Assembly (NCBI GenBank): GCA_963819655.1
Contig: CAWFXA010000002.1
Coordinates: 352,001 to 416,000 of the forward strand
From: an uncultured Chloroflexia bacterium
GTDB taxonomy: Bacteria; Chloroflexota; Limnocylindria; Limnocylindrales; CSP1-4
Length of the DNA: 64,000 nt
Direction of reading: 5' to 3'
Positions 1-64,000 of this stretch are shown piece by piece (position 1 is the first letter of the stretch; every line of letters begins with the position of its first letter). The position numbers and the translations under genes were made by a program. The notes under the pieces were generated by a model, which made no database searches, was not told the DNA's origin, and saw only the letters and a program-made list of their open reading frames with translations.

Positions 1-239
1 TGCTCCTCAGGAGGACGCGGGTCATCCCGGCCCATCACGGCGAAGTCGATGGCCCGCGCGAGCAGGGCGGGCTTCGTGTGGAACACGAAGTAGACCGTCT
101 GGACGGCGACGCCGGCAGCCTCGGCGACCTGCGCCATCGTCGTGGCGGCATAGCCCTGGGTCGAGAACAGGCGGTGCGATGCCTCGACGATCTTCCAGTG
201 GGTGGCGCGGGACCGCTCCCGTCGGGTCAGGCTGGCCAT
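1..239 (-). CDS. TetR/AcrR family regulator (partial, runs off window start)
   Basis: Manual translation MASLTRRERSRATHWKIVEASHRLFSTQGYAATTMAQVAEAAGVAVQTVYFVFHTKPALL is a TetR HTH; not in the ORF track because it is truncated. Confidence 0.9.
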   Translation of the reverse strand, partial: MASLTRRERSRATHWKIVEASHRLFSTQGYAATTMAQVAEAAGVAVQTVYFVFHTKPALLARAIDFAVMGRDDPRPPEE

Positions 240-249
240 GCGGAACCTC

Positions 250-307
250 TTGACATCCGTCGCGAAGGCGATACTATCCGACCTCTCACTAGAGTGCACA
301 CTAGTGA
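250..307 (+). promoter_or_regulatory. sigma70 promoter with palindromic TetR-type operator
   Basis: TTGACA 250-255, 16 nt spacer, TACTAT 272-277; near-perfect 22-bp palindrome TCACTAGAGTGCACACTAGTGA 286-307 between divergent tetR and SRPBCC. Confidence 0.8.
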
Positions 308-338
308 TACCGCCAGTTCACTGGGGAAGGACCTACGG

Positions 339-782
339 ATGATCAGCGTGGAGACACGGATCGAGATCGCGCGGCCGGCCGCCGACGTGTTCGCGTTCGT
401 CAGCGACCAGACGAACGCGCCGCGCTGGCAGTCCGGGCTCGACGAGGTCCATCGCCTTACACCGGGTCCTATCCGGGTAGGGTCAGAGCACAGCTTCATT
501 CGCCGGTTCGCCGGTCGGCGGATCGAGTCGAGGAACAAGTTCGTCGCGTTCGAGCCCGGTCGCTTCGTCGCCTTCGACATCCCGCCCGGGGGCGGAGTGA
601 CCGGAGAGGCGTCCTACCTCGTCGAGCCGACCAGCGCCTCCAGCAGCGCGTTGACCAGTCGCGTCCAACTCCGCTTCTCCGGACTGGGTCGGCTCATCGA
701 GCCGTTCATGGGACGTGTGCTGCGCCGCGACGTCCAACGGGATGATCAGGTGCTAAGGGCCCTGCTGGAAGCGGAGGCGTAG
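339..782 (+). CDS. SRPBCC / polyketide cyclase-like protein
   Basis: MISVETRIEIARPAADVFAFVSDQTNAPRW is a typical SRPBCC N-terminus; GGAAGGA RBS upstream. Confidence 0.85.
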   Translation: MISVETRIEIARPAADVFAFVSDQTNAPRWQSGLDEVHRLTPGPIRVGSEHSFIRRFAGRRIESRNKFVAFEPGRFVAFDIPPGGGVTGEASYLVEPTSASSSALTSRVQLRFSGLGRLIEPFMGRVLRRDVQRDDQVLRALLEAEA

Positions 783-790
783 GCCAGGAC

Positions 791-1249
791 ATGACCGGAG
801 TTCGTGTGGATCGGGATCGCCCTGGGGCCGCGGACCCCGTGACCGCGACGGCGGCGGTCCCCGGTGTCGCGCGTGGTGCAGCGGTGGTGTGCTGGGTGTA
901 CGCGGCCGGATACGGGCTGGCCGCGTTGCCGATCGCGGCCTATGCACTCCGGGAACGGGAGCTGCCGTGGCTCGGCGACCTGTTCCCGATGTATGGCGGC
1001 CCGTGGTGGGGCCCGTTGAGTCCCGAGGCGTTCGCCGCGACACTCGTCGGATACGCGGGTGTCACCGCAGCGGTCGCGTGGGGCGGGTGGTTGATGTGGC
1101 GGGGACGCCGCTCTGGAGCCGTGCTTGCCGTCGCCATGATCCCGATCGAGGCAGTCTTCTGGTACGGCTACGCCCTGCCGATCCCGCCCGCCCTGGCGCT
1201 CCTGCGGGTCGGCCTGATCGCCGCAGCCTGGCCCCGCCTCCGCCGTTGA
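791..1249 (+). CDS. small integral membrane protein
   Basis: About 4 hydrophobic segments; 8 nt after SRPBCC with AGGAC RBS. Confidence 0.7.
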   Translation: MTGVRVDRDRPGAADPVTATAAVPGVARGAAVVCWVYAAGYGLAALPIAAYALRERELPWLGDLFPMYGGPWWGPLSPEAFAATLVGYAGVTAAVAWGGWLMWRGRRSGAVLAVAMIPIEAVFWYGYALPIPPALALLRVGLIAAAWPRLRR

Positions 1250-1465
1250 TCGACCCGGACGCGAAGCAGGTGCGTGCTGTCCACGACCGTCACGCCTGCC
1301 GCCTCGACGCAGCGAGCCACTCATCCCGCCCCTCGATCGGGATCGTGTAGGTTGCAGCCAAGCGCCCCACACCTGTCGGGCGCGCCAGTACGAATGTTCT
1401 CGACCATCGAGCGATCGGTCGGCCTGACTCGGCCCAGAGAGTGAGAGAGAAGCGACTTCCGGCGC

Positions 1466-2140
1466 TCACGCGCCGGCTAGCCTCTGCTCGCTCGCCTCGA
1501 GTCGCCGCGCCAACCCGTCGAGCAGCAGGTCGAGCCCGAACGTGAACTCGAGCGGGACGCCACCCTCCTGCCCGACCATCGTCGCCATGGCGATCAGGTT
1601 CGGATAGCGCTCCGGGTCGAGGCCTGCGGCGAGCTCGGTCGCGACCTCGGCGTACTCGTCGACGCCGAACGGCCAACTCGCGACCTGCATGGTGAAGCCG
1701 TACAGGTGGCTATCCAGCGCGCCGAAGGCGTGCCCGACATCCTGGAGCGAGAAGCCCGCCTCGTGCAGCACGCCGACGACGGCATCGAGAAAGGCGAGGC
1801 GTGCCGGGCCCGGATCGAAGTCGGACTCCAGCAGCGGCCCGGCCCAAGGGTGGCGGGACAGGACGGCGTACGCGGCGATCGAGCTCGCGCGGATCGCCAT
1901 GCGCCAGTCGACGTCGCGAGACGGGAGCTCGAACTCGGACGCGACCCGGTCGGCGATTCCCGCCAGGACATCGTTCTTGTCGGCGACGTGCTTGTACAGC
2001 GACATCGCTTCCACACCGAGCTGCTGCCCGAGGCGCCGCATCGTGACCGCCCCGAGCCCCTCGCGGTCTGCCACCTCGACCGCGGCATCGATGATCCGCT
2101 CGCGGCTCAACGGGACCCGAGAGGGCTTCGCCTTGGCCAT
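1466..2140 (-). CDS. TetR family regulator with TetR_C domain
   Basis: LSRERIIDAAVEVADREGLGAVTMRRLGQQLGVEAMSLYKHV...FTFGLDLLLDGL. Confidence 0.92.
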   Translation of the reverse strand: MAKAKPSRVPLSRERIIDAAVEVADREGLGAVTMRRLGQQLGVEAMSLYKHVADKNDVLAGIADRVASEFELPSRDVDWRMAIRASSIAAYAVLSRHPWAGPLLESDFDPGPARLAFLDAVVGVLHEAGFSLQDVGHAFGALDSHLYGFTMQVASWPFGVDEYAEVATELAAGLDPERYPNLIAMATMVGQEGGVPLEFTFGLDLLLDGLARRLEASEQRLAGA

Positions 2141-2155
2141 CGTCCTCCTTCGGGG

Positions 2156-2213
2156 TTGACAGGCTTACAACGTAATCCTACGATGCCCTGCATTCAAGCT
2201 TACGTTGTAAGCC
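2156..2213 (+). promoter_or_regulatory. sigma70 promoter with two TetR operators
   Basis: TTGACA 2156-2161, 17 nt, TACGAT 2179-2184; GGCTTACAACGTAA 2162-2175 and its exact inverse TTACGTTGTAAGCC 2200-2213, each a TTAC-N3-GTAA palindrome. Confidence 0.85.
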
Positions 2214-2227
2214 GCAAGGAGCGCCAG

Positions 2228-2794
2228 ATGAACCCGATCCTCGCCTTTGTCCTCGCCGCCGCCGGCGTCCTCGTCACGGGTGCCGTGCTGTTCGTCTTTG
2301 GGATGCGCACGAAAGCGCCCATCGTGCAGGGCGCCATCATCGCCGTCAGCAAGTGGGTGATGAACCCGCGCCAGATGCGGACCGCGGGACGCCCCGGCGC
2401 GTACGCCGGCATCGTCCGCCAACGCGGGCGCGTGACGGGGCGCGCCTACGAGACGCCGGTCGGCATCGTCGCCGTGCCTGACGGCTGGCTGATCGCCCTG
2501 CCGTACGGGACGAGGACCCAATGGCTGCGCAACGTCCTGGCGGCGGGTCGCGCGGAGATCGTCGTCGAGGGCGAGACGCACCAGGTCGACCGACCCGAGC
2601 TCGTGCCGACGGCCAGCTACGCGACGGCGTTCTCTTCCACCGACCAGCGGCTGTTCCGCTGGCTCGCGGTGAACGAGTGCCTGCGCTTGCGGGTCGCCGC
2701 GGGCGAGGATCAGCCCGCGGGGGCCTCGAGCTCCCCGGGATCGGCGAACGCACGCTCGCCGCGCGAGGCCCCCGCGGCCATCGCCTCGCGGTAG
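2228..2794 (+). CDS. nitroreductase-family deazaflavin (F420)-dependent oxidoreductase
   Basis: RGRVTGRAYETPV...ALPYGTRTQWLRNVLAAG motif; AAGGAG RBS before ATG 2228. Confidence 0.82.
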   Translation: MNPILAFVLAAAGVLVTGAVLFVFGMRTKAPIVQGAIIAVSKWVMNPRQMRTAGRPGAYAGIVRQRGRVTGRAYETPVGIVAVPDGWLIALPYGTRTQWLRNVLAAGRAEIVVEGETHQVDRPELVPTASYATAFSSTDQRLFRWLAVNECLRLRVAAGEDQPAGASSSPGSANARSPREAPAAIASR

Positions 2795-3023
2795 GCGCCG
2801 ACCGCGGCGTCGACGTGGCCGCGGGGTCGGACTCGTACGTCGGCCAGTGGGCGTTCATCACCTCGAACAGCCGGCGGCCGTAGACGCTGGCCTCAGTCGC
2901 GCGAAGTCGTTCGTTGAACCAGGTGTGCAGCTCGTCGTCGGTGATCGCCCAGTCGAGCGAGTGATCCGGCGTCTCGATGTAGCCGTCGAGCGAGACGTTC
3001 ATCAAGAAGATGACTTTGCCCAT
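2710..3023 (-). pseudogene. truncated dihydrofolate reductase/RibD-C family gene joined to a foreign C-terminal fragment
   Basis: MGKVIFLMNVSLDGYIE...YGRRLFEVMNAHWP; family similarity stops after about 70 aa. Confidence 0.7.
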
Positions 3024-3138
3024 GGCGGCATCGTCCTCGACGGGACGTCCCTGGATCAGGCACCTTCGGCGTCGAAATTGCTCAATCGCCGCGATCCGAT
3101 CGGGCGCGGCTCCTACTCCCGCGGATGTATGCGCTCTC

Positions 3139-3186
3139 TTGACACCGTCATGTATCGTGCGACGGTGAGCGTGAATGCGCATTCAC
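3139..3186 (+). promoter_or_regulatory. promoter and LacI-type operator
   Basis: TTGACA 3139-3144; perfect palindrome GTGAATGCGCATTCAC 3171-3186 with LacI-type central CG. Confidence 0.8.
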
Positions 3187-3205
3187 AGTCTGCCATTGGT
3201 GGACG

Positions 3206-4304
3206 ATGAGGAGCTTCCCCCAGGCGATGCCCCCACGGAGAGACGACGGACGGCACCCGGCGACTACCGGGGCGGACCGGGGCGTGACGATGGACGAGGT
3301 CGCCCGCGTTGCGGGTGTCTCGCAGGCGACCGTGTCGCGGGTCGTGAACGGCAATCCACGGGTGAGCCCGGAAACCAAGGTCCTCGTCGAGCGGACGATC
3401 GAACGACTGAAGTTCGTCCCGAACATCGCGGCCCGGACGCTGGTCACCCGCCGCAGCGACTCGATCGGCGTCCTGATCCCGGAGCCGACCTCGCGGGTCT
3501 TCGGCGATCCATTCTTCGCCCAGGTCCTGCGCGGCGTCAGCTCGGCACTCACGGCCCGGCGCCTCAAGCTGGTCCTATTCCTCCCCCAGAGCCAGGGGGA
3601 GGAGGGCGAGCTGCAGGGTTATCTCATCGCCGGCCACGTCGACGGCGTGATCATGTATTCGCTGCACGGCAACGATCCGCTGCCGGAACGGCTCCGTCGG
3701 CGGGGCGTCCCGGTCGTCGTCGGAGGCCGGCCGCCGTCGGGTGCCCGGGTGAGCTACGTCGACTACGACAACCGCGGGGGCGCCCAGTCGGCCACCGCGC
3801 ACCTGATTGCCACCGGCCGGCAAGTCATCGCCACGATCACCGGTCCGCCCGATATGTCCGCCGCGATCGACCGCCTCGACGGCCATCACGACGCGCTGAC
3901 TGCGGCAGGTCACGGGATTGATGCGGGCTTGGAGGCTGCCGGCGACTTCACCCAGGAGAGCGGCGCGCGCGCCATGGAGCAGCTGCTGATCCGGCGGCCC
4001 GATCTGGATGCCGTCTTCGCCGCCAACGACGTGATGGCGACAGGTGCCCTGCCAGGTCCTGGAGCGTGCCGGCCGACGGGTTCCCGATGACGTCGCCGTC
4101 GTCGGCTTCGATGACCTGCCGCTCGCCCTGGCCAGCCACCCGCCGCTGTCGAGCGTCCGCCAGTCGCTCGACGTGATGGGACAGGAGCTCGTCCACGTGC
4201 TGCTCCAGAGCATCGAGAACCGCGACTCGGTCGCCCGAAAGGTGGTGCTCGAGACGCAATTGATCGTCCGCCAGTCGAGTGGAGGGCCGCGTTCGACAAG
4301 ATGA
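3206..4304 (+). CDS. LacI family regulator (frameshift near 4050)
   Basis: VTMDEVARVAGVSQATVSRVVN HTH; C-terminus VPDDVAVVGFDD...LIVRQS continues in frame 4044..4304; start could be ATG 3290. Confidence 0.88.
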
Positions 4305-4413
4305 GAGTCCCACGGCAAACGGGTCATGGGCCGGCCTGCGCGCCGGCTGCATTCGCGCCGAAGGCCGGGGCAACGGCTCCGGTCCCAACGGCGTCTCAGG
4401 AGGAGGACAACGC

Positions 4414-5781
4414 ATGCCAAGGCTGATCTCCCTGGTGGCCACCCTGGCCATCGTCGCCGCCGGTTGCGGCGGAACCCCGGCCAGCCCCACGGGGGCGGCG
4501 ACCAATCCACCGTCGGCGCCGGCGAGCCCCGGTGCGTCGGGTCAAGGGCTGGCGTCGCTCGCCCCGACGACCCTGCGCGTCCTGGTCCACCAGAACCCGC
4601 CCTTCACCGAGTTCATGAACACATTCAACGCGGACTTCCAGGCCAACCACCCGGGCGTCACCGTCGACATGTCGGTCGTCGCCCCGGCCGATCTCGCAAC
4701 GACGACCCAGACCCGCCTCGACGGCCAACGACGTCGACGTCGTCGACATGTTCGCCTTCGACACCGCGGTCCAGCCGTTCATGAAGGAGGCCACACCGCC
4801 GATCTGGCAGACCCTCGCAGACGCCGGCAGCCTGCTGGACCTGACCGACCAGCCGTTCGTCCAGAACTACGACCCCAGCGCGATCACCGACGCCGGCACG
4901 TACAACGGCAAGGTCTACGAGATCAACCTCGCCCGGGTCGGTTTCAGTGGCCTCTACATCAACAAGGACCTCTTCGCCGCCAACAACGTGGCGGTGCCCA
5001 CGACGTGGAGCGAGCTCGTCGCTGCCTGCCAGACGTTCAAGACCGCCAACGTGCCGTGCATGACCGCGGGCGGCCAGGACTGCTGGCCGATCTTCGTCAC
5101 TGGCTACGGCATCCTCGGCTCGTCGTTCCCCGATCAGGCAGCGTACGTCGAGGGCCTGTGGACCGGCACGATCAAGTACAACGACGCGGCCAACCTCGAG
5201 ATGTGGGAGAAGCTCCAGGTCCTGGCCCAGGACATGATCGAGCCGGGTGCGAGCGGCATCGCCGCGGACGGCGCTCCGGGACGGTTCGCCACCGGCGAGG
5301 TCGCTACGCTGTCGGGCTTCACCTGGCTCGCACCGGCGATCGAGGCTGCCCAGCCGTCGTTCGACTGGGACTTCATCACCTTCCCCGGCAGTGACAACGC
5401 CGACGACAACAAGTACGTCTTCGGCAAGTACGACCAGGGCTGGACGATCAACGCCAACACTCCGAACAAGGACGCCGCCCTCGCGTACCTCAGCCGAGTT
5501 CTCGGATCCGGCCAACTACCAGGAGTTCGTGACGGCCGTCGGGGCCATCCCGACCCAGCCGACTGCGACGCTCGACACCAAGCTCGGCCAGGCGATCGCG
5601 CCGAGCCTCGAGAACTTCCGGATCGGCTGGGAGCGATACTGGATCGCACCCAAGGGCGCCGGCGAGTTCGCGTTCCCGTATGCCACGTTCTTCACAGCCG
5701 TTCGGCACGTTCGCGACCGCCGAGGAGGCAGCGAACGCCGCCCAGACCGACCTCCAGGCCGGTCTCGACTCGCTCAAGTAA
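4414..5781 (+). CDS. sugar ABC transporter substrate-binding lipoprotein (frameshifts near 4720, 5495, 5700)
   Basis: Lipobox AAGC; GGAGGAGG RBS; SBP sequence spread over three frames. Confidence 0.85.
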
Positions 5782-5794
5782 CACTTAGGCGCGA

Positions 5795-5830
5795 AACGGG
5801 CTCCGGGGCCGCAGCGCTTCGGAGCCCGTT
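5795..5830 (+). terminator. intercistronic stem-loop after SBP gene (stabiliser/partial terminator)
   Basis: AACGGGCTCCG...CGGAGCCCGTT perfect 11-bp arms. Confidence 0.6.
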
Positions 5831-5846
5831 CAACGAGCGAGGAGAC

Positions 5847-6770
5847 ATGACGTACCTGTTCGGGCGGGGCGCGTCGCGGGCCCTGCCCTACGGCCTGCTC
5901 CTGCCGGGGCTCGGTCTGTACGTGCTGCTGGCCCTGGGCCCGTCGCTGGCGACGGTCGTCTACTCACTGACCGACACCAACGGGCTGACGCCGGCGCCGC
6001 TCAACTTCATCGGCCTCGACAACTACCACGAGTTCCTGTTCCAGGGTGCCGCGGCCGGGCAGAACATCGAGGCCCTGATCCGGACGCTGATCTTCTGCGT
6101 GGCGGTGACCGTCGTCCAGTTCGGTCTCGGGCTGCTGGCCGCAGTCCTGCTGAACCAGGGCCTCGCCGGAACGCGCTGGTTCCGGGCCCTGTTCTTTCTG
6201 CCGGTCATCCTCGGGGTCACGATCCAGGGCCTGATCTGGCGGCTGTTCCTCTATCCGCTCGGCGGCCCGGTCGACTCGCTGCTGGGCGTGTTCGGTGCCC
6301 AGTCGGAGCTGCTCGGCGGCCGGGATGCCTTCATGTGGGTCATCGTCGTTCAGATCTGGGCAAACATGGGTATCACGATGGTCATCTTCCTGGCCGGGCT
6401 CCAGACGATCCCCGACGAGCTTCACGAGGCGGCCAGGATCGACGGGGCAAGCCGCCGGCAGGGCTTCTGGCACGTCACGTGGCCGCTGCTCACGCCGAGC
6501 GTCAGCACGAACCTGCTGCTCAGCGTCATCGGCTCGCTGCAGGCCTGGCAGCTGTTCCTCGTCCTCACGGGCTACCGGCCGGGGACCCAGGTCCTCGGGT
6601 ACGTGGTCTATGCGCAGGCCTTCGGCCAGACATCCGGCAGCACGACGTCGAACAGCTTCCGCCAGGGCTACGGCGCGGCCGCGTCGGTCGTGCTGTTCGT
6701 GCTCGTCTTGGTCGTCGGCCTGTCCGTGCAGTGGTACCTGCGGCGGCGGGAGGAGCGGCTCCTGGGATGA
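5847..6770 (+). CDS. carbohydrate ABC permease (MalF-like)
   Basis: EAA loop LHEAARIDGASRRQ; multiple TM segments. Confidence 0.92.
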   Translation: MTYLFGRGASRALPYGLLLPGLGLYVLLALGPSLATVVYSLTDTNGLTPAPLNFIGLDNYHEFLFQGAAAGQNIEALIRTLIFCVAVTVVQFGLGLLAAVLLNQGLAGTRWFRALFFLPVILGVTIQGLIWRLFLYPLGGPVDSLLGVFGAQSELLGGRDAFMWVIVVQIWANMGITMVIFLAGLQTIPDELHEAARIDGASRRQGFWHVTWPLLTPSVSTNLLLSVIGSLQAWQLFLVLTGYRPGTQVLGYVVYAQAFGQTSGSTTSNSFRQGYGAAASVVLFVLVLVVGLSVQWYLRRREERLLG

Positions 6771-7645
6771 ATGCACTGACGGCTGCTCGCGTCCTCCTCG
6801 ACGAGCGGACGCGCGCCCGCCGCGTCGGGTGGCGGCGCCCCGCGACCGGGCGGCTGCTGGCCTACGGCGTGCTGATCCTGCTGGCGATCGTCTACATCGG
6901 ACCGCTGCTGATGCTCGTCAACACGGCGCTCAAGACGCAGCCGGAGTTCGCCAAGAACCCGGTCGGGCTGACGACGAGCTTCACCTTCGGCAACTTCGGC
7001 GAGGCATGGCAGAAGGCGAGCATCGCCCAGTACCTCGCCAACTCGGTCTTCTACACGACGGTGGCGACGGTCCTGTACGTGATTTCCGTCCTGCCGCTGT
7101 CGGTCGCGATCGCCCGTCGCCACGTCCGCGGCTGGAACGTCCTGTACATCCTGTTCGTGCTGGCGCTGTTCCTGCCGATCGCCCTGATCCCCCAGTTCCA
7201 GCTGATCCTGCACCTCCATCTCTACAACACCCAGGTCGGCTACATCCTGCTGTTCCTGGCGAACCCGATCGGGGTGCTGATCCTCGTCGCCTATATCCGC
7301 TCGATCCCCCGTGATCTCGACGAGGCGGCCGCCATCGATGGCGCCGGCTACATCCGCTACGTCTTCCGGATCGTGCTGCCGCTCACCAAGCCTGCCATCG
7401 CCACCGTCGCGATCCTCCACGCGATCGGGATCTGGAACGACCTGATCGTGGCGACGATCTATCTCACGAACAAGGCGTCCTACCCGGTGACGCGCGGCCT
7501 GATCGTCTTCACCGGCATCTACGGGAACAACTGGCCGCTCCTCGCGGCCGCCGTGCTGATGCTCGCGGTGCCGATGGTCGTGCTCTTCCTGTTCCTCCAG
7601 CGCTACATCATCAGTGGCTTCACCGCGGGCTCGCTGCGTGGCTGA
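6767..7645 (+). CDS. carbohydrate ABC permease (MalG-like)
   Basis: LDEAAAIDGA motif; QRYIISGFTAGSLRG C-terminus; ATGA overlap. Confidence 0.92.
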   Translation: MNALTAARVLLDERTRARRVGWRRPATGRLLAYGVLILLAIVYIGPLLMLVNTALKTQPEFAKNPVGLTTSFTFGNFGEAWQKASIAQYLANSVFYTTVATVLYVISVLPLSVAIARRHVRGWNVLYILFVLALFLPIALIPQFQLILHLHLYNTQVGYILLFLANPIGVLILVAYIRSIPRDLDEAAAIDGAGYIRYVFRIVLPLTKPAIATVAILHAIGIWNDLIVATIYLTNKASYPVTRGLIVFTGIYGNNWPLLAAAVLMLAVPMVVLFLFLQRYIISGFTAGSLRG

Positions 7646-9020
7646 CTTTCCGCCGGACTTTGTCTGGGGGGTGACGACGTCGGCCTACCAGATCGAGGGA
7701 GCCGAACGAGCCGGCGGACGGGGCCCGTCGATCTGGGACACCTTCACCCGGCGCCCGGGCGCCGTCCGCAACGGCGACACCGGCGCCGTGGCGACCGGCC
7801 ACTACGATCGCTACCGTCAGGACATCGCGCTGATGCGCGATCTAGGTATCCGGGCCTACCGCTTCTCGATCGCCTGGCCCCGGATCCAGCCGACCGGCTC
7901 CGGTGCACCGCTGCCGGCCGGCCTCGACTTCTACCGACGCGTCCTCGAGGCCCTCCACGACGCGGGCATCGAGCCCATCCCAGTGCTCTACCACTGGGAC
8001 CTACCACAGGCATTGGAGGACGCGGGCGGCTGGCCGGTCCGCGAGACGGCCCTCCGGTTCGCCGACTACACCGCCGTCGTGGCCCGGGCACTAGGACCGC
8101 TCGCGGTTCGGTGGGGAACGCTGAACGAGCCCTGGTGCAGCAGCTTTTTGGGGTACTCCTCCGGGGTCCACGCTCCCGGCCGGCGCGAGCCGGCGGCGGC
8201 TATCGCAGCAGTCCATCACCTCCTGCTGGGCCACGGCCTCGGAGCCCAAGCGATCCGCGCGGAAACCCCGACTGCGCGCGTCGGCGTCGCCGTCAACCTG
8301 ACCAATGCGCGGGCGGTGCCGGGGGCGGAGGGCGCCCAACTCGACGACGGGTTGCGCCGGATCGACGGCCTCCACAACCGGCTGTTCCTCGAGCCGCTCG
8401 TGCGCGGCGCCTACCCGGCGGATGTCGTCGAGGACGTCGAGGGGATCGGCCGCCTACCGGTCCGGCCGGGCGACCTCGAGACCATAGCAGTGCCGCTCGA
8501 CTGGCTCGGAGTGAACTACTACTCGGACCGCGAGTTCACCCTCGCCGACGCATCGCCGTCGACGATCGCCGAGGTCTTCCCGGGTGTCACGACGCTGCGC
8601 GACGCACCGGTCACGAACCCTACCGACAGCGGCTGGCCGGTGACCCCGCAGGGCCTGCGCGACCTCCTCATCCGGCTAGGCGCGGACTACCCGGACCTGC
8701 CGCCGATACTGATCACCGAGAACGGTGCCGCTTACGACGATCCGCCGGCCCCGGACGGGTCGATCGACGACAGGCGCCGAATCGGCTATCTCGAGGCCCA
8801 CGTCCGGGCGGTCGGGGAGGCGATCGCGGCCGGCGTCGACATCGACGGCTACTTCGTGTGGTCGCTGCTCGATAACTTCGAGTGGGCCGAGGGATATGCC
8901 AAGCGGTTCGGCCTTGTCCATGTCGACTTCGCGTCGTTGGTCCGCACGCCGCGGGCCAGCGCGAGCTGGTATCGATCCGTGATCGCGCGGAACGGGGTGC
9001 CGGTGCCACTCACCGGATGA
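7638..9020 (+). CDS. GH1 beta-glucosidase
   Basis: FVWGVTTSAYQIEG, catalytic TLNEP and ITENG, WSLLDNFEWAEG. Confidence 0.95.
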   Translation: MADFPPDFVWGVTTSAYQIEGAERAGGRGPSIWDTFTRRPGAVRNGDTGAVATGHYDRYRQDIALMRDLGIRAYRFSIAWPRIQPTGSGAPLPAGLDFYRRVLEALHDAGIEPIPVLYHWDLPQALEDAGGWPVRETALRFADYTAVVARALGPLAVRWGTLNEPWCSSFLGYSSGVHAPGRREPAAAIAAVHHLLLGHGLGAQAIRAETPTARVGVAVNLTNARAVPGAEGAQLDDGLRRIDGLHNRLFLEPLVRGAYPADVVEDVEGIGRLPVRPGDLETIAVPLDWLGVNYYSDREFTLADASPSTIAEVFPGVTTLRDAPVTNPTDSGWPVTPQGLRDLLIRLGADYPDLPPILITENGAAYDDPPAPDGSIDDRRRIGYLEAHVRAVGEAIAAGVDIDGYFVWSLLDNFEWAEGYAKRFGLVHVDFASLVRTPRASASWYRSVIARNGVPVPLTG

Positions 9021-9940
9021 GATGTCTTGCTGCGATCGCGCTGTCGCTCAACCTGACTTCGTGCGGAGGTTCCTCGATGGCCACGGACCCACCCGGTAGC
9101 CAGCCCGGGCCGTCGGTGGAGGCGGGCCTCCCGGGTGGGTCGGTGAACTCGTCGGCCGGCGAACCCTCGCCGGCCCAGGACCTGCAGCTGGCGTGGAGTG
9201 ACGAGTTCGACGAGCCCGAGGGCTCCCCGCCGAACCCAGCCCACTGGGACTACGCGCTCGGCGACGGCACGGCGGAGGGCATCCCCGGCTGGGGCAACAA
9301 CGAGCTCGAGACGTACACGGACCGGCCGGAGAATGCGTCCACGGACGGGGACGGTAACCTGGTGATCCGGGCGCTCGCCGCGGACGGGACGGAGGACTGC
9401 TGGAACGGTCCGTGCCAGTACACCTCGGCCAGACTGCTGACGGCCGGCAAGATCAGCGTCGGATTCGGCAGGATCGAGGCCCGCATCCAGGTCCCGGAGG
9501 GGGCGGGCCTGTGGCCCGCCTTCTGGATGCTGGGCACGAACATCGACCGGGTCGGCTGGCCGGACTCTGGCGAGATCGACATCATGGAGAACATCGGTCG
9601 CCAGCCGAACCGGCTGTACGGCACTATCCACGGCCCCGGCTACTCCGGCTCGGCCAATTTCGGCCAGACGATCGACCTCGACGAGCCGGTGGCCGCCGCG
9701 TTCCACGTCTTCGCGATCGACTGGGCGCCCGGCCTCATCGTCTGGAGCCTCGACGGTCGCGAGTACCACCGCGCGACGCCGGCCGATGTCGCGCCCAACG
9801 ACTGGCCGTTCGACCAGGAGTTCTTCCTCCTGCTCAATCTCGCGGTCGGGGGCAACCTCGGCGGTCCTGTCGCCCGCACGACGACCTTCCCGGCAGAGCT
9901 TCGGATCGACTATGTCCGGGTGTATGCCGCCAACCCATGA
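9017..9940 (+). CDS. GH16 laminarinase-like beta-1,3-glucanase lipoprotein
   Basis: WSDEF, GWGNNE, WPAFW, catalytic EIDIME; lipobox LTSC. Confidence 0.92.
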   Translation: MRCLAAIALSLNLTSCGGSSMATDPPGSQPGPSVEAGLPGGSVNSSAGEPSPAQDLQLAWSDEFDEPEGSPPNPAHWDYALGDGTAEGIPGWGNNELETYTDRPENASTDGDGNLVIRALAADGTEDCWNGPCQYTSARLLTAGKISVGFGRIEARIQVPEGAGLWPAFWMLGTNIDRVGWPDSGEIDIMENIGRQPNRLYGTIHGPGYSGSANFGQTIDLDEPVAAAFHVFAIDWAPGLIVWSLDGREYHRATPADVAPNDWPFDQEFFLLLNLAVGGNLGGPVARTTTFPAELRIDYVRVYAANP

Positions 9941-9987
9941 CCGGGGAAGCGGGCCCACCCAGTGGATCCGTGGCGGCTCCCGGGACC

Positions 9988-10818
9988 CTATCCGGGCGTC
10001 CCGTCGAGCACTCCTCGTCCTGCTAGCTGCTGTCGTTGCCATTCATACACGCCGGGCAGCCAATCCTTGCCGAACGTGGCCGATGGGCCGATGCGCGGGT
10101 CATCTGGAGCATGGCCGTCCCGCAAGGCATGCACGTACGCGCGATCCTGTTCGATCCGAGCGCGTACCTGATCAGCTCCGCCGACGGACCCGTGACCGGG
10201 GATGAGGACGTCCACGTCGTCCGCCACGCCCTCGAGCAACCGCAGCCCGGTGAGGTAGTCCTCGATCGGATTTGCGGCGTCCAGGTCGGGGAACGGAATC
10301 AGGATGTCAGACAGCATGTCGCCGGCGACGAGAACGCCGCGGTCCTCGATCAACAGCGCCGCGTGGCCCTGGGCGTGCGCCGGGTGCTCGATGATCCCGA
10401 CTTCAGGGCCCTCCCAGGGGATCCGCGCAGTTTCGGCAGGCAGACCGGTGATGAGGCCGAACAGGTCCAGCGGGATCTCCTCGGCGATCTCGGGCGGTAA
10501 CCCCTCGGCGACGCGGGCCTTCCAGTCCGCGTTCGACAGCAGCTCTCGCATGAACGCCGCGCAGCGGGCTGTGCCGTAGCGGGGCGCTTCGCCGAGCTTG
10601 GGGTGCCAGAGCACGTGATCCCAATCAGGATGCGTCGAGAAGCCTGCCACAACGGGCTGGCCCAACTCGCGAAGGTCGTTCGCGAGGCAGGCCATTTCGT
10701 CGCCTGTTATCCCGGGATCGATGAGCAACACGCCGGCCCGACCTTGCACGACAACGGCGTTGTTCTCGAGTAGCTCGCTCTGGTGGACCAGCACACCGTC
10801 CGCGACCCGTCTCAGCAT
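9988..10818 (-). CDS. MBL-fold metallo-hydrolase
   Basis: LLIDPG, THPDWDH, AGDMLSD, IPGHG. Confidence 0.9.
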   Translation of the reverse strand: MLRRVADGVLVHQSELLENNAVVVQGRAGVLLIDPGITGDEMACLANDLRELGQPVVAGFSTHPDWDHVLWHPKLGEAPRYGTARCAAFMRELLSNADWKARVAEGLPPEIAEEIPLDLFGLITGLPAETARIPWEGPEVGIIEHPAHAQGHAALLIEDRGVLVAGDMLSDILIPFPDLDAANPIEDYLTGLRLLEGVADDVDVLIPGHGSVGGADQVRARIEQDRAYVHALRDGHAPDDPRIGPSATFGKDWLPGVYEWQRQQLAGRGVLDGTPG

Positions 10819-11476
10819 GGCGCTCCTTTCCGCTTGTGGTTTGCAACCGCTTGTCGAGACGGTACTGCCGGGCCCGTCACGACGCGGCTATGCCGGACGG
10901 AGGCGCTGTCTGAGACCGTCGCGAGAAGGGCGTCGGCAACGTCGGCCCGACTGATCGTGCCGACATCCGTCAGCGTTCCGCTCAACGGTGCGGTAGGCAC
11001 CGGCACGAGGGCCATCGGTGAGGCGGGTCGCATAGACGATCGTCCAGTCGATGTCGGAGCCCTCGAGGAGCTTCTCACCGGCGGTCTTGTCTTCGACGAC
11101 GCCCTTCATGGCCAAGCCCGCGAGCTTCATGACGCCCGTGGCCTTGTAGGACGGGCTCGCGGCGAAGGTCGAGAGCATCACCAACCGGCTGACGCCTGCA
11201 CTCGGCATGGCTTCGAGCAACGCGGTGGTCGCGCTCCAGATCAGCTTCTGTTGAGCCTTCATGCCGCTGCCGAGCGTGCTGATCACGGCGTCCTGGCCTT
11301 TGAGGGCCCGGCGCAGGTCATCAGCATTGCGCGCGTCCCCGACCACGATCGTGACATCACTGCGTTCGAGCTTCTGCGGGTCGCGAACGAAGGCGGTAAC
11401 GGTGTGTCCGGCTCGTCGCGCCTGTGCAACGACCCTCGGCCCGTCTTGCCGGACGCCCCCAGGATAGGATGTTCAT
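10812..11476 (-). CDS. NAD(P)H-binding atypical SDR (flavin reductase-like), several frameshifts
   Basis: GASGKTG Rossmann start, TAFVRDP, GQDAVIS, IDWTIV, ISRADVA spread across frames. Confidence 0.75.
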
Positions 11477-11679
11477 GGCGGTCTCCATGGCTCTGGTGAT
11501 GTGTTAGTCAGTCGGGGATCGAAGGTCACGAGCTTCTCGAGGCTGCGCCCGTCGGCAATATCCAGACTCGATCGAATCGTCGGGTCCAGTTGTTTCTGTC
11601 ACGGCCAGCGGCGCGGGCGGTTGTGGTCAATCGAGCCCAGGGCCTCGGCGGTCTCGGATCCCCACTAAGGCGGAAGCGG

Positions 11680-11949
11680 CTAACGTCGACGCGGGATCCG
11701 AAGGGTCGCCATGAGCCGGTCGCGGATCAACGGGTCGATGCTCGCGACGTCGGCCGGGGAGATGCGGCCGGCCATCCGCTTGATCGTCTGGAACTGGTCG
11801 ACAGCCGCCCGGCAGCCGGGGCAGCCCTCGAGGTGGCGTTCGATCCGAGTGCGCTCGACGTCGGCCACATCACCGTCGATGTACGCGCTGATCTCGTCGA
11901 CGAACTCGATGCAGCGGAGCTCGTCGTCGGTCCTCGCCTGATCGTTCAC
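11680..11949 (-). CDS. zf-HC2 zinc-binding anti-sigma factor (soluble)
   Basis: CIEFVDEISAYIDG...HLEGCPGC (HxxxCxxC); AGGAG RBS; GTG overlaps upstream stop. Confidence 0.88.
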   Translation of the reverse strand: MNDQARTDDELRCIEFVDEISAYIDGDVADVERTRIERHLEGCPGCRAAVDQFQTIKRMAGRISPADVASIDPLIRDRLMATLRIPRRR

Positions 11950-13537
11950 GACGTCGCTCCTGTTTCGTCGAGATGCCGCTCGAGGCGCGCCCGAACGAAG
12001 CTGCGCGCCTGTTGGAGCAATGCTCGCTCTTGTTCCTGGCTGATCGCCAGGGCCGTCCTCGCCTCCTCCGACGTCCTTCCTTCGAGGTCGCGGAGGACCA
12101 TGACCCGGCGCAGGGCCGGTGGCATGTCGGCGATCGCCGCCCGCGCCTGGCCCAGCACCTCGGGGTCGTCGATCGCGACGCGGTCGCTCCAGGCGGTGGG
12201 CAGCTTGGCCCAGTGGCCCGGCCAGACGGGGTCGTCGGGCGGTAGGAAGCGGTCCGCCGGGAAAGCCTCGGTTCGATCGCCAGCGCAGGCTGCTCGACGT
12301 CGGCGGCTTGCTCTGGTGCGGGTCTCGCGCGCGGCAGCACCAGGAGCATGAGCACGGCGGCCGCGATGCCGACAGCCACGAAGAGCCAGCCCGCACGGCC
12401 GATCCCCGCCTGCTGGCTCACCCCGCCGATGACGAGGGCGAACGGCACGAACGCGAGCCAGGTCAGCATGCCGACGCCCGACGCAACGCCCGCTCGGATC
12501 GCCGACGGCACCGCGTCGTGCAAGCTCCGAGTCACCGGGATGCTGATCGCGACCACGATCAGCGTCAGCAGGACCTGGACGCCGACCACGATCAGGGGCT
12601 GCTCGCTGATGACCAGGACCACGCCGCAGGCCGCCAACGCCGCGCCAAGCAGCGGCACCGCCCAGGCCCGTGTGATCCAGGCCCGAGCGCCGAGCAGGCC
12701 GCCCACCCCGAGCGCCCCGGTGAGCCCGGCCCAATGCGGGCCGAAGAGGAAGGGCGGCACCGCCAAGGCGACCAACCAGAGCGGACCGAACTCGAGCATG
12801 CCCTGCATGAGCAGCGACCCGGCGATCGTCAACAGGACGACGAGACGGAGTTGGCCGCCGGACAGGATCGTCCGGTAGGTAGCTGCGATCTGGCCGCGGA
12901 GCGTCTCCTGATCCTCGGACTTGTGCAGCCGCGGCTCTCGGAACCTGAGCAACAGCAGGAAGCCGATCACCAGCGGTGGCACGGTGAGGAAGTACGTCGA
13001 CTGGAGCGGGGCGACCTGGGCGATGAGGCCACCGGCAAGGGCGCTCGCCACGAGCGCCACGCTCTCGATCACGCGGACCCGACCGATCGTCGCCTCGAAC
13101 GCCTCGCTGTCGCCGGTCTCCTCGAGGACCGTGTCGTAGACGATCGACTCGAAGGTGCCGGACTGCAGGGCGAAGAACACGCCGAGGAACGCCGCCGAGA
13201 CCATGTAGACGGGAACGCTCTGGCTGAGGCCGCCGATCACGACGGCGACGATCGCTGCGAGAGATCCGAGCAGGAGGACGCCCCTCCGGCTCCAGCGGTC
13301 GGCCAGGATCCCCGACGGTACCTCCAACACGGGAACGACGACCGCGTACACAGCGGCCATGATCCCGACCGTCGCCGAGGTGAAGCCGATGCTCGTCATG
13401 AACAGCTTCTCGATCGCAACCCAGAAGGCGAGTGCACCGAAGAAGGATGCGGCGTAGAGCGGGAAGAGGCGTCGGCTGAGGGCTTTCCGCCCGGACCCGT
13501 CGAGACCGTTCTGTTCCGATGCCTGCGTCGCGGTCAC
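11946..13537 (-). CDS. MFS transporter apparently fused to an ECF sigma region-4 domain (one frameshift near 12270)
   Basis: MFS motif A EVPSGILADRWSRR and about 12 TM segments; the adjacent frame gives DRFLPPDDPVWPGHW...LRDLEGRTSEE...ARSFVRARLE. Confidence 0.75.
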
Positions 13538-13652
13538 GTCGAGTCTCCAGGTCCTAGTCGCCGTCGGTAAGCCATGCCACTACGACTCTATGACCCGCGC
13601 GAACTCATGCCGGCTCCCGTCAGTGCGGACTCGCGCCGGGACAACCTGGCTA

Positions 13653-14366
13653 CTAGGGTGAACCTGCGCGTTGGGTGCGCGCCTCGAGGCGATATGTCTC
13701 CAGCCGGTCGGCCAGCTCGACCGGATTGCTCATCGCGACCATGTGACCGCCATCGATCTCGTCGACGTCGAGGCCCAGCCGTTCTCGGGCGATCCGGCGC
13801 TGGAACTCGAGCGGGAACATTCGATCGTGGCGGCCGGCCAGCACCCGAGTCGGAACATCGGGCCAAGCCGGCAGCGGCCATGGTTCATCCAGCGGCGTCA
13901 TCGACTGGTCCTGCCACGTCCGCGCCTGCGCCTCCGCCCTGAGCTCGGCCGGCAGGTCGTGGTAGTAGATGACGGCGTCGTCATCTGCCTCGGTGGGCTC
14001 CAGCCCGATGCTGGCGTGGTACTCGCGCCGGGCGCTCCCGGAGTCGGTGTTCGACCACCAGGCGTTGAAGGTCTCCCCGTGGGCCGGGATCATCGCGTTC
14101 AGGAGGACGAGCAACTCTACGGGTCGCCGCGCACACACGATCGGGGCGGTGAAGCCGCCCATCGATTCGGCGACGACGACGATGTCGCGGCGGTCGCCCA
14201 GGGCGTCTACGACCGCATCGGCATACTCGGTCCAGCCGGCGCTGTCGTCCTCGGACGGCAGCCGGATGGCGAGAGCCTCGTGACCCTGAGCCTCAAGCTC
14301 GGGTGCGAGCCGGTGCCACTCCCAGGGATCGCCGCCGCCGCCCGGGATCAGCGCGTAGGTCGAGAT
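13653..14366 (-). CDS. alpha/beta hydrolase
   Basis: LIPGGGGDPWEW, nucleophile AESMGG, DRMFP, GGHM; the frame extends to an ATC codon behind a GGAGAGGAG RBS. Confidence 0.85.
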   Translation of the reverse strand: MSTYALIPGGGGDPWEWHRLAPELEAQGHEALAIRLPSEDDSAGWTEYADAVVDALGDRRDIVVVAESMGGFTAPIVCARRPVELLVLLNAMIPAHGETFNAWWSNTDSGSARREYHASIGLEPTEADDDAVIYYHDLPAELRAEAQARTWQDQSMTPLDEPWPLPAWPDVPTRVLAGRHDRMFPLEFQRRIARERLGLDVDEIDGGHMVAMSNPVELADRLETYRLEARTQRAGSP

Positions 14367-14404
14367 GCCTGCTCCTCTCCGGGATGACCGGAACGATCGT
14401 GCGC

Positions 14405-15058
14405 CTACGACACCGCGTTCGGGTCCGGTGTGTAGAAGGAGATCGTATTCGCGACGTTGCGTGCGACCGTCTCCGGGTCCGCGCCTGCGGCGCGGTTCGC
14501 CTCGCCCCAGGCCTCGCTGCTACGCGTGGAGAACTCCCGTCCTTCGGGTGACAGCTGCCACGCCTCCGGATCGCCGACGGACCCGCCACGAAGATGAAGA
14601 CCCAGCCCGTGCAGCCCCTGGTCCCAGCCCACGCCGACGGCGCCCGGCCCGTACTGACTCCACATCTCGCCCGGCACGACCGCCGTGTGCACGAAATCGA
14701 ACCGGGTCGATCCACCGTCGACCGTCATCAGCCGTACCTCGACTTCCGACGCGACGTCGTCGGTCGTCGGCTCGCCGTACGACCACGTCACCTTCAGCCG
14801 ATTCGGTCGCTCGCAGGCGAGGATCTCGCCCCCGGCGTTGCCCTCGAACTGGTAGCGACCGCCGAGGCGGTAGTCGCCGCTGATCGGCAGGAACCAGCGG
14901 CCGATCCGCTCGGGGTTCGTCAGCGCGTCCCAGACATCCTCGATGGGCGCGTCATAGTCACGCTGGAGGCGGATCGTCCGAGCTTCGCCGGCCGCGATCC
15001 GGCCCTCGCCGACCTCGCGCTTGACGGCCTCGATCTCACGGGCGATGTCGATCATCAC
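14405..15058 (-). CDS. SRPBCC (AHSA1-like) protein
   Basis: DAPIEDVWDALTNPERIGRWF...GPGAVGVGWD. Confidence 0.9.
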   Translation of the reverse strand: MMIDIAREIEAVKREVGEGRIAAGEARTIRLQRDYDAPIEDVWDALTNPERIGRWFLPISGDYRLGGRYQFEGNAGGEILACERPNRLKVTWSYGEPTTDDVASEVEVRLMTVDGGSTRFDFVHTAVVPGEMWSQYGPGAVGVGWDQGLHGLGLHLRGGSVGDPEAWQLSPEGREFSTRSSEAWGEANRAAGADPETVARNVANTISFYTPDPNAVS

Positions 15059-15423
15059 GTCTGCACTCCTTTCGAGCTGTCGGGCTCGGTCGCCCGAAGG
15101 CGGCGCTCGCGCCTGCCGCGAGCGAGCTCCGTCTCGAGCGAGTCGAGTCGCTGGACCAAGAACTGGCGGAAGTGGTCGAGCCAGTCGTCGACCTCGCGGA
15201 ACGACGCGGCGTCGACCGCGTACAGCCGGCGGGTGCCCTCGGGTCGGACGCTCGCGAACCCACTGTCGCGAAGGACCTTCAGGTGTTGCGACACGGCCGG
15301 TTGGGTGATCCCGAACTCTGCCTGAACGACCGCCGTGATCGCCCCTGAGGTCAGCTCGCCGTCCGCGAGCAGCTCGAGGATCCGGCGGCGGACGGGGTCT
15401 CCGAGAACATCGAATGCGTGCAC
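15055..15423 (-). CDS. ArsR/SmtB family regulator
   Basis: LGDPVRRRILELL...ITQPAVSQHLKVLR. Confidence 0.92.
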   Translation of the reverse strand: MHAFDVLGDPVRRRILELLADGELTSGAITAVVQAEFGITQPAVSQHLKVLRDSGFASVRPEGTRRLYAVDAASFREVDDWLDHFRQFLVQRLDSLETELARGRRERRLRATEPDSSKGVQT

Positions 15424-15429
15424 CGCGCG

Positions 15430-15459
15430 ATATTACAAGGCAGGACTTATATAAGTCAA
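15430..15459 (-). promoter_or_regulatory. arsR promoter with palindromic operator (leaderless)
   Basis: Minus strand TTGACT-N18-TAATAT, GTG 6 nt after; palindrome GACTTATATAAGTC 15444-15457. Confidence 0.78.
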
Positions 15460-15510
15460 CCATGAAACTCGGCCGGTGCCAACCCTGGCGCTGACGCGAC
15501 CGACCTCGCC

Positions 15511-17287
15511 GTGGGCCTGACGCTGAGCATCGTCGGATTCGTGACCTGGCAGCGACGCCCTCGTAGCGGGATCGGGTCGATGGTCGCGGTGACCGGTCTC
15601 CTCTGGCTGCTCGGCAGCGTCTTCCCCGCCGCGCTCTACCTCCATCGTGTCGGTCTGACGGTCTTGTTCCTGACGTACCCGAGCGGCAAGCTGGCCCGCC
15701 GCAGCGATCGGATCCTTGTCGTCGCGTCCATCGTCCTGGCCGCAGCGCTGCCATTCGTCGGGCCGTCGGACATCGCGACGCTCGGGCTCGCGACACTCGT
15801 GGCGGCGATCGTCGTTCGGCGAACGCTGCCAGCCACGGGGCCGGCCAGACGGGCCTCGACCAGTGCCGCCGCGGCGGCGGTCGCCTTCGCTTCGCTGCTT
15901 CTGGCCGGCAGCCTGGCTCGGGTGTTCGGTTGGCCCGTCGACGGGCTCATGCTGCTCGCGTACGAGGTCGCGGTCACCGTGATCGTGCCGTCTACGACCC
16001 GGCCGGCGAGCTGTGCGCGTTCTGCCCGACCAACCTCCTGTCGATCGGTGTCGATCCGACCATCCACGACCTGGTCACGCGGATCGGCCTCGTTCTGGCC
16101 GTCGCATGGACGTCGGCCGTGATCGCCCTGGCCGGGCGCCGAGTCATCACGGCGACCCGGATCCGGCGCCGGCTCATCGGGCCCGTCCTCTCGCCCGCGG
16201 CGGCCTTCCTCGGGCTCGTCGCCCTCGGCGCAGGGGGAGACCTGCTCGGCAACCCGCTCAGCGCGGAGGCCAGGAGCTGGCTTCGCGGCCTCGAGGCCGT
16301 CGCGCTCGGGTCGATGGCCGCCGGGGTCGCCTGGCCGTGGCTCCGGGCGAGGCGGACTCGAACGGCGGTGACCAAGCTCGTGGTGGAGCTCGACACGTCG
16401 CAGGCGAGTGGTGACCTGCGCGACGTGCTCGCGCACGAGTTGTCCGACCCCGACCTCGAGGTCGCCTATCTGCTGGCGGACGGCCGCTTCGTCGCTCGCG
16501 ACGGTCGCGAGGTCGATGTCGGACCGGAACCGGGGCGCGCCGTGACGCCGCTTGTCCGGGGACAGGAAGTCGTCGGTCTCCTCCGCCATCGTCGCGATCT
16601 GCTGGACGATCCCGAGCGGATCGATGACGTCGTCGCAGCCCTCCGGCTGACGCTCGAGGGCGAGCGGCTGCGCGCCGAACTCCACGCACAGCTCGAGGAC
16701 CTTCGCGCATCGCGCATTCGCATCGTCGAGGCGTCCGACGCCGAACGGAGGCGACTTGAACGGGACCTGCACGATGGAGCGCAACAGCGGCTCGTCGGGC
16801 TCGCGATGGCCCTGCGACTGCTCGATCGGGAGCTGGAGACGCACGGGATGGAGTCGTCACGGTGGCTGGTGGCGGAGGCCAGCGACGAGCTCCGGGCGGG
16901 GATCGCGGAGCTCCGAGATCTCGCTCACGGCATCTACCCAGCCGAACTGGGCGGCGAGGGCCTGGCCGCCGCCTCGAAGCGCTCAGGGAAGCATCGAAAG
17001 TGGCCATCGAGTTGGGATCGCTGCCGACGGAGCGCCTCGATCCTCGGGTCGAGGCGACGGCCTATTTCGTCGTTGCCGAGGCGCTGCGACGAACCGCGGC
17101 CGACAAGCTCCGCGTGACAGCCGGGCACGACGGCGATCGACTTGTCGTCGAGATCGAGCAGGATGCGATCGCGCACGACGACGTCGTGGCGCTCCACGAC
17201 CGGGTCGGCGCACTCGACGGGACGATCGTCGTCCACACCACGGAGACGTCGCTCTCCATCAGGGCGGAGATTCCATGCGCATCGTGA
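15511..17287 (+). pseudogene. membrane sensor histidine kinase (HisKA_3/NarX type), 5'-truncated, internally broken and frameshifted
   Basis: ERRRLERDLHDGAQQRL H-box; frame breaks near 15985 and 16975; degenerate HATPase. Confidence 0.72.
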
Positions 17288-17919
17288 TCGCCGACGACGA
17301 AGTCCTCTTGCGCCAGGGCGTCGCTCGGCTGCTGACGGACGCGGGATTCGAGGTCGTGGCGACGGCGGGGACGAGGGACGAGCTCATCCGGGCCGTCGAA
17401 CGCCATCGACCCGACCTCGCGATCGTCGACATCCGCATGCCACCGACGCACACCGACGAGGGCCTGACGGCCAGCCAGGAGCTACGCCGCAGTCAGCCCG
17501 AGCTGGGCATCCTCATCCTGTCTCACTACCTTGAGTCGCGATACGCGATGCGGCTGCTGCAGGACCAGCCGGAGCGCGCTGGCTACCTCCTCAAGGAGCG
17601 TGTCTCCGACATAGCCGTACTCACTGACGCCCTGCGCCGCATCGACGACGGTGAGTGCGTCCTCGACCCGACCATCGTGGCCAGGCTCATCGGCCGCCGG
17701 CGAAGCCCGAATCCGCTCGTCGACCTATCGGAGCGCGAGGTGGAGGTTCTCGGCCTGATGGCCGAGGGCCGCTCGAACCATGCCATCGGTGAGCTGCTTT
17801 TCGTCAGCCACAAGACGGTCGAATCGCACGTCCGGCAGATCTTCATGAAGCTCGGCCTGGAGGAAACGCCCGACGACCACCGGCGCGTGCTGGCTGTCCT
17901 GGCCTATCTCAGGGCGTGA
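17275..17919 (+). CDS. NarL/LuxR family response regulator
   Basis: MRIVIADD, VDIRMPP, GYLLK, LSEREVEVL...GRSN HTH. Confidence 0.95.
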   Translation: MRIVIADDEVLLRQGVARLLTDAGFEVVATAGTRDELIRAVERHRPDLAIVDIRMPPTHTDEGLTASQELRRSQPELGILILSHYLESRYAMRLLQDQPERAGYLLKERVSDIAVLTDALRRIDDGECVLDPTIVARLIGRRRSPNPLVDLSEREVEVLGLMAEGRSNHAIGELLFVSHKTVESHVRQIFMKLGLEETPDDHRRVLAVLAYLRA

Positions 17920-18014
17920 TGGATGCTGGCACCGGCCCACGATGAGGGCGGACCCTGATGGCGACCGGCGAGGGTCTGCCTAGCCTCGGACGATCGGATC
18001 AACCGAGGAGGTGG

Positions 18015-19488
18015 ATGATGAAGACGAGGCTCGGGAGCCGGAGTGGGCTCCGAACGTTGATCATGACCATCGGCCTGGCGAGCGCGTTGCTCGGCTGCCA
18101 AGCGCCGACGGCCGCGCCGGCTGCCGATCGGGCGGGAGGCGCGCCGACGCCGACGACGCTGACCCTCATCACGGGTGAAACCGATCCGTCGGAGGTCCAG
18201 CCGTTCGTGAACGCCGTCCAGCGACTGACCGACGGCTCCCTGACCATCGAGGTCAAGACCGACTGGCGGCCGGGCGAGGCGACCTATGAGAGCGGCATCA
18301 TCGGGGACGTCATTGACGGCAAGGCGGATCTCGGCGTGACCGGGGTCCGGGCGTTCGATGCCGACCCCATCGGGGTGACCGCCTTCCAGGGCTTCCTGGC
18401 GCCCTTCCTGATCACGACCTACGACCTCCAGGAGCGCGTCCTTGCCGGAGCGGCCGCCGAGGCGACCCTGGGTGCGCTGGAGCCGCTCGGCCTGGCCGGC
18501 ATCGGCTTCGATCCCGGTCCGCTCCGACGCCCGCTCGGCACCAGCCGGCGACTGGCCAGCCCGGCAGACTTCGAGGGCGCGGCGTTCGGGGCGCGCGAGG
18601 GCGCCGTCGCGGTGGCCACGCTCGAGGCCCTCGGCGGGACGGCCACGACCTTCGTGCCCGGCCAAGCGGCTGGGCTCGACGGCATGGAGGCGCACGTGTC
18701 CATGATCGCAGGCAACGGCTACGACAAGGGCGCTGACTCGCTGGCCAGCGACATCGTCCTCTGGCCGCGCGTCAGCGTGCTCTTCGCCAACGCGGCTGCA
18801 TTCGACCGCCTCAGCCCCGAGCAGCAGGCTGCCCTGCGCCAGGCCTCCGTCGACGTCAGGGCCGATCGGCTGACAGAGATCGGCTGGGAGGAGGACGAAG
18901 GCCTCACGAACCTCTGCCGGCGAGGCATCCAGCTGACCGCCGCGGGCGCGTCGGCGCTCGAGGAGCTCGAGGAGGCGGTCGCGCCGGTCTACGACGCGAT
19001 CGCCAAGGACCCGCTCGCCGCGGCCGTCATGGAGGACGCGAGGCGACTCGGCGCGGGTACGTCCGCGCCAACGCCCGTCGAGTGTGCTCGAGTCGCCGGC
19101 AAGCCCGACGCCATCCAATGCACCCTCACCTTCTGCGCTGGAGGGTGCCTGGGAGACGTGCGTGACCTGGGAGGAGCTGCTGGCGGCCGGCGCCGACGCA
19201 GGCGAGAACAACGCCGAGCAACATCGGCTGCCACGTCCTGCGCTTCGAAGGCGACCGCTTCTGGGTCTACCGACCGGGATCCGAGCCGGGATCCCACGAC
19301 GCCAGGGTTCGATACTGACGGGACCTTCGAGATCGACGAGGCCGATCAGTCCATTACGTTCAACCTCGAGGACGGCTATCGGTTTGTCTACACCTGGAGC
19401 CTATTCGAGGACACGCTCAGCTTCAGGAAGGTCTCCTTCGGCCCAACGCTCGCTTGTGGTCAAGCCGTTCACTCGCTCCGACGACTGA
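18015..19488 (+). CDS. DctP-like (TRAP) solute-binding lipoprotein with extra C-terminal domain, frameshifted
   Basis: Lipobox LLGC; FVNAVQRLTDGSLTI, NAAAFDRLSPEQQAALRQA; tail spread over several frames. Confidence 0.75.
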
Positions 19489-19660
19489 CGTCGTGGGCTA
19501 AGGGCCTTCCCTGAGGGCAGTGCGCCATAGCCTGTGGCAGCCCTGACCCGGAAGCCGGGCTGGCTCGGTCCCAACGAGCCGACCCGGCTCGTAGCGTCCA
19601 CGGAAGCGGATCGAGCGACTCGAACTGGCGGGTCCGATCCGCGCCAGGGAGGGCAGCGCG

Positions 19661-20164
19661 ATGCGCAACATGCGAACGATATCCGGCACTCTGGCGACGG
19701 TCCTGTTGCTCGGGATCCCGGCGAGCGTCGCCGCCGGCGGTCCCATCGAGCGGATCGTGGACCGCCACCACAAGACGGAGATCGTCGAGGTCGTCACTGA
19801 CGACGTCTGCGGCGACGTCGGCGGCGGCCTCGGCCTCCGGTCGGGCGTCTTCCGGATGGTGGAGACGGGTCATACCCAGATCACCGACTTCGGAGACCGG
19901 TTCCAGGTCATCGACGTCGAGAATGGGACGTTCTCGTATGACTTTGACGACCCATCCATCCCCGACGTCTCCGGCTATCGCTACACGAGCCCGCTCAATT
20001 TCGTGGCCAACAAGAACGAAGACTCGCACTTCATGCAGAACCTCCACGAGCACCTGCCCGGCCACCCCGACGGGATCACCGTCTCGGAGCGCTGGCACTT
20101 CGCGTGGAAGGATGGCGCGCCGTTCATCGAGCGCTATTTCTTCAACGTCACCGGGTGCCCGTGA
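19661..20164 (+). CDS. hypothetical secreted protein
   Basis: GGGAGG RBS, signal peptide ending ASVAA, GC-rich third positions. Confidence 0.75.
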   Translation: MRNMRTISGTLATVLLLGIPASVAAGGPIERIVDRHHKTEIVEVVTDDVCGDVGGGLGLRSGVFRMVETGHTQITDFGDRFQVIDVENGTFSYDFDDPSIPDVSGYRYTSPLNFVANKNEDSHFMQNLHEHLPGHPDGITVSERWHFAWKDGAPFIERYFFNVTGCP

Positions 20165-20193
20165 CGGCGGCAGACCCGTTGGTCGACGTACCA

Positions 20194-20220
20194 GGGTGGG
20201 CGGGCTCGACCCGCCCACTC
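20194..20220 (+). terminator. GC-rich hairpin downstream of the secreted protein gene
   Basis: GGGTGGGCGGG-ctcga-CCCGCCCACTC. Confidence 0.5.
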
Positions 20221-20266
20221 GTCCTCGACGTCGGTAACAGGCGCTCGCGGTGCGCGTCTCACCAGC

Positions 20267-20929
20267 ATGACCGTTATGTCTGAGACGACGACCACGGAGG
20301 ACATCCCGGCCGCCCTTGAGCGTCCACGGATCGGTGGCCGCGCGGACGGACGCCGCAACAGTGACCTGCGCAGACATTGGTCGCGGATGGTGTTCGTCGC
20401 GCTCTTCGCGGTCGGTGTGGCGGCCTGCGGTGGGGGTGCGCCAAGCCCCGACTCGGGCGCCACGCCACGGCCCGCGTTCTCCTATGACGAGTACGCCACG
20501 GCATTCTGCGCGGCCTGGGCGGCCCTGTTCACCGCGGTCGGCAATCCGGATACGGCCGAAGGGTCCCTGCTCAGCAAGGCGCTTGATGAAGCGGTCGCCA
20601 CCGAGAACGGCCCAGAGGCCGAGCGGTTGGCTGCCGAGATCACCGCTGGACTCGAGTCAGGCCGGCGGCATGCCAGGGTCGCCGCCGCGTGGCCTCCGGC
20701 GGCGCCGGCGATGGCCGAGTTCGACCGCGTGTTCGTGGCGTTCGAGGCGATGGTCGCCGCGAAGGCGGCGTCGGCCACGGTCACGGCGAACCCGGTCGAT
20801 CCGCAGGCGGCCTTCGAGGGGGCTGGTGGAGTCGAGGCGTACTTCGCCATGATCGACGCCATGCGCGCGATGCCGTCCGCTGGCCAGGCAGGGTCGCAGC
20901 AATGCCCTGACCTGCCAGTCGGGCCTTGA
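20267..20929 (+). CDS. hypothetical lipoprotein
   Basis: Hydrophobic stretch plus lipobox VAAC; start uncertain. Confidence 0.7.
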   Translation: MTVMSETTTTEDIPAALERPRIGGRADGRRNSDLRRHWSRMVFVALFAVGVAACGGGAPSPDSGATPRPAFSYDEYATAFCAAWAALFTAVGNPDTAEGSLLSKALDEAVATENGPEAERLAAEITAGLESGRRHARVAAAWPPAAPAMAEFDRVFVAFEAMVAAKAASATVTANPVDPQAAFEGAGGVEAYFAMIDAMRAMPSAGQAGSQQCPDLPVGP

Positions 20930-21030
20930 CTCCGAGCGCGGGTGGAATTGAGCAGTTTTCGAGAAGCGGCCGCCAGGTTCGGTTCCTACCATCGGACTCG
21001 TCGATCAGCTTCACGAGAAGGAGAAACCAC

Positions 21031-21444
21031 ATGAACTCGCACGTCAGCGCGATCCTGCTTGGCGTCAACGACATGGAGCGATCCAAGCGCTTCTACGTGG
21101 ACGGGCTGGGCTGGAAGGTCCAGGACGACTACAAGATCTCGGTGTTCTTCGTGCCCCACGGCGGCTCGCTCGTCGGCTTCTACGGCCGCGAGGGCCTGGC
21201 CGACATGGTCGGGGCCAGCCGCGAGGGGAGCGGTTTCAGTGGCGTCGTCCTGAATTACGTCGTGCGCAGCGAGGCACGTGTCGACGCGGTCATGGAGGAG
21301 GCCGAGAAGGCCGGCGCACAGATCCTCAAGCCCGCGGCAACGCTGCAGTGGGGTGGCTACGGCGGAACCTTCGCGGACCCGGACGGCTACGTCTGGAGCA
21401 TCGGCTACAGCGCGCAGGGAAAGGATCAGGCCTACGCCGAGTAG
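21031..21444 (+). CDS. VOC/glyoxalase family protein
   Basis: LGVNDMERSKRFY...WGGYGGTFADPDGYVW; GAAGGAG RBS. Confidence 0.92.
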   Translation: MNSHVSAILLGVNDMERSKRFYVDGLGWKVQDDYKISVFFVPHGGSLVGFYGREGLADMVGASREGSGFSGVVLNYVVRSEARVDAVMEEAEKAGAQILKPAATLQWGGYGGTFADPDGYVWSIGYSAQGKDQAYAE

Positions 21445-21653
21445 CGAGCAATGGGGGTCGTGACGCGGTCGGCTCGAGCGTTGTCACTCGACCGCGTGCG
21501 CCACGGTGGCGATCACGTCGGGCCCGAGCGCGGCCAGGCCGATCAGTCGACGATCACCACGACCCCGAACGCCACTGCTGCCGTGGGATGGCCGTCCCCG
21601 GCGAGCGCCTGCGGACGCCGCGCTAACGAGCGCGGACCGCACGACCGGGTCGC

Positions 21654-22820
21654 TTAGTCAGCCGGTCGGGACGGTGCCCAGGCGTAGATGTCATATGCCG
21701 CCGGCTTGTGGGTGACCTGCCAGACGAACGTGCCCTCGAGGTCGATGATCCAGAGGTCGTTCGAGTGGCGCTCGCCGCGTCGGACGAGCAGATGCGAGCC
21801 GTCGGGCGACCAGGCTGGCATCGTGATGTCTTCTGACAGATCCTTCGGCGTGACCGATGTTGCGCCTGTTCCGTCCGGCTTGATCAGCGAGATGAGCGCA
21901 GCGTCGTCGCCCGAGGTCGAGTAACCGATCCACTCCCCGTTCGGCGACCAGGAGGCACCCCACCTGTCACCGAAATCGGTGACTTGAACAGGCTCGCCAT
22001 CGACGCCATCGACGATGAACAGCGCGTTGCCGTCCGCGCCGTGTCCGACGCGCCATGCGGTGAACGCGAACCGACGACCGTCGCCCGAGAGTCCGGTTCC
22101 GGTGATCTCCGTCTTCGTGCCTTCCGGGTTGAGCTGGCGCATGTCGGTCCCGTCGGCCGCTATCACGTAGACGTTGCCGGCGTGGCGAAAGTCGTTGTCC
22201 GTGTTCGCTCCGAGGTCACCGTGGAAGTAGATGTGCGACCCGTTCGCGGACATGCCGATCGGATCGATACCCAGCACGCCGTCGGGCACCGGCGTCACGT
22301 GGTGGAGGCCGGTCAGGTCCGTGTTCGCCGTCCAAACCCCCGCACGCGTCGCGTCTGTGTCGTCCCACCCGAAGAACGCCACGTGGCGGCCATCGGCGCT
22401 GCCGAAGCCGGGTGCAAGGCTGAGCGTCGGGATGTCCGGCACGTGGACGACGCGATTGCCGCCGTCCGGATCCTGCGTCGTGAACGCAAGGGCCGTGTCG
22501 GTCTCGGTGACCGTCCAGATCTGTGAGCCGTCGGTTGACCATCGGATGCACGCGCAGCCCTTGGTCTCGAAGAGCGCGTGCTCGTTCCGGCCATTCGAAT
22601 CGACGCTGAAATACCGCTCGACCTCGTCCGGGTCGACGCGCATGTAGGCGATCCGGCCGGGCGGGACCTTCGAGGCGTCGACCGATGGCGCGGCAGACGG
22701 CGAGCTCGCGGCGCTTGGCGAGCTCGCGGCGCTTGGCGAGGCGTTGCCGCTGGCTGGACTGCCGAGGCTGGCATTGCAACCAGCGAGGGCGAGCGCAAGG
22801 GCGACGATGACGGCTTTCAT
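21654..22820 (-). CDS. TolB-like/PD40 beta-propeller lipoprotein
   Basis: MKAVIVALALALAGC; repeated WSPNG/WSPDG/WSTDG blades; AGGAGG RBS. Confidence 0.85.
   Translation of the reverse strand: MKAVIVALALALAGCNASLGSPASGNASPSAASSPSAASSPSAAPSVDASKVPPGRIAYMRVDPDEVERYFSVDSNGRNEHALFETKGCACIRWSTDGSQIWTVTETDTALAFTTQDPDGGNRVVHVPDIPTLSLAPGFGSADGRHVAFFGWDDTDATRAGVWTANTDLTGLHHVTPVPDGVLGIDPIGMSANGSHIYFHGDLGANTDNDFRHAGNVYVIAADGTDMRQLNPEGTKTEITGTGLSGDGRRFAFTAWRVGHGADGNALFIVDGVDGEPVQVTDFGDRWGASWSPNGEWIGYSTSGDDAALISLIKPDGTGATSVTPKDLSEDITMPAWSPDGSHLLVRRGERHSNDLWIIDLEGTFVWQVTHKPAAYDIYAWAPSRPAD
22699..22740. repeat. 18-bp tandem repeat encoding an SPSAAS linker
   Basis: GGCGAGCTCGCGGCGCTT twice plus a partial copy, within the lipoprotein linker. 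Confidence 0.75.
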
Positions 22821-22949
22821 GGCGTGGTGCCTCCTGCTTTCGCACACCAAGGCGAGCGGCGGAGGGTGGTTCGTTCCATCTGCCTGGCCGGGGTTCGCGT
22901 CTGCGGCTAACGAGGCGTGCCGTGACGGTCGGGGCATAAGCTGTCGTCG

Positions 22950-23849
22950 ATGGCGTCACCTCAGACCGGCATCTTCGCGCTTGGGACCGCGTCGCACGCC
23001 TACCTCGAGTTCGACCTCATCGACCCAGCTTCGGCCCCGACGGCTTTCGCGCGTGTCGCCGCCCTGCGCGAACCGCGCACCACGATCGGTGGCGTGAACC
23101 TGGTCGCCGGATTTCGACCGGAGTCGTGGGCGTCGGTGGCGCCGGACGCTGCCCCGCCAGGCGTCACAGGTTTCAACACTCCGCTGATCGGTCCGAGCGG
23201 CTACGTGCTGCCAGCGACGCAGCATGACGTCGTGATCTGGCTGACCGGTGCCACCTACGACGTGGTGTTCGATCTGTCACACGGCATCGTCGCGGCCCTG
23301 GCGGAGCAGGCCAGACTCGTGCGGGAGATGGTGGGCTGGCCGTATCACCACGACCTCGACCTGACCGGGTTCATCGACGGCACCGAGAACCCCACGCTGG
23401 TCGAGGCGACGTCGGTGGCCCTCATCCCACGCGGTTCGCAGGGTGAGGACGGATCGATCCTGCTGCTCCAGCAGTGGGAGCACGACGCGACGATGTGGGA
23501 CAGCCTGCCTGTGCCCACGCAGGAGGCGATCATCGGCCGCCGGAAAGCCGATAGCGCCGAGTTCGACCCGCCGCCACCGACCTCGCACGTCGCACGCACG
23601 GACCAGGACGCGTTCGGGAAGATCTTCCGGCGAAACATCGCCTATGGGACTGTCGCCAGCCACGGCACGATCTTCGTCGGTTTCAGTGCCGAGCAGCGGA
23701 TCCTCAGCGCGATGCTCGATAGCATGATCGGTGCCGGAGACGGACCGGCGGATGCGCTCACGACGGTCACGCACGCCATCTCCGGTGCCTACTACGTCAT
23801 CCCGTCCGCCGATCGGCTGGCCGCGCTCGGCGCGGATGACCGGAGCTGA
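22950..23849 (+). CDS. DyP-type peroxidase
   Basis: GFIDGTEN (GxxDG), proximal SHV, IFRR. Confidence 0.93.
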   Translation: MASPQTGIFALGTASHAYLEFDLIDPASAPTAFARVAALREPRTTIGGVNLVAGFRPESWASVAPDAAPPGVTGFNTPLIGPSGYVLPATQHDVVIWLTGATYDVVFDLSHGIVAALAEQARLVREMVGWPYHHDLDLTGFIDGTENPTLVEATSVALIPRGSQGEDGSILLLQQWEHDATMWDSLPVPTQEAIIGRRKADSAEFDPPPPTSHVARTDQDAFGKIFRRNIAYGTVASHGTIFVGFSAEQRILSAMLDSMIGAGDGPADALTTVTHAISGAYYVIPSADRLAALGADDRS

Positions 23850-23967
23850 GGGCTGCGGCTAACCGGAGGCCGAGCACGCCGGGTGGCCGGCTGGGTTCGA
23901 CGGGGCGCGATCAGTAAGGTCGCAGACATCGACCACTGACGATCGTGGGCGGGCGAGGGAGGCGACG

Positions 23968-24681
23968 ATGACGACCGGGACGCTGAAGCCAGCCATCGTC
24001 GATGCAGATGGGACGTCGTTGTACCGAGTCGGGGGTCTCGCCGCGATCGCGTTCGGGATCGCGTACGTCGTCATCTTTCCGCTGTATGCGTCTGTCGGGG
24101 CTCCGCCGGATGGTGGTGAGGCGTGGCTGAGCTATGCCGATGGCAAGACCGCAGCGTGGTGGGCCATCGTCGGTCTGTCCGTCCTGACCGACTTCCTCCT
24201 CGTGCCGATCACGTTGGCGCTCTATCTCGCCCTGAAGGAGGTCGACAGGAACGGGGTCCTGCTCGCCATGGCCTTCGTGGCTGCGTTCGTCGTCCTGGAC
24301 CTGGCGGTCACCTGGCCGAATCTGGCGGTCCTCATCTCACTCACGGGCGACTTCGGCGCGGCAGCAAGTGACGCTCGACGTGCGGCGATCGTGGCGGCAG
24401 CCGAGTATCCCTCGGCGGTCCTGAGCTCCACGTTGGCGGGTGTCTATAGCATCGCTACGCTATCGGTGGGGATCCTGATGCTGAGCCACGTCATGCTCCG
24501 CAGCGCGTTCAGCAGGACGGCCGCCTTCGTGGGCGTGGCGACAGGCACGCTCGGGATCATCTCGGTGGCGGGGCCATTCGTTGTGAGTGCTCTGGGCTTG
24601 ATGGTCATCCTGGCCTCCGTTCTCACCACCGTGTGGGCATTCCTGGTCGGCCACCGGCTGTACCGGCTCGGAGCGCACTGA
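23968..24681 (+). CDS. DUF4386-like membrane protein
   Basis: About 6 TM segments with typical LALYLAL and GxxMLRSxF pattern. Confidence 0.7.
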   Translation: MTTGTLKPAIVDADGTSLYRVGGLAAIAFGIAYVVIFPLYASVGAPPDGGEAWLSYADGKTAAWWAIVGLSVLTDFLLVPITLALYLALKEVDRNGVLLAMAFVAAFVVLDLAVTWPNLAVLISLTGDFGAAASDARRAAIVAAAEYPSAVLSSTLAGVYSIATLSVGILMLSHVMLRSAFSRTAAFVGVATGTLGIISVAGPFVVSALGLMVILASVLTTVWAFLVGHRLYRLGAH

Positions 24682-24755
24682 CGTCGACGGTGGCAGGCTG
24701 AGGTGATGCGTCATCCCACGTCCGTCGCGGGGACCGGGACCTAGCCGCAGCCGGG

Positions 24756-25187
24756 CTACTGCTCGAGCAGCTTCTTCAGGCTCCCGAGTGCACCCTTCCA
24801 GGCCTGCTCCGACGTCGCGGCGGCATCCTCCGACGGCAGGTTCCGCTCCTTGATCGTCAGCTCGGTGCCGCCGCCGATCTCGACGAGCTGCCATGTGACG
24901 ACCTGGTAGTGCGCGGGATCGTCGGGCTTGCCGGACACGTCGCTCCAGTGCGTGTGCACGAGGCGCCGCGGCGGCTCGATCTCGAGGATCTCGCCCTTGT
25001 CGACGTAGGGCTTGCTCTGATACTCGCCAGAGTGGACGAGCTGGCTGCCCACCATCCAATCGGATTCGGTGTCCACGCCGAAGAACCATTTCTTGATCTG
25101 GGACGGGGTCGTGATCGCGCCCCACACGACATCGATCGGGGCGTCGATAACGGTCGAGCTCGTGATCTCCTTCACTGTCGTCTGCAT
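24756..25187 (-). CDS. SRPBCC (AHSA1-like) protein
   Basis: IDAPIDVVWGAIT...WFFG...LGSLKKLLE; GAGGAGG RBS. Confidence 0.88.
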   Translation of the reverse strand: MQTTVKEITSSTVIDAPIDVVWGAITTPSQIKKWFFGVDTESDWMVGSQLVHSGEYQSKPYVDKGEILEIEPPRRLVHTHWSDVSGKPDDPAHYQVVTWQLVEIGGGTELTIKERNLPSEDAAATSEQAWKGALGSLKKLLEQ

Positions 25188-25312
25188 GATGTCCTCCTCG
25201 TGCGACGAAGACATCGACGTTCTCACGCAGCGGCTGACGCGCGGCTCATGACGGTCGCCTGACGCAGTTGCAGCTTGGTGGCATCCGAAGGCCGCCGCCA
25301 GGGGGTCACGCG

Positions 25313-26470
25313 TCAACCGATGACGTTGCGCTCGATCACCGGACGCCCGGCTGCGATGCGTTCGAAGCTGAAGATCGACAGGTCGAGCGTGATGTACCGG
25401 CCGTGGACGATCAGCTCGGCGAGTGCCCGGCCGACGGCCGGCGCCTGCTGGATGCCGTGCCCGCTGAAGCCGTTGGCGAAGAGCAGATTCTCGATCTCAG
25501 GGTGACGGCCGATGATCGCGTTATGGTCGAACGTGTTCACCTCGTAGTAGCCGGCCCACGCGTTCGTGAGCCGGATCGCATCGAACGCCGGGACGCGAGC
25601 CGCGAGTGCCGGCCACAACCGCGCCTCGAACTCAGCGCGGTCGACCTCGAGCGGCAGATCCGGCAGGTCCTCGTTCGGAGACGGGGCGATGCCCGCGATG
25701 AACGATCCGCCTTCGGGCCGAAACCAGGCGCCGCTGGTGTCGATGACCAGCGGGCTGGCGCCGGGCCGCGTCTCGGACCCGGCCTCGAACACGAACACCG
25801 AGCGCCGGCGGGCCTCGACCGGGAGAGCGACACCGGCCATGCCAGCCACCTCGCGCGCCCACGGCCCGGCCGCGTTCACCACGGTGCCGCAGGGGATCGT
25901 GGCGCCATCGGCGAGCGCGACCGACACGACCCTGCCGGCCGCCAGCTCCATGCCCACGACCTCCCCGGTCACGAGCTCGACGCCGAGGTCGCGAGCACGG
26001 GCCCGCAGCGCCTGGACGAGCGCGTAGCCATCGAACCAGCCTTCGCCCGAGAGACCGAGTGACGCCAGGGCGATGCCGCCGAGCGCCAGCCACGGGAAGC
26101 GTGCGTGGAGGTCCGTCGGGCTGAGGAGCACGATGTCCGCGCCCTCGCCGCGCTGGATGGCGACGTTCTCCTCGAGCGTGCGGGCTCCCGCCGCCGTGGC
26201 GAGATACAGGTACCCGGCCTCGTGCAGCGAAACGTCGACGTGGTCGCGCAGCCAGCCGAACGAGTACTGCGACATCCGGATGTTCTCGGGCGTCGAGAAC
26301 TGCTGGCGGATGGACGCGGCGGACAGGGCGGATGAGGCGCGGCGAAAGGTGGGATCGCGCTCGATCAGGGTCACCCGACCGTCGAAGGCCGGGTCCTCGA
26401 GGACCGCCGACGCGACCGCGCCCCCGATCGCGCCGCCCCCGATGACAACGAGATCGCCCGACGGCGTCAC
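25313..26470 (-). CDS. FAD-dependent oxidoreductase (DAO/sarcosine oxidase beta, FOXRED1-like)
   Basis: IGGGAIG, IRQQFS, WAGYYE, NGFSGHGIQQ. Confidence 0.92.
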   Translation of the reverse strand: MTPSGDLVVIGGGAIGGAVASAVLEDPAFDGRVTLIERDPTFRRASSALSAASIRQQFSTPENIRMSQYSFGWLRDHVDVSLHEAGYLYLATAAGARTLEENVAIQRGEGADIVLLSPTDLHARFPWLALGGIALASLGLSGEGWFDGYALVQALRARARDLGVELVTGEVVGMELAAGRVVSVALADGATIPCGTVVNAAGPWAREVAGMAGVALPVEARRRSVFVFEAGSETRPGASPLVIDTSGAWFRPEGGSFIAGIAPSPNEDLPDLPLEVDRAEFEARLWPALAARVPAFDAIRLTNAWAGYYEVNTFDHNAIIGRHPEIENLLFANGFSGHGIQQAPAVGRALAELIVHGRYITLDLSIFSFERIAAGRPVIERNVIG

Positions 26471-27231
26471 CGTCGATCGGTGTCGGGCGCCTCCAGCCGG
26501 GCGCGCAGCAGGTCATTGCCGGCCGGATCGGCGAGACGGCACGACCAGATGGTCCCGTCGCGCCAGACATCGGCGACGACCGTGGCACCGCTGTCGACGG
26601 CGCGGGCGTACTCCAGCCGGATCGTCCGGGGGATCGCCCGGACGGCGTCCGTGCCACCACAGCGAATGACCTGCTCGTCGAGCCAGTCGGCGTAGACCGC
26701 GTTGTTGACATGGTCCATCGGGTCGAGCTCGTGGGGTCGGGCCTCGAAGCTGGCCCTATCTGCGGTCCGCGGCGGCTCGCCGAGGACGACGCGCCCGAGC
26801 TGGATGGTCGTCTCCGGTGCCCAGAAGATCCCGTCGAACTCCTTCGGCACGCGGGTCGGTGCTCCCCGGGCGTCGAGAAGGACCCAGTCGACGTGCAGCC
26901 ACGCGACGATGCCACCCGTACCGTCAACGATGTCGGTCCGGCGGCGTGCCCACACGCGCCGCCAGCCGACGACCTGGGTCGTGCCGACGAACTCGTCGCC
27001 GACGCGCATCGGGCCGAGCACCGTCACCTCGGCGGCCCGCGCCAGCCAGGTCAGGCCGCGCTGCGCGTACCAGGCGCGGGTGAAACCCCGCGCGGACGAG
27101 TGGTACCACGCGAGGTCCTGGGCATAGCGCAGCAGGACGGATGTCCGGACGAGCCCGTCCGGCGCGGCCTCGTCGAACCGGATTCGGTAGGGCGCCGAGC
27201 ACGTATCCGGGCGGCGCTCCGCGTCGATCAC
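26467..27231 (-). CDS. acyl-ACP thioesterase (double hotdog)
   Basis: YRIRFDE, LRYAQD, ELDPMDHVNNAVY. Confidence 0.88.
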   Translation of the reverse strand: MIDAERRPDTCSAPYRIRFDEAAPDGLVRTSVLLRYAQDLAWYHSSARGFTRAWYAQRGLTWLARAAEVTVLGPMRVGDEFVGTTQVVGWRRVWARRRTDIVDGTGGIVAWLHVDWVLLDARGAPTRVPKEFDGIFWAPETTIQLGRVVLGEPPRTADRASFEARPHELDPMDHVNNAVYADWLDEQVIRCGGTDAVRAIPRTIRLEYARAVDSGATVVADVWRDGTIWSCRLADPAGNDLLRARLEAPDTDRR

Positions 27232-27900
27232 AGGGCCGTCGCCAGCTCGTCGATCGTCTCGAGCGCGAGGATCGTCGTGCCGGCGCTCGGGGCGGTCGAG
27301 CGCGCGAGACGGACCGCACACGATCGCTCGGCATCGAACACGACGAGGGCGACACGGAGCGCGGTGTCCTCATCGAGGGCATGCGTCCGGGCGTCGTCGA
27401 GCTGGTGGAGGACATCCGCTCCGATGCCCCGGGCGCCCCACTTGCAGTCGTACGCCTCGGCGTCACCGTCGCGCTCGACCGTCACGTCGTACGGGTGGAT
27501 CTCCGCGCGGACCCCGTCGAACAGGATGCGCCGCTCGCGCCGGACCGCGGCCGGCCCGACCCGCCTGGCGAGGAGGCGCGCCGTCAGCTCCTCGACGATC
27601 GCGCCGCGGAACTGGCTTCGGGCGGCCTCGCCTCGGTCGGCGACCTCGAGGGACGACGGCGAGCACCGCCTCGGATCGGGCGCGCGCGGCCGCGTCGGTG
27701 GCAGGTCCGAACAGCGCGGGGAACATCGCCATCCAGTGGGTCGGATCGGTCGATCCGCCGTTCATCACGGCCCGGGCGAGGATGCGCTCGGCGTGACCGG
27801 CATCGGCGAGGGTGTCGGCGGCGCGCGCGACGAGTGGGTCGGCCTGGATGCCTGCGTACACCACCGCGCGTCCGTCGCGTGCCGCGTCCTGGAACCTCAC
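27228..27900 (-). CDS. hypothetical protein with PD-(D/E)XK-like C-terminal domain (frameshift near 27651)
   Basis: Rejoined reading gives RGAIVEEL...HPYDVTV...AYDCKW; GTGA overlaps at both ends. Confidence 0.65.
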
Positions 27901-28208
27901 GGTCGCTCGCCCAGTGCGAGCAGGGTCACCTGGGGGAACGTCGACAGCCAGTCGATCGCGCGGTGCGGATCGTCGATGCCGCCGATCTCGTCGATGGCGC
28001 GCTCGATGGCGTCGTCGATGGACGGGTCGACCGTCTCAGAGCCGCGCGCGGCGGCGACAGCATCGAGCCGTTCCCGCCACGCCTCGGACAGGTCCTGGAT
28101 GTAGGACCACTCGTCGTCGATCTCCTCGCCGAGCTCCGCCAGGGCTGCGTACGCAGCCAGTGCCCGCTCGATGACAGCCTCGACGGTGGTGTCGATCCGC
28201 TGGGTCAC
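27897..28208 (-). CDS. small acidic helical hypothetical protein
   Basis: GTG start 6 nt after TACGCT; overlaps next gene by 4 nt. Confidence 0.72.
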   Translation of the reverse strand: MTQRIDTTVEAVIERALAAYAALAELGEEIDDEWSYIQDLSEAWRERLDAVAAARGSETVDPSIDDAIERAIDEIGGIDDPHRAIDWLSTFPQVTLLALGERP

Positions 28209-28287
28209 GCCCGAAGCGTACGCCGCGACGGCGTCGCCGGTCAGGTTTGCCGCGGGGCAGGATGCCCGCGTTCGGCGAGAGCGGTGC

Positions 28288-28563
28288 TCAGCGCTCCGGC
28301 GCGGCGATCGCCGAGGCCGGCGCTCCGCGGCGCCCCGTCCGGGTGCGCTGCCGGTCGCCTGGAGTCTCGCGCTCAGAGCGCCGCAGCAGCGCCTCGAGCC
28401 GGCGTCGCGCCCGCTCGTCCCAGGCGCGTGAATACGCCTCGGTCGCATCGGCCCGTAGGCGGGCCGCCTGCGCTCGCTCGCCATCCGACTCCAGCGACGC
28501 GACCCGATCCAGGATCGCGCGGTACAGAGCGGGGAGATCCTCGGCGGGAGAGTTCGGCTCCAT
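28288..28563 (-). CDS. small hypothetical protein
   Basis: MEPNSPAEDLPALYRAILDRV..., helical composition, co-oriented with operon. Confidence 0.6.
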   Translation of the reverse strand: MEPNSPAEDLPALYRAILDRVASLESDGERAQAARLRADATEAYSRAWDERARRRLEALLRRSERETPGDRQRTRTGRRGAPASAIAAPER

Positions 28564-28643
28564 GGCGGATGACGATGGACTCCGATGGTCCCGGGCGGTA
28601 TAGCCCACCGGTCCCGCCCATCGCCCGCCGAACGGGTCAGCCC

Positions 28644-28940
28644 TCAGTCCCCGCGGTGACCACCACTGCGGACCTCGAAGCTCGTGAAGCTCCCGCTGGC
28701 CGGTCCCCATTGGGCGGCGACGCGGTCGACCAGCGCACCGGGCGGGCCGGTCTCGAGCGTGGCCAGCAGCGCCTCCAGCGCGGGGCGAGGCCCCTCCGCG
28801 ACACAGCGGACGGACCCGTCGGGGCCGTTGGCGACCCAGCCGGTCAGTTCAAGTCTCATGGCCCGCATCACGACGTCATAACGGAACCCGACGCCCTGCA
28901 CGCGGCCGTAGACCGTCGCGTCCAGGCGCTCCTGGTTCAT
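28644..28940 (-). CDS. acyP: acylphosphatase
   Basis: VYGRVQGVGFR, GWVAN, EG motifs. Confidence 0.93.
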   Translation of the reverse strand: MNQERLDATVYGRVQGVGFRYDVVMRAMRLELTGWVANGPDGSVRCVAEGPRPALEALLATLETGPPGALVDRVAAQWGPASGSFTSFEVRSGGHRGD

Positions 28941-30160
28941 GCCGCGCGTCGAGGGCGCGGCCACGCCAGCGCGAGGTCATCGAGCACGAGCTCGGGGGAG
29001 ACGTTGCCGGCCACGAGGACCGACGCGTTCCCGAGTCGGTCGAGGAACGCGCCGAGATCGTCGGGCTGTAGCCGCGCGGCCAGGGCGCGCGTGTCGTCGA
29101 GCGCCGCCACGTCGCGGACGGACCGATCGAGGCCGCGCTGGCACAGCGCCAGATCGCGCCCGACGTCGGTCCACAGCCCGATGAGCGCCTCGGCCGCGCG
29201 GCGGCGCTCCGCCGCCGGTGTCCGGGCCGGCCCGACCTGCTCGAGTCCGTCATCACCGTCGTCCGCCGGGTCGGGTGCCGGCTCGGGCGCACGCCGACGG
29301 GGGCCACGGGTCGGCTTCGGGCCGTCGGCCGGACCGGCGACGGCGTCGCGGGTCTGCCCCGCGCCCGAACCGGTGACGGCCAGGCCGGTGACGGCGGCGA
29401 TCCCGGCCGCCTGCGCGACGAGCGCCCGGACCGTCGCGAGGCGGTCGCCCGGTCGTGCATCGGCGAGGTCCAGCAACGCTCGACCGATCGCGTCGCGGTC
29501 ACGCAATGCGTCGGGCGTGCGGACCCACGCCAGAGCGAGCCCAGGTCGACCGCCCGAGATGCGCGCCGCCCGGGCGGCGACTGGGGGCTCGGCGGCGCCC
29601 TGTCCCGCGAGGATCGCCTCGATGTCCCGGACCCCGACCGGCCCGAGCCGGATCCGGGCGCACCGTGACAGGATCGTCGGCAGCAGGGGCTCCTCGGCAT
29701 CGGCACACAGGACGATCGTCGTCGTCGCCGGCGGCTCCTCGAGCGTCTTGAGCAGCGCAGCCTGCGCGTCCTCGTTCATGCGATGTGCCGCGTCGATGAT
29801 CGCCACCCGCGCACCACCCTCGACGGGGAGCAAAGCCAGCTCCCCGATGAGGTCGCGGATGCCGCGTGCCTTGCCCGGCCCGCCGATGACGACCTGGCGG
29901 CCCGGGCCCTCGGGGCCGATGCGGTGGATATCCGGGTGATTCCCGCCGAATGCCAGCCGGCAGGCCCGGCATGCGCCGCACGGGCGGGTCGCCGGATCGG
30001 CTGCCGTGCACAGCAGGCCGGCCGCCAGGTCGAGGGCCAGCGTCGTCTTGCCGATCCCGGACGGCCCGACGAGCAGGACGGCACCCGGCGCCCCGACGCG
30101 GATCATCGCCCCGATGGCGGCGAGCGCGGCGGGATGGCCCCTGGTGCGTGCCCCGTCCAT
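28937..30160 (-). CDS. holB: DNA polymerase III delta' subunit
   Basis: GPSGIGKT, CGACRAC, HPD, AALLKTLEEP, TILSRC. Confidence 0.9.
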   Translation of the reverse strand: MDGARTRGHPAALAAIGAMIRVGAPGAVLLVGPSGIGKTTLALDLAAGLLCTAADPATRPCGACRACRLAFGGNHPDIHRIGPEGPGRQVVIGGPGKARGIRDLIGELALLPVEGGARVAIIDAAHRMNEDAQAALLKTLEEPPATTTIVLCADAEEPLLPTILSRCARIRLGPVGVRDIEAILAGQGAAEPPVAARAARISGGRPGLALAWVRTPDALRDRDAIGRALLDLADARPGDRLATVRALVAQAAGIAAVTGLAVTGSGAGQTRDAVAGPADGPKPTRGPRRRAPEPAPDPADDGDDGLEQVGPARTPAAERRRAAEALIGLWTDVGRDLALCQRGLDRSVRDVAALDDTRALAARLQPDDLGAFLDRLGNASVLVAGNVSPELVLDDLALAWPRPRRAA

Positions 30161-30171
30161 CGGGGAGTGCG

Positions 30172-32064
30172 TCAGGACGCGGGCTTGGCCGTCGAGCGGC
30201 GGGTCGTTCGGCGCTTGGGCGCGCTGGCCTCCGCGGACTCCGAGCCCGCGGGAGCGTCCGCCGATGACGTGGCCGCGTCGTCGCCGGCCGCGGCGGTCTT
30301 CCGCGTCGTCCGGCGCTTGGGCGCCGCCGTCGCTCCGGTCTCGTCGGCCGTGGCCGCCGTCTTGCGGGTCGTTCGGCGCTTGGGCGCCGCATCCGCGTCC
30401 GCGTCACCGGCACTCGACGTCGCCGGCCCCGCCTTCGCAGTCGCCGTGCGCGTGGTCCGACGCTTCGGCGCCGGCTTCGCGGGCGCGTCGCCCGTCACAG
30501 CCACGTCGGCCTCGGCGATCGGGTTGACCTCTGGTGCCGGCCTGCCGGACGCCGTATCCGCCGGCGGAGCCGACGGTCGCTGACCGACCTGGGCCCGAAG
30601 CATCGCCTCGAGCTCGGGCGGGACCTCGCTCCACGGCTCGGCCGAGCCGGATGGTCGAGACGCGTCGCGCGGACGCTGATCCCGGTTGTCGAAGCCGCGA
30701 CCGCCGCGCTGACCTTGGCCGCTGCCGCGCCCGGTGTCGGTGCCTCGGCCGCTGACATCGGGATAGCGGTTGATGCCGCCGCTGCGACCCCCACCGTAGC
30801 GCTCCCGCTCGACCGCGGACTGGTAGGCGGCACGGCCGCCACGCGGACCGCCGCGCCCGCCACCCTGCCCACGGGCTGCACCGCCGCGCGCACCGCGACG
30901 CTGTTCCGCGATCAGGTACTCCGGGATCTCCGGCTCGTCGAAGTCCTCGTCATCGGCGATCGGGGACAGGTTCGCGGCCGGCGGTACCGACGTCCCGAGC
31001 TGCGAATCCCAGACCGACCCGAACGGGGTCGAACGTGGCCGCCGCGGAGCGTCGACCGGCTCGTCGTCCTCCTCGACGGGGGGTTCGAACCGGCTGGCAG
31101 CCGGCGCGGGCTCCGGCGCTGCCGGGGTCGCTGCACCGGCGTCGTCTCGTCCGCGACCACGGCCGCGTCCGCGACCGCCGCGGCGCCGACGGCGGCGCCC
31201 GCCATCGTCATACGTCTCGGCGTCGCTTTCGGGAGGCTCGCCACCTTCGGCGCCTGGGGAGCCCAGGTCGTCGAGCGTGAACACCTCGGCCGTCGCGAGC
31301 TCGGATTCGGACAGGCCGCCGGCCTTCGACAGGCGCTCACCAGGGAGTGCCGTGAGACCGTCGCCCCCGGAGCCGTTCGTCGATGCTGCGGCTGCCGGAC
31401 GCCGGCCGCGACCACGCCCGCCCGATGCGGAAACGGCCGTCTCGGCTTCGCCGGCCCGACCGCGACCCCGGCCGCGCGTCGTGCGGCCACCGCGGCCGAC
31501 GCCCGTCCCCTCGGTCTGCTTGTCGGGGACCTCGGTCATCGACAGGTCGGCGTCGTCGCCGGCCACGCGGCGGCCCGAGCGCGAGCCCTTCTCGACACGC
31601 GCGAGCTGGGTGATGTCGGTGAACTGGTCGGCGACCTCGATCAGGTCGGACGAGGTGTTGCCGCGGAAGCTGATGACCTCACAGCGGACGCCCATCTCCT
31701 GGACGGCCCGGATGGCGGGGGCGAAGTCACCGTCGCCCGACACGACGATGGCGATGTCCAGGTTCCGCGCAGTCTTCATCATGTCGACGACGAGCTCGAT
31801 GTCGAGGTTGGCCTTGACCTTGCCGTCGCCGTACTTGCGGATGTCCTTGCTGACGACCTTATAGCCGTGCCGGCGCAGGAAGTCATGGAAGTTCCGCTGG
31901 TTCTCGTTGTCCGGGTCGAGGCCCGTGTATGCATAGGCGCGCACGAGGTCGCGTCCGGCCGAGGCCGACTTGAGGAGCGTGACGTAATCGATGTCCACGC
32001 CGGCGGCCTTGGCCGCATAGAAGATGTTCGCCACGTCCACGAAGACGGCGACGTTCTTGCTCAA
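30172..32064 (-). CDS. NYN (LabA/DUF88) domain ribonuclease with long disordered C-terminal tail
   Basis: VFVDVAN, KANLDIELVVD, VSGDGDF, ADQF; TTG start behind AAAGGAG RBS. Confidence 0.9.
   Translation of the reverse strand: MSKNVAVFVDVANIFYAAKAAGVDIDYVTLLKSASAGRDLVRAYAYTGLDPDNENQRNFHDFLRRHGYKVVSKDIRKYGDGKVKANLDIELVVDMMKTARNLDIAIVVSGDGDFAPAIRAVQEMGVRCEVISFRGNTSSDLIEVADQFTDITQLARVEKGSRSGRRVAGDDADLSMTEVPDKQTEGTGVGRGGRTTRGRGRGRAGEAETAVSASGGRGRGRRPAAAASTNGSGGDGLTALPGERLSKAGGLSESELATAEVFTLDDLGSPGAEGGEPPESDAETYDDGGRRRRRRGGRGRGRGRGRDDAGAATPAAPEPAPAASRFEPPVEEDDEPVDAPRRPRSTPFGSVWDSQLGTSVPPAANLSPIADDEDFDEPEIPEYLIAEQRRGARGGAARGQGGGRGGPRGGRAAYQSAVERERYGGGRSGGINRYPDVSGRGTDTGRGSGQGQRGGRGFDNRDQRPRDASRPSGSAEPWSEVPPELEAMLRAQVGQRPSAPPADTASGRPAPEVNPIAEADVAVTGDAPAKPAPKRRTTRTATAKAGPATSSAGDADADAAPKRRTTRKTAATADETGATAAPKRRTTRKTAAAGDDAATSSADAPAGSESAEASAPKRRTTRRSTAKPAS
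30197..30475 (-). repeat. four APKRRTTR histone-H1-like peptide repeats
   Basis: APKRRTTR(T/K/K/R) four times in the NYN tail. Confidence 0.85.
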
Positions 32065-32134
32065 ACTGGTACTCCTTTGGAGCTGGTTATTGATGCCCGG
32101 CCGGCGCGATCACGCTGCGCGGCGGGGCCGATGA

Positions 32135-32599
32135 TCAGAAGCGGCGCGTGGTGCTTCCCACCGCGGCCACGGTTCGTTGGATACGCGGACCGGCCGGGGT
32201 GAACCCCAGGGCCGCCCAGCGACCGAGGGTCGCCGGATCGTCCGGTCGGGCTGCTTCCACGAGGGTGCAGCCCTTATTGCTGGCCGAGCGGATGGCCTCC
32301 TCGAGGAGGGCACCCGCGACCCGTTCGTCGTCGTGGTCGGGATCGACGACCAGGAGGTCGATCGTCCCGACGAAGCCGCCGGCGGTGACCGACGGACGGA
32401 GGGCCAGGACGGCCCCGCCGACGACGTGACGCTGGGTCTCGGCCACGAAGATGCTGGCTTGCGGCAGGTACACGAGCTGCCGGAGCAGATCGGCGGCGTC
32501 GAGCGGGCTCGATCCTCGTTCCACGCGACCGTCAGCATCGCTCAGCGCGACAAGACGGTCGATATCGGTGATACGGGCGGCTCGGACCAGATATTCCAC
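32135..32599 (-). CDS. GNAT family acetyltransferase
   Basis: VRAARITD, FVAE, IDLLVVDP, GALLEEA...GF; AcCoA motif degenerate. Confidence 0.8.
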   Translation of the reverse strand: MEYLVRAARITDIDRLVALSDADGRVERGSSPLDAADLLRQLVYLPQASIFVAETQRHVVGGAVLALRPSVTAGGFVGTIDLLVVDPDHDDERVAGALLEEAIRSASNKGCTLVEAARPDDPATLGRWAALGFTPAGPRIQRTVAAVGSTTRRF

Positions 32600-32740
32600 G
32601 CCGAAGGTTCACACCTCGCAGGACGGCGACCGTTTGCCCCTCGACCGGGGCCATCCCGACCCTGGGCCGGGACCGGGGGCCCGCTATCCCGCTTGCCGCC
32701 GTGCGTGACGCTGCGGCGAAAGGGACGCGACCGACCGGTG

Positions 32741-32768
32741 TTGCATTCGGGTCGCCGGTGCATATGAT
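32741..32768 (+). promoter_or_regulatory. putative sigma70 promoter of liv operon
   Basis: TTGCAT-N16-TATGAT. Confidence 0.55.
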
Positions 32769-32997
32769 ACGGCATCGTTTCGGCGGTCACCTGCGCGCCG
32801 CTCGAGGACGGTCCTGCGACGTCTCCGTCACGCACCACAGCTTGCCCCGTTGGCGCCCTGGGAGGGCACCGTCGACCGGGACGAGCGTATGAGGGTGGAC
32901 GGAGGTGTCCGCATCTCCGGACCGAGCCGGGGCCAGTGTCGACGATCGACGGTCGTCCGGGAGGACCCGGGCGATCCATCATCCAGGAGGAGTGTGC

Positions 32998-34226
32998 ATG
33001 AACAAGAGCAGAGTCGGGGCACTTGCCGCCGTCGCCATGCTCGCCTTTGCGGCGTGTGGCACCGGTGGCGGGGCTGCCAGCAAGGGCGACATCGAGGTTT
33101 GGTCCTCGCTTCCCCGCCAAGGTTCGAGCAAGGCCCAGACCGACACGATCGTGAACGCGATCAACATGGCCATCGAAGAGAAGGGCGGCGTCGTCGGCGG
33201 TTACAAGATCGTCTACAAGGACGTCGACGATTCCACTGCCGCGGCCGGCAAGTGGGACGAGGCCACCGAGATCAAGAACGCGAACGATGCCGTCGCCAAT
33301 GACAAGGTCGTGGCGTACATCGGGACGTTCAACTCGGGTGCTGCCAAGCTGTCGATCCCCATCCTGTGCCAGAAGGGCATCGCGATGGTGAGTCCGGCCA
33401 ACACCTACCCCGGCCTGACGAAGGCCGGCAAGGGTGAGCCGAACGAACCGGATGTCTACTATCCGAACGGCTGCGCGCGGAACTATCACCGCGTCGTCGC
33501 CGCGGACGACCTCCAGGGCCTGGCCGGTGCCAAGTGGGCCGCCAAGCTGGGCGCCAAGAACGTGTACGTCCTCGATGACACCGAGCTGTACGGCAAGGGC
33601 ATCGCCGACGTCTTCAATAACGAAGCCGCCGGTGCCGGTCTGACCGTGCTCGGCCGCGACGGGATCGACGGCAAGGCGACCGACTACAAGGCCCTCGCCG
33701 AGAAGATCAAGGCCACCAACCCGGACCTCGTCTACTACGGTGGCATCACCCAGAACAACGCTGGCAAGCTGTGGGTCGACCTGCGCGACGCCATGCCCGA
33801 GGTCACCCTCATGGGACCTGACGGCATCCTCGAGCAGGAATGGATCGACGCCGCCGGTGCCGCGGCCGAAGGTACGTACATCACCTTCGGTGGCCTGCCG
33901 GCCACCGAGCTGACCGGCAAGGGTGCCGACTTCATCAAGAACTACAACGCCAAGTACCCGAACGCCAAGCCCGAGGCGTACACCGCCTACGGCTACGAGG
34001 CTGCAGGCGTCGTCCTCGCGGCCATCGAGCGGGCCGCGGCGACGAACCCGGCCGACATGACTGCGCTCCGCGCGGCCGTGCTCAAGGAGATCCACGCGAC
34101 GAAGGACTATGACGGTGCCCTCGGCAAGTGGAGCTTCAACGAGGAAGGCGACACGACCCTGACCGCCATGTCGGGGAACATCGTCAAGGACGGTGCAAGT
34201 TCGCGTTCGATAGCGTCATCGAATAG
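32998..34226 (+). CDS. livK: branched-chain amino acid ABC substrate-binding lipoprotein (frameshift near 34197)
   Basis: Lipobox FAAC, IGTFNSG, SPANT, DDTELYGKG; AGGAGG RBS. Confidence 0.88.
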
Positions 34227-34252
34227 TCGCCGGCCCGCCGGGCCACGACTAC

Positions 34253-34289
34253 CCGACCGACCGTTCGGCAGTGCCGGACGGTCGGTCGG
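34253..34289 (+). terminator. intercistronic stem-loop after livK
   Basis: CCGACCGACCGTTCGGC-agt-GCCGGACGGTCGGTCGG, 17-bp stem. Confidence 0.65.
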
Positions 34290-34324
34290 CACATCCAGCT
34301 CCGCAACGGTCTTGAGGAGAGAGC

Positions 34325-35251
34325 GTGGAGGAACTGGCCAAGGCGCTCACGATCGGCGTCACCAACGGCCTGATCATCGCCCTCATCGCGATCGGCTACA
34401 CGCTCGTCTACGGCATCCTCGAACTCATCAACTTCGCGCACGCCGACGTCTTCATGCTGGGTACGGCGTTCACGTTCTTCATGACGAACTTCATCGTCGA
34501 ATCGCTGGGCATCCCCGCAGCGTCACTCCTCGCGCTGCTGATGACCTTCATCGGGCTGCCCATCGTCATGCTGCTGACGGCCGGTATCAATGCCGGCATC
34601 GAACGCGTGGCCTATCGGCCACTGCGGAACGCGCCCCGTCTGGCGCCGCTCATCAGCGCGATCGGCGTGTCCTTCATCCTCCAGAACATCGGTCTGGTCA
34701 TCCTCGGCCCATCGCAGTTGAGGGTCGAAGACGTGCTCCCGTCGACCGGCCTCGTCACGTTCCCCAGCGGCGCATCCTGGTTCGGGGTCGACGAGGTCGT
34801 CGTCCTGTTGGTGACGCTGCCGCTGCTGCTCGGCCTGCGCTGGTTCGTCGGCAGCACTCGCCAGGGCAAGGCGATGCGCGCGACCGCACAGGACCGTGAT
34901 GCCTCGGGGCTCATGGGGATCGACGTCAACCGGACCATCTCACTGACGTTCCTGATCGCCGGCGCCCTGGCCGGCGCGGCCGGTCTGATCGTCGCCCTGT
35001 ACTACCGCCAGACGTTCTTCCAGTACGGGTTCCAGTTCGGCCTGCTGTCATTCACGGCGGCTGTCCTCGGCGGGATCGGCAACCTCACCGGCGCGACCCT
35101 GGGCGCCCTCGTGCTCGGGCTCGTCGCGGCGCTGTCCGACCGCTTCCTCGAGGCGAAATGGACGACGGTCATCGTGTTCGGGATCCTGATCCTCGTCCTG
35201 GTCTTCCGCCCGACAGGTCTCCTGGCAGAGAAGCAGTCGGAGCGCGCCTGA
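34325..35251 (+). CDS. livH: branched-chain amino acid ABC permease
   Basis: ALIAIGYTLVYGILELINFAH, AAVLGGIG. Confidence 0.93.
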   Translation: MEELAKALTIGVTNGLIIALIAIGYTLVYGILELINFAHADVFMLGTAFTFFMTNFIVESLGIPAASLLALLMTFIGLPIVMLLTAGINAGIERVAYRPLRNAPRLAPLISAIGVSFILQNIGLVILGPSQLRVEDVLPSTGLVTFPSGASWFGVDEVVVLLVTLPLLLGLRWFVGSTRQGKAMRATAQDRDASGLMGIDVNRTISLTFLIAGALAGAAGLIVALYYRQTFFQYGFQFGLLSFTAAVLGGIGNLTGATLGALVLGLVAALSDRFLEAKWTTVIVFGILILVLVFRPTGLLAEKQSERA

Positions 35252-35252
35252 C

Positions 35253-36629
35253 ATGACCACCGCCGTACCGTCCCGCCGGCTAGCCATCCCCAATCCGCTT
35301 GGGGGAATGGACCGCCGCCGCCGCGACATGACGATCGTCGCGATCCTGATGGTCCTCGCGGTCGTGTACCCGGTGGTGTACAGGTCGCTCGAAGCGGCCC
35401 TGCCGTTCATCCCGTGGCCGGGGACCGCGGTGCTCATCACGTGCGCGACCTTCGCGATCCTCGCGCTGGGGCTCAACATCGTCATGGGCTTCGCCGGCCT
35501 GCTCGACCTCGGCTATGTCGCGTTCTACGCCATCGGCGCCTATACCACGGCGTTCCTCGCGTCGAGCCATTTCGGGATCCACATCAGCTGGTGGATCGTG
35601 ATCTGGCTGGCGGTCGGTGCGGCGGCCGTGGCCGGCATCCTGCTCGGTGCGCCGACGCTCAAGCTCCGAGGCGATTACCTGGCCATCGTCACGCTCGGCT
35701 TCGGTGAGATCGTGCGGATCGTGTTCCGCAATCTCGGCGATTTCACTCTGATCTTGCCGGCCTTCCTGGGCGGCGCGATCATCATCGGCCCGAACGCCAA
35801 CCTGACCGGCGGCAACGTCGGGATCAACCCGATCGATCCCCCGACCATCCCGATACCGGGCCCGTGGGGGAACGTGATCATCTTCTCCAACCAGAATGCG
35901 ATCGCGTCGTGGTACCTGGTCCTCGGGCTGCTCGTCCTGACGTTCTTCATCTGCGTGCGCCTGCGCAATTCGAAGCTCGGTCGGGCATGGATGGCAATCC
36001 GCGAGGACGAGACGGCGGCCGCGGCGATGGGTATCAATACGGTCACCACCAAGCTGCTCGCGTTCTCGCTCGGGGCGAGCTTCTCGGGCTTTGCCGGCGC
36101 CTTCACAGGCGCCTACCAGACGGCGATCTTCGCCGAGACCTTCAACTTCAATGTGTCGATCCTGGTGGTCGTCATGATCATCCTGGGCGGGATCGGCTCG
36201 CTCCGAGGCGTTGTGATCGGCGCATTCGCCGTGCAGTACGTCAACCAGACGCTGCTCGCGTTCCTGGGCACGCGGATCTTCAACGACCCGATCCAGGCCC
36301 TCGGCGATGCGACCGGGATCGATCTCCTGTCCGACTTCAACCTGGCCACGTACAACTACCTGATCTTCGGAATCGTCCTGGTGATCATGATGATCAAGCG
36401 GCCCGAGGGCCTGTTCCCGGACGAGAGCGCGAAGGCCGAGATGCACGGCATCGGCGTGGCGGCCGAGGTGACGGCCGGCTCGGCGGACCTGCTGGCGGCG
36501 GCCGAAGAGACCGAGACCGTCCTGCTCGGCGACGCCGCGATCGAGGATGCCACGGCGATCCCCGACACTCTGCCCGATGTCCTGCCCGATGTCCTGATCG
36601 AGCGTGACGATGGGGAACCCCCGAGATGA
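35253..36629 (+). CDS. livM: branched-chain amino acid ABC permease
   Basis: GLLDLGYVAF, LRGDYLAIVTLGFGE, AIREDE. Confidence 0.93.
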   Translation: MTTAVPSRRLAIPNPLGGMDRRRRDMTIVAILMVLAVVYPVVYRSLEAALPFIPWPGTAVLITCATFAILALGLNIVMGFAGLLDLGYVAFYAIGAYTTAFLASSHFGIHISWWIVIWLAVGAAAVAGILLGAPTLKLRGDYLAIVTLGFGEIVRIVFRNLGDFTLILPAFLGGAIIIGPNANLTGGNVGINPIDPPTIPIPGPWGNVIIFSNQNAIASWYLVLGLLVLTFFICVRLRNSKLGRAWMAIREDETAAAAMGINTVTTKLLAFSLGASFSGFAGAFTGAYQTAIFAETFNFNVSILVVVMIILGGIGSLRGVVIGAFAVQYVNQTLLAFLGTRIFNDPIQALGDATGIDLLSDFNLATYNYLIFGIVLVIMMIKRPEGLFPDESAKAEMHGIGVAAEVTAGSADLLAAAEETETVLLGDAAIEDATAIPDTLPDVLPDVLIERDDGEPPR

Positions 36630-37435
36630 CGGCTCAAGCCGCGACGGCACCCCAGGCCGCCGGCGACCTCCTGGTCGCCACGGACTGCACGAAGACGTTC
36701 GGCGGCCTCGTGGCGGTGAGCGACGTCGATTTCACGATCCCTCTGGGCAGCATCGTCAGCCTCATCGGTCCCAACGGAGCCGGCAAGACGACTTTCTTCA
36801 ACATGATCACCGGGCTGTACGTCCCGACGGAGGGGACGATCCGCTTCGACGGCCAGGACATCACCGGCAAGAAACCACACGAGGTCGTCCGAGTCGGGAT
36901 CGCGCGGACCTTCCAGAACATCCGGCTGTTCGGCAACATGACGGCCGAGGGGAATGTGCTGGTCGGTCTGCACCACCGGCTGAAGGGCCGCTGGATCGGA
37001 GCGATCCTGCGCACCCCCGCGATCCGTCGGGAGGAGGCGGAGGCGCACGAGCAGGCTCTGGAGCTGCTCGACCTGGTCGGCCTCCGGAGCCGCTCGGAGA
37101 CCCTCGCGCGGAACCTGCCGTACGGGGACCAGCGTCGTCTCGAGATCGCGCGTGCCCTCGCCACGGCGCCCAAGCTCCTGTTGCTCGACGAGCCGACGGC
37201 CGGGATGAACCCCGAGGAGACCCGCCGCCTGACCGACTTCGTACGCGAGCTGCGGACGCGCCTCGGTCTGACCGTCCTCCTCATCGAGCACGACATGAAG
37301 GTCGTCATGGGCATCAGCGACCGCGTGACGGTCCTCGATCACGGGGAGAAGATCGCCGAGGGCTCCCCTGCCGAGGTCCGTGCCGACGCTCGGGTCGTCG
37401 AGGCGTACCTCGGCCGCGGCGCGTCGGCAGGCTAG
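36626..37435 (+). CDS. livG: branched-chain amino acid ABC ATPase
   Basis: GPNGAGKT, RTFQN, LPYG, IEHDM. Confidence 0.94.
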   Translation: MTAQAATAPQAAGDLLVATDCTKTFGGLVAVSDVDFTIPLGSIVSLIGPNGAGKTTFFNMITGLYVPTEGTIRFDGQDITGKKPHEVVRVGIARTFQNIRLFGNMTAEGNVLVGLHHRLKGRWIGAILRTPAIRREEAEAHEQALELLDLVGLRSRSETLARNLPYGDQRRLEIARALATAPKLLLLDEPTAGMNPEETRRLTDFVRELRTRLGLTVLLIEHDMKVVMGISDRVTVLDHGEKIAEGSPAEVRADARVVEAYLGRGASAG

Positions 37436-37440
37436 ACGCG

Positions 37441-38151
37441 ATGCCCCTGCTCGAGCTCCGCGACGTCCACACGTACTACGGCAACATCCATGCCCTCAAG
37501 GGCATCTCGCTGCACATCGACGTCGGCGAGATCGTCACGCTCATCGGCTCGAACGGCGCCGGGAAGTCGACGACGCTCAAGACGATCAGCGGGCTGCTTC
37601 GCCCCCGCGAGGGCGAGATCTGGTTCGAGGGCGAGCGCCTGGATGGGACGCCGGCCCACGACGTCGTGGCCAAGGGCATCAGCCAGTCGCCCGAGGGGCG
37701 GCGCATCTTCCCGCGCCTGACGGTCCGCGAGAACCTCGAGATGGGCGCGTTCCTGCGGCCGGTGGGACCGGAGAGGGCTGCGGACTTCGAGCGGGTCTAC
37801 GGCCTGTTCCCCAGGCTCAAGGAGCGTCTCAGCCAGAACGGCGGAACGCTGTCGGGCGGTGAGCAGCAGATGCTGGCGATCGGGCGAGCGCTGATGGCGC
37901 GGCCCAAGTTGCTCCTTCTCGACGAACCGTCGATGGGCCTCGCCCCGATCCTGGTCGAACAGATCTTCGAGATCGTCAAGGACATCAACGCCGGTGGGAC
38001 GACCGTCCTGCTCGTCGAGCAGAACGCGCTGATGGCGCTCGGCATCGCGGCGCGCGGGTACATCCTGCAGACGGGCGAGATCGTGCTGCACGACAACGCC
38101 GACGCGTTGAAGGTCAACCCGGAGGTCCAGAAGGCGTACCTCGGCAGCTGA
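37441..38151 (+). CDS. livF: branched-chain amino acid ABC ATPase
   Basis: GSNGAGKS, PEGRRIF, LSGGEQQM, VEQN. Confidence 0.94.
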   Translation: MPLLELRDVHTYYGNIHALKGISLHIDVGEIVTLIGSNGAGKSTTLKTISGLLRPREGEIWFEGERLDGTPAHDVVAKGISQSPEGRRIFPRLTVRENLEMGAFLRPVGPERAADFERVYGLFPRLKERLSQNGGTLSGGEQQMLAIGRALMARPKLLLLDEPSMGLAPILVEQIFEIVKDINAGGTTVLLVEQNALMALGIAARGYILQTGEIVLHDNADALKVNPEVQKAYLGS

Positions 38152-38194
38152 CCGGCGGCGGTCGTTTGCCGATCGATACGGTACCGTCCTGACG

Positions 38195-41100
38195 ATGCCG
38201 GGTCCCATCACATCGCTGGTCCTCGCCCGTCTGCGCCGGCGAGCTGCCACCGCCGCGATCTCGGTGGCGTCCGTGGCGGCTGCGGCGGCGCTCATCGGGA
38301 TCGTGTCGGGCATCGGCCTGATCGCCTCGGATGCCACCGTGGAGCGGACGCTCGGGGCGAGTGGGGCGGACCTGCCGGTCGTGCGCGTGTCGCGCTTCTC
38401 CCCGAGCGGAGCCGATCGGGCGGAGGCCAGCGCGAGCGCTACTGCCGCTGTCGACGCCAATATGGGTGCCTTCACCGGGCCGCTCGTCGCAGGCCTGCTC
38501 GGCCATGAGCTCGCAGACCTCGAGGCACCGCTGTTCGAGCTCATCGTCGCCGTCGACGATCCCGCGACCTGGGTGACGCTCACCGAGGGCCGCCTGCCGG
38601 CGCGCTGCGAGGATGGCGAACGGTGCGAGGCGGTCCTGCTGTCGGAGAGCGCGCCGGATGTCGACTTCCGGATCGCCCGCCCCGCTCCGGGTGTCGAGCT
38701 GACGATCGTCGGGCGCGGCCTGCTCCACCCGGCGATGCCGTTCGGCGATCTCGACCAGCGCGGACCCTTCGGGAGTCGGCCGATCGGTGGCGGGGAGTAT
38801 CAGACCGGGCGTTCCAGTCCCGCGGTCATCCTGGTGAACGGCGTGAAGGCGGTGGCCGAGGCTCCCGCGTTCGATCGCACTGGCCGGACGTACGTCTGGA
38901 CAGCGCCGCTCGATGTCGATCGCGTCCACCCGTGGACGGCCGGGGCCCTGCGCGATGCGACCGCGGCGCTGGCCGGCGATCTCGCTGCCGACGACACGGC
39001 ATTCACGGTCACCAGTCCGATGCCGGGTCTGGAGGCCGCGCTGGCTCGTGCCGACGCTGCCCGAGGACGCCTCCTGATCGTCGGGTCGCTCGGCGTGGCG
39101 ATCCTTCTCGCGTTCGGGGTCTTCGTGGCTCTCGTGATCCGGGAGGACGTCGGCGCGGAGGTCGCCAGGCTCAGGGCCGTCGGCGCTCGCAGAAGAGACC
39201 TGATCGCGTTCCTCGTGCTCGAAGCGCTGATCCCTGCGGCCATCGGCGGGGTCGTGGGCTGGGCCGTCGCCGCTGTCGTCGTCGCGACGCTCAGTGCGTG
39301 GTCGGGCTCCGATGTCGGCGCGATCCTTGCCGGGACGTTGCTGGGGCCGACGCCACTGGCGGCCGCGCTGCTCGTGATCGCGGCGGCCATCGTGGCCACG
39401 ATCCTTGCGACCGCCCCAGGCATCCCGCGGGCGGGCGGGGTCCGTATCGCGACTGCGATCGCCCTGACCGCCACGATCATGCTCGGCTGGCAGCTGGCGA
39501 CAAGCGGGCCGCTCGGTGCACCGGCCCTCGCCGGCGCGATCGCCAGTCCGATCGTCGTGCTGCTGCCGCCGACGCTCGTGTTCCTGGCGGCTCTCGTCCT
39601 GACGACACTGTTGCCGCCCCTGCTGCGCGCAGTCACGCGCCGAACGACGGGTGCCCCACTGCCGATCCGTCTGTCGCTGTTATCCATCGCGCGCGATCCC
39701 GGCCGGCCGGCCGCGACCGTGACGCTCCTCGCCTTCAGCCTTGGGGCGATGGTGTTCGCGACAGCCTGGTCCGCGACCCTGCGGCAGGGGAACGAGGACG
39801 CAGCCGCGTATCGGTCGGGGCTCGACCTCCGCGTGACCGAGCTGGGAACCGCGCTCTCCGTCGCGAAGTCGGTCGTACCGGTCAGCAGATACGAGTCACT
39901 CGGCGACGATGTCAGCGCGGTGCCGGTCTTTCGCGAGACCAGCACGACGCAACCGGGGGCACGGGTCGAGATCCTCGGGATCGAGCCGGCCGCACTGCCG
40001 ACCCTCCCCGGCTGGCGCACTGACTTCTCATCGACGTCGATCGATGATCTCGCCGATCGCCTGCAGGTGCCGGCGCCCAGCGGCGGTTGGCGGTTGACCG
40101 GGCATCGATTGCCCACCGGCGTCACCGACCTCGAAGTACGGTTCACGTACAGCGGTCAGCCGGTCCGCCTCGACGCGGTCGTGGCGACCGATGGTGGCGA
40201 CGCCGCGATCGTTCCGTTGGGAACGATCCGGGACGGGATGACCAGCGCGTCGGCGCGTCTGCCCGACAGCGGGATCGGCGGCCAGCTCACTGCGCTGATC
40301 TTCCGCAACGATCAGTTGATCGCGGGCCCGCAGCATCAGGGCGACCTCGTGACCGGGACCGTGACGTTCGACGGTCTCGAGGGCCTGGTCGCGGACGACC
40401 CGATCGATCTCGAGATCTTCACGGTCTCGTCGGTGGTGATCCGCGCCCCCCAGGCGTCCGACGGCGTGGTCCTGCCGGCGATCGTCAGCCCGAACCTCGC
40501 CCGCGATGCGGCCGCGGATGGCAGCCTCGACCTGCACGTCGGAGGCGGCAGCGTGCCCCTGCGCGTCGTCGGGACCGCGGCCTGGGCACCGACCATCACG
40601 GACGCGAACCCGAGGTTCGTCATCGTTCCGCTCGATCCGCTGCTCGTGGCGGTGGCGTCCGCGTTGCCGGGGGCTGGCAGACCGACCGAGATGTGGATCA
40701 CCGCGCCGACCCCCCAACGCCTCGACGAGGTGCGCCACGCGCTGGGCCAGGCCCCGTTCCGTTTCGCCGAGGTGACCGCCCGAGCCGATCTCGTCGCCGA
40801 CCGCGCCGGCGACCCGCTCACCCAAGCGATCGTCTGGTCACTGGTCGTGGCCGCTATCGCCGGACTGCTCCTGTCCGTGGGCGGGCTCATCCTCGGTACT
40901 GTCACGGATCTGCGTGACGAACGCGGTGAGCTGGCCGATCTCGAGGCGCAAGGCATCCCGCCGTCATCGTTGCGCTGGCATGCCCTGGCGCGCACCGCGT
41001 GGCTGGCGATCGGCGGGGGCATCGCCGGCCTGGTCGCCGGCCTCCTGCTGGCGGTGGTGGTGACCGGAGCACTCGCCCTCGACGCGGAGGGCCGCCTGCC

Positions 41101-41302
41101 GATCCCGCCATTGGTCGTTGTGCTGCCACCGCTGCAGATCGCACTCGTCGTCGGTGGTGTCGTGGTCCTGGTCCTGGCGATCGCGACATGGCTCGCTCGT
41201 CGTACCTACGGGCGGGCGACGCTCGGTGAACGGCGTGGGGGCGTCGCGCCGCGCCAGCGCGGTGCTGCCTGGACGGCCGGATCGGAGCATGTCGATGGCT
41301 GA
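38195..41302 (+). CDS. FtsX/MacB-like ABC permease (duplicated)
   Basis: Two FtsX-type motifs (EVARLRAVGA, ELADLEAQG) with large extracytoplasmic loops. Confidence 0.8.
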   Translation: MPGPITSLVLARLRRRAATAAISVASVAAAAALIGIVSGIGLIASDATVERTLGASGADLPVVRVSRFSPSGADRAEASASATAAVDANMGAFTGPLVAGLLGHELADLEAPLFELIVAVDDPATWVTLTEGRLPARCEDGERCEAVLLSESAPDVDFRIARPAPGVELTIVGRGLLHPAMPFGDLDQRGPFGSRPIGGGEYQTGRSSPAVILVNGVKAVAEAPAFDRTGRTYVWTAPLDVDRVHPWTAGALRDATAALAGDLAADDTAFTVTSPMPGLEAALARADAARGRLLIVGSLGVAILLAFGVFVALVIREDVGAEVARLRAVGARRRDLIAFLVLEALIPAAIGGVVGWAVAAVVVATLSAWSGSDVGAILAGTLLGPTPLAAALLVIAAAIVATILATAPGIPRAGGVRIATAIALTATIMLGWQLATSGPLGAPALAGAIASPIVVLLPPTLVFLAALVLTTLLPPLLRAVTRRTTGAPLPIRLSLLSIARDPGRPAATVTLLAFSLGAMVFATAWSATLRQGNEDAAAYRSGLDLRVTELGTALSVAKSVVPVSRYESLGDDVSAVPVFRETSTTQPGARVEILGIEPAALPTLPGWRTDFSSTSIDDLADRLQVPAPSGGWRLTGHRLPTGVTDLEVRFTYSGQPVRLDAVVATDGGDAAIVPLGTIRDGMTSASARLPDSGIGGQLTALIFRNDQLIAGPQHQGDLVTGTVTFDGLEGLVADDPIDLEIFTVSSVVIRAPQASDGVVLPAIVSPNLARDAAADGSLDLHVGGGSVPLRVVGTAAWAPTITDANPRFVIVPLDPLLVAVASALPGAGRPTEMWITAPTPQRLDEVRHALGQAPFRFAEVTARADLVADRAGDPLTQAIVWSLVVAAIAGLLLSVGGLILGTVTDLRDERGELADLEAQGIPPSSLRWHALARTAWLAIGGGIAGLVAGLLLAVVVTGALALDAEGRLPIPPLVVVLPPLQIALVVGGVVVLVLAIATWLARRTYGRATLGERRGGVAPRQRGAAWTAGSEHVDG

Positions 41303-42773
41303 GGCGATCGCCGGATCGGGGCTGATCCGGATCCACCCCTCGCCCGGTGGCCCCGTCGCGGCACTGCGCGGCCTGGACCTGCACGTCGAGGTCGGTGAGG
41401 TCGCGGCGGTCCTCGGTCCGTCCGGCTCCGGCAAGTCGACCTTGCTGCGCCTGGTCGCCGGTCTCGATCGGCCGTCGGCGGGACGGTTGACCGTGCTCGG
41501 TCGTGAGCTGACCGACGCCAGCGACGCCGAGCTCGACGAGCACCGACGTCTCCGGGTCGGGGTGGTCGAACAGCATTACCGGCGGGCGTTGTCGCCATAC
41601 GTGCCGGCGGCCGAGGCCATCGGGCTGCCGCTGGCGCTGCGCGGCGTGCCCGACGCGGAGCGCAACGCCCGCGTGCGCGAGCTCCTGGAGCGGGTGGGTC
41701 TGGCCGACCGGGCCACTGCGTATCACCACGAGCTGTCCGGGGGTGAGCAACAGCGGATCGCGTTCGCGGTCGCACTAGCGCCGCGACCGGCATTGCTGCT
41801 CGCCGACGAGCCGACCGGGGAGCTCGACGGGGCGACCGCCGAGACGATCCTCGGGGCATTGCGCGACCTCGTGAGAGCCGAGGGCACGACGTGCCTCATC
41901 GTCACCCACGACGAGCTCGTCGAGCGGGTCGCCGATCGGGTCATCCACCTCGCCGACGGACGAGCCGTCGCAGAACGCCGTGGCCGCCCGGGGACGGAGG
42001 CTCGGCCGGTGCGCGATGAGCAGGGCTGGCTCGCGCCGCCGCTGCCGGAGCCGAGCACACCGGTCGCACCCGCGGTCCGGCCCGAGCTCGACGCCGATGC
42101 CGTGGTGCTCGATATGGTGGAGCGGCGCTACGGGACGGATGCGGTCGGATCCGTGGGCCTGCCGCCGACCACGGCCGCCTTCCGGCGGGGCGGGTTCCAC
42201 GTCGTCACCGGTCCGTCGGGGAGCGGCAAGACCACGCTCCTCCGGCTCGTGGCGGGCCTCGACCGCCCGACCGACGGTCGCGTCGTCACCCTGGGCACCG
42301 ACCTGGCCGAGCTCGATCGCGACGCGCTGGCCCGGTTTCGCGCGGCGCGGATCGGCATCGTCGACCAACTCCGCGACCTCGTGCCGTTCCTGACGGCACG
42401 CGAGAACGTCGAGCTCGGCCTCGCCATCCGCGGCTTTGCACCCGGGGACGCTCGCCAGCGAGCCACCGCCGCTCTCGCGGGCGTCGGTCTGAGCGATCAC
42501 CTCGAGCGCGCCCCTGACGGGCTGTCCGCCGGCGAGAGACTGCGGGTGGCGCTCGCCCGCGCGCTGGCTGCCGATCCGGAGCTGCTGATCCTCGACGAGC
42601 CGACCGCGGCCCTGGATCGGGCCGGTGCGCGGGCGGTGGCCCGGCTCCTGGCCGGCCTCGACGGGCAGGTCACGATCCTTGCGACCACTCACGACCCGGC
42701 CCTCATCGAGGCGGCGAGTGACCGGCTGGACCTCGTCGCGACGATCGCCGCGAGCGCCGCGCCGGCGAGCTGA
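41295..42773 (+). CDS. ABC ATP-binding protein with two tandem LolD/MacB-type NBDs
   Basis: GPSGSGKS/LSGGEQ/ADEP and GPSGSGKT/LSAGE/LDEP. Confidence 0.9.
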   Translation: MAEAIAGSGLIRIHPSPGGPVAALRGLDLHVEVGEVAAVLGPSGSGKSTLLRLVAGLDRPSAGRLTVLGRELTDASDAELDEHRRLRVGVVEQHYRRALSPYVPAAEAIGLPLALRGVPDAERNARVRELLERVGLADRATAYHHELSGGEQQRIAFAVALAPRPALLLADEPTGELDGATAETILGALRDLVRAEGTTCLIVTHDELVERVADRVIHLADGRAVAERRGRPGTEARPVRDEQGWLAPPLPEPSTPVAPAVRPELDADAVVLDMVERRYGTDAVGSVGLPPTTAAFRRGGFHVVTGPSGSGKTTLLRLVAGLDRPTDGRVVTLGTDLAELDRDALARFRAARIGIVDQLRDLVPFLTARENVELGLAIRGFAPGDARQRATAALAGVGLSDHLERAPDGLSAGERLRVALARALAADPELLILDEPTAALDRAGARAVARLLAGLDGQVTILATTHDPALIEAASDRLDLVATIAASAAPAS

Positions 42774-42801
42774 CCTGCGACGTCGCGCGCGCCGCGCCCG
42801 C

Positions 42802-43245
42802 TCAGCGGTAATGCGGCTCGCGCGTCATGCGAAAGACGGCACGCGCCAGGATCCCGAGACCGAGCGCCGTCAACCACAGGCCCGGCCCGCTGGTGAAGAC
42901 CTCTGCCGGCTCCGTGAACCGGAACGCCCCGAGACCGAGCAGCTCGAACACCCGCCAGCCGAGACCGATCCAGCCAACGATCGCCAGCAGGGCGTACGCC
43001 TCCCAACGATCGATCGGGGTCGGCCGGTCGCCGACGGCGTAGGGCAACACGACAAGCAGGAGGGTCGCGACGCCCGACAGCAAGGCCAGGATCCCGCTGC
43101 CCTCCAGCCCGTTGCCCTGGAGAGGTGGCAGGCCGCCGGGCGTGGCCAGCTGCCACCACGGCAGCACGCAACCCACCAGGATCACGACAGCGCCGACCGC
43201 GGCAAGGGTCCGGCCCCCGCCCAATGGCCGCCGGTGCATGGTCAC
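42802..43245 (-). CDS. small membrane protein
   Basis: LPWW motif and four TM segments; overlaps hpt stop. Confidence 0.78.
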   Translation of the reverse strand: MTMHRRPLGGGRTLAAVGAVVILVGCVLPWWQLATPGGLPPLQGNGLEGSGILALLSGVATLLLVVLPYAVGDRPTPIDRWEAYALLAIVGWIGLGWRVFELLGLGAFRFTEPAEVFTSGPGLWLTALGLGILARAVFRMTREPHYR

Positions 43246-43835
43246 GCCTTGACGGCCTCTTCCTGCTCCGCGCCCGCGCCATAGACCTCGGGCTTGAGCA
43301 CACCGACGAACCGCAGGTTCCGGTAGATCTCCCCGTAATCGAGACCGTAGCCGATCACGAACTGGTCGGGGATCTGGAATCCGATGTAGTCGACCGGGAT
43401 CTCGACGAGCCGACGGGCCGGCTTGTCGAGAAGGGTGCAGATGTGGAGCGTCCGCGGGTTCTTGCCGCGCAGGTAGCGGATCAGGTAGTTCAGGGTCAGG
43501 CCCGTGTCGATGATGTCCTCGACGATCAGGACGTCCTCGCCTTCGATGCTGGCGGACAGGTCCTTGAGGATCCGGACGAGACCCGACGATTCGGTCGTGC
43601 TGCCACCGTACGAGCTGACCTCCATGAGGTCGATACGGAGCGGCAGCTCGATGGCCCGCATCAGGTCGGCCATGAACGGCAGCGACCCCTTGAGCACCGA
43701 GACCAGGGTCAGCGTCCGGCCGGCGTAGTCGGCCGTGATACGCGCGCCCAGCTCGGCGACGCGCTCGGCGATCTGGGTCTCGGTGAGCAGGATGTCCGCG
43801 ACGTCATCGCGGAGATCCACGGCGCGGGCGGTCAT
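43242..43835 (-). CDS. hpt: hypoxanthine phosphoribosyltransferase
   Basis: VLKGS, VSSYG, LIVEDIIDTGLT, GYGLDY, YRNL. Confidence 0.96.
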   Translation of the reverse strand: MTARAVDLRDDVADILLTETQIAERVAELGARITADYAGRTLTLVSVLKGSLPFMADLMRAIELPLRIDLMEVSSYGGSTTESSGLVRILKDLSASIEGEDVLIVEDIIDTGLTLNYLIRYLRGKNPRTLHICTLLDKPARRLVEIPVDYIGFQIPDQFVIGYGLDYGEIYRNLRFVGVLKPEVYGAGAEQEEAVKA

Positions 43836-44341
43836 CGACCGGTCGTCTCAGGCTCGACGGCGGCGGCGTGACGGACGCGCCGACGGCCGGTCCCGAGCAG
43901 GCTCGCGGCCAGCGGTGTGGCCAGCGGGGTATGCGCGACCGGCTCGAGGGCGACGTCGTCCGTGAAGGCGTGGGGCAGGGCCACCTGGCCGGAGGTTCCG
44001 GACAAGCCGTCGACCAGGGCGTGCTTGCCGTACTTGAGCATCAACGCCCGGAAATCGCGCGCGTAAAAGAGCTTGACGTTGACCGACGGATACAGCTCAC
44101 GGAGCCGCCGCAGCTTGCGGTTCTTCTTCCGCACGAGCTTCTGCCGGAGTGTCGTCATCTCGAGGTAGCAATCGAGGTCGGGCAGGTAGAAGTCGGGCGA
44201 GAAGCTCTCGACGACCGCGCCATCGAGGTTCCAGAGGATCGGGAAGGTGTGGGGTTCGTACTCCCAGCGGACCGCATAGAAATCGAGGATGCGTGCCATC
44301 TCCGCTTCGCTGGCGTGTGCGAATGGCGTGCGGGAGTCCAT
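43832..44341 (-). CDS. conserved hypothetical protein, PD-(D/E)XK-like fold
   Basis: SEAEMARILDF..WEYEP..FSPDFYLP..YLEMTT; ATGA overlap with hpt. Confidence 0.8.
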   Translation of the reverse strand: MDSRTPFAHASEAEMARILDFYAVRWEYEPHTFPILWNLDGAVVESFSPDFYLPDLDCYLEMTTLRQKLVRKKNRKLRRLRELYPSVNVKLFYARDFRALMLKYGKHALVDGLSGTSGQVALPHAFTDDVALEPVAHTPLATPLAASLLGTGRRRVRHAAAVEPETTGR

Positions 44342-44411
44342 CGGCCACCAGTCTACCCGAGCGACCCTCCACCCCGTATCCACGGCCCCCGCCGGCCGCC
44401 GACCCGGCGCG

Positions 44412-44440
44412 TTGCCAGAGATACCCCCTGGGGGTATGAT
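44412..44440 (+). promoter_or_regulatory. csoR promoter with CsoR-type operator
   Basis: TTGCCA-N17-TATGAT; perfect palindrome ATACCCCC-T-GGGGGTAT 44421-44437. Confidence 0.88.
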
Positions 44441-44446
44441 GCGCCC

Positions 44447-44800
44447 ATGGCCACCAGCACCTCGCGCCGCGCTGCGCCGCCGGACCCGAGTCATTTCCGG
44501 CACAGCTATTCGAAGGACACCGCCCAGCTGATGCGTCGCCTGTCGCGGATGGAGGGCCAGGTCCGCGGGATCGCCCGGATGATCGAGCGCGAGGAGTACT
44601 GCGTCGACATCCTCCAGCAGACCGCTGCCCTGCGCGCGGCAGTGGATGCCCTGTCGATCCTCGTCCTCGAGGACCACGTCCAGGGCTGCGTCCGCACCGC
44701 CGCGGAGCGCGGCGAAGCCGACCAGTACGTTGACGAGGTGATCGACGTGGTGCGCCGGACGCTCGGCCGGCCGGTGCGCAGCCCCACCCGCACGTCGTAA
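44447..44800 (+). CDS. csoR: CsoR family copper-sensing repressor
   Basis: RLSRMEGQVRGI, YCVDIL, EDHVQGC (C-H-C ligands). Confidence 0.88.
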   Translation: MATSTSRRAAPPDPSHFRHSYSKDTAQLMRRLSRMEGQVRGIARMIEREEYCVDILQQTAALRAAVDALSILVLEDHVQGCVRTAAERGEADQYVDEVIDVVRRTLGRPVRSPTRTS

Positions 44801-44882
44801 CAGGGGCGGTACCTTCGGCGCCATCCCGCGCCCGCTCGGGTGATGTCGCGTGGACGCACCGCCGAGGGACCATCGGATCCGC

Positions 44883-46370
44883 ATGACCGACCCGGATCGG
44901 ATCCCCGCGTCCGCGATCCCGGCCGCCGCGCCGAGCATCGCGCCACCGCCGCCGTTCGCTGAACGCAGGCGGCGATCCCGCCGTGCCGCCGACCAGATCG
45001 CCGACGAAGAGACCCGACTGCTCGCGATGGCCCTGGACGTGCTCGCCTCGGATCGCTCGGCAGAGGCGCGTCTGGCGGACCTGCTCGACCTCCTCGCTGA
45101 CACCGTCGGCGCGACCCGGGCGGCCGTCGTCACGGACGCGGAGCCACGCCGCGTGGCGGTGGCGGCTTCGGGCGACGACGACAGACCCCACGCCGTGGAC
45201 CTTGCGACTTGGCTCGACGCTGCGGCGCCGCGCACCCGTGCCCAGCGTGCCGCCGCCCGCCCGGCCGACGTCGTGATCGCCTCCCGCGGCGACGGTCGTG
45301 CCGGCGGTCGCCGTCGCTCGACGCCGGCAGCCCCGTGTTACGCCTGGCTTCCGATCCCCGCTGCCGGGAACGTCACGCTCGGTTTCGCTTTCGCGAAATC
45401 CGCCGAAGCCGCCGGCCTCGGCGAACGTCTGCCGCCGGCCCTCGCCCGACACGCGGCCGTGGCGCTCGCGCTGGTGACCGAGTCGATGAGCACCGAGCGA
45501 GAGCTCGCGGCGTTGCATGCCCGCGAGGTCGAGCGCGTCAAGTACGTCTCGACCGTGGCGCACGAGCTGCGCACGCCGCTGACGGGGCTGTCGGGCTATC
45601 TCGACCTGATCCTCGACGGGCACGTCGATGACGAGGCGATCCAGCGCGAGTTCCTCGAGCGCGGGCGGTCGATCGCCGGGTCCATGACGGCGCTGATCGG
45701 CGACCTGCTCGAGCTGTCTCGGCTGGAGTCCGGTTCGCTCCAGCTCGACGTCGAGCCGTTCTCGGTCGCGGACATGCTGCACGCCGTCGGCGCGGCCCTC
45801 CTGCCGATCGCCATGGAGCGCGATGTGCCGCTCATCACCACCCCGCCGACGCGGATCCGGACAGCGACGGGCGACCGGCGGCGCGTCGAGCAGATCGTGA
45901 CGAACCTTGCGGCGAATGCCCTCAAGTTCGGCGCGGAGGGCGCCGAGGTCGAGCTGACGGGCCGGTTCGAGGGAGCCGCGGCGGTGATCGTGGTCCGCGA
46001 CGAGGGGCCGGGCATCGGCGCCGAGGATCGCGCGCGGATCTTCGACCGCTTCTACCGGATGGCCGACCACGAGCGGGTCACGGGGACCGGACTCGGGCTG
46101 TCGATCTCGCGCGATCTCGCGCGGATGATGGGCGGCGATCTCGACGTGGCGAGCCTCCTTGGCACTGGCTCGGCGTTCACCCTGGTGCTGCCCGGCCCGA
46201 GCACGCCCGTCGATCCGGACGCGATCGCCGCGGCGACGGCAGCCGCGGTCGATGATGAGACCGATCGACTGGAGGCCCTGGCCGCTGTCCGCGCCGCCGG
46301 GTCGCGCGCCTCGACCGCCCGACGATCGGCGTCGGTGTCGCGCGGTGCGGTCCCGGCCGTCCTCCGCTAA
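44883..46370 (+). CDS. soluble sensor histidine kinase (HisKA + HATPase)
   Basis: VAHELRTPL, NLAANALKF, DEGPG, GTGLGL; start could be GTG 44850. Confidence 0.9.
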   Translation: MTDPDRIPASAIPAAAPSIAPPPPFAERRRRSRRAADQIADEETRLLAMALDVLASDRSAEARLADLLDLLADTVGATRAAVVTDAEPRRVAVAASGDDDRPHAVDLATWLDAAAPRTRAQRAAARPADVVIASRGDGRAGGRRRSTPAAPCYAWLPIPAAGNVTLGFAFAKSAEAAGLGERLPPALARHAAVALALVTESMSTERELAALHAREVERVKYVSTVAHELRTPLTGLSGYLDLILDGHVDDEAIQREFLERGRSIAGSMTALIGDLLELSRLESGSLQLDVEPFSVADMLHAVGAALLPIAMERDVPLITTPPTRIRTATGDRRRVEQIVTNLAANALKFGAEGAEVELTGRFEGAAAVIVVRDEGPGIGAEDRARIFDRFYRMADHERVTGTGLGLSISRDLARMMGGDLDVASLLGTGSAFTLVLPGPSTPVDPDAIAAATAAAVDDETDRLEALAAVRAAGSRASTARRSASVSRGAVPAVLR

Positions 46371-46388
46371 GAGGCCCCCTCGCGCGAC

Positions 46389-46464
46389 TTATCCACCAAA
46401 CCCGGCGGCGTCGGGGACTTCGTGGACAACAGGGTTGACGGTCCCCGGTCCCGGCTCGTACGGT
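46389..46464 (+). promoter_or_regulatory. two DnaA-box-like 9-mers and a sigma70 promoter upstream of rsmG
   Basis: TTATCCACC 46389-46397; CGTGGACAA 46421-46429 (reverse TTGTCCACG); TTGACG-N18-TACGGT 46435-46464. Confidence 0.55.
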
Positions 46465-46471
46465 CCTATCC

Positions 46472-46577
46472 CGCACTGGGGCGACGCGAGGGTAACGCGG
46501 TCCACGAGGGGCTCGGGGAAACCCGGCCACGAACCGGATGGATCGCGGAAGACCGGACGATCATCGCCGTCGGTGCG
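46472..46577 (+). ncRNA. candidate structured leader RNA (family unassigned)
   Basis: Closing stem CGCACUGG-GGCGA / UCGCC-g-UCGGUGCG with three internal arms, one GAAA-capped; starts at the predicted TSS. Confidence 0.45.
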
Positions 46578-46639
46578 AGAAGAGTCGACGCCGGGAGCGG
46601 TGCCGCGCTGCGGGGTACGCAGGCCAAGGAGGCGTACCG

Positions 46640-47419
46640 TTGGATCGCAGGCGCGAGCCGCTCCCGACGCGCGTCCGTGACACCCCGGAGCTCCCCGCCG
46701 CGTATGACGCCGCCCTGCGGTCCGGCCTCGAGGACCTCGGTCTCGAGCTTCCGGAGCCAGCCCGCGCCGCGATCGACGGGCACATCCGCCTGCTCCTCGC
46801 CTGGACGCCGTCCATCAACCTCACGGCGATCAGGGATCCGGCGGCGGTCGCGCTCGGCCACGTCGTCGACAGCCTGACCGCCCTGACCTGGCTACGCGAT
46901 CAGGCCACCGCCCGGCTCCTCGATCTCGGATCCGGTGGCGGCTTCCCGGGCATTCCGCTGGCCGCCGCACAGCCGACCCTGGCCGTCACGCTCCTTGAGC
47001 CGGTCACGAAGAAGGCCCGCTTCCTCGAGACGGTCGCCGAGGCGTCGGACCTCGCCGGGCGGGTCGATGTGATCGCCGCCCGCGCGGAGGACTTGGCCCG
47101 CCACCCCGATCAGCGTGGTCGCTGGCCGGTCGTCACGGCGCGGGGTGTCGCCGCGGGGGCGGACCTCGTCGAGCTGGCGTTCCCATTGTTGGCGCCGGGG
47201 GGATCACTGATCGCCTGGAAGCGCGGCGACCTGGCGGCCGAGCTGGCCGCCGCTCACCGCGCGATCGAGGCGCTCGGCGGCGGGTCCATCGAGGTGCTGG
47301 ATGTCCGCGTCGGCGGGCTCCGCGACCATCGCCTCGTCATGGCGACGCGCGCCTCCGCCGGGCGTGTCCCGGATCGGTACCCGCGCGACCCCGCCGCGCG
47401 ACGCCGACAGCCGTGGTGA
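46640..47419 (+). CDS. rsmG: 16S rRNA m7G527 methyltransferase
   Basis: INLTAI, HVVDSL, LDLGSGGGFPG, RAE, TARG; TTG start behind AAGGAGG. Confidence 0.93.
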   Translation: MDRRREPLPTRVRDTPELPAAYDAALRSGLEDLGLELPEPARAAIDGHIRLLLAWTPSINLTAIRDPAAVALGHVVDSLTALTWLRDQATARLLDLGSGGGFPGIPLAAAQPTLAVTLLEPVTKKARFLETVAEASDLAGRVDVIAARAEDLARHPDQRGRWPVVTARGVAAGADLVELAFPLLAPGGSLIAWKRGDLAAELAAAHRAIEALGGGSIEVLDVRVGGLRDHRLVMATRASAGRVPDRYPRDPAARRRQPW

Positions 47420-47458
47420 GCGCAACCCGTCCGCCAGCCACTGCTACCCTCTTCGCCG

Positions 47459-48181
47459 ATGCGCATCGCCGTCCTGTCGGACATCCACAGCAATATCGTG
47501 GCGCTCGATGCGGTCCTCCTCCACGCCGCTGACGTCGACGCGATCTGGCACCTCGGCGACGTCGTGGGCTATGGCCCGGAGCCCGATGCGGTGGTGGCGC
47601 GCCTGAGCGAGCGCAAGGCGACCGGTGTCCGCGGCAACCACGATGCCGCAGCGATCGGTGGGCCCGAGATCGACTGGTTCAACCCCGAGGCGCGCGCCGC
47701 CGCGGAATGGACCAGGGACACGATGTCGTCGACCGGTCGTGCGTGGCTGGCCGACCTGCCCGAGCGGCTGACGATCGGCGACATGACGCTGGTCCACGGC
47801 AGCCCACGCGACCCGCTCCGCGAGTACATCACCGACAGCGAGGTGGCGGCGGCCAATCTGGAGGTGCTGGGGACCCCGCATGGCCTGCACGGCCATACCC
47901 ACGTGCCGGTCGCCTGGAGCGCGACGCCGGATGGGGTCGCGCTCGTTCAAGTCCGGGACAAGACGGCCCTCGAGCTCGGGGCGCCTCGAACGCTGCTCAA
48001 CCCGGGCAGCGTCGGTCAGCCGCGCGATGGCGACCCGCGGGCGGCCTATCTCGTGCTGGACCTCGACGTCGGACGCGTGACCTGGCACCGCGTCGCGTAC
48101 GACATCGCGACCGTCCAGGCGGGCATCCGCGCCGCCGGTCTGCCGGTGCGGCTCGCGGCACGTCTGGCGATCGGCGCATGA
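47459..48181 (+). CDS. calcineurin-like metallophosphoesterase
   Basis: SDIHSN, LGDVVGYG, GNHD, HGSP, GHTH, NPGSVGQPRD. Confidence 0.93.
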   Translation: MRIAVLSDIHSNIVALDAVLLHAADVDAIWHLGDVVGYGPEPDAVVARLSERKATGVRGNHDAAAIGGPEIDWFNPEARAAAEWTRDTMSSTGRAWLADLPERLTIGDMTLVHGSPRDPLREYITDSEVAAANLEVLGTPHGLHGHTHVPVAWSATPDGVALVQVRDKTALELGAPRTLLNPGSVGQPRDGDPRAAYLVLDLDVGRVTWHRVAYDIATVQAGIRAAGLPVRLAARLAIGA

Positions 48182-48191
48182 CAGACCGGTC

Positions 48192-50231
48192 ATGATCGGC
48201 GGCCGGCGGCCGCTGCAGGGCCGCAAACCCGGCGACAAGCGGCTCCGCGTCGAGCGGCCCCACGCGCCGTTCTTCCGCTACACGGGCAAGGGCCAGCTCA
48301 CCGCAAAGGAGGCGGCGAGCGTCCCGACCACGCCCGGCGCGCGCCTCATCGCCCGGATCCGCGCTGTGGTGCTCGGGCGGCCGCTCCATCAGGAAGCAGA
48401 GGCCGGCGAGCGCCTGTCCAAGACGAAGGCTCTGGCCATCTTCAGCTCGGATGCGATCTCGTCGTCGGCGTATGCGACAGAGGAGATCATCCTGGCGTTC
48501 ATCCTCGGCGGCGCCGCCCTCGCGGCGCTGTCGTGGTCGCTGCCCGTGGCCATCGCGATCGCGGGTCTCCTCGCCATCGTCGCATTCAGCTACCGCCAGG
48601 TGTGCCTGGCCTACCCCAACGGGGGTGGCTCCTACTCGGTATCGAAGGCGAACTTCGGCCGGCATGCCTCGCTCGTCGCGGCGTCGGCGCTGCTGATCGA
48701 CTACAACCTGACGGCCGCTGTGTCGACGTCGTCGGCGGTCGAGCAGATCGTGTCGGCGTTCCCGGCGGTCAGCGATGTGCGCGTGCTGATCGGCGTGGGC
48801 GCCCTGGCCCTGATCACCCTGGCCAACCTGCGCGGCGTCAGGGAGGCCGGCAACATCTTCGCGGTCCCGACCTATCTCTTCATGTTCAGCGCATTCGCGA
48901 TGATCGCCATCGGGGCGTATCGGATCATCGTGCTGGGCGAACACCACGCACCGCCGCCCGAGGTCATCGCGGCGACCACCGAGACGGCCGGTGCGGTGTC
49001 GATCTTCCTGCTGTTGCGGGCGTTCGCCTCCGGAGCCGTCGCCCTGACCGGGACCGAGGCGATCGCGACCGGGGTGCCAGCATTCAAGCCGCCCGAATCA
49101 CGCAACGCGGCCACCACCCTCGCCGTCATGGCCGGCGTCCTGACGATCCTCTTCGTCGGCATCACCTTCCTGGCCTCGAACTTCGCGATCTATCCGACCG
49201 TCCCGGAGCTGTTCGGCGAGGTCCCACATAAGACCGTCATCGCGCAGGTCGCCGAGACGGTCTTCGGCACCTCGCTCCCGTTCTATCTGTTCCAGGCGTT
49301 CACGGCGCTGCTGCTGTTCCTCGCCGCGAACACCAGCTTCGCCGCCTTTCCGCGACTCGCCGCAGTGCTCGGCGAGGACGGTTTCTTCCCGCGCCAGTTC
49401 AGCCTTCGAGGCGACCGCCTCGCGTTCTCCATGGGCATCCTGCTGCTGGGCCTGATCGCGGCGTCGCTGGTGGTCATCGCCGGCGGGCGGACGCACGCCC
49501 TCATCCCGCTGTACGCGGTCGGCGTGTTCATCGACTTCACGATCAGCCAGGCCGGCATGATCCGGCATTGGCTGCGGACCCGCGATCGTGGCTGGCGCTA
49601 CCGGTTGGCGATCAACGCGGTGGGCTGCGCGGCGACCGCGGTGGTCGCGATCGTCGTGACCAGCGTCAAGTTCCTCGATGGGGCATGGCTCGTCGTGGTG
49701 CTCATCCCGATCCTCGTGAGCATCATGCTGTTCATCCGGCGCGAGTACGACGATCAGGAGCGGGAGCTGCACGTCCGCGAGGACATCGTCGTCGAGGGGC
49801 CGCATCGGGAGCAGCGCGTCGTCATCCCCGTGAACGGCATCAACCGGGCGGTCATCCAGGCGGTGAACTTCGGCCGCACGATGAGCCGGGACGTCCGCGC
49901 CGTGTTCGTGACCGAGGACCCCGAGCACGGCGAGGCGGTCCGCGAGCGGTGGGAGCGGCAGATCCCGGGTGTCCCTCTGGTCATCGTCGAGTCGCCGTAT
50001 CGGGCAGTCATCACGCCCGTCCTCGCCTACCTGGACGTCCTGGACCAGGCTTGGCCCCCGGACAAGGAGGCGCCGATCACGATCGTCGTCCTGCCCGAGT
50101 ACGTCGCGCGTCACTGGTGGGAGCGGCTGCTCTACAACCAGACCGCGAAGCGCCTCAAGGCCGCGATCCTGGGGCGCGAGCACACCGTCATCGCCGACGT
50201 GCCCTACCGCCGCGAGAACCGCGAGAGATGA
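48192..50231 (+). CDS. APC family permease, KimA/YdaO-like K+ importer
   Basis: FSSDAISSSAYATEE, YPNGGGSY, TGTEAI, soluble C-terminus ESPYR...WWERLLYNQ. Confidence 0.9.
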   Translation: MIGGRRPLQGRKPGDKRLRVERPHAPFFRYTGKGQLTAKEAASVPTTPGARLIARIRAVVLGRPLHQEAEAGERLSKTKALAIFSSDAISSSAYATEEIILAFILGGAALAALSWSLPVAIAIAGLLAIVAFSYRQVCLAYPNGGGSYSVSKANFGRHASLVAASALLIDYNLTAAVSTSSAVEQIVSAFPAVSDVRVLIGVGALALITLANLRGVREAGNIFAVPTYLFMFSAFAMIAIGAYRIIVLGEHHAPPPEVIAATTETAGAVSIFLLLRAFASGAVALTGTEAIATGVPAFKPPESRNAATTLAVMAGVLTILFVGITFLASNFAIYPTVPELFGEVPHKTVIAQVAETVFGTSLPFYLFQAFTALLLFLAANTSFAAFPRLAAVLGEDGFFPRQFSLRGDRLAFSMGILLLGLIAASLVVIAGGRTHALIPLYAVGVFIDFTISQAGMIRHWLRTRDRGWRYRLAINAVGCAATAVVAIVVTSVKFLDGAWLVVVLIPILVSIMLFIRREYDDQERELHVREDIVVEGPHREQRVVIPVNGINRAVIQAVNFGRTMSRDVRAVFVTEDPEHGEAVRERWERQIPGVPLVIVESPYRAVITPVLAYLDVLDQAWPPDKEAPITIVVLPEYVARHWWERLLYNQTAKRLKAAILGREHTVIADVPYRRENRER

Positions 50232-50272
50232 CGCGCCGGGCATGAGCCGGCTCGGTGGTATCGTGGCCGTGC

Positions 50273-50731
50273 ATGCCGGAGATCGACAAAGAACCATTCC
50301 ACCGCGCCGTGGTGGCCCTCAATGGTGGCCCGAGCGACGCACGGATCGTCCGGCTGGTGGCAAGCCTGGCTGCGAAGACCAAGGCTGAGCTGATCGCCGT
50401 GCATGTCGTCGAGATCGACTGGACACTGCCGCTCGATGCCGACATCGCCGGCCGCTCCGAGGACGTCCAACGCGTGCTGGATTCCGCCGAAACGATCGCC
50501 GAGGGCTTCAAGCTCAAGATGGAGCCAGTCCTGCTCCAGGCGCGTGACGTCGCCGCTGCGATCGTCGATGAGGCGACCGAGCGTGGGGCTGATCTGCTGG
50601 TCGTCGGCCTGCCATATCGGAAGAGATTCGGTGGGGAGTTCGCGATCGGCCGGACCATCCCGTACATCCTGCAGAACGCGCCGTGCACCGTCTGGGTCGT
50701 GCGCGAGCCGATGAGTGAGGAACCATCGTGA
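50273..50731 (+). CDS. universal stress protein
   Basis: AVHVVE, ADLLVVG, ILQNAPCTVWVVR. Confidence 0.9.
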   Translation: MPEIDKEPFHRAVVALNGGPSDARIVRLVASLAAKTKAELIAVHVVEIDWTLPLDADIAGRSEDVQRVLDSAETIAEGFKLKMEPVLLQARDVAAAIVDEATERGADLLVVGLPYRKRFGGEFAIGRTIPYILQNAPCTVWVVREPMSEEPS

Positions 50732-51270
50732 AGATCGTCATCGTGGGCTGCGGTCGGGTCGGCGCCTCCGCCGCCGAGATCTGGGATGCCGCCGGTCACG
50801 AGGTCATCGTGCTGGACACGTCGACCCGGGCGTTCGAACGCCTGCCGTCGTCGTTCGGGGGCACGGCCGTGCGCGGCGACGGCACCGACGAGGATGTCCT
50901 TCGACGCTCGGGCATGGAGGGCGCCGACGTCTTCCTGGCCCTGACCGAGGGCGACAATCGCAACGTGATGGCCGCCCAGCTCGCGGTGGAGGCGTTCGAG
51001 ATCCCGCAGGTCATCGCCAAGATCAACGACCCGGTGCGTGCCGCCGCCTACGCCGAGCTGGGGATCGCCACCTTGTGTCGGACGGGGCTGATGGTCGACG
51101 CCATGAACGCGCACCTCGGCTTCCCGCCGTCGGGGTTGTCGGGGATGCTCGCCGCAAGCGGTTACCACCCGGGTGGCGACCATCACGCCGATCCGCCCTC
51201 ATCGCAAGTCGAGGTGCGCGACGCCGCGAACCCCGTGCCGGCCACGCCCGGCGCGACCATGGAGGCCTGA
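50728..51270 (+). CDS. trkA: TrkA family protein (RCK_N only)
   Basis: IVGCGRVG, GDGTD, TEGDNRN. Confidence 0.85.
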   Translation: MKIVIVGCGRVGASAAEIWDAAGHEVIVLDTSTRAFERLPSSFGGTAVRGDGTDEDVLRRSGMEGADVFLALTEGDNRNVMAAQLAVEAFEIPQVIAKINDPVRAAAYAELGIATLCRTGLMVDAMNAHLGFPPSGLSGMLAASGYHPGGDHHADPPSSQVEVRDAANPVPATPGATMEA

Positions 51271-51272
51271 TC

Positions 51273-51953
51273 GTGTTCGTCCTCGTCGTCGGTGGTGGCA
51301 AGGTCGGCTACTACCTCGCCAAAGAATTGCTGGACTCGGGCCACGAGGTGGCCCTCATGGAGAAGGACCCGATGCGGGCGCAACAGATCGCCGACGAGAT
51401 CGGCTCGATCGTCATCGCCCACGACGGGTGCGAAGGCAAGTACCTCGGCGAGGCCGGGGCGAACCGCGCCGACGTCGTGGCCGCCGTGACCGGCGACGAC
51501 GAGGACAACCTCGTCATCTGTCAGATGGCGAAGCACCACTTCGACGTCCCGCGCACCATCGCGCGGGTCAACAACCCCAAGAACGAGTCGCTGTTCAGGC
51601 ACCTCGGGGTCGACGAGCTGATCAGCCCGACCAGGATGATCCTCGGCTCGATCGAGCAGGACATCCCGGTCCACGAGCTGCTCCACCTGGCGGCTCTCGG
51701 TGAGGGCGAGCTCGAGTTGATCGAGGCGCACCTGCAGCCCGGTTCACCGGCCATCGGTCGCGCGCCGCGGGACCTCGAGATCCCCGAGGGCTGTTCGCTG
51801 TTCGCGGTGATCCGTGATGGGCTGGCATCGCCCCTTCGCCCCGACACGATCCTGCGCGAGGGCGACAAGGTCATCGCGATCGGCAAGCAGGAGTGCGAGG
51901 CCCTGCTCCATGGGCAGCTGATCGGCGACCCGGAGGCCGCTCCGACGCGTTGA
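51273..51953 (+). CDS. trkA: TrkA family protein (RCK_N + RCK_C)
   Basis: VGGGKVG, VTGDDEDN, ARVNNP, GSPAIG...VIRDG...GDKV. Confidence 0.9.
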   Translation: MFVLVVGGGKVGYYLAKELLDSGHEVALMEKDPMRAQQIADEIGSIVIAHDGCEGKYLGEAGANRADVVAAVTGDDEDNLVICQMAKHHFDVPRTIARVNNPKNESLFRHLGVDELISPTRMILGSIEQDIPVHELLHLAALGEGELELIEAHLQPGSPAIGRAPRDLEIPEGCSLFAVIRDGLASPLRPDTILREGDKVIAIGKQECEALLHGQLIGDPEAAPTR

Positions 51954-52010
51954 CCGGAGTGCCGCCACGGCGGACGTTGCGGAATCTCGTTCGTTCCTTC
52001 GCGTAAGACT

Positions 52011-52041
52011 CTTGACAACGTCATTGTCAGGGTTTTAGCAT
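52011..52041 (+). promoter_or_regulatory. heat-shock operon promoter with HAIR-like inverted repeat
   Basis: TTGACA-N18-TAGCAT; CTTGACA-N7-TGTCAGG overlapping the -35. Confidence 0.72.
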
Positions 52042-52138
52042 CTTGCTGTGTCCGGACTCCGGACGCCTGACCAGAAACGAACGGTGGTGCCGACGTGTCG
52101 GCTCACCTCGAACGATGACCTTTCAGGAGATGCACGAG

Positions 52139-52213
52139 ATGACCCTCGTACGCCGGACAGTCCCATCCCGGGGCGTCCTCACCCTCCGCCCGACCATGGA
52201 CCAGGAGGCCTGA
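52139..52213 (+). CDS. 24-aa mini-ORF resembling an Hsp20 N-terminus
   Basis: AGGAG RBS; MTLVRRTVPSRGVLTLRPTMDQEA; stop 3 nt before hspR GTG. Confidence 0.5.
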   Translation: MTLVRRTVPSRGVLTLRPTMDQEA

Positions 52214-52216
52214 CGC

Positions 52217-52600
52217 GTGGCGTCCCCCAGGCCCGAGCGGGACCCGGAGCGACCCGTCTACGTCATCAGCGTGGCGGCGAGCATCGTCAGCGCTCATCCG
52301 CGTACGTTGCGGATCTACGAGGACGAGGGGCTGCTGTGTCCCGCGCGGACGCCCACCAACATCCGCCTCTATAGCGAGAACGACATCCGCCGGATCCTCT
52401 GGATCCGCCATTTGACCCGAGAGCGAGGCGTCAACCTCGCCGGTATCCGCATCCTGTTCGAGCTCGAGGAGCGCCTCGGAGCCCGGATCCTCGAGGCGCT
52501 GTACGCCGAGGGGACCGGGGCCGCCGAGGCCACCCGCCAGCCCGAACCCAGCCTCACATCGACCGCGGCACGCGTCTCGGACGACAAGACCACCAGCTAG
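52217..52600 (+). CDS. hspR: MerR-family heat-shock repressor HspR
   Basis: PVYVISVAA, HPRTLRIYE, RLYSENDI, GVNLAGI; heads lon-dnaJ-clpB. Confidence 0.88.
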   Translation: MASPRPERDPERPVYVISVAASIVSAHPRTLRIYEDEGLLCPARTPTNIRLYSENDIRRILWIRHLTRERGVNLAGIRILFELEERLGARILEALYAEGTGAAEATRQPEPSLTSTAARVSDDKTTS

Positions 52601-52613
52601 GAGATCCACCACG

Positions 52614-55112
52614 ATGGCCAAGCGACCGTCAGACCCGGTCGAGGGAACGCAGGAGGAGACCGTGACCGGTCCCCGCGACCTGCCTCTCGTCGCACTCCGG
52701 GAGACGGTCATCTTCCCGGAGATGATCGTCCCGCTCCAGGTTGGCCGCGAGAAGAGCGTCAATGCGCTCAACGCCGCGGTCGCCGAAGGCGGACCCATCG
52801 CCCTCGTCACACAGCGGCAGGCCGAGCAGGAGGACATCAACGATCCCTCCGAGCTCTTCGAGATCGGCACGTTGGCCAAGATCGCGCAGGTCGTCCAACT
52901 CCAGGACGGCACCGTCAGGGCGATCGTCCAGGGCCAATCGCGTCTGCGGCTGCGCGGCTTCAATCAGACCGATTCCTACCTCCGGGCATCCATCGTGGAG
53001 CTCCCCGACGAGTCCCCGGACGGGCTCGAGGTCCAGGCGCTGATGCGCACGGTCCAGGCGCAGATCGAGCAGTACGTCGCGAACGGCGCGCCCGTACCGC
53101 CGGAAGCCGCCGTCGCCGCGCGCAATATCAGCGAGCCCGGACTGCTGGCCGACATGGTCGCCTACAGCCCGGACATGTCGACCGAGCAGCGCCAGGAGCT
53201 GCTCGAGACGATCGATGTCACCGAGCGCCTGAAGCTCGTCTCGAATTTCCTTGCGCATCAGGTCGAGATCCTCGAGCTGAAGGGCCGGATCCAGTCCGAA
53301 GTCAAGTCGGAGATGGACAAGACCCAGCGCGAGTACATCCTTCGCGAGCAGCTCAAGGCCATCCAGCGTGAGCTGGGCGAGGATGACCCGCAGCAGGCCG
53401 AGATCAACGAGCTCCGCGAGAAGGTCGAAGCCGCCGGCATGCCGGAGGAGATCAAGACCCGGGCGATCAAGGAGGTCGACCGGATGAGCCGCATCCCGTC
53501 GGCGTCACCCGAGGTCGGCGTGATCCGGACGTACGTGGACTGGCTGATCAGCCTGCCGTGGAACGTCGCGACCGACGACCAGCTCGATATCAAGGAGGCT
53601 GCGCGCATCCTCGATGAGGACCACTACGGCCTCGAGAAGATCAAGGAGCGCATCCTCGAATACCTCGCGGTGCGGACGCTCGCGGACGAGATCCGCAGCC
53701 CGATCCTCGCCTTCGTCGGACCTCCCGGCGTGGGCAAGACGAGCCTGGGCAAGAGCATCGCCCGTGCCATGGGCCGCAAGTTCGTCCGGATGAGCCTCGG
53801 CGGCATCCACGACGAGGCCGAGATCCGTGGCCACCGGCGCACGTACATCGGCGCGCTGCCCGGCCGGATCATCCAGAGCATCAAGACCGCCGGCTCGAAC
53901 AACCCGGTCTTCATGCTCGACGAGGTGGACAAGATCGGGATGGATTTCCGGGGTGACCCGTCGTCCGCCCTGCTCGAGGTCCTCGACCCGGAGCAGAACA
54001 ACTCATTCCAGGACAACTACCTCGAGGTGCCGTTCGACCTGAGCAAGACGCTGTTCATCGCGACGGCCAACCTGCTCGACCCGATCCCGGCAGCGCTGCG
54101 CGACCGGATGGAGATCGTCCAGCTGCCCGGCTACACCGAGCAGGAGAAGATCGAGATCGGCAAGCGGTTCCTCATCCCCAAGCAGATGACGAACCACGGC
54201 CTCAACGACAAGCGCATCGAGATCACCGACGCAGCCATGACCGAGCTCGTGCGCTCGTACACGCACGAGGCCGGTGTCCGCAACCTCGAGCGCGAGATCG
54301 CCAATGTCATGCGCAAGGTCGCCCGGCAGGTCGCCGAGGGCCGCAAGCGCAAGACCGTCGTCGACGAGAAGAAGCTGGCCGAGTTCCTCGGACCGCAGCG
54401 GTACGAATATGGCGAGCTCGAGACCGAGGACCAGACGGGCGCGGCGACCGGACTCGTCGTCACCGAGGTCGGTGGCGATGTGGTCGCGATCGAGGTGACC
54501 CGCATGGAGGGCAAGGAGGACTTCATCCTCACTGGCCAGCTCGGCGAGGTCATGCGCGAGAGTGCTCGCGCCGGCCTGTCCTGGACGCGCGCCAATGCGC
54601 GTGACCTGGGCATCGACCGCGAGATCTTCGAGAAGAACACCCTGCACATCCACGTCCCAGCGGGCGCGATCCCCAAGGACGGGCCGTCGGCAGGGATCAC
54701 GATGGCGACTGCGATCGTGAGCGCTCTGACCGGCATCCCGGTCCGCAAGGACGTGGCGATGACGGGCGAGATCACGCTGCGCGGGCGGGTGCTCCCGATC
54801 GGCGGTCTGAAGAGCAAGATCCTGGCAGCCCACTTGTCGGGCGCCAAGACCGTGATCATCCCAAGGAAGAACGAGAAGGACCTGCGGGACATCCCCGAGG
54901 AGATCCGCAAGTCGATGAAGCTCATCCTCGTCGACTCGATGGAGCAGGTGCTCGAGGCGGCCCTCCGGCGCAAGCCGAGGCCCCTCGTCGCCGAGCCACC
55001 GAAGATCGTCAAGGGTGGCGACCCGATCGATCCCGAGCCCGAGAGCCGGGTTCGCCGAACGAACTTCCCACCCACCGATCAGCCCCCCGTGGTCGTCGAG
55101 CGCGGCCACTAA
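52614..55112 (+). CDS. lon: ATP-dependent Lon protease
   Basis: [34 protein letters not shown]. Confidence 0.97.
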
Positions 55113-55149
55113 ACGTGGAGCAAGACCAGACGGCGTAGTCGTCGCCGGG

Positions 55150-55240
55150 CGTCCGAGGCGAAGGCACCATCGAGGAGCGGAGCGAGCGCACTTCAAGGTG
55201 CGTGAGCGAGCACCGCAGGTGGCAACGCTCGCATCGGACG
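55150..55240. repeat. REP/MITE-like nested palindromic element
   Basis: CGTCCGA...TCGGACG ends, inner CGCAC-ttcaag-GTGCG hairpin flanked by GAG/TGAG; single copy in this window. Confidence 0.45.
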
Positions 55241-55269
55241 ATCCAGCGACGATCCCGGAGTCGACGCCC

Positions 55270-56340
55270 ATGGAGTACAAGGATTACTACGCGGTCCTGG
55301 GGGTTCCCAGGACCGCGTCAAAGACCGACATCAAGAAGGCGTACCGGAAGCTCGCGCGCGAGCATCACCCGGACACCAAGCCGGACGACGCCGCCGCTGA
55401 GCGCCGGTTCAAGGAGGTCAACGAGGCCCACGCCGTCCTGTCCGATCCGGACAAGCGCGGGCTGTACGACCGCCTTGGGTCGGACTGGGAAGCCTATGCT
55501 CGCGCCGGCGCGACGGCGGGCGCCGCGACAGGCGGGCGGGCCGCTGCTGCCGGCAACACGTCCGGGGGTTTCAGCGGCTTCGGTGGACCCGGCGGCAACG
55601 TCCGCTACGAGTTCCACACGAGCGGCGACGCGTCCGACTTCAGCGACTTCTTCCAGGCCTTCTTTGCCGGCGCCTCGGAGCCGGTCACCGGACCCGGGCG
55701 CGGCCGTCGTCCGACCGGTGGCGCGTCGTTCGACGACATCCTCGCCGGGATGGGCCTCGACAGGGACGGCAACGTCCGTGCCGGCAGCGCGCAGCCTAAC
55801 GGCGGGCGACGGACCGCCGCTCCAGCCCGCCCCAGCGCCGAGGCGGTCGCCGAGATCACGCTCGACGAGGCGTACCACGGCACGACCCGCCTGGTCGAGG
55901 TCGACGGCAAACGCCTCGAGGTCACGATCCCGAAGGGCGCCGACAGCGGTAGCCGCATCCGTCTGACGGGCAAGGCGCCCGGCGGCGGCGACCTGCACGT
56001 GGTTGTTCGCCAGCTCCCGGACCGGACCTTCACCCGCCGCGGAGCGGATCTCGAACGCGAGCTGCCGCTGTCTCTGCGCGAGGCCCTGCTCGGCGCGGAC
56101 GTGCGCGTCCGGACGCCCAAGGGGCGGGTCCTCCTCACGATCCCGGCCGGGACGCAGCCCGGCAAGACGTTCCGCCTGACCGGCCAGGGCATGCCCCGCT
56201 TCAAGGCCGCCGGCAACGGCGATCTGTACGTCAAGGCCAGGGTCGTCCTGCCGGGCGATCTGACGCCCGACGCCCGCGACGCCGCCGACCGATTCCTCGA
56301 GCTCACCAACCAACCCGATCCCCGCGCACGAGAGACCTGA
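55270..56340 (+). CDS. dnaJ: DnaJ-class co-chaperone lacking the Zn finger (CbpA-like)
   Basis: [14 protein letters not shown] region, DnaJ_C; no CxxCxGxG repeats. Confidence 0.9.
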
Positions 56341-56344
56341 CCCG

Positions 56345-59101
56345 ATGCAACTCGACCGATTCACCCAGAAGGCCCAGGAGGCCATCATCGCCGCCCAGGA
56401 GACTGCGCAGCGACTCCAGAGCCCCGTCCTCGACGCCGAGCACATGCTCAGCGCGCTCATCGAGCCCGACGACGGGATCCCGGCGGAGACCCTGCGGCGC
56501 CTTGGCGTCGACCTGCCCGCGTTCCGCGGCGAGCTCGCCGCCAGCCTGTCACGCCGAGCCCGCATCCAGGGCGGCTCTCTTGCCCTCGACCCCCGGGCGA
56601 AGGGCGTCATCGACCGGGCCGAGGCGGAGGCCCGCCGTCTCGGCGACGACTACGTCTCGACCGAGCATCTGCTCCTCGGCGTCGCCGAGGCAGGTGGTGA
56701 TGCGCAGTCGCTCCTCGACTCGCACGCGGCCGGCAAGGAGGCGATCCTGCAGGCCCTCCAGAGCGTGCGTGGCGGCCAGCGGGTCACGTCCCAGAACCCG
56801 GAGGGCACCTATGCCGCCCTCGAGAAGTACGGCCGCGACCTCACGACCGAGGCGCGCGCGGGCAAGCTCGATCCGGTCGTCGGCCGTGACGAGGAGATCC
56901 GGCGCGTGATCCAGGTCCTCAGCCGGCGCACGAAGAACAACCCCGTGCTCATCGGTGAGCCGGGCGTCGGCAAGACCGCCATCGCCGAGGGCCTCGCACA
57001 GCGCATCGTCCGCAGCGACGTGCCGGATGGCCTCAAGGGCAAGCGCGTCGTCGCGCTCGACCTCGGGGCGCTCATCGCGGGCGCCAAATTCCGGGGCGAA
57101 TTCGAGGAGCGCCTCAAGGCGGTCCTCAAGGAGATCAAGGACAGCGACGGCCAGGTCGTGCTGTTCATCGACGAGCTCCACACGGTCGTCGGTGCCGGCG
57201 CCGCCGAGGGCGCGATGGACGCCTCGAACCTCCTCAAGCCGATGCTCGCGCGTGGTGAGCTGCACACCATCGGCGCGACCACCCTCGACGAGTACCGCAA
57301 GCACATCGAGAAGGACGCCGCGCTCGAGCGGCGCTTCCAGCCGATCCTCGTCGACCAACCGACGGTCGAGGAGACGATCAGCATCCTGCGCGGCTTGCGC
57401 GAGCGCTACGAGGTCCATCACGGCGTGCGCATCACCGATTCGGCTCTCGTCGCCGCGGCCACCCTGTCCGATCGCTACATCACCGACCGATTCCTGCCCG
57501 ACAAGGCGATCGACCTCGTCGACGAGGCGGCCTCGCGCCTGCGCATGGAGATCGACTCGATGCCGATCGAGATCGACGAGCTCGAGCGCCGCCGCATCCA
57601 GCTCGAGATCGAGCGCGAGGCGCTGCGCAAGGAGCCGGACGACGCGTCGAAGGCTCGACTCGAAGCCCTCGAGAAGGAACTCGCCGATCTCGAGGAGGAG
57701 TCGGGCGGCCTCAAGCAGCGCTGGGAGGCCGAGAAGGCCGCGATCGGGGCCATCCGCACGACACGCTCCGAGCTGGAGGCGCTCGCCACCCGCATCGAGC
57801 AGGCCGAGCGTGAGGCCGACTTCGCCACCGCCGCCGAGTTGAAGTACGCCACCCAGAAGGCACTCCAGGACACGCTGGCCGAACAGGAGGCCGCCCTGGC
57901 CGCGCTCCAGGGTCCGGGCACCTTGCTCAAGGAAGAGGTGGGTGCGGACGACATCGCCGAGATCGTCGGCGCGTGGACCGGCATCCCGGTCAATCGGCTC
58001 ATGGAGGGTGAGACGGCCAAGCTCATCAAGATGGAGGAGCGGCTGCACGACCGCGTGATCGGCCAGGACGAGGCCATCCAGGCCGTGTCCGACGCGGTCC
58101 GCCGGGCCCGTGCCGGGCTCAAGGATCCGCGCCGCCCGATCGGCTCGTTCCTGTTCCTCGGTCCCACCGGCGTCGGCAAGACGGAGCTCGCACGGGCTCT
58201 CGCCGAGTTCCTGTTCGACGACGAGACCGCCATGGTGCGCATCGACATGAGCGAGTACATGGAGAAGTTCTCCGTGTCCCGCCTGGTCGGCGCGCCTCCC
58301 GGCTACGTCGGCTACGACGAGGGCGGGCAGCTGACCGAGGCCGTCCGCCGCCGGCCCTACCAGGTGGTGCTGCTCGACGAGATCGAGAAGGCCCACCCCG
58401 ACGTGTTCAACGTCCTGCTCCAGGTCCTCGACGACGGTCGGCTGACCGACGGCCAGGGCCGGACGGTCGACTTCAAGAACGCCGTGGTGATCATGACGAG
58501 CAACATCGGCTCGTCGGCCATCGCGGCCACGAACGCCCGAGCCGGCGACGCGGCGTACGAGGAGATGAAGCGCGAGGTGACGGAGGTCCTCCGGTCGCAG
58601 TTCCGGCCCGAGTTCCTCAATCGCGTCGATGAGGTCATCGTGTTCCACGCCCTGACCGACGACGACCTGGCCGCCATCGTCGAGCTGCTGCTGGCAGACC
58701 TCCAGCGGCGACTCGCCCCGCAGGACCTTGAGTTGGAGCTCACGGCGACGGCCAAGGCGCTCATCGTCCGCGAGGGCACCGACCCGTCGTTCGGGGCACG
58801 GCCGCTCCAGCGGACCATCCAGCGCCTCGTCGAGAACCCGCTGGCCCGTGCACTGGTCGCCGGCGAGTTCCGACCTGGCGACACGATCACCGCCGATGCC
58901 GACATTGCCTCGGGCACGTTGGTGTTCTCCAGCGGCGGCGCCACGGTCGTCGCCGATGGCGGCCGCCGGGACGCCCGTTCCGGCCCGGCCGAGGAAGAGG
59001 CCGTCGGGGCGAGGACTCGTGGCCGGCGTGGCCGGCCGGACTCGCCGCTCGACCTGCCGCCGACGCGCCCGCGGCGCGACGACGGCGAGCTCGTCAACTA
59101 G
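56345..59101 (+). CDS. clpB: ATP-dependent disaggregase ClpB
   Basis: Two AAA+ modules ([16 protein letters not shown]), long coiled-coil M domain, GYVGY. Confidence 0.96.
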
Positions 59102-59118
59102 CCGACCGCGCCAGCGCG

Positions 59119-59775
59119 ATGCGGTTCGAGGACGTCGAGGAGCGGCTGGCAGTCCTGCCGGATCCGCTCCCGGCGCCGCTCGACGCTCTGATGCCGGTCC
59201 CACTCGACGGGGTCGAGCGGCGCTTCAGCCTCCCGACCGAGGCGACGCCGGGCCGCCCGGCAGCGGTCCTCGTCCTGCTGTACCCGGATACCACGCGCGA
59301 GGCGCGGGTCGTCCTCATCGAGCGCCCGACGGTCGACGACCGCCATCACTCAGGGGAGGTGAGCTTCCCCGGTGGCAAGGCGGAGCCGGAGGATGACGAC
59401 GCGACAGCCACGGCGCTGCGCGAGGCCACCGAGGAGGTGGGCCTCGACGCCGACGCCGCGGGTGTCCGGGTCGTCGGCCAGCTCGAGCGCTTCTGGATCC
59501 CGGTCAGCGATTTCGCGGTCACGCCGATCGTCGCACTCGCGGCCCGGCGGCCGACGCTGGTCGCTGCTCCGGCCGAGGTCGTGCGTATCCTCGAGCCTTC
59601 GGTCGACACCTTCCTCCCAGACGCGCCTCTGGCGATGGTGGAGCGCACGATCCGTGGGTGGCCGTTGCGCTACGGCCAGTACGAGGTCGACGGGCTGTCG
59701 GTGTGGGGCATGACCGCGCGCGTCCTCAGCCAGCTCGGGGCGGTGCTGGGGAGCCAGATCGTCAAGGGTCGCTGA
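59119..59775 (+). CDS. Nudix CoA pyrophosphatase
   Basis: AAVLVLL, HSGEVSFPGG, ALREATEEVG, WGMTA. Confidence 0.92.
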   Translation: MRFEDVEERLAVLPDPLPAPLDALMPVPLDGVERRFSLPTEATPGRPAAVLVLLYPDTTREARVVLIERPTVDDRHHSGEVSFPGGKAEPEDDDATATALREATEEVGLDADAAGVRVVGQLERFWIPVSDFAVTPIVALAARRPTLVAAPAEVVRILEPSVDTFLPDAPLAMVERTIRGWPLRYGQYEVDGLSVWGMTARVLSQLGAVLGSQIVKGR

Positions 59776-59835
59776 GAGCGACGCTGTCAGCGTGAGTGAC
59801 GCGACCGTGCCGGCACAACGGCCGTCGACAGCCGG

Positions 59836-59861
59836 GGAACCGTAGCGGACCCTCGGGCGTC
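59836..59861 (+). promoter_or_regulatory. putative ECF sigma promoter
   Basis: GGAACC-N16-CGTC upstream of the VWA lipoprotein. Confidence 0.55.
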
Positions 59862-59979
59862 GAAGTGGCGGCCCGACGGCGCACTTGTGGCGGCCCAAGG
59901 GACCTGCGTGACCACCCTGGTGGTCCCGCCCAAGTGCCCGGGTGCCGGTCCCCATGGCATCCGGACGGGAGGTCGCGCG

Positions 59980-61500
59980 ATGCGCACGCCACTCCTGTCC
60001 CTGGTCGCCGTCGCCCTCGTGGCGAGCGCGTGTTCCGGGACCTCGTCCACCGGCAACCCCGGTCCCTCATCGGCACCCGGCCACCACCTGCCGACGGACG
60101 CTCCATGGCCGGGTGAGCCCCAACCGACGCCGTATGACGGCGTGACCTACCAGGATCCCGGCGTCAACCCGTATGTCGATCCGGTCGAAGATCGCGTATC
60201 GACCTTCGCGCTCGACGTCGACACCGCGTCCTACACCATCGCCCAGCGTTACATCGACGACGGCTTCCGGCCCGATCCGGCCAGCGTCCGTGTCGAGGAA
60301 TGGATCAACGCCTTCGAGCAGGGCTATGCGCCGCCGCTCGACGACACGTTCGCGATCGTCGCCGATGGCGGCCCGACCCCGTTCACGGACCGCGACGAGG
60401 TCCTGTTGCGCATCGGGCTGCAGGCCCGCGACGTGCGCGACCGCGCACGGGCGGACACCGCGCTCACGTTCGTGATCGACACCTCTGGGTCGATGGAGCG
60501 CGATGGTCGGCTGGAGCTCGTCAAGGACGCGCTCGCTCGACTCGTCGACGGCCTCGACCGCGACGACAGCGTCGCGATCGTCACGTTCGGCGACGAGGGC
60601 CGTGTCCTCCTCCAGCCGACCCACGCCACGGACCGCGACGAGATCCTCCACGTGATCGGGCAGCTCCGGCCGGGCGGCTCGACGAACCTCGAACATGGGC
60701 TGCGGCTCGGCTACGAGCTGGCCCGCTCGTCGATGACCGAGAACGGCATCGACCGCGTCGTGCTCGCGTCCGACGGCGTCGCCAACGTCGGCTTGACCGA
60801 CCCCGAGGGCATCCTCGGCAGCATCCGACGCGATGCGGCGGCCGGCATCGAACTCGTCTCGGTCGGTGTCGGGATGGGGAATTTCAACGACGTCCTGCTC
60901 GAGCAGCTGGCGGACCAGGGCGACGGGTTCTACGCCTACGTGAACGGTCCCGACGAGGCGTACCGCTTGTTCTCGGAGGACCTGACCGGCACCCTCCAGA
61001 CGGTCGCGCTCGACGCCCGTGCACAGGTCGAGTTCGATGCGAGCGCCGTCGCCGCCTACCGGCTGGTCGGCTACGAGAACCGCGACATGGCCGACCGTGA
61101 CTTCACGAACGACAGCGTCAACGCGGGCGCGATCGGTGCGGGCCACAGCGTGACCGCACTGTACGCCGTGCGACTCAATGAAGACGTCGGCCGGCAGGGC
61201 CGCATCGCGACGGTCCGGCTGCGCTGGACCGATCCGGACGACGGCCGGGCCGACGAGGTTGCCCGCGAGATCCGCGCGAGCGATCTCGCCCGCTCGTTCC
61301 AGGCCACGGACCCGTTCTTCCGCTTCGATGCCGTGGTGGCGTCGACCGCGGAGGTGCTGCGCGGCAGCCCGTGGGCCGGGCACCTCGCGCTGGGCGACGT
61401 GGCCGAGGTCGCCTTTCACGAGGCCGCGGGCCTCCCACCGACCGATGAGGTGCATGCCTTCCTGGATCTGCTCGACCGCCTGGCCCGTATGGACGGGTAG
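59980..61500 (+). CDS. von Willebrand factor A lipoprotein (YfbK-like)
   Basis: Lipobox ASAC, STFALDVDTASY, MIDAS DTSGS, SDGVANVG, YRLVGYENR. Confidence 0.9.
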   Translation: MRTPLLSLVAVALVASACSGTSSTGNPGPSSAPGHHLPTDAPWPGEPQPTPYDGVTYQDPGVNPYVDPVEDRVSTFALDVDTASYTIAQRYIDDGFRPDPASVRVEEWINAFEQGYAPPLDDTFAIVADGGPTPFTDRDEVLLRIGLQARDVRDRARADTALTFVIDTSGSMERDGRLELVKDALARLVDGLDRDDSVAIVTFGDEGRVLLQPTHATDRDEILHVIGQLRPGGSTNLEHGLRLGYELARSSMTENGIDRVVLASDGVANVGLTDPEGILGSIRRDAAAGIELVSVGVGMGNFNDVLLEQLADQGDGFYAYVNGPDEAYRLFSEDLTGTLQTVALDARAQVEFDASAVAAYRLVGYENRDMADRDFTNDSVNAGAIGAGHSVTALYAVRLNEDVGRQGRIATVRLRWTDPDDGRADEVAREIRASDLARSFQATDPFFRFDAVVASTAEVLRGSPWAGHLALGDVAEVAFHEAAGLPPTDEVHAFLDLLDRLARMDG

Positions 61501-61565
61501 GGCTTTCGCCGAATCCCTCCGCGGGTAGGGGCAGGAGGAGGCCCCGGCCCGCCGTCACGACCCGG

Positions 61566-62042
61566 TCAGGCCGGTTCGCCGGCCTCCGGGTCGTGACGTG
61601 TCTGGGACATGGTCGGCGCGAGCTCGCCGACCGCACGCTCGACCGGCCGGCCGAGCTGGACAGGACCGTCCACCACCCGCCCCTCGAGGATGTCCCGCAC
61701 GGGACTGTCGTCGGATCCCGCGAACTCGACCACGAACGCCCGCATCTCCGAATGTTCGGTCCACGCCGCGTGGGGCTGGTCGGCCGGCCACAGGACGGCC
61801 TCGCCGGCCGCGACCCGCGTGCGCTCCTCGCCGACACCGACCCACCCACCGCCCTCGATGACGATCAGCCACGACGTGTTCGGGTTGGTATGCGGCTCGA
61901 TGCGAGCACCGCGGGCGAAGGCGAGCTCAGTGACCGCACCGCGGCCGTCAGAGTGGATCGGCTGGCCGGTGACGCCGACGGTGCCCGGTGGGCCGTCCGG
62001 ACGCCGGTGCCCGACACCGAACCGGCGGACCTCGATCGGCAT
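61566..62042 (-). CDS. cupin domain protein
   Basis: PHTNP...VIEGGG...GEAVLWPADQPH. Confidence 0.85.
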   Translation of the reverse strand: MPIEVRRFGVGHRRPDGPPGTVGVTGQPIHSDGRGAVTELAFARGARIEPHTNPNTSWLIVIEGGGWVGVGEERTRVAAGEAVLWPADQPHAAWTEHSEMRAFVVEFAGSDDSPVRDILEGRVVDGPVQLGRPVERAVGELAPTMSQTRHDPEAGEPA

Positions 62043-62048
62043 CGCCGT

Positions 62049-62489
62049 CTAGCGTCGCCGGCGGCGCTGGCGACGGGGACCGACCCGCCGACGGATGGTC
62101 GCCTCGGGGTCGGCGAACTTCTGCTTCGTGAAGTAGCGCTGGCGGGCCAGCCGCTGCTCGTGCGCGCGCAGGATCGGCGGGAAGCGCCCGAAGCGGATCC
62201 AGACGAGGGTCGCGAGGCCGCTGATCTCGGTCGCCAGCACGAGGATGAAGTCGAACTGGAAGACGGCCTCGATCAGGAGGAGGCTGAAGGTGATCAGCCC
62301 CGTCCACCACAGCCACTCCCACAGATCGACGAAGGGCGGGTGCCGGTGGAGCGCCTTCGTGCGCACGTTGTACAGCACGATGAGGACGATCAGCAGGACC
62401 AGGGCGGCGATCCAGGTCGGGTAGAAGAGGTCCGCGAAGTTGCCGCTATTGAACGACAGGAACAGGTAGTCCCAGGGCGCCAGGGTCAC
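62049..62489 (-). CDS. small membrane protein with Arg-rich tail
   Basis: Three TM segments; GGAGG RBS before GTG. Confidence 0.75.
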   Translation of the reverse strand: MTLAPWDYLFLSFNSGNFADLFYPTWIAALVLLIVLIVLYNVRTKALHRHPPFVDLWEWLWWTGLITFSLLLIEAVFQFDFILVLATEISGLATLVWIRFGRFPPILRAHEQRLARQRYFTKQKFADPEATIRRRVGPRRQRRRRR

Positions 62490-62614
62490 AGGTGCCTCCC
62501 TGTGGGCGGGCAGGTCGGTTGGTCGCTTGGGGCCGAGTATGCCACGACGGACGCTATACTCGGCCGCAGCGGTCCGCCCCCGTCGGACGCGCGTGGGGAG
62601 GAGGAACGCCCGGG

Positions 62615-64000
62615 GTGCGTGCCCTGCTGTCAGTCGCGAACCGGGAGGGTATCGCGACGCTCGCCCGCGAGCTCCATGCCCTCGACGTGGAGATGTTCGC
62701 CACCGACGGCACGCGCGAGTTCCTCGCCGGCGAGGGCATCGACGTCGCCTCGGTCACCGACCTGACCGATGGCCAGCCGACGATCGGCGGGCAGGTCAAG
62801 ACATTCCACCATGCGGTCTACGCGGGGATCCTGGCACGTCGCGACGTCGACGAGCAGATGGCCGATCTCAAGACCCAGAACATCGCCCCGATCGACCTCG
62901 TGGTCGTCAACGTCAAGCCCTTCGCGCCGACCGTCGGGGCCAAGCTCGTCGGGCTCGATGAGGCGATCGAGATGATCGACGTCGGCGGCGCAGCGCTGCT
63001 CGGGGCGGCGGCCCGGAACTCGGCCGGCGTGGCCGCCGCGTCCGACCCGTCGCACTACGAACTGATCGTCGCCGAGCTCAAGGAGCTCGGACAGGTCAGT
63101 GCCGAGACGCGGGCGCGGCTGGCGGCCGAGGCGTTCAGCACGGTCGCCGCGTATCACGCCGAGATCGCGGCGTACCTCAACCAGATCTCGGGGAACACCT
63201 TCCCGCGCCGTCTTGCCCTGGTGCTCGAGAAGGTCGACGACCTGCGCTACGGCGAGAACCCGCACCAACGCGCGGCGTTCTATCGCGAGACCACCCACCG
63301 CAGCGCGACGCTGGCGGATGCCACGCAGCTGCAGGGCGGTCGACCGTCGTTCAACAACCTTCTCGACCTCGATGCGGCGTACCGGATCGCCCGTGACTAC
63401 ACAGCGCCGACCGTGACGATCGTGAAGCACACCGACCCCGTCGGGCTGGCGTCGCACGACGAGCTCGTCGAGGCGTATCGGCACGCCCTGGAGACCGACC
63501 CTGTTGCGTCGTTCGGCGGCATCGTCGGCGTGAACCGGGAGCTCGATGGCGCGACGGCGCGTGAGATCGCGGCGAACTCGTATGAGGCCGTCGTGGCGCC
63601 GGGCTTCAGCCAGGCGGCGCTCGGCATCCTCAAGGCCAAGGCCGGTCTGGAACTGCTGGCCGTGCCGCCCGACCCGACCGACGGGATGCGCGACTACGGC
63701 ATCGCCAGTCTCGACTTCAAGCGGGTGGCGGGTGGGCTGCTCGTCGAGGACCTCGACGACCTCGGCCTCGATCGCGGGCAGCTCCAGGTCGTGACCCGCC
63801 GCAGGCCGACCCTCGAGGAGCTCACCGACCTTCTGTTCGCGTGGCGGGCGGTCCGCCACGTCCGCTCGAACGCGATCGTGCTGGCACGCAACGGGTCCAC
63901 GGTCGGGATCGGCGCCGGTCAGGCGTCGCGCCAGGTGTCGGTCGAGATCGCGGTTCGGCGGGCGGGCGACCGCGCCAAGACCGCGGTCATGGCCGCGGAC
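62615..64000 (+). CDS. purH: PurH-like bifunctional AICAR transformylase/IMP cyclohydrolase (partial, divergent)
   Basis: Manual translation MRALLSV..VKT.H..IDLVVVN..LRYGENPHQ..KH..SNAIV..GAGQ; open to the window end; GGAGGAGG RBS. Confidence 0.88.
   Translation, partial: MRALLSVANREGIATLARELHALDVEMFATDGTREFLAGEGIDVASVTDLTDGQPTIGGQVKTFHHAVYAGILARRDVDEQMADLKTQNIAPIDLVVVNVKPFAPTVGAKLVGLDEAIEMIDVGGAALLGAAARNSAGVAAASDPSHYELIVAELKELGQVSAETRARLAAEAFSTVAAYHAEIAAYLNQISGNTFPRRLALVLEKVDDLRYGENPHQRAAFYRETTHRSATLADATQLQGGRPSFNNLLDLDAAYRIARDYTAPTVTIVKHTDPVGLASHDELVEAYRHALETDPVASFGGIVGVNRELDGATAREIAANSYEAVVAPGFSQAALGILKAKAGLELLAVPPDPTDGMRDYGIASLDFKRVAGGLLVEDLDDLGLDRGQLQVVTRRRPTLEELTDLLFAWRAVRHVRSNAIVLARNGSTVGIGAGQASRQVSVEIAVRRAGDRAKTAVMAAD

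Follow-up and report, generated by a model that had tools for sequence, protein, structure and literature searches.

Overview of the module

An MFS transporter ending in the linker and region 4 of an ECF sigma factor (MFS-sigma4), together with a small zinc-finger anti-sigma-like protein (ZAS) encoded directly downstream, was shown to constitute a conserved, self-contained two-gene module, one copy of which lies in the window (the whole 64,000-nt stretch of DNA analyzed here, from an uncultured Chloroflexia bacterium). The module is kept intact in many soil bacteria. No description of an MFS-sigma region 4 protein paired with a ZAS was found in the literature searched, and this pairing of a transporter with half a sigma factor seems to be previously undescribed. 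The locus comprises the following features:

12269..13537, minus strand, MFS transporter domain (DHA1-like fold with 12 TM helices; starts with GTG at 13537)
12266..12270, minus strand, frame break between the MFS frame and the tail frame
11949..12266, minus strand, cytoplasmic tail with ECF-sigma linker and region 4 (106 aa; stop TGA at 11948-11946)
11946..11949, minus strand, GTGA overlap of the tail stop and the ZAS start (read directly from the sequence; translational coupling)
11680..11949, minus strand, ZAS, an 89-aa soluble zf-HC2 anti-sigma-like protein (PF13490)

As the preliminary description had noted, the MFS frame has no stop after the last transmembrane helix: the ORF (13537..11870, 555 aa) runs on stop-free, and the last of its codons common with relatives is P423 (12271-12269). 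The sigma-derived tail is read in the -1 frame from 12266 (AFPADRFLPPDDPVWPGHW...LRDLEGRTSEE...GATS). Its TGA (11948-11946) does overlap the GTG of ZAS (11949-11947) on the minus strand, and an AGGAG lies 7 nt upstream of this GTG. Across the junction, codon log-odds drop from +175 to -42 in the MFS frame and rise from -78 to +19 in the region-4 frame; this swap indicates that the coding frame changes at the 12266-12270 junction.

The transporter part

Membership of the transporter part in the MFS is apparent from both domain content and fold. The MFS_1 model (PF07690) covers residues 24-360 with 82.8 bits (cut-off 33.4), motif A (GxLADRxxRR) was found, and the AF2 model of the in-frame relative P0002, which is identical to the window's MFS part at 410 of 422 positions, displays 12 long helices with pLDDT >90 in this part. 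A Foldseek search matched 420 PDB MFS structures at E <= 0.001, with MdfA (4zow; E 2.8e-8, TMt 0.78) at the top. The best structural matches, MdfA, SotB, and NorA (TMt 0.70-0.78), are DHA1 drug/proton antiporters, but their identity to the transporter is merely 15-20%, and, unlike MFS-sigma4, none of the solved DHA1-type antiporters has a sigma or anti-sigma domain. In a protein atlas, the transporter falls in a generic 'MFS transporter' cluster.

The sigma-derived tail

The tail consists of a linker with the pattern FPxDRF...WPGHW...P..W followed by sigma region 4, and is identical to residues 424-529 of P0002 at 103 of 106 positions. Its Sigma70_r4_2 score of 19.9 bits is under the Pfam cut-off of 25.7, as are those of the fusion relatives P0002 (18.5 bits) and P0035 (24.1 bits). 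NCBIfam ECF models align with the tail through their C-terminal halves only. With a full sigma of another genome in the genus (G009; E 6.6e-23), the tail shares 49% identity, and it matches 121 library proteins at E <= 1e-10. Judged by these alignments, its homology to ECF sigmas is clear despite the sub-threshold Pfam score.

Sigma region 2 was reported absent in the preliminary description, and we reached the same result: no match to Sigma70_r2 was detected in any frame of 11949-12734, and upstream of 12266 the region-4 frame overlies the MFS helices. In the in-frame relatives, TM12 is followed by a spacer and then the linker, with nothing else between. Moreover, the recognition helix reads QEQERALLQQAR in place of the usual TNQRVLLHRAR. 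A comparison of 136 fusion rows with 80 full-length sigmas bore out the earlier remark that this helix is altered: tail positions 78-80 are E/D-E/D-E in fusions vs T/G/A, N (67%), and Q (81%) in full sigmas, position 86 is Q instead of the R found in 87% of full sigmas, and position 90 is L instead of K/R, so that the ECF pattern T-N-Q-R-V-L-L-H-R-A-R is not present in the tail. Linker and region-4 residues are nevertheless invariant in the fusion alignment (A3), and the linker motif is common to fusions and full sigmas. On the evidence of its sequence, the tail falls outside the ECF sigmas (group 4) in region 2, in the region-4 gathering score, and in the recognition helix. With region 2 missing and the recognition helix turned acidic, it is probably unable to act as a sigma factor.

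These features also bear on the idea that the tail tethers RNA polymerase, through a beta-flap contact, or DNA to the membrane, with ZAS blocking the contact. In sigma factors, region 4 contacts the beta flap as well as the -35 element, and full sigmas have the same linker motif. However, the tail lacks region 2, through which a sigma mainly binds the core, its recognition helix has gained three acidic and lost two basic residues, and the analysis contains no observation that supports such a tether, which we consider highly unlikely.

The ZAS partner and its predicted docking to the tail

ZAS matches zf-HC2 (PF13490) with 49.3 bits (cut-off 22.2) and has the spacing C13-x25-H39-x3-C43-x2-C46; the domain and the H-x3-C-x2-C motif place it among the zf-HC2 class I anti-sigmas. 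All four residues (C13, H39, C43, and C46) are invariant in 22 ZAS sequences (alignment A4), and Cys/His/Cys/Cys of this spacing are, we assume, the zinc ligands of RsrA. The nearest solved chains are RslA (3hug_B) and RsrA (5frf). ZAS thus resembles the partners in the RsrA-SigR and RslA-SigL pairs (3HUG, 5FRF) as a small soluble zf-HC2 protein with Cys-x25-His-x3-Cys-x2-Cys, and also in being translationally coupled to a sigma-derived gene. It differs from RsrA, the anti-sigma-R of the mycothiol system, in that it scores below the RsrA equivalog cut-off (TIGR03988, 40.8 vs 62.5 bits) and in that its partner has no region 2. The C-terminus of ZAS is basic and conserved (...RDRLMATLRIPRRR), and its helix-4 region is highly conserved across phyla (A4). 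In ordinary class I anti-sigmas, helix 4 is variable, gives specificity, and binds region 2, according to the part of PMC7406223 consulted; by that account, the C-terminus of ZAS shows conservation far above the usual.

Co-folding of the tail with ZAS, as the preliminary description had suggested, here with Zn added, gave a score of 0.89, and the best control reached 0.00. In calibration, 116 of 157 solved complexes and 2 of 215 mismatched pairs attained this mark, although the inputs used here (custom alignments and a zinc ion) lie beyond that calibration. Contacts are at least 95% the same between runs, with partner pLDDT of at least 78. The predicted interface is formed by the W-rich linker and the region-4 helices; ZAS residues 76-89, its C-terminus, are not named in it. 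The model may pass through its likeness to solved sigma/anti-sigma complexes. Both modeling and sequence conservation support the view that the tail is a pseudo-sigma, which would keep the anti-sigma-binding surfaces and dock ZAS at the cytoplasmic face. The earlier suggestion that DNA reading has been lost and anti-sigma docking kept agrees with the acidic recognition helix, with purifying selection, and with this control-passing co-fold prediction. A conserved module with a docking role, taken alone, is in our judgment likely.

Distribution, synteny, and selection

A search for MFS and region 4 followed by zf-HC2 in other genomes recovered the architecture. Homologues number more than 2,000. 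The linker motif is in frame in 106 of the 120 best MFS homologues (38 of these 120 are pre-annotated with PF07690 and PF08281), and in species genomes in-frame fusions occur at 22 of 38 loci. Carriers include Chloroflexia as well as Streptomyces, Modestobacter, Geodermatophilus, Pseudonocardia, and Promicromonospora, the last five being cultured; Modestobacter marinus is one such carrier. In the tree, the fusions form one clade (support 99/99), with the Chloroflexota copies nested among those of Actinomycetota. In-frame fusions thus prevail among close homologues, in agreement with the claim of an MFS-sigma region 4 fusion coupled to ZAS. The preliminary description would have been undermined if relatives carried an MFS gene and a full ECF gene separately; instead, same-clade relatives have the fusion, and separate sigma, ZAS, and MFS genes were found only in a more distant MFS clade.

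The coupling to ZAS is equally consistent. Of the fusion loci, 25 continue beyond the stop codon, and in every one of them ZAS is the next gene, mostly with a 4-nt overlap (ATGA or GTGA at 16 of the 22 in-frame loci), and any other neighbour is common to no more than 4 of the 25. In seven pairs, dN/dS ranged over 0.22-0.35 (tail), 0.25-0.62 (ZAS), and 0.17-0.30 (MFS part); by this sequence-based measure, the tail and ZAS are under purifying selection. Within the genus, no MFS match at E <= 1e-20 was found in the 100 other genomes, and only G009 has a close relative of the tail, namely its ordinary full sigma. The absence of the MFS from these genomes and the nesting of the Chloroflexota copies speak for a portable module. 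The DNA of the locus has only short matches (26-81 nt) in the 40 relatives searched. We also scanned the 330 nt upstream of 26 copies for GGRAY-N16-19-GTT and KGAAC-N15-18-CGT, both of which we take to be ECF-type promoter motifs. Each occurred in one copy (shuffled means 1.2 and 0.9, respectively), and there was no signal.

The sister MFS clade is organized differently. It contains sigma-ZAS-MFS-ZAS operons, in which the MFS gene adjoins the gene of a full sigma whose recognition helix is canonical, as well as MFS-ZAS fusions of about 505-516 aa (PF13490 on 25 of the 120 matches listed) and a sigma-MFS-ZAS fusion of 710 aa (P0272). These fusions share the MFS subfamily, the sigma module, and the ZAS module with the window's locus but differ in the tethered domain, which is either a C-terminal ZAS or an N-terminal full sigma plus a C-terminal ZAS.

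On this background, the whole architecture might be read as a decaying remnant, in which region 2 was lost by deletion from an MFS-sigma-ZAS operon, leaving the tail and ZAS functionless. Separate sigma, ZAS, and MFS genes in more distant relatives and the sub-threshold Pfam score of the tail are in keeping with it, but the in-frame fusions are a single well-supported clade spanning two phyla, the tail has the low dN/dS given above, linker, region-4, and zinc-ligand residues are invariant, and the start/stop overlap is conserved, which brings this reading close to refuted.

The frame break in the window

All parts of the module are present in the window and 97% identical to in-frame P0002, the closest homologue, equally so in the tail and the MFS part, yet they are out of frame at 12266-12270. 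Compared with its closest in-frame relatives, the window has 2 extra nt at 12268-12267 or, equivalently, lacks 1 nt of a longer form; P0002 reads ...IEP|AFPADRF... across the junction. The preliminary description had joined the frames by restoring one base near 12270. This repair is valid, but it is not unique, as removal of 2 nt, giving the arrangement of P0002, is equivalent. A contig at about 95% to the window (X2) has one base absent at 12266 and one at 12269. The contigs from sequencing runs that cover the junction derive from relatives; among the runs screened for the window's words, none contained half or more (best share 0.33).

We found 169 candidate frame breaks in the 3.49 Mb of the genome (48.5 per Mb), compared with 2 in a control of isolate loci, a small sample of 145 kb. 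These counts are a rough lower bound, the detector having left 12268 itself unflagged (tail segment 19.2, threshold 25). The adjoining NAD-binding gene is frame-broken too, as is that of a histidine kinase at a distance of 4 kb. Because of the genome-wide breaks and these two broken neighbours, we consider it probable that the frame break in the window is an indel of the assembly and that the organism has an intact gene. Indels left over in a long-read assembly would typically produce such a pattern, as we infer from the 3 contigs for 3.49 Mb.

Alternatively, the indel might be real, an insertion of 2 nt or a deletion of 1 nt that has uncoupled the tail and ZAS from the transporter and made the window's copy a pseudogene, in a family that is functional elsewhere. 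The assembled sequence is indeed out of frame, and broken copies exist in further genomes (L043, L059, L065, L073, and L074), but almost all of these come from assemblies of the same naming style. Neither the tail, the MFS part, nor ZAS has diverged in excess, the codon log-odds of the tail remain positive, and the abundance of breaks in the genome, including two neighbours within short stretches, also speaks against this alternative, which we regard as unlikely but worth keeping in mind. Programmed -1 ribosomal frameshifting in the window's organism, for which the two frames would have room, as they overlap for hundreds of bases with the MFS frame stop-free until 11870, is extremely improbable: relatives are plainly in frame, the MFS frame has no X XXY YYZ heptamer at 12260-12275, and the genome has many other frame breaks.

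Proposed function

As the most likely function we propose a tentative mechanism, in which docked ZAS would be a thiol/zinc switch acting on the transporter itself. In the module, the cytoplasmic C-terminus of the MFS part leads via a disordered spacer into the linker and region 4, and this pseudo-sigma tail would hold ZAS at the transporter's cytoplasmic face. Reduced, zinc-loaded ZAS would stay bound; oxidation or electrophile stress would release or rearrange it, and transport activity would thereby be altered after translation. With no region 2 to bind, the conserved C-terminus of ZAS may contact another part of the module. We rate this complete chain of steps as having a little less than an even chance. 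No tail-specific docking site was recognized on the MFS loops: TM6-7 and TM10-11 are conserved alike in tailed and untailed clades, and this equal conservation of the cytoplasmic loops weighs against a switch, as does the resemblance of the sister clade's sigma plus MFS-ZAS arrangement to ordinary anti-sigma signalling, which favours a transcriptional output.

A more specific version, to which we give distinctly less credence, is that a sigma/anti-sigma pair has been taken wholly out of transcription and reused as a thiol- and zinc-switchable latch of the transporter. ZAS would be held by the region-4 tail, which extends from the C-terminal half of the MFS, and the conserved basic C-terminus of ZAS would reach another cytoplasmic part of the pump; oxidation of ZAS would lock or unlock the rocker-switch. 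The sigma-MFS-ZAS single chains could then be seen as a covalent version of this clamp, with the sigma on the N-half and ZAS on the C-half.

The main competitor of the transporter switch is a membrane-tethered anti-anti-sigma, as in PhyR-NepR-EcfG. Here, the MFS part would sense, the tail would capture or release ZAS by transport state, and ZAS would hold a free ECF sigma encoded elsewhere, with transcription as the output. The predicted binding of ZAS by a sigma-mimicking tail fits this scheme, and so do the operons and fusions of the sister clade, which imply that this MFS subfamily has repeatedly been wired to ECF signalling. In addition, the window's genome has about 50 region-4 matches and 5 zf-HC2 matches, and, of five isolate genomes, only those of Geodermatophilus and Pseudonocardia encode a second, full sigma whose match to the tail profile extends through the linker (E 3e-18 to 4e-16). 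In Streptomyces, the best additional match is confined to region 4 (E 3e-12), and those in Modestobacter and Promicromonospora are weak (about 1e-7). However, no full sigma is conserved near the module, and the window's genome (best other match to the tail 30% identical), Modestobacter, and Promicromonospora have no sigma resembling the tail through the linker. The strong conservation of the ZAS helix-4 region, variable in ordinary class I anti-sigmas, is a further counterargument. We consider an anti-anti-sigma possible but doubtful.

Comparison with known systems

ECF sigma/anti-sigma pairs are regarded as transcription switches. If the tail docks a redox-sensitive zinc protein, MFS-sigma4 would be the first sigma-derived module to control a membrane transporter directly or, alternatively, sigma mimicry in a new, membrane-tethered form. 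In both cases, transport in widespread Actinomycetota and Chloroflexota of soils would be tied to the sensing of thiols or zinc. The intact copies in cultured genera make the module directly testable, and the fusion permutations (MFS-sigma4 plus ZAS, MFS-ZAS, and sigma-MFS-ZAS) provide natural controls.

The partner-switch principle based on sigma mimicry is described in the part of PMC8999054 that we consulted. Like the sigma-like part of PhyR in the PhyR-NepR-EcfG system, the tail is a degenerate sigma-like domain attached to another functional domain and apparently directed at an anti-sigma, and the PhyR_sigma-like model gives a weak match to it (14.4 vs 27 bits), as does NF006623. The differences are considerable: PhyR is soluble and joins sigma-2-like and sigma-4-like parts to a receiver, whereas the tail has linker and region 4 only, with neither a receiver domain nor a sigma-2-like part; NepR is not a zinc finger, in contrast to ZAS; and the carrier here is a 12-helix transporter, with no linked target sigma. 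Proteins of the ECF52 SCO4117 type likewise combine transmembrane segments with a sigma-derived domain and a zinc-finger anti-sigma domain (same part of PMC8999054); unlike MFS-sigma4, they retain both region 2 and region 4, span the membrane with one to a few helices, and include no transporter.

The ECF re-classification, as far as the consulted part of PMC7826278 tells, retained a protein only if it had the sigma-2 as well as the sigma-4 Pfam domain, and on that account the MFS-sigma4 family would be left out. A half-sigma borne by a transporter has presumably been overlooked because surveys require both sigma domains. Databases label the fusion simply as 'MFS transporter'.

Organization of the fusion locus

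The MFS transporter, the ECF sigma-like tail (linker plus region 4) and the small zinc-binding anti-sigma-like protein (ZAS) are all encoded on the minus strand of the window:

13537-11870, minus strand: MFS-containing ORF with a GTG start, 555 aa, whose first ~420 residues are the MFS transporter
12266-11949, TGA at 11948-11946, minus strand: tail, in the -1 frame, reading AFPADRFLPPDDPVWPGHW...VMVLRDLEGRTSEE...LLQQARSFVRARLERHLDETGATS
11949-11680, minus strand: ZAS (zf-HC2), 89 aa, PF13490 at 49.3 bits (cut-off 22.2)

The MFS part matches PF07690 at 82.8 bits (cut-off 33.4), and direct reading of its ORF confirmed that the frame has no stop after the last transmembrane helix. Also as described previously, the tail's TGA overlaps the ZAS GTG (11949-11947), and AGGAG lies 7 nt upstream of this start. 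The tail scored 19.9 bits against Pfam sigma region 4, under the threshold of 25.7, and NCBIfam ECF models aligned to it with their C-terminal halves only; in agreement with the preliminary description, neither set of models detected region 2 in the tail. A codon log-odds model trained on long ORFs of the window's own genome gave +175 before the junction and -42 after it for the MFS frame, -78 and +19 for the frame encoding the tail, and +25 for ZAS.

The flanking genes, all on the minus strand, encode a metallo-beta-lactamase-fold protein (9988-10818), an alpha/beta hydrolase fragment (13653-14162; the Pfam match begins at profile position 75) and an ArsR-family regulator (15055-15423). None of them is conserved beside the module (fusion gene plus downstream ZAS gene) in other genomes.

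A conserved family of fusions

We searched about 5.8 billion library proteins with the MFS part alone and scored 8,000 candidates, which yielded at least 2,238 matches at E <= 0.001. The best 120 of these are mostly 505-565 aa long; among them, 38 carry pre-annotated PF07690 and PF08281, 106 contain the linker motif (regular expression), 7 more have a region-4-like end by eye, and the remaining 7 comprise the window's own ORF and truncated, unfused or frame-broken entries. The closest relative among the matches listed, P0002 (529 aa), is an in-frame fusion identical at 410/422 positions of the MFS part and 103/106 of the tail.

Scanning a single genome of each species gave 38 loci: 22 in-frame fusions, 4 frame-broken fusions (L043, L059, L065 and L073), one locus cut by a contig end (L042) and 11 untailed MFS genes, of which L074 is itself frame-broken. 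In-frame carriers are 5 Streptomyces, 2 Modestobacter, Geodermatophilus, Pseudonocardia yuanmonensis and Promicromonospora panici, as well as Micromonosporaceae, Streptosporangiales, Acidimicrobiia/Ilumatobacteraceae and Chloroflexia/Limnocylindria MAGs. The architecture anticipated in the preliminary description, MFS plus Sigma70_r4 followed by zf-HC2, thus recurs in other genomes, with ZAS directly downstream in the 22 in-frame loci. Maximum-likelihood phylogeny of the MFS part places the 25 tailed rows in one clade with the cut L042 (support 99/99), and the untailed proteins fall outside it. The MFS-region 4 fusion is a conserved family and not a local deletion.

No match to this MFS at E <= 1e-20 occurs in 100 further genomes of the genus, and the Chloroflexota copies are nested among Actinomycetota copies. 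This patchy, nested distribution hints at horizontal transfer, but the tree has only a midpoint root and so does not show in which direction changes went.

Each of the 25 fusion loci whose sequence continues beyond the stop (the 22 in frame, L043, L059 and L065) has a ZAS homologue (E 1e-9 to 3e-38) directly downstream; the degraded L073 showed no ZAS match downstream. Of the 22 in-frame loci, 16 have the fusion stop overlapping the ZAS start as ATGA or GTGA and two others as TGATG; any other neighbouring ORF family is shared by at most 4 of the 25. ZAS residues C13, H39, C43 and C46 are invariant and its C-terminus (...DP..RDRL.AT.R.PRRR) nearly so. Invariant tail residues are F7, D11, H18, W19, P23 and W26 in the linker and R42, P49, V55, D60, L84, R88 and R92 in region 4. 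Over seven pairs of loci, dN/dS was 0.17-0.30 for the MFS part, 0.22-0.35 for the tail and 0.25-0.62 for ZAS; purifying selection therefore acts on both added parts.

The tail as a sigma-like domain and predicted ZAS target

When 136 fusion tails were set against 80 full-length relatives retrieved from the library, the two groups had the linker motif in common, and the comparison bore out the proposed alteration of the recognition helix: T/G/A-N-Q at positions 78-80 of full sigmas becomes E/D-E/D-E in fusion tails, R86 (87%) becomes Q, K/R90 becomes L and W64 becomes R. Given what this helix generally does, these changes would abolish DNA reading.

The window's tail was co-folded with ZAS and a zinc ion using the respective family alignments. 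Three runs scored 0.89, 0.87 and 0.89 (best of three controls, 0.00), with contact agreement of at least 95% and partner pLDDT of at least 78; the mark applied is reached by 116/157 solved complexes and 2/215 mismatched pairs, counts that are only roughly valid here. The model thus supports tail-ZAS binding and, with it, the suggestion that anti-sigma docking was retained, while likeness to solved sigma/anti-sigma complexes may lie behind the score. The predicted interface involves the W-rich linker (residues 16-19 and 22-27) and region-4 helices of the tail, and ZAS residues 12-27 and 43-75; the conserved ZAS residues 76-89 are not named in it. According to PMC7406223, a class I anti-sigma domain binds region 4 through helix 1 and region 2 through helix 4, which is usually poorly conserved. 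Because region 2 is absent here yet the ZAS C-terminus is highly conserved, the latter probably has another conserved target.

In an AF2 model of P0002 (114-row alignment; mean pLDDT 86.4, pTM 0.75), the 12-helix MFS and a helical region 4 (458-526) are predicted with confidence, and residues 409-424 form a disordered spacer. By structure, the MFS part comes closest to the drug/proton antiporters MdfA, SotB and NorA (15-20% identity). Both termini of a 12-helix MFS are cytoplasmic, so the tail can meet soluble ZAS in the cytoplasm.

In two further library matches the W-rich linker and region 4 are joined to other large domains, one N-terminal and non-MFS (P0139, 432 aa), the other a long C-terminal extension (P0258, 460 aa). 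The tail's only close relative in the genus, in genome G009 (L013, 1141-2240), is a normal full ECF sigma of 238 aa; after it comes a 129-aa anti-sigma in which C...HxxxCxxC is repeated twice in tandem.

The frame break in the window

P0002 reads in frame across the junction (...ALAIEP|AFPADRF...), and the window accordingly has two extra nucleotides at 12268-12267. The preliminary description had joined the frames by restoring one base near 12270, a repair equivalent to removing these two nucleotides. In a ~95% identical contig from sequencing run X2, single bases are missing at 12266 and at 12269. The window's own sequence was not found in the sequencing runs (best share of words, 0.33).

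The window's genome (3.49 Mb in 3 contigs) was scanned for frame breaks by codon usage, together with the other loci; the break at 12268 was not among the candidates.

Candidate frame breaks by sequence set
Window's own genome: 169 in 3.49 Mb (48.5 per Mb)
Isolate loci: 2 in 145 kb (13.8 per Mb)
MAG loci with 'contig_N'-style names: 10 in 156 kb (64 per Mb)
Other MAG loci: 2 in 120 kb (16.6 per Mb)

The 169 candidates suggest residual indel errors across the assembly, and any finding of a broken gene there therefore needs reads. Five lie within the window (about 4725, 5491, 15987, 16979 and 27651). Just downstream of ZAS, an NAD(P)H-binding gene (NAD_binding_10; 10888-11475, minus strand) passes through three frames within about 75 nt (11400-11475; MNIL..., ILGASGKTGR..., RVVAQARRAGHTV...), and its Pfam match begins only at profile position 45. 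A second frame-broken gene is

15511-17287, then 17200-17919, plus strand: sensor histidine kinase, HisKA_3 in the 15930-17117 frame

From about 16979 it continues (...LEALREASKVAIELGSLPTERLDPRVEATAYFVVAEAL...) in another frame (16760-17287), which looks kinase ATPase-like by eye and has no Pfam match; a further candidate break lies near 15987, and an intact LuxR-type response regulator follows.

The break at 12266-12270 is thus probably an assembly indel. A true pseudogene is an unlikely alternative for the window's copy, and programmed frameshifting between the two frames is highly improbable, as the junction has no slippery heptamer.

Relation to known systems

The module comes nearest to PhyR-type sigma mimicry, RsrA-type ZAS thiol switches and ECF sigmas with fused membrane-spanning anti-sigma extensions, and is a member of none of these groups. 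Full-text searches of the openly accessible literature turned up no account of an MFS transporter bearing a sigma or anti-sigma domain, nor did term look-ups in three ECF papers (PMC7826278, PMC8999054 and PMC7406223). The ECF re-classification, as set out in PMC7826278, required both sigma-2 and sigma-4 Pfam domains, so that an MFS-region 4 family would be excluded.

Transporter control or transcriptional output

A survey of neighbours detected no sigma linked to the module at the fusion loci. The window's genome has about 50 region-4 matches, and the sole other match to the tail protein is 30% identical. The tail profile was also run on five isolate genomes, each containing one fusion. Geodermatophilus (E 3e-18 and 6e-17) and Pseudonocardia (E 4e-16) are the only two with a second sigma that matches through the linker; in Streptomyces the second match is confined to region 4 (E 3e-12), and in Modestobacter and Promicromonospora there are only weak matches (about 1e-7). 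The lack of a linked sigma, the scarcity of tail-like sigmas and the patchy spread argue for a self-contained module, and direct control of the transporter is tentatively favoured over a partner switch with transcriptional output, which we consider rather doubtful.

Support for such a switch comes from the sister MFS clade. Separate MFS and full ECF genes, which the preliminary description had considered for the relatives, are found there and not in the tailed clade, where the MFS is fused to region 4: operons in L060, L062, L070 and L071 encode a full sigma with the canonical NQRVLLHRAR, ZAS1, the MFS and a short ZAS2. In addition, a second search detected C-terminal MFS-ZAS fusions of about 505-516 aa (PF13490 in 25 of the 120 matches listed), a double-ZAS protein (P0350) among the sister-clade matches listed, and single sigma-MFS-ZAS chains (P0272 of 710 aa, P0271 and P0240). 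Repeated joining of this MFS subfamily to sigma and ZAS parts strongly suggests physical interplay, and it fits both transporter control and a partner switch. Together with P0272, P0271 and P0240, library proteins P0275-P0357 represent these sister-clade permutations.
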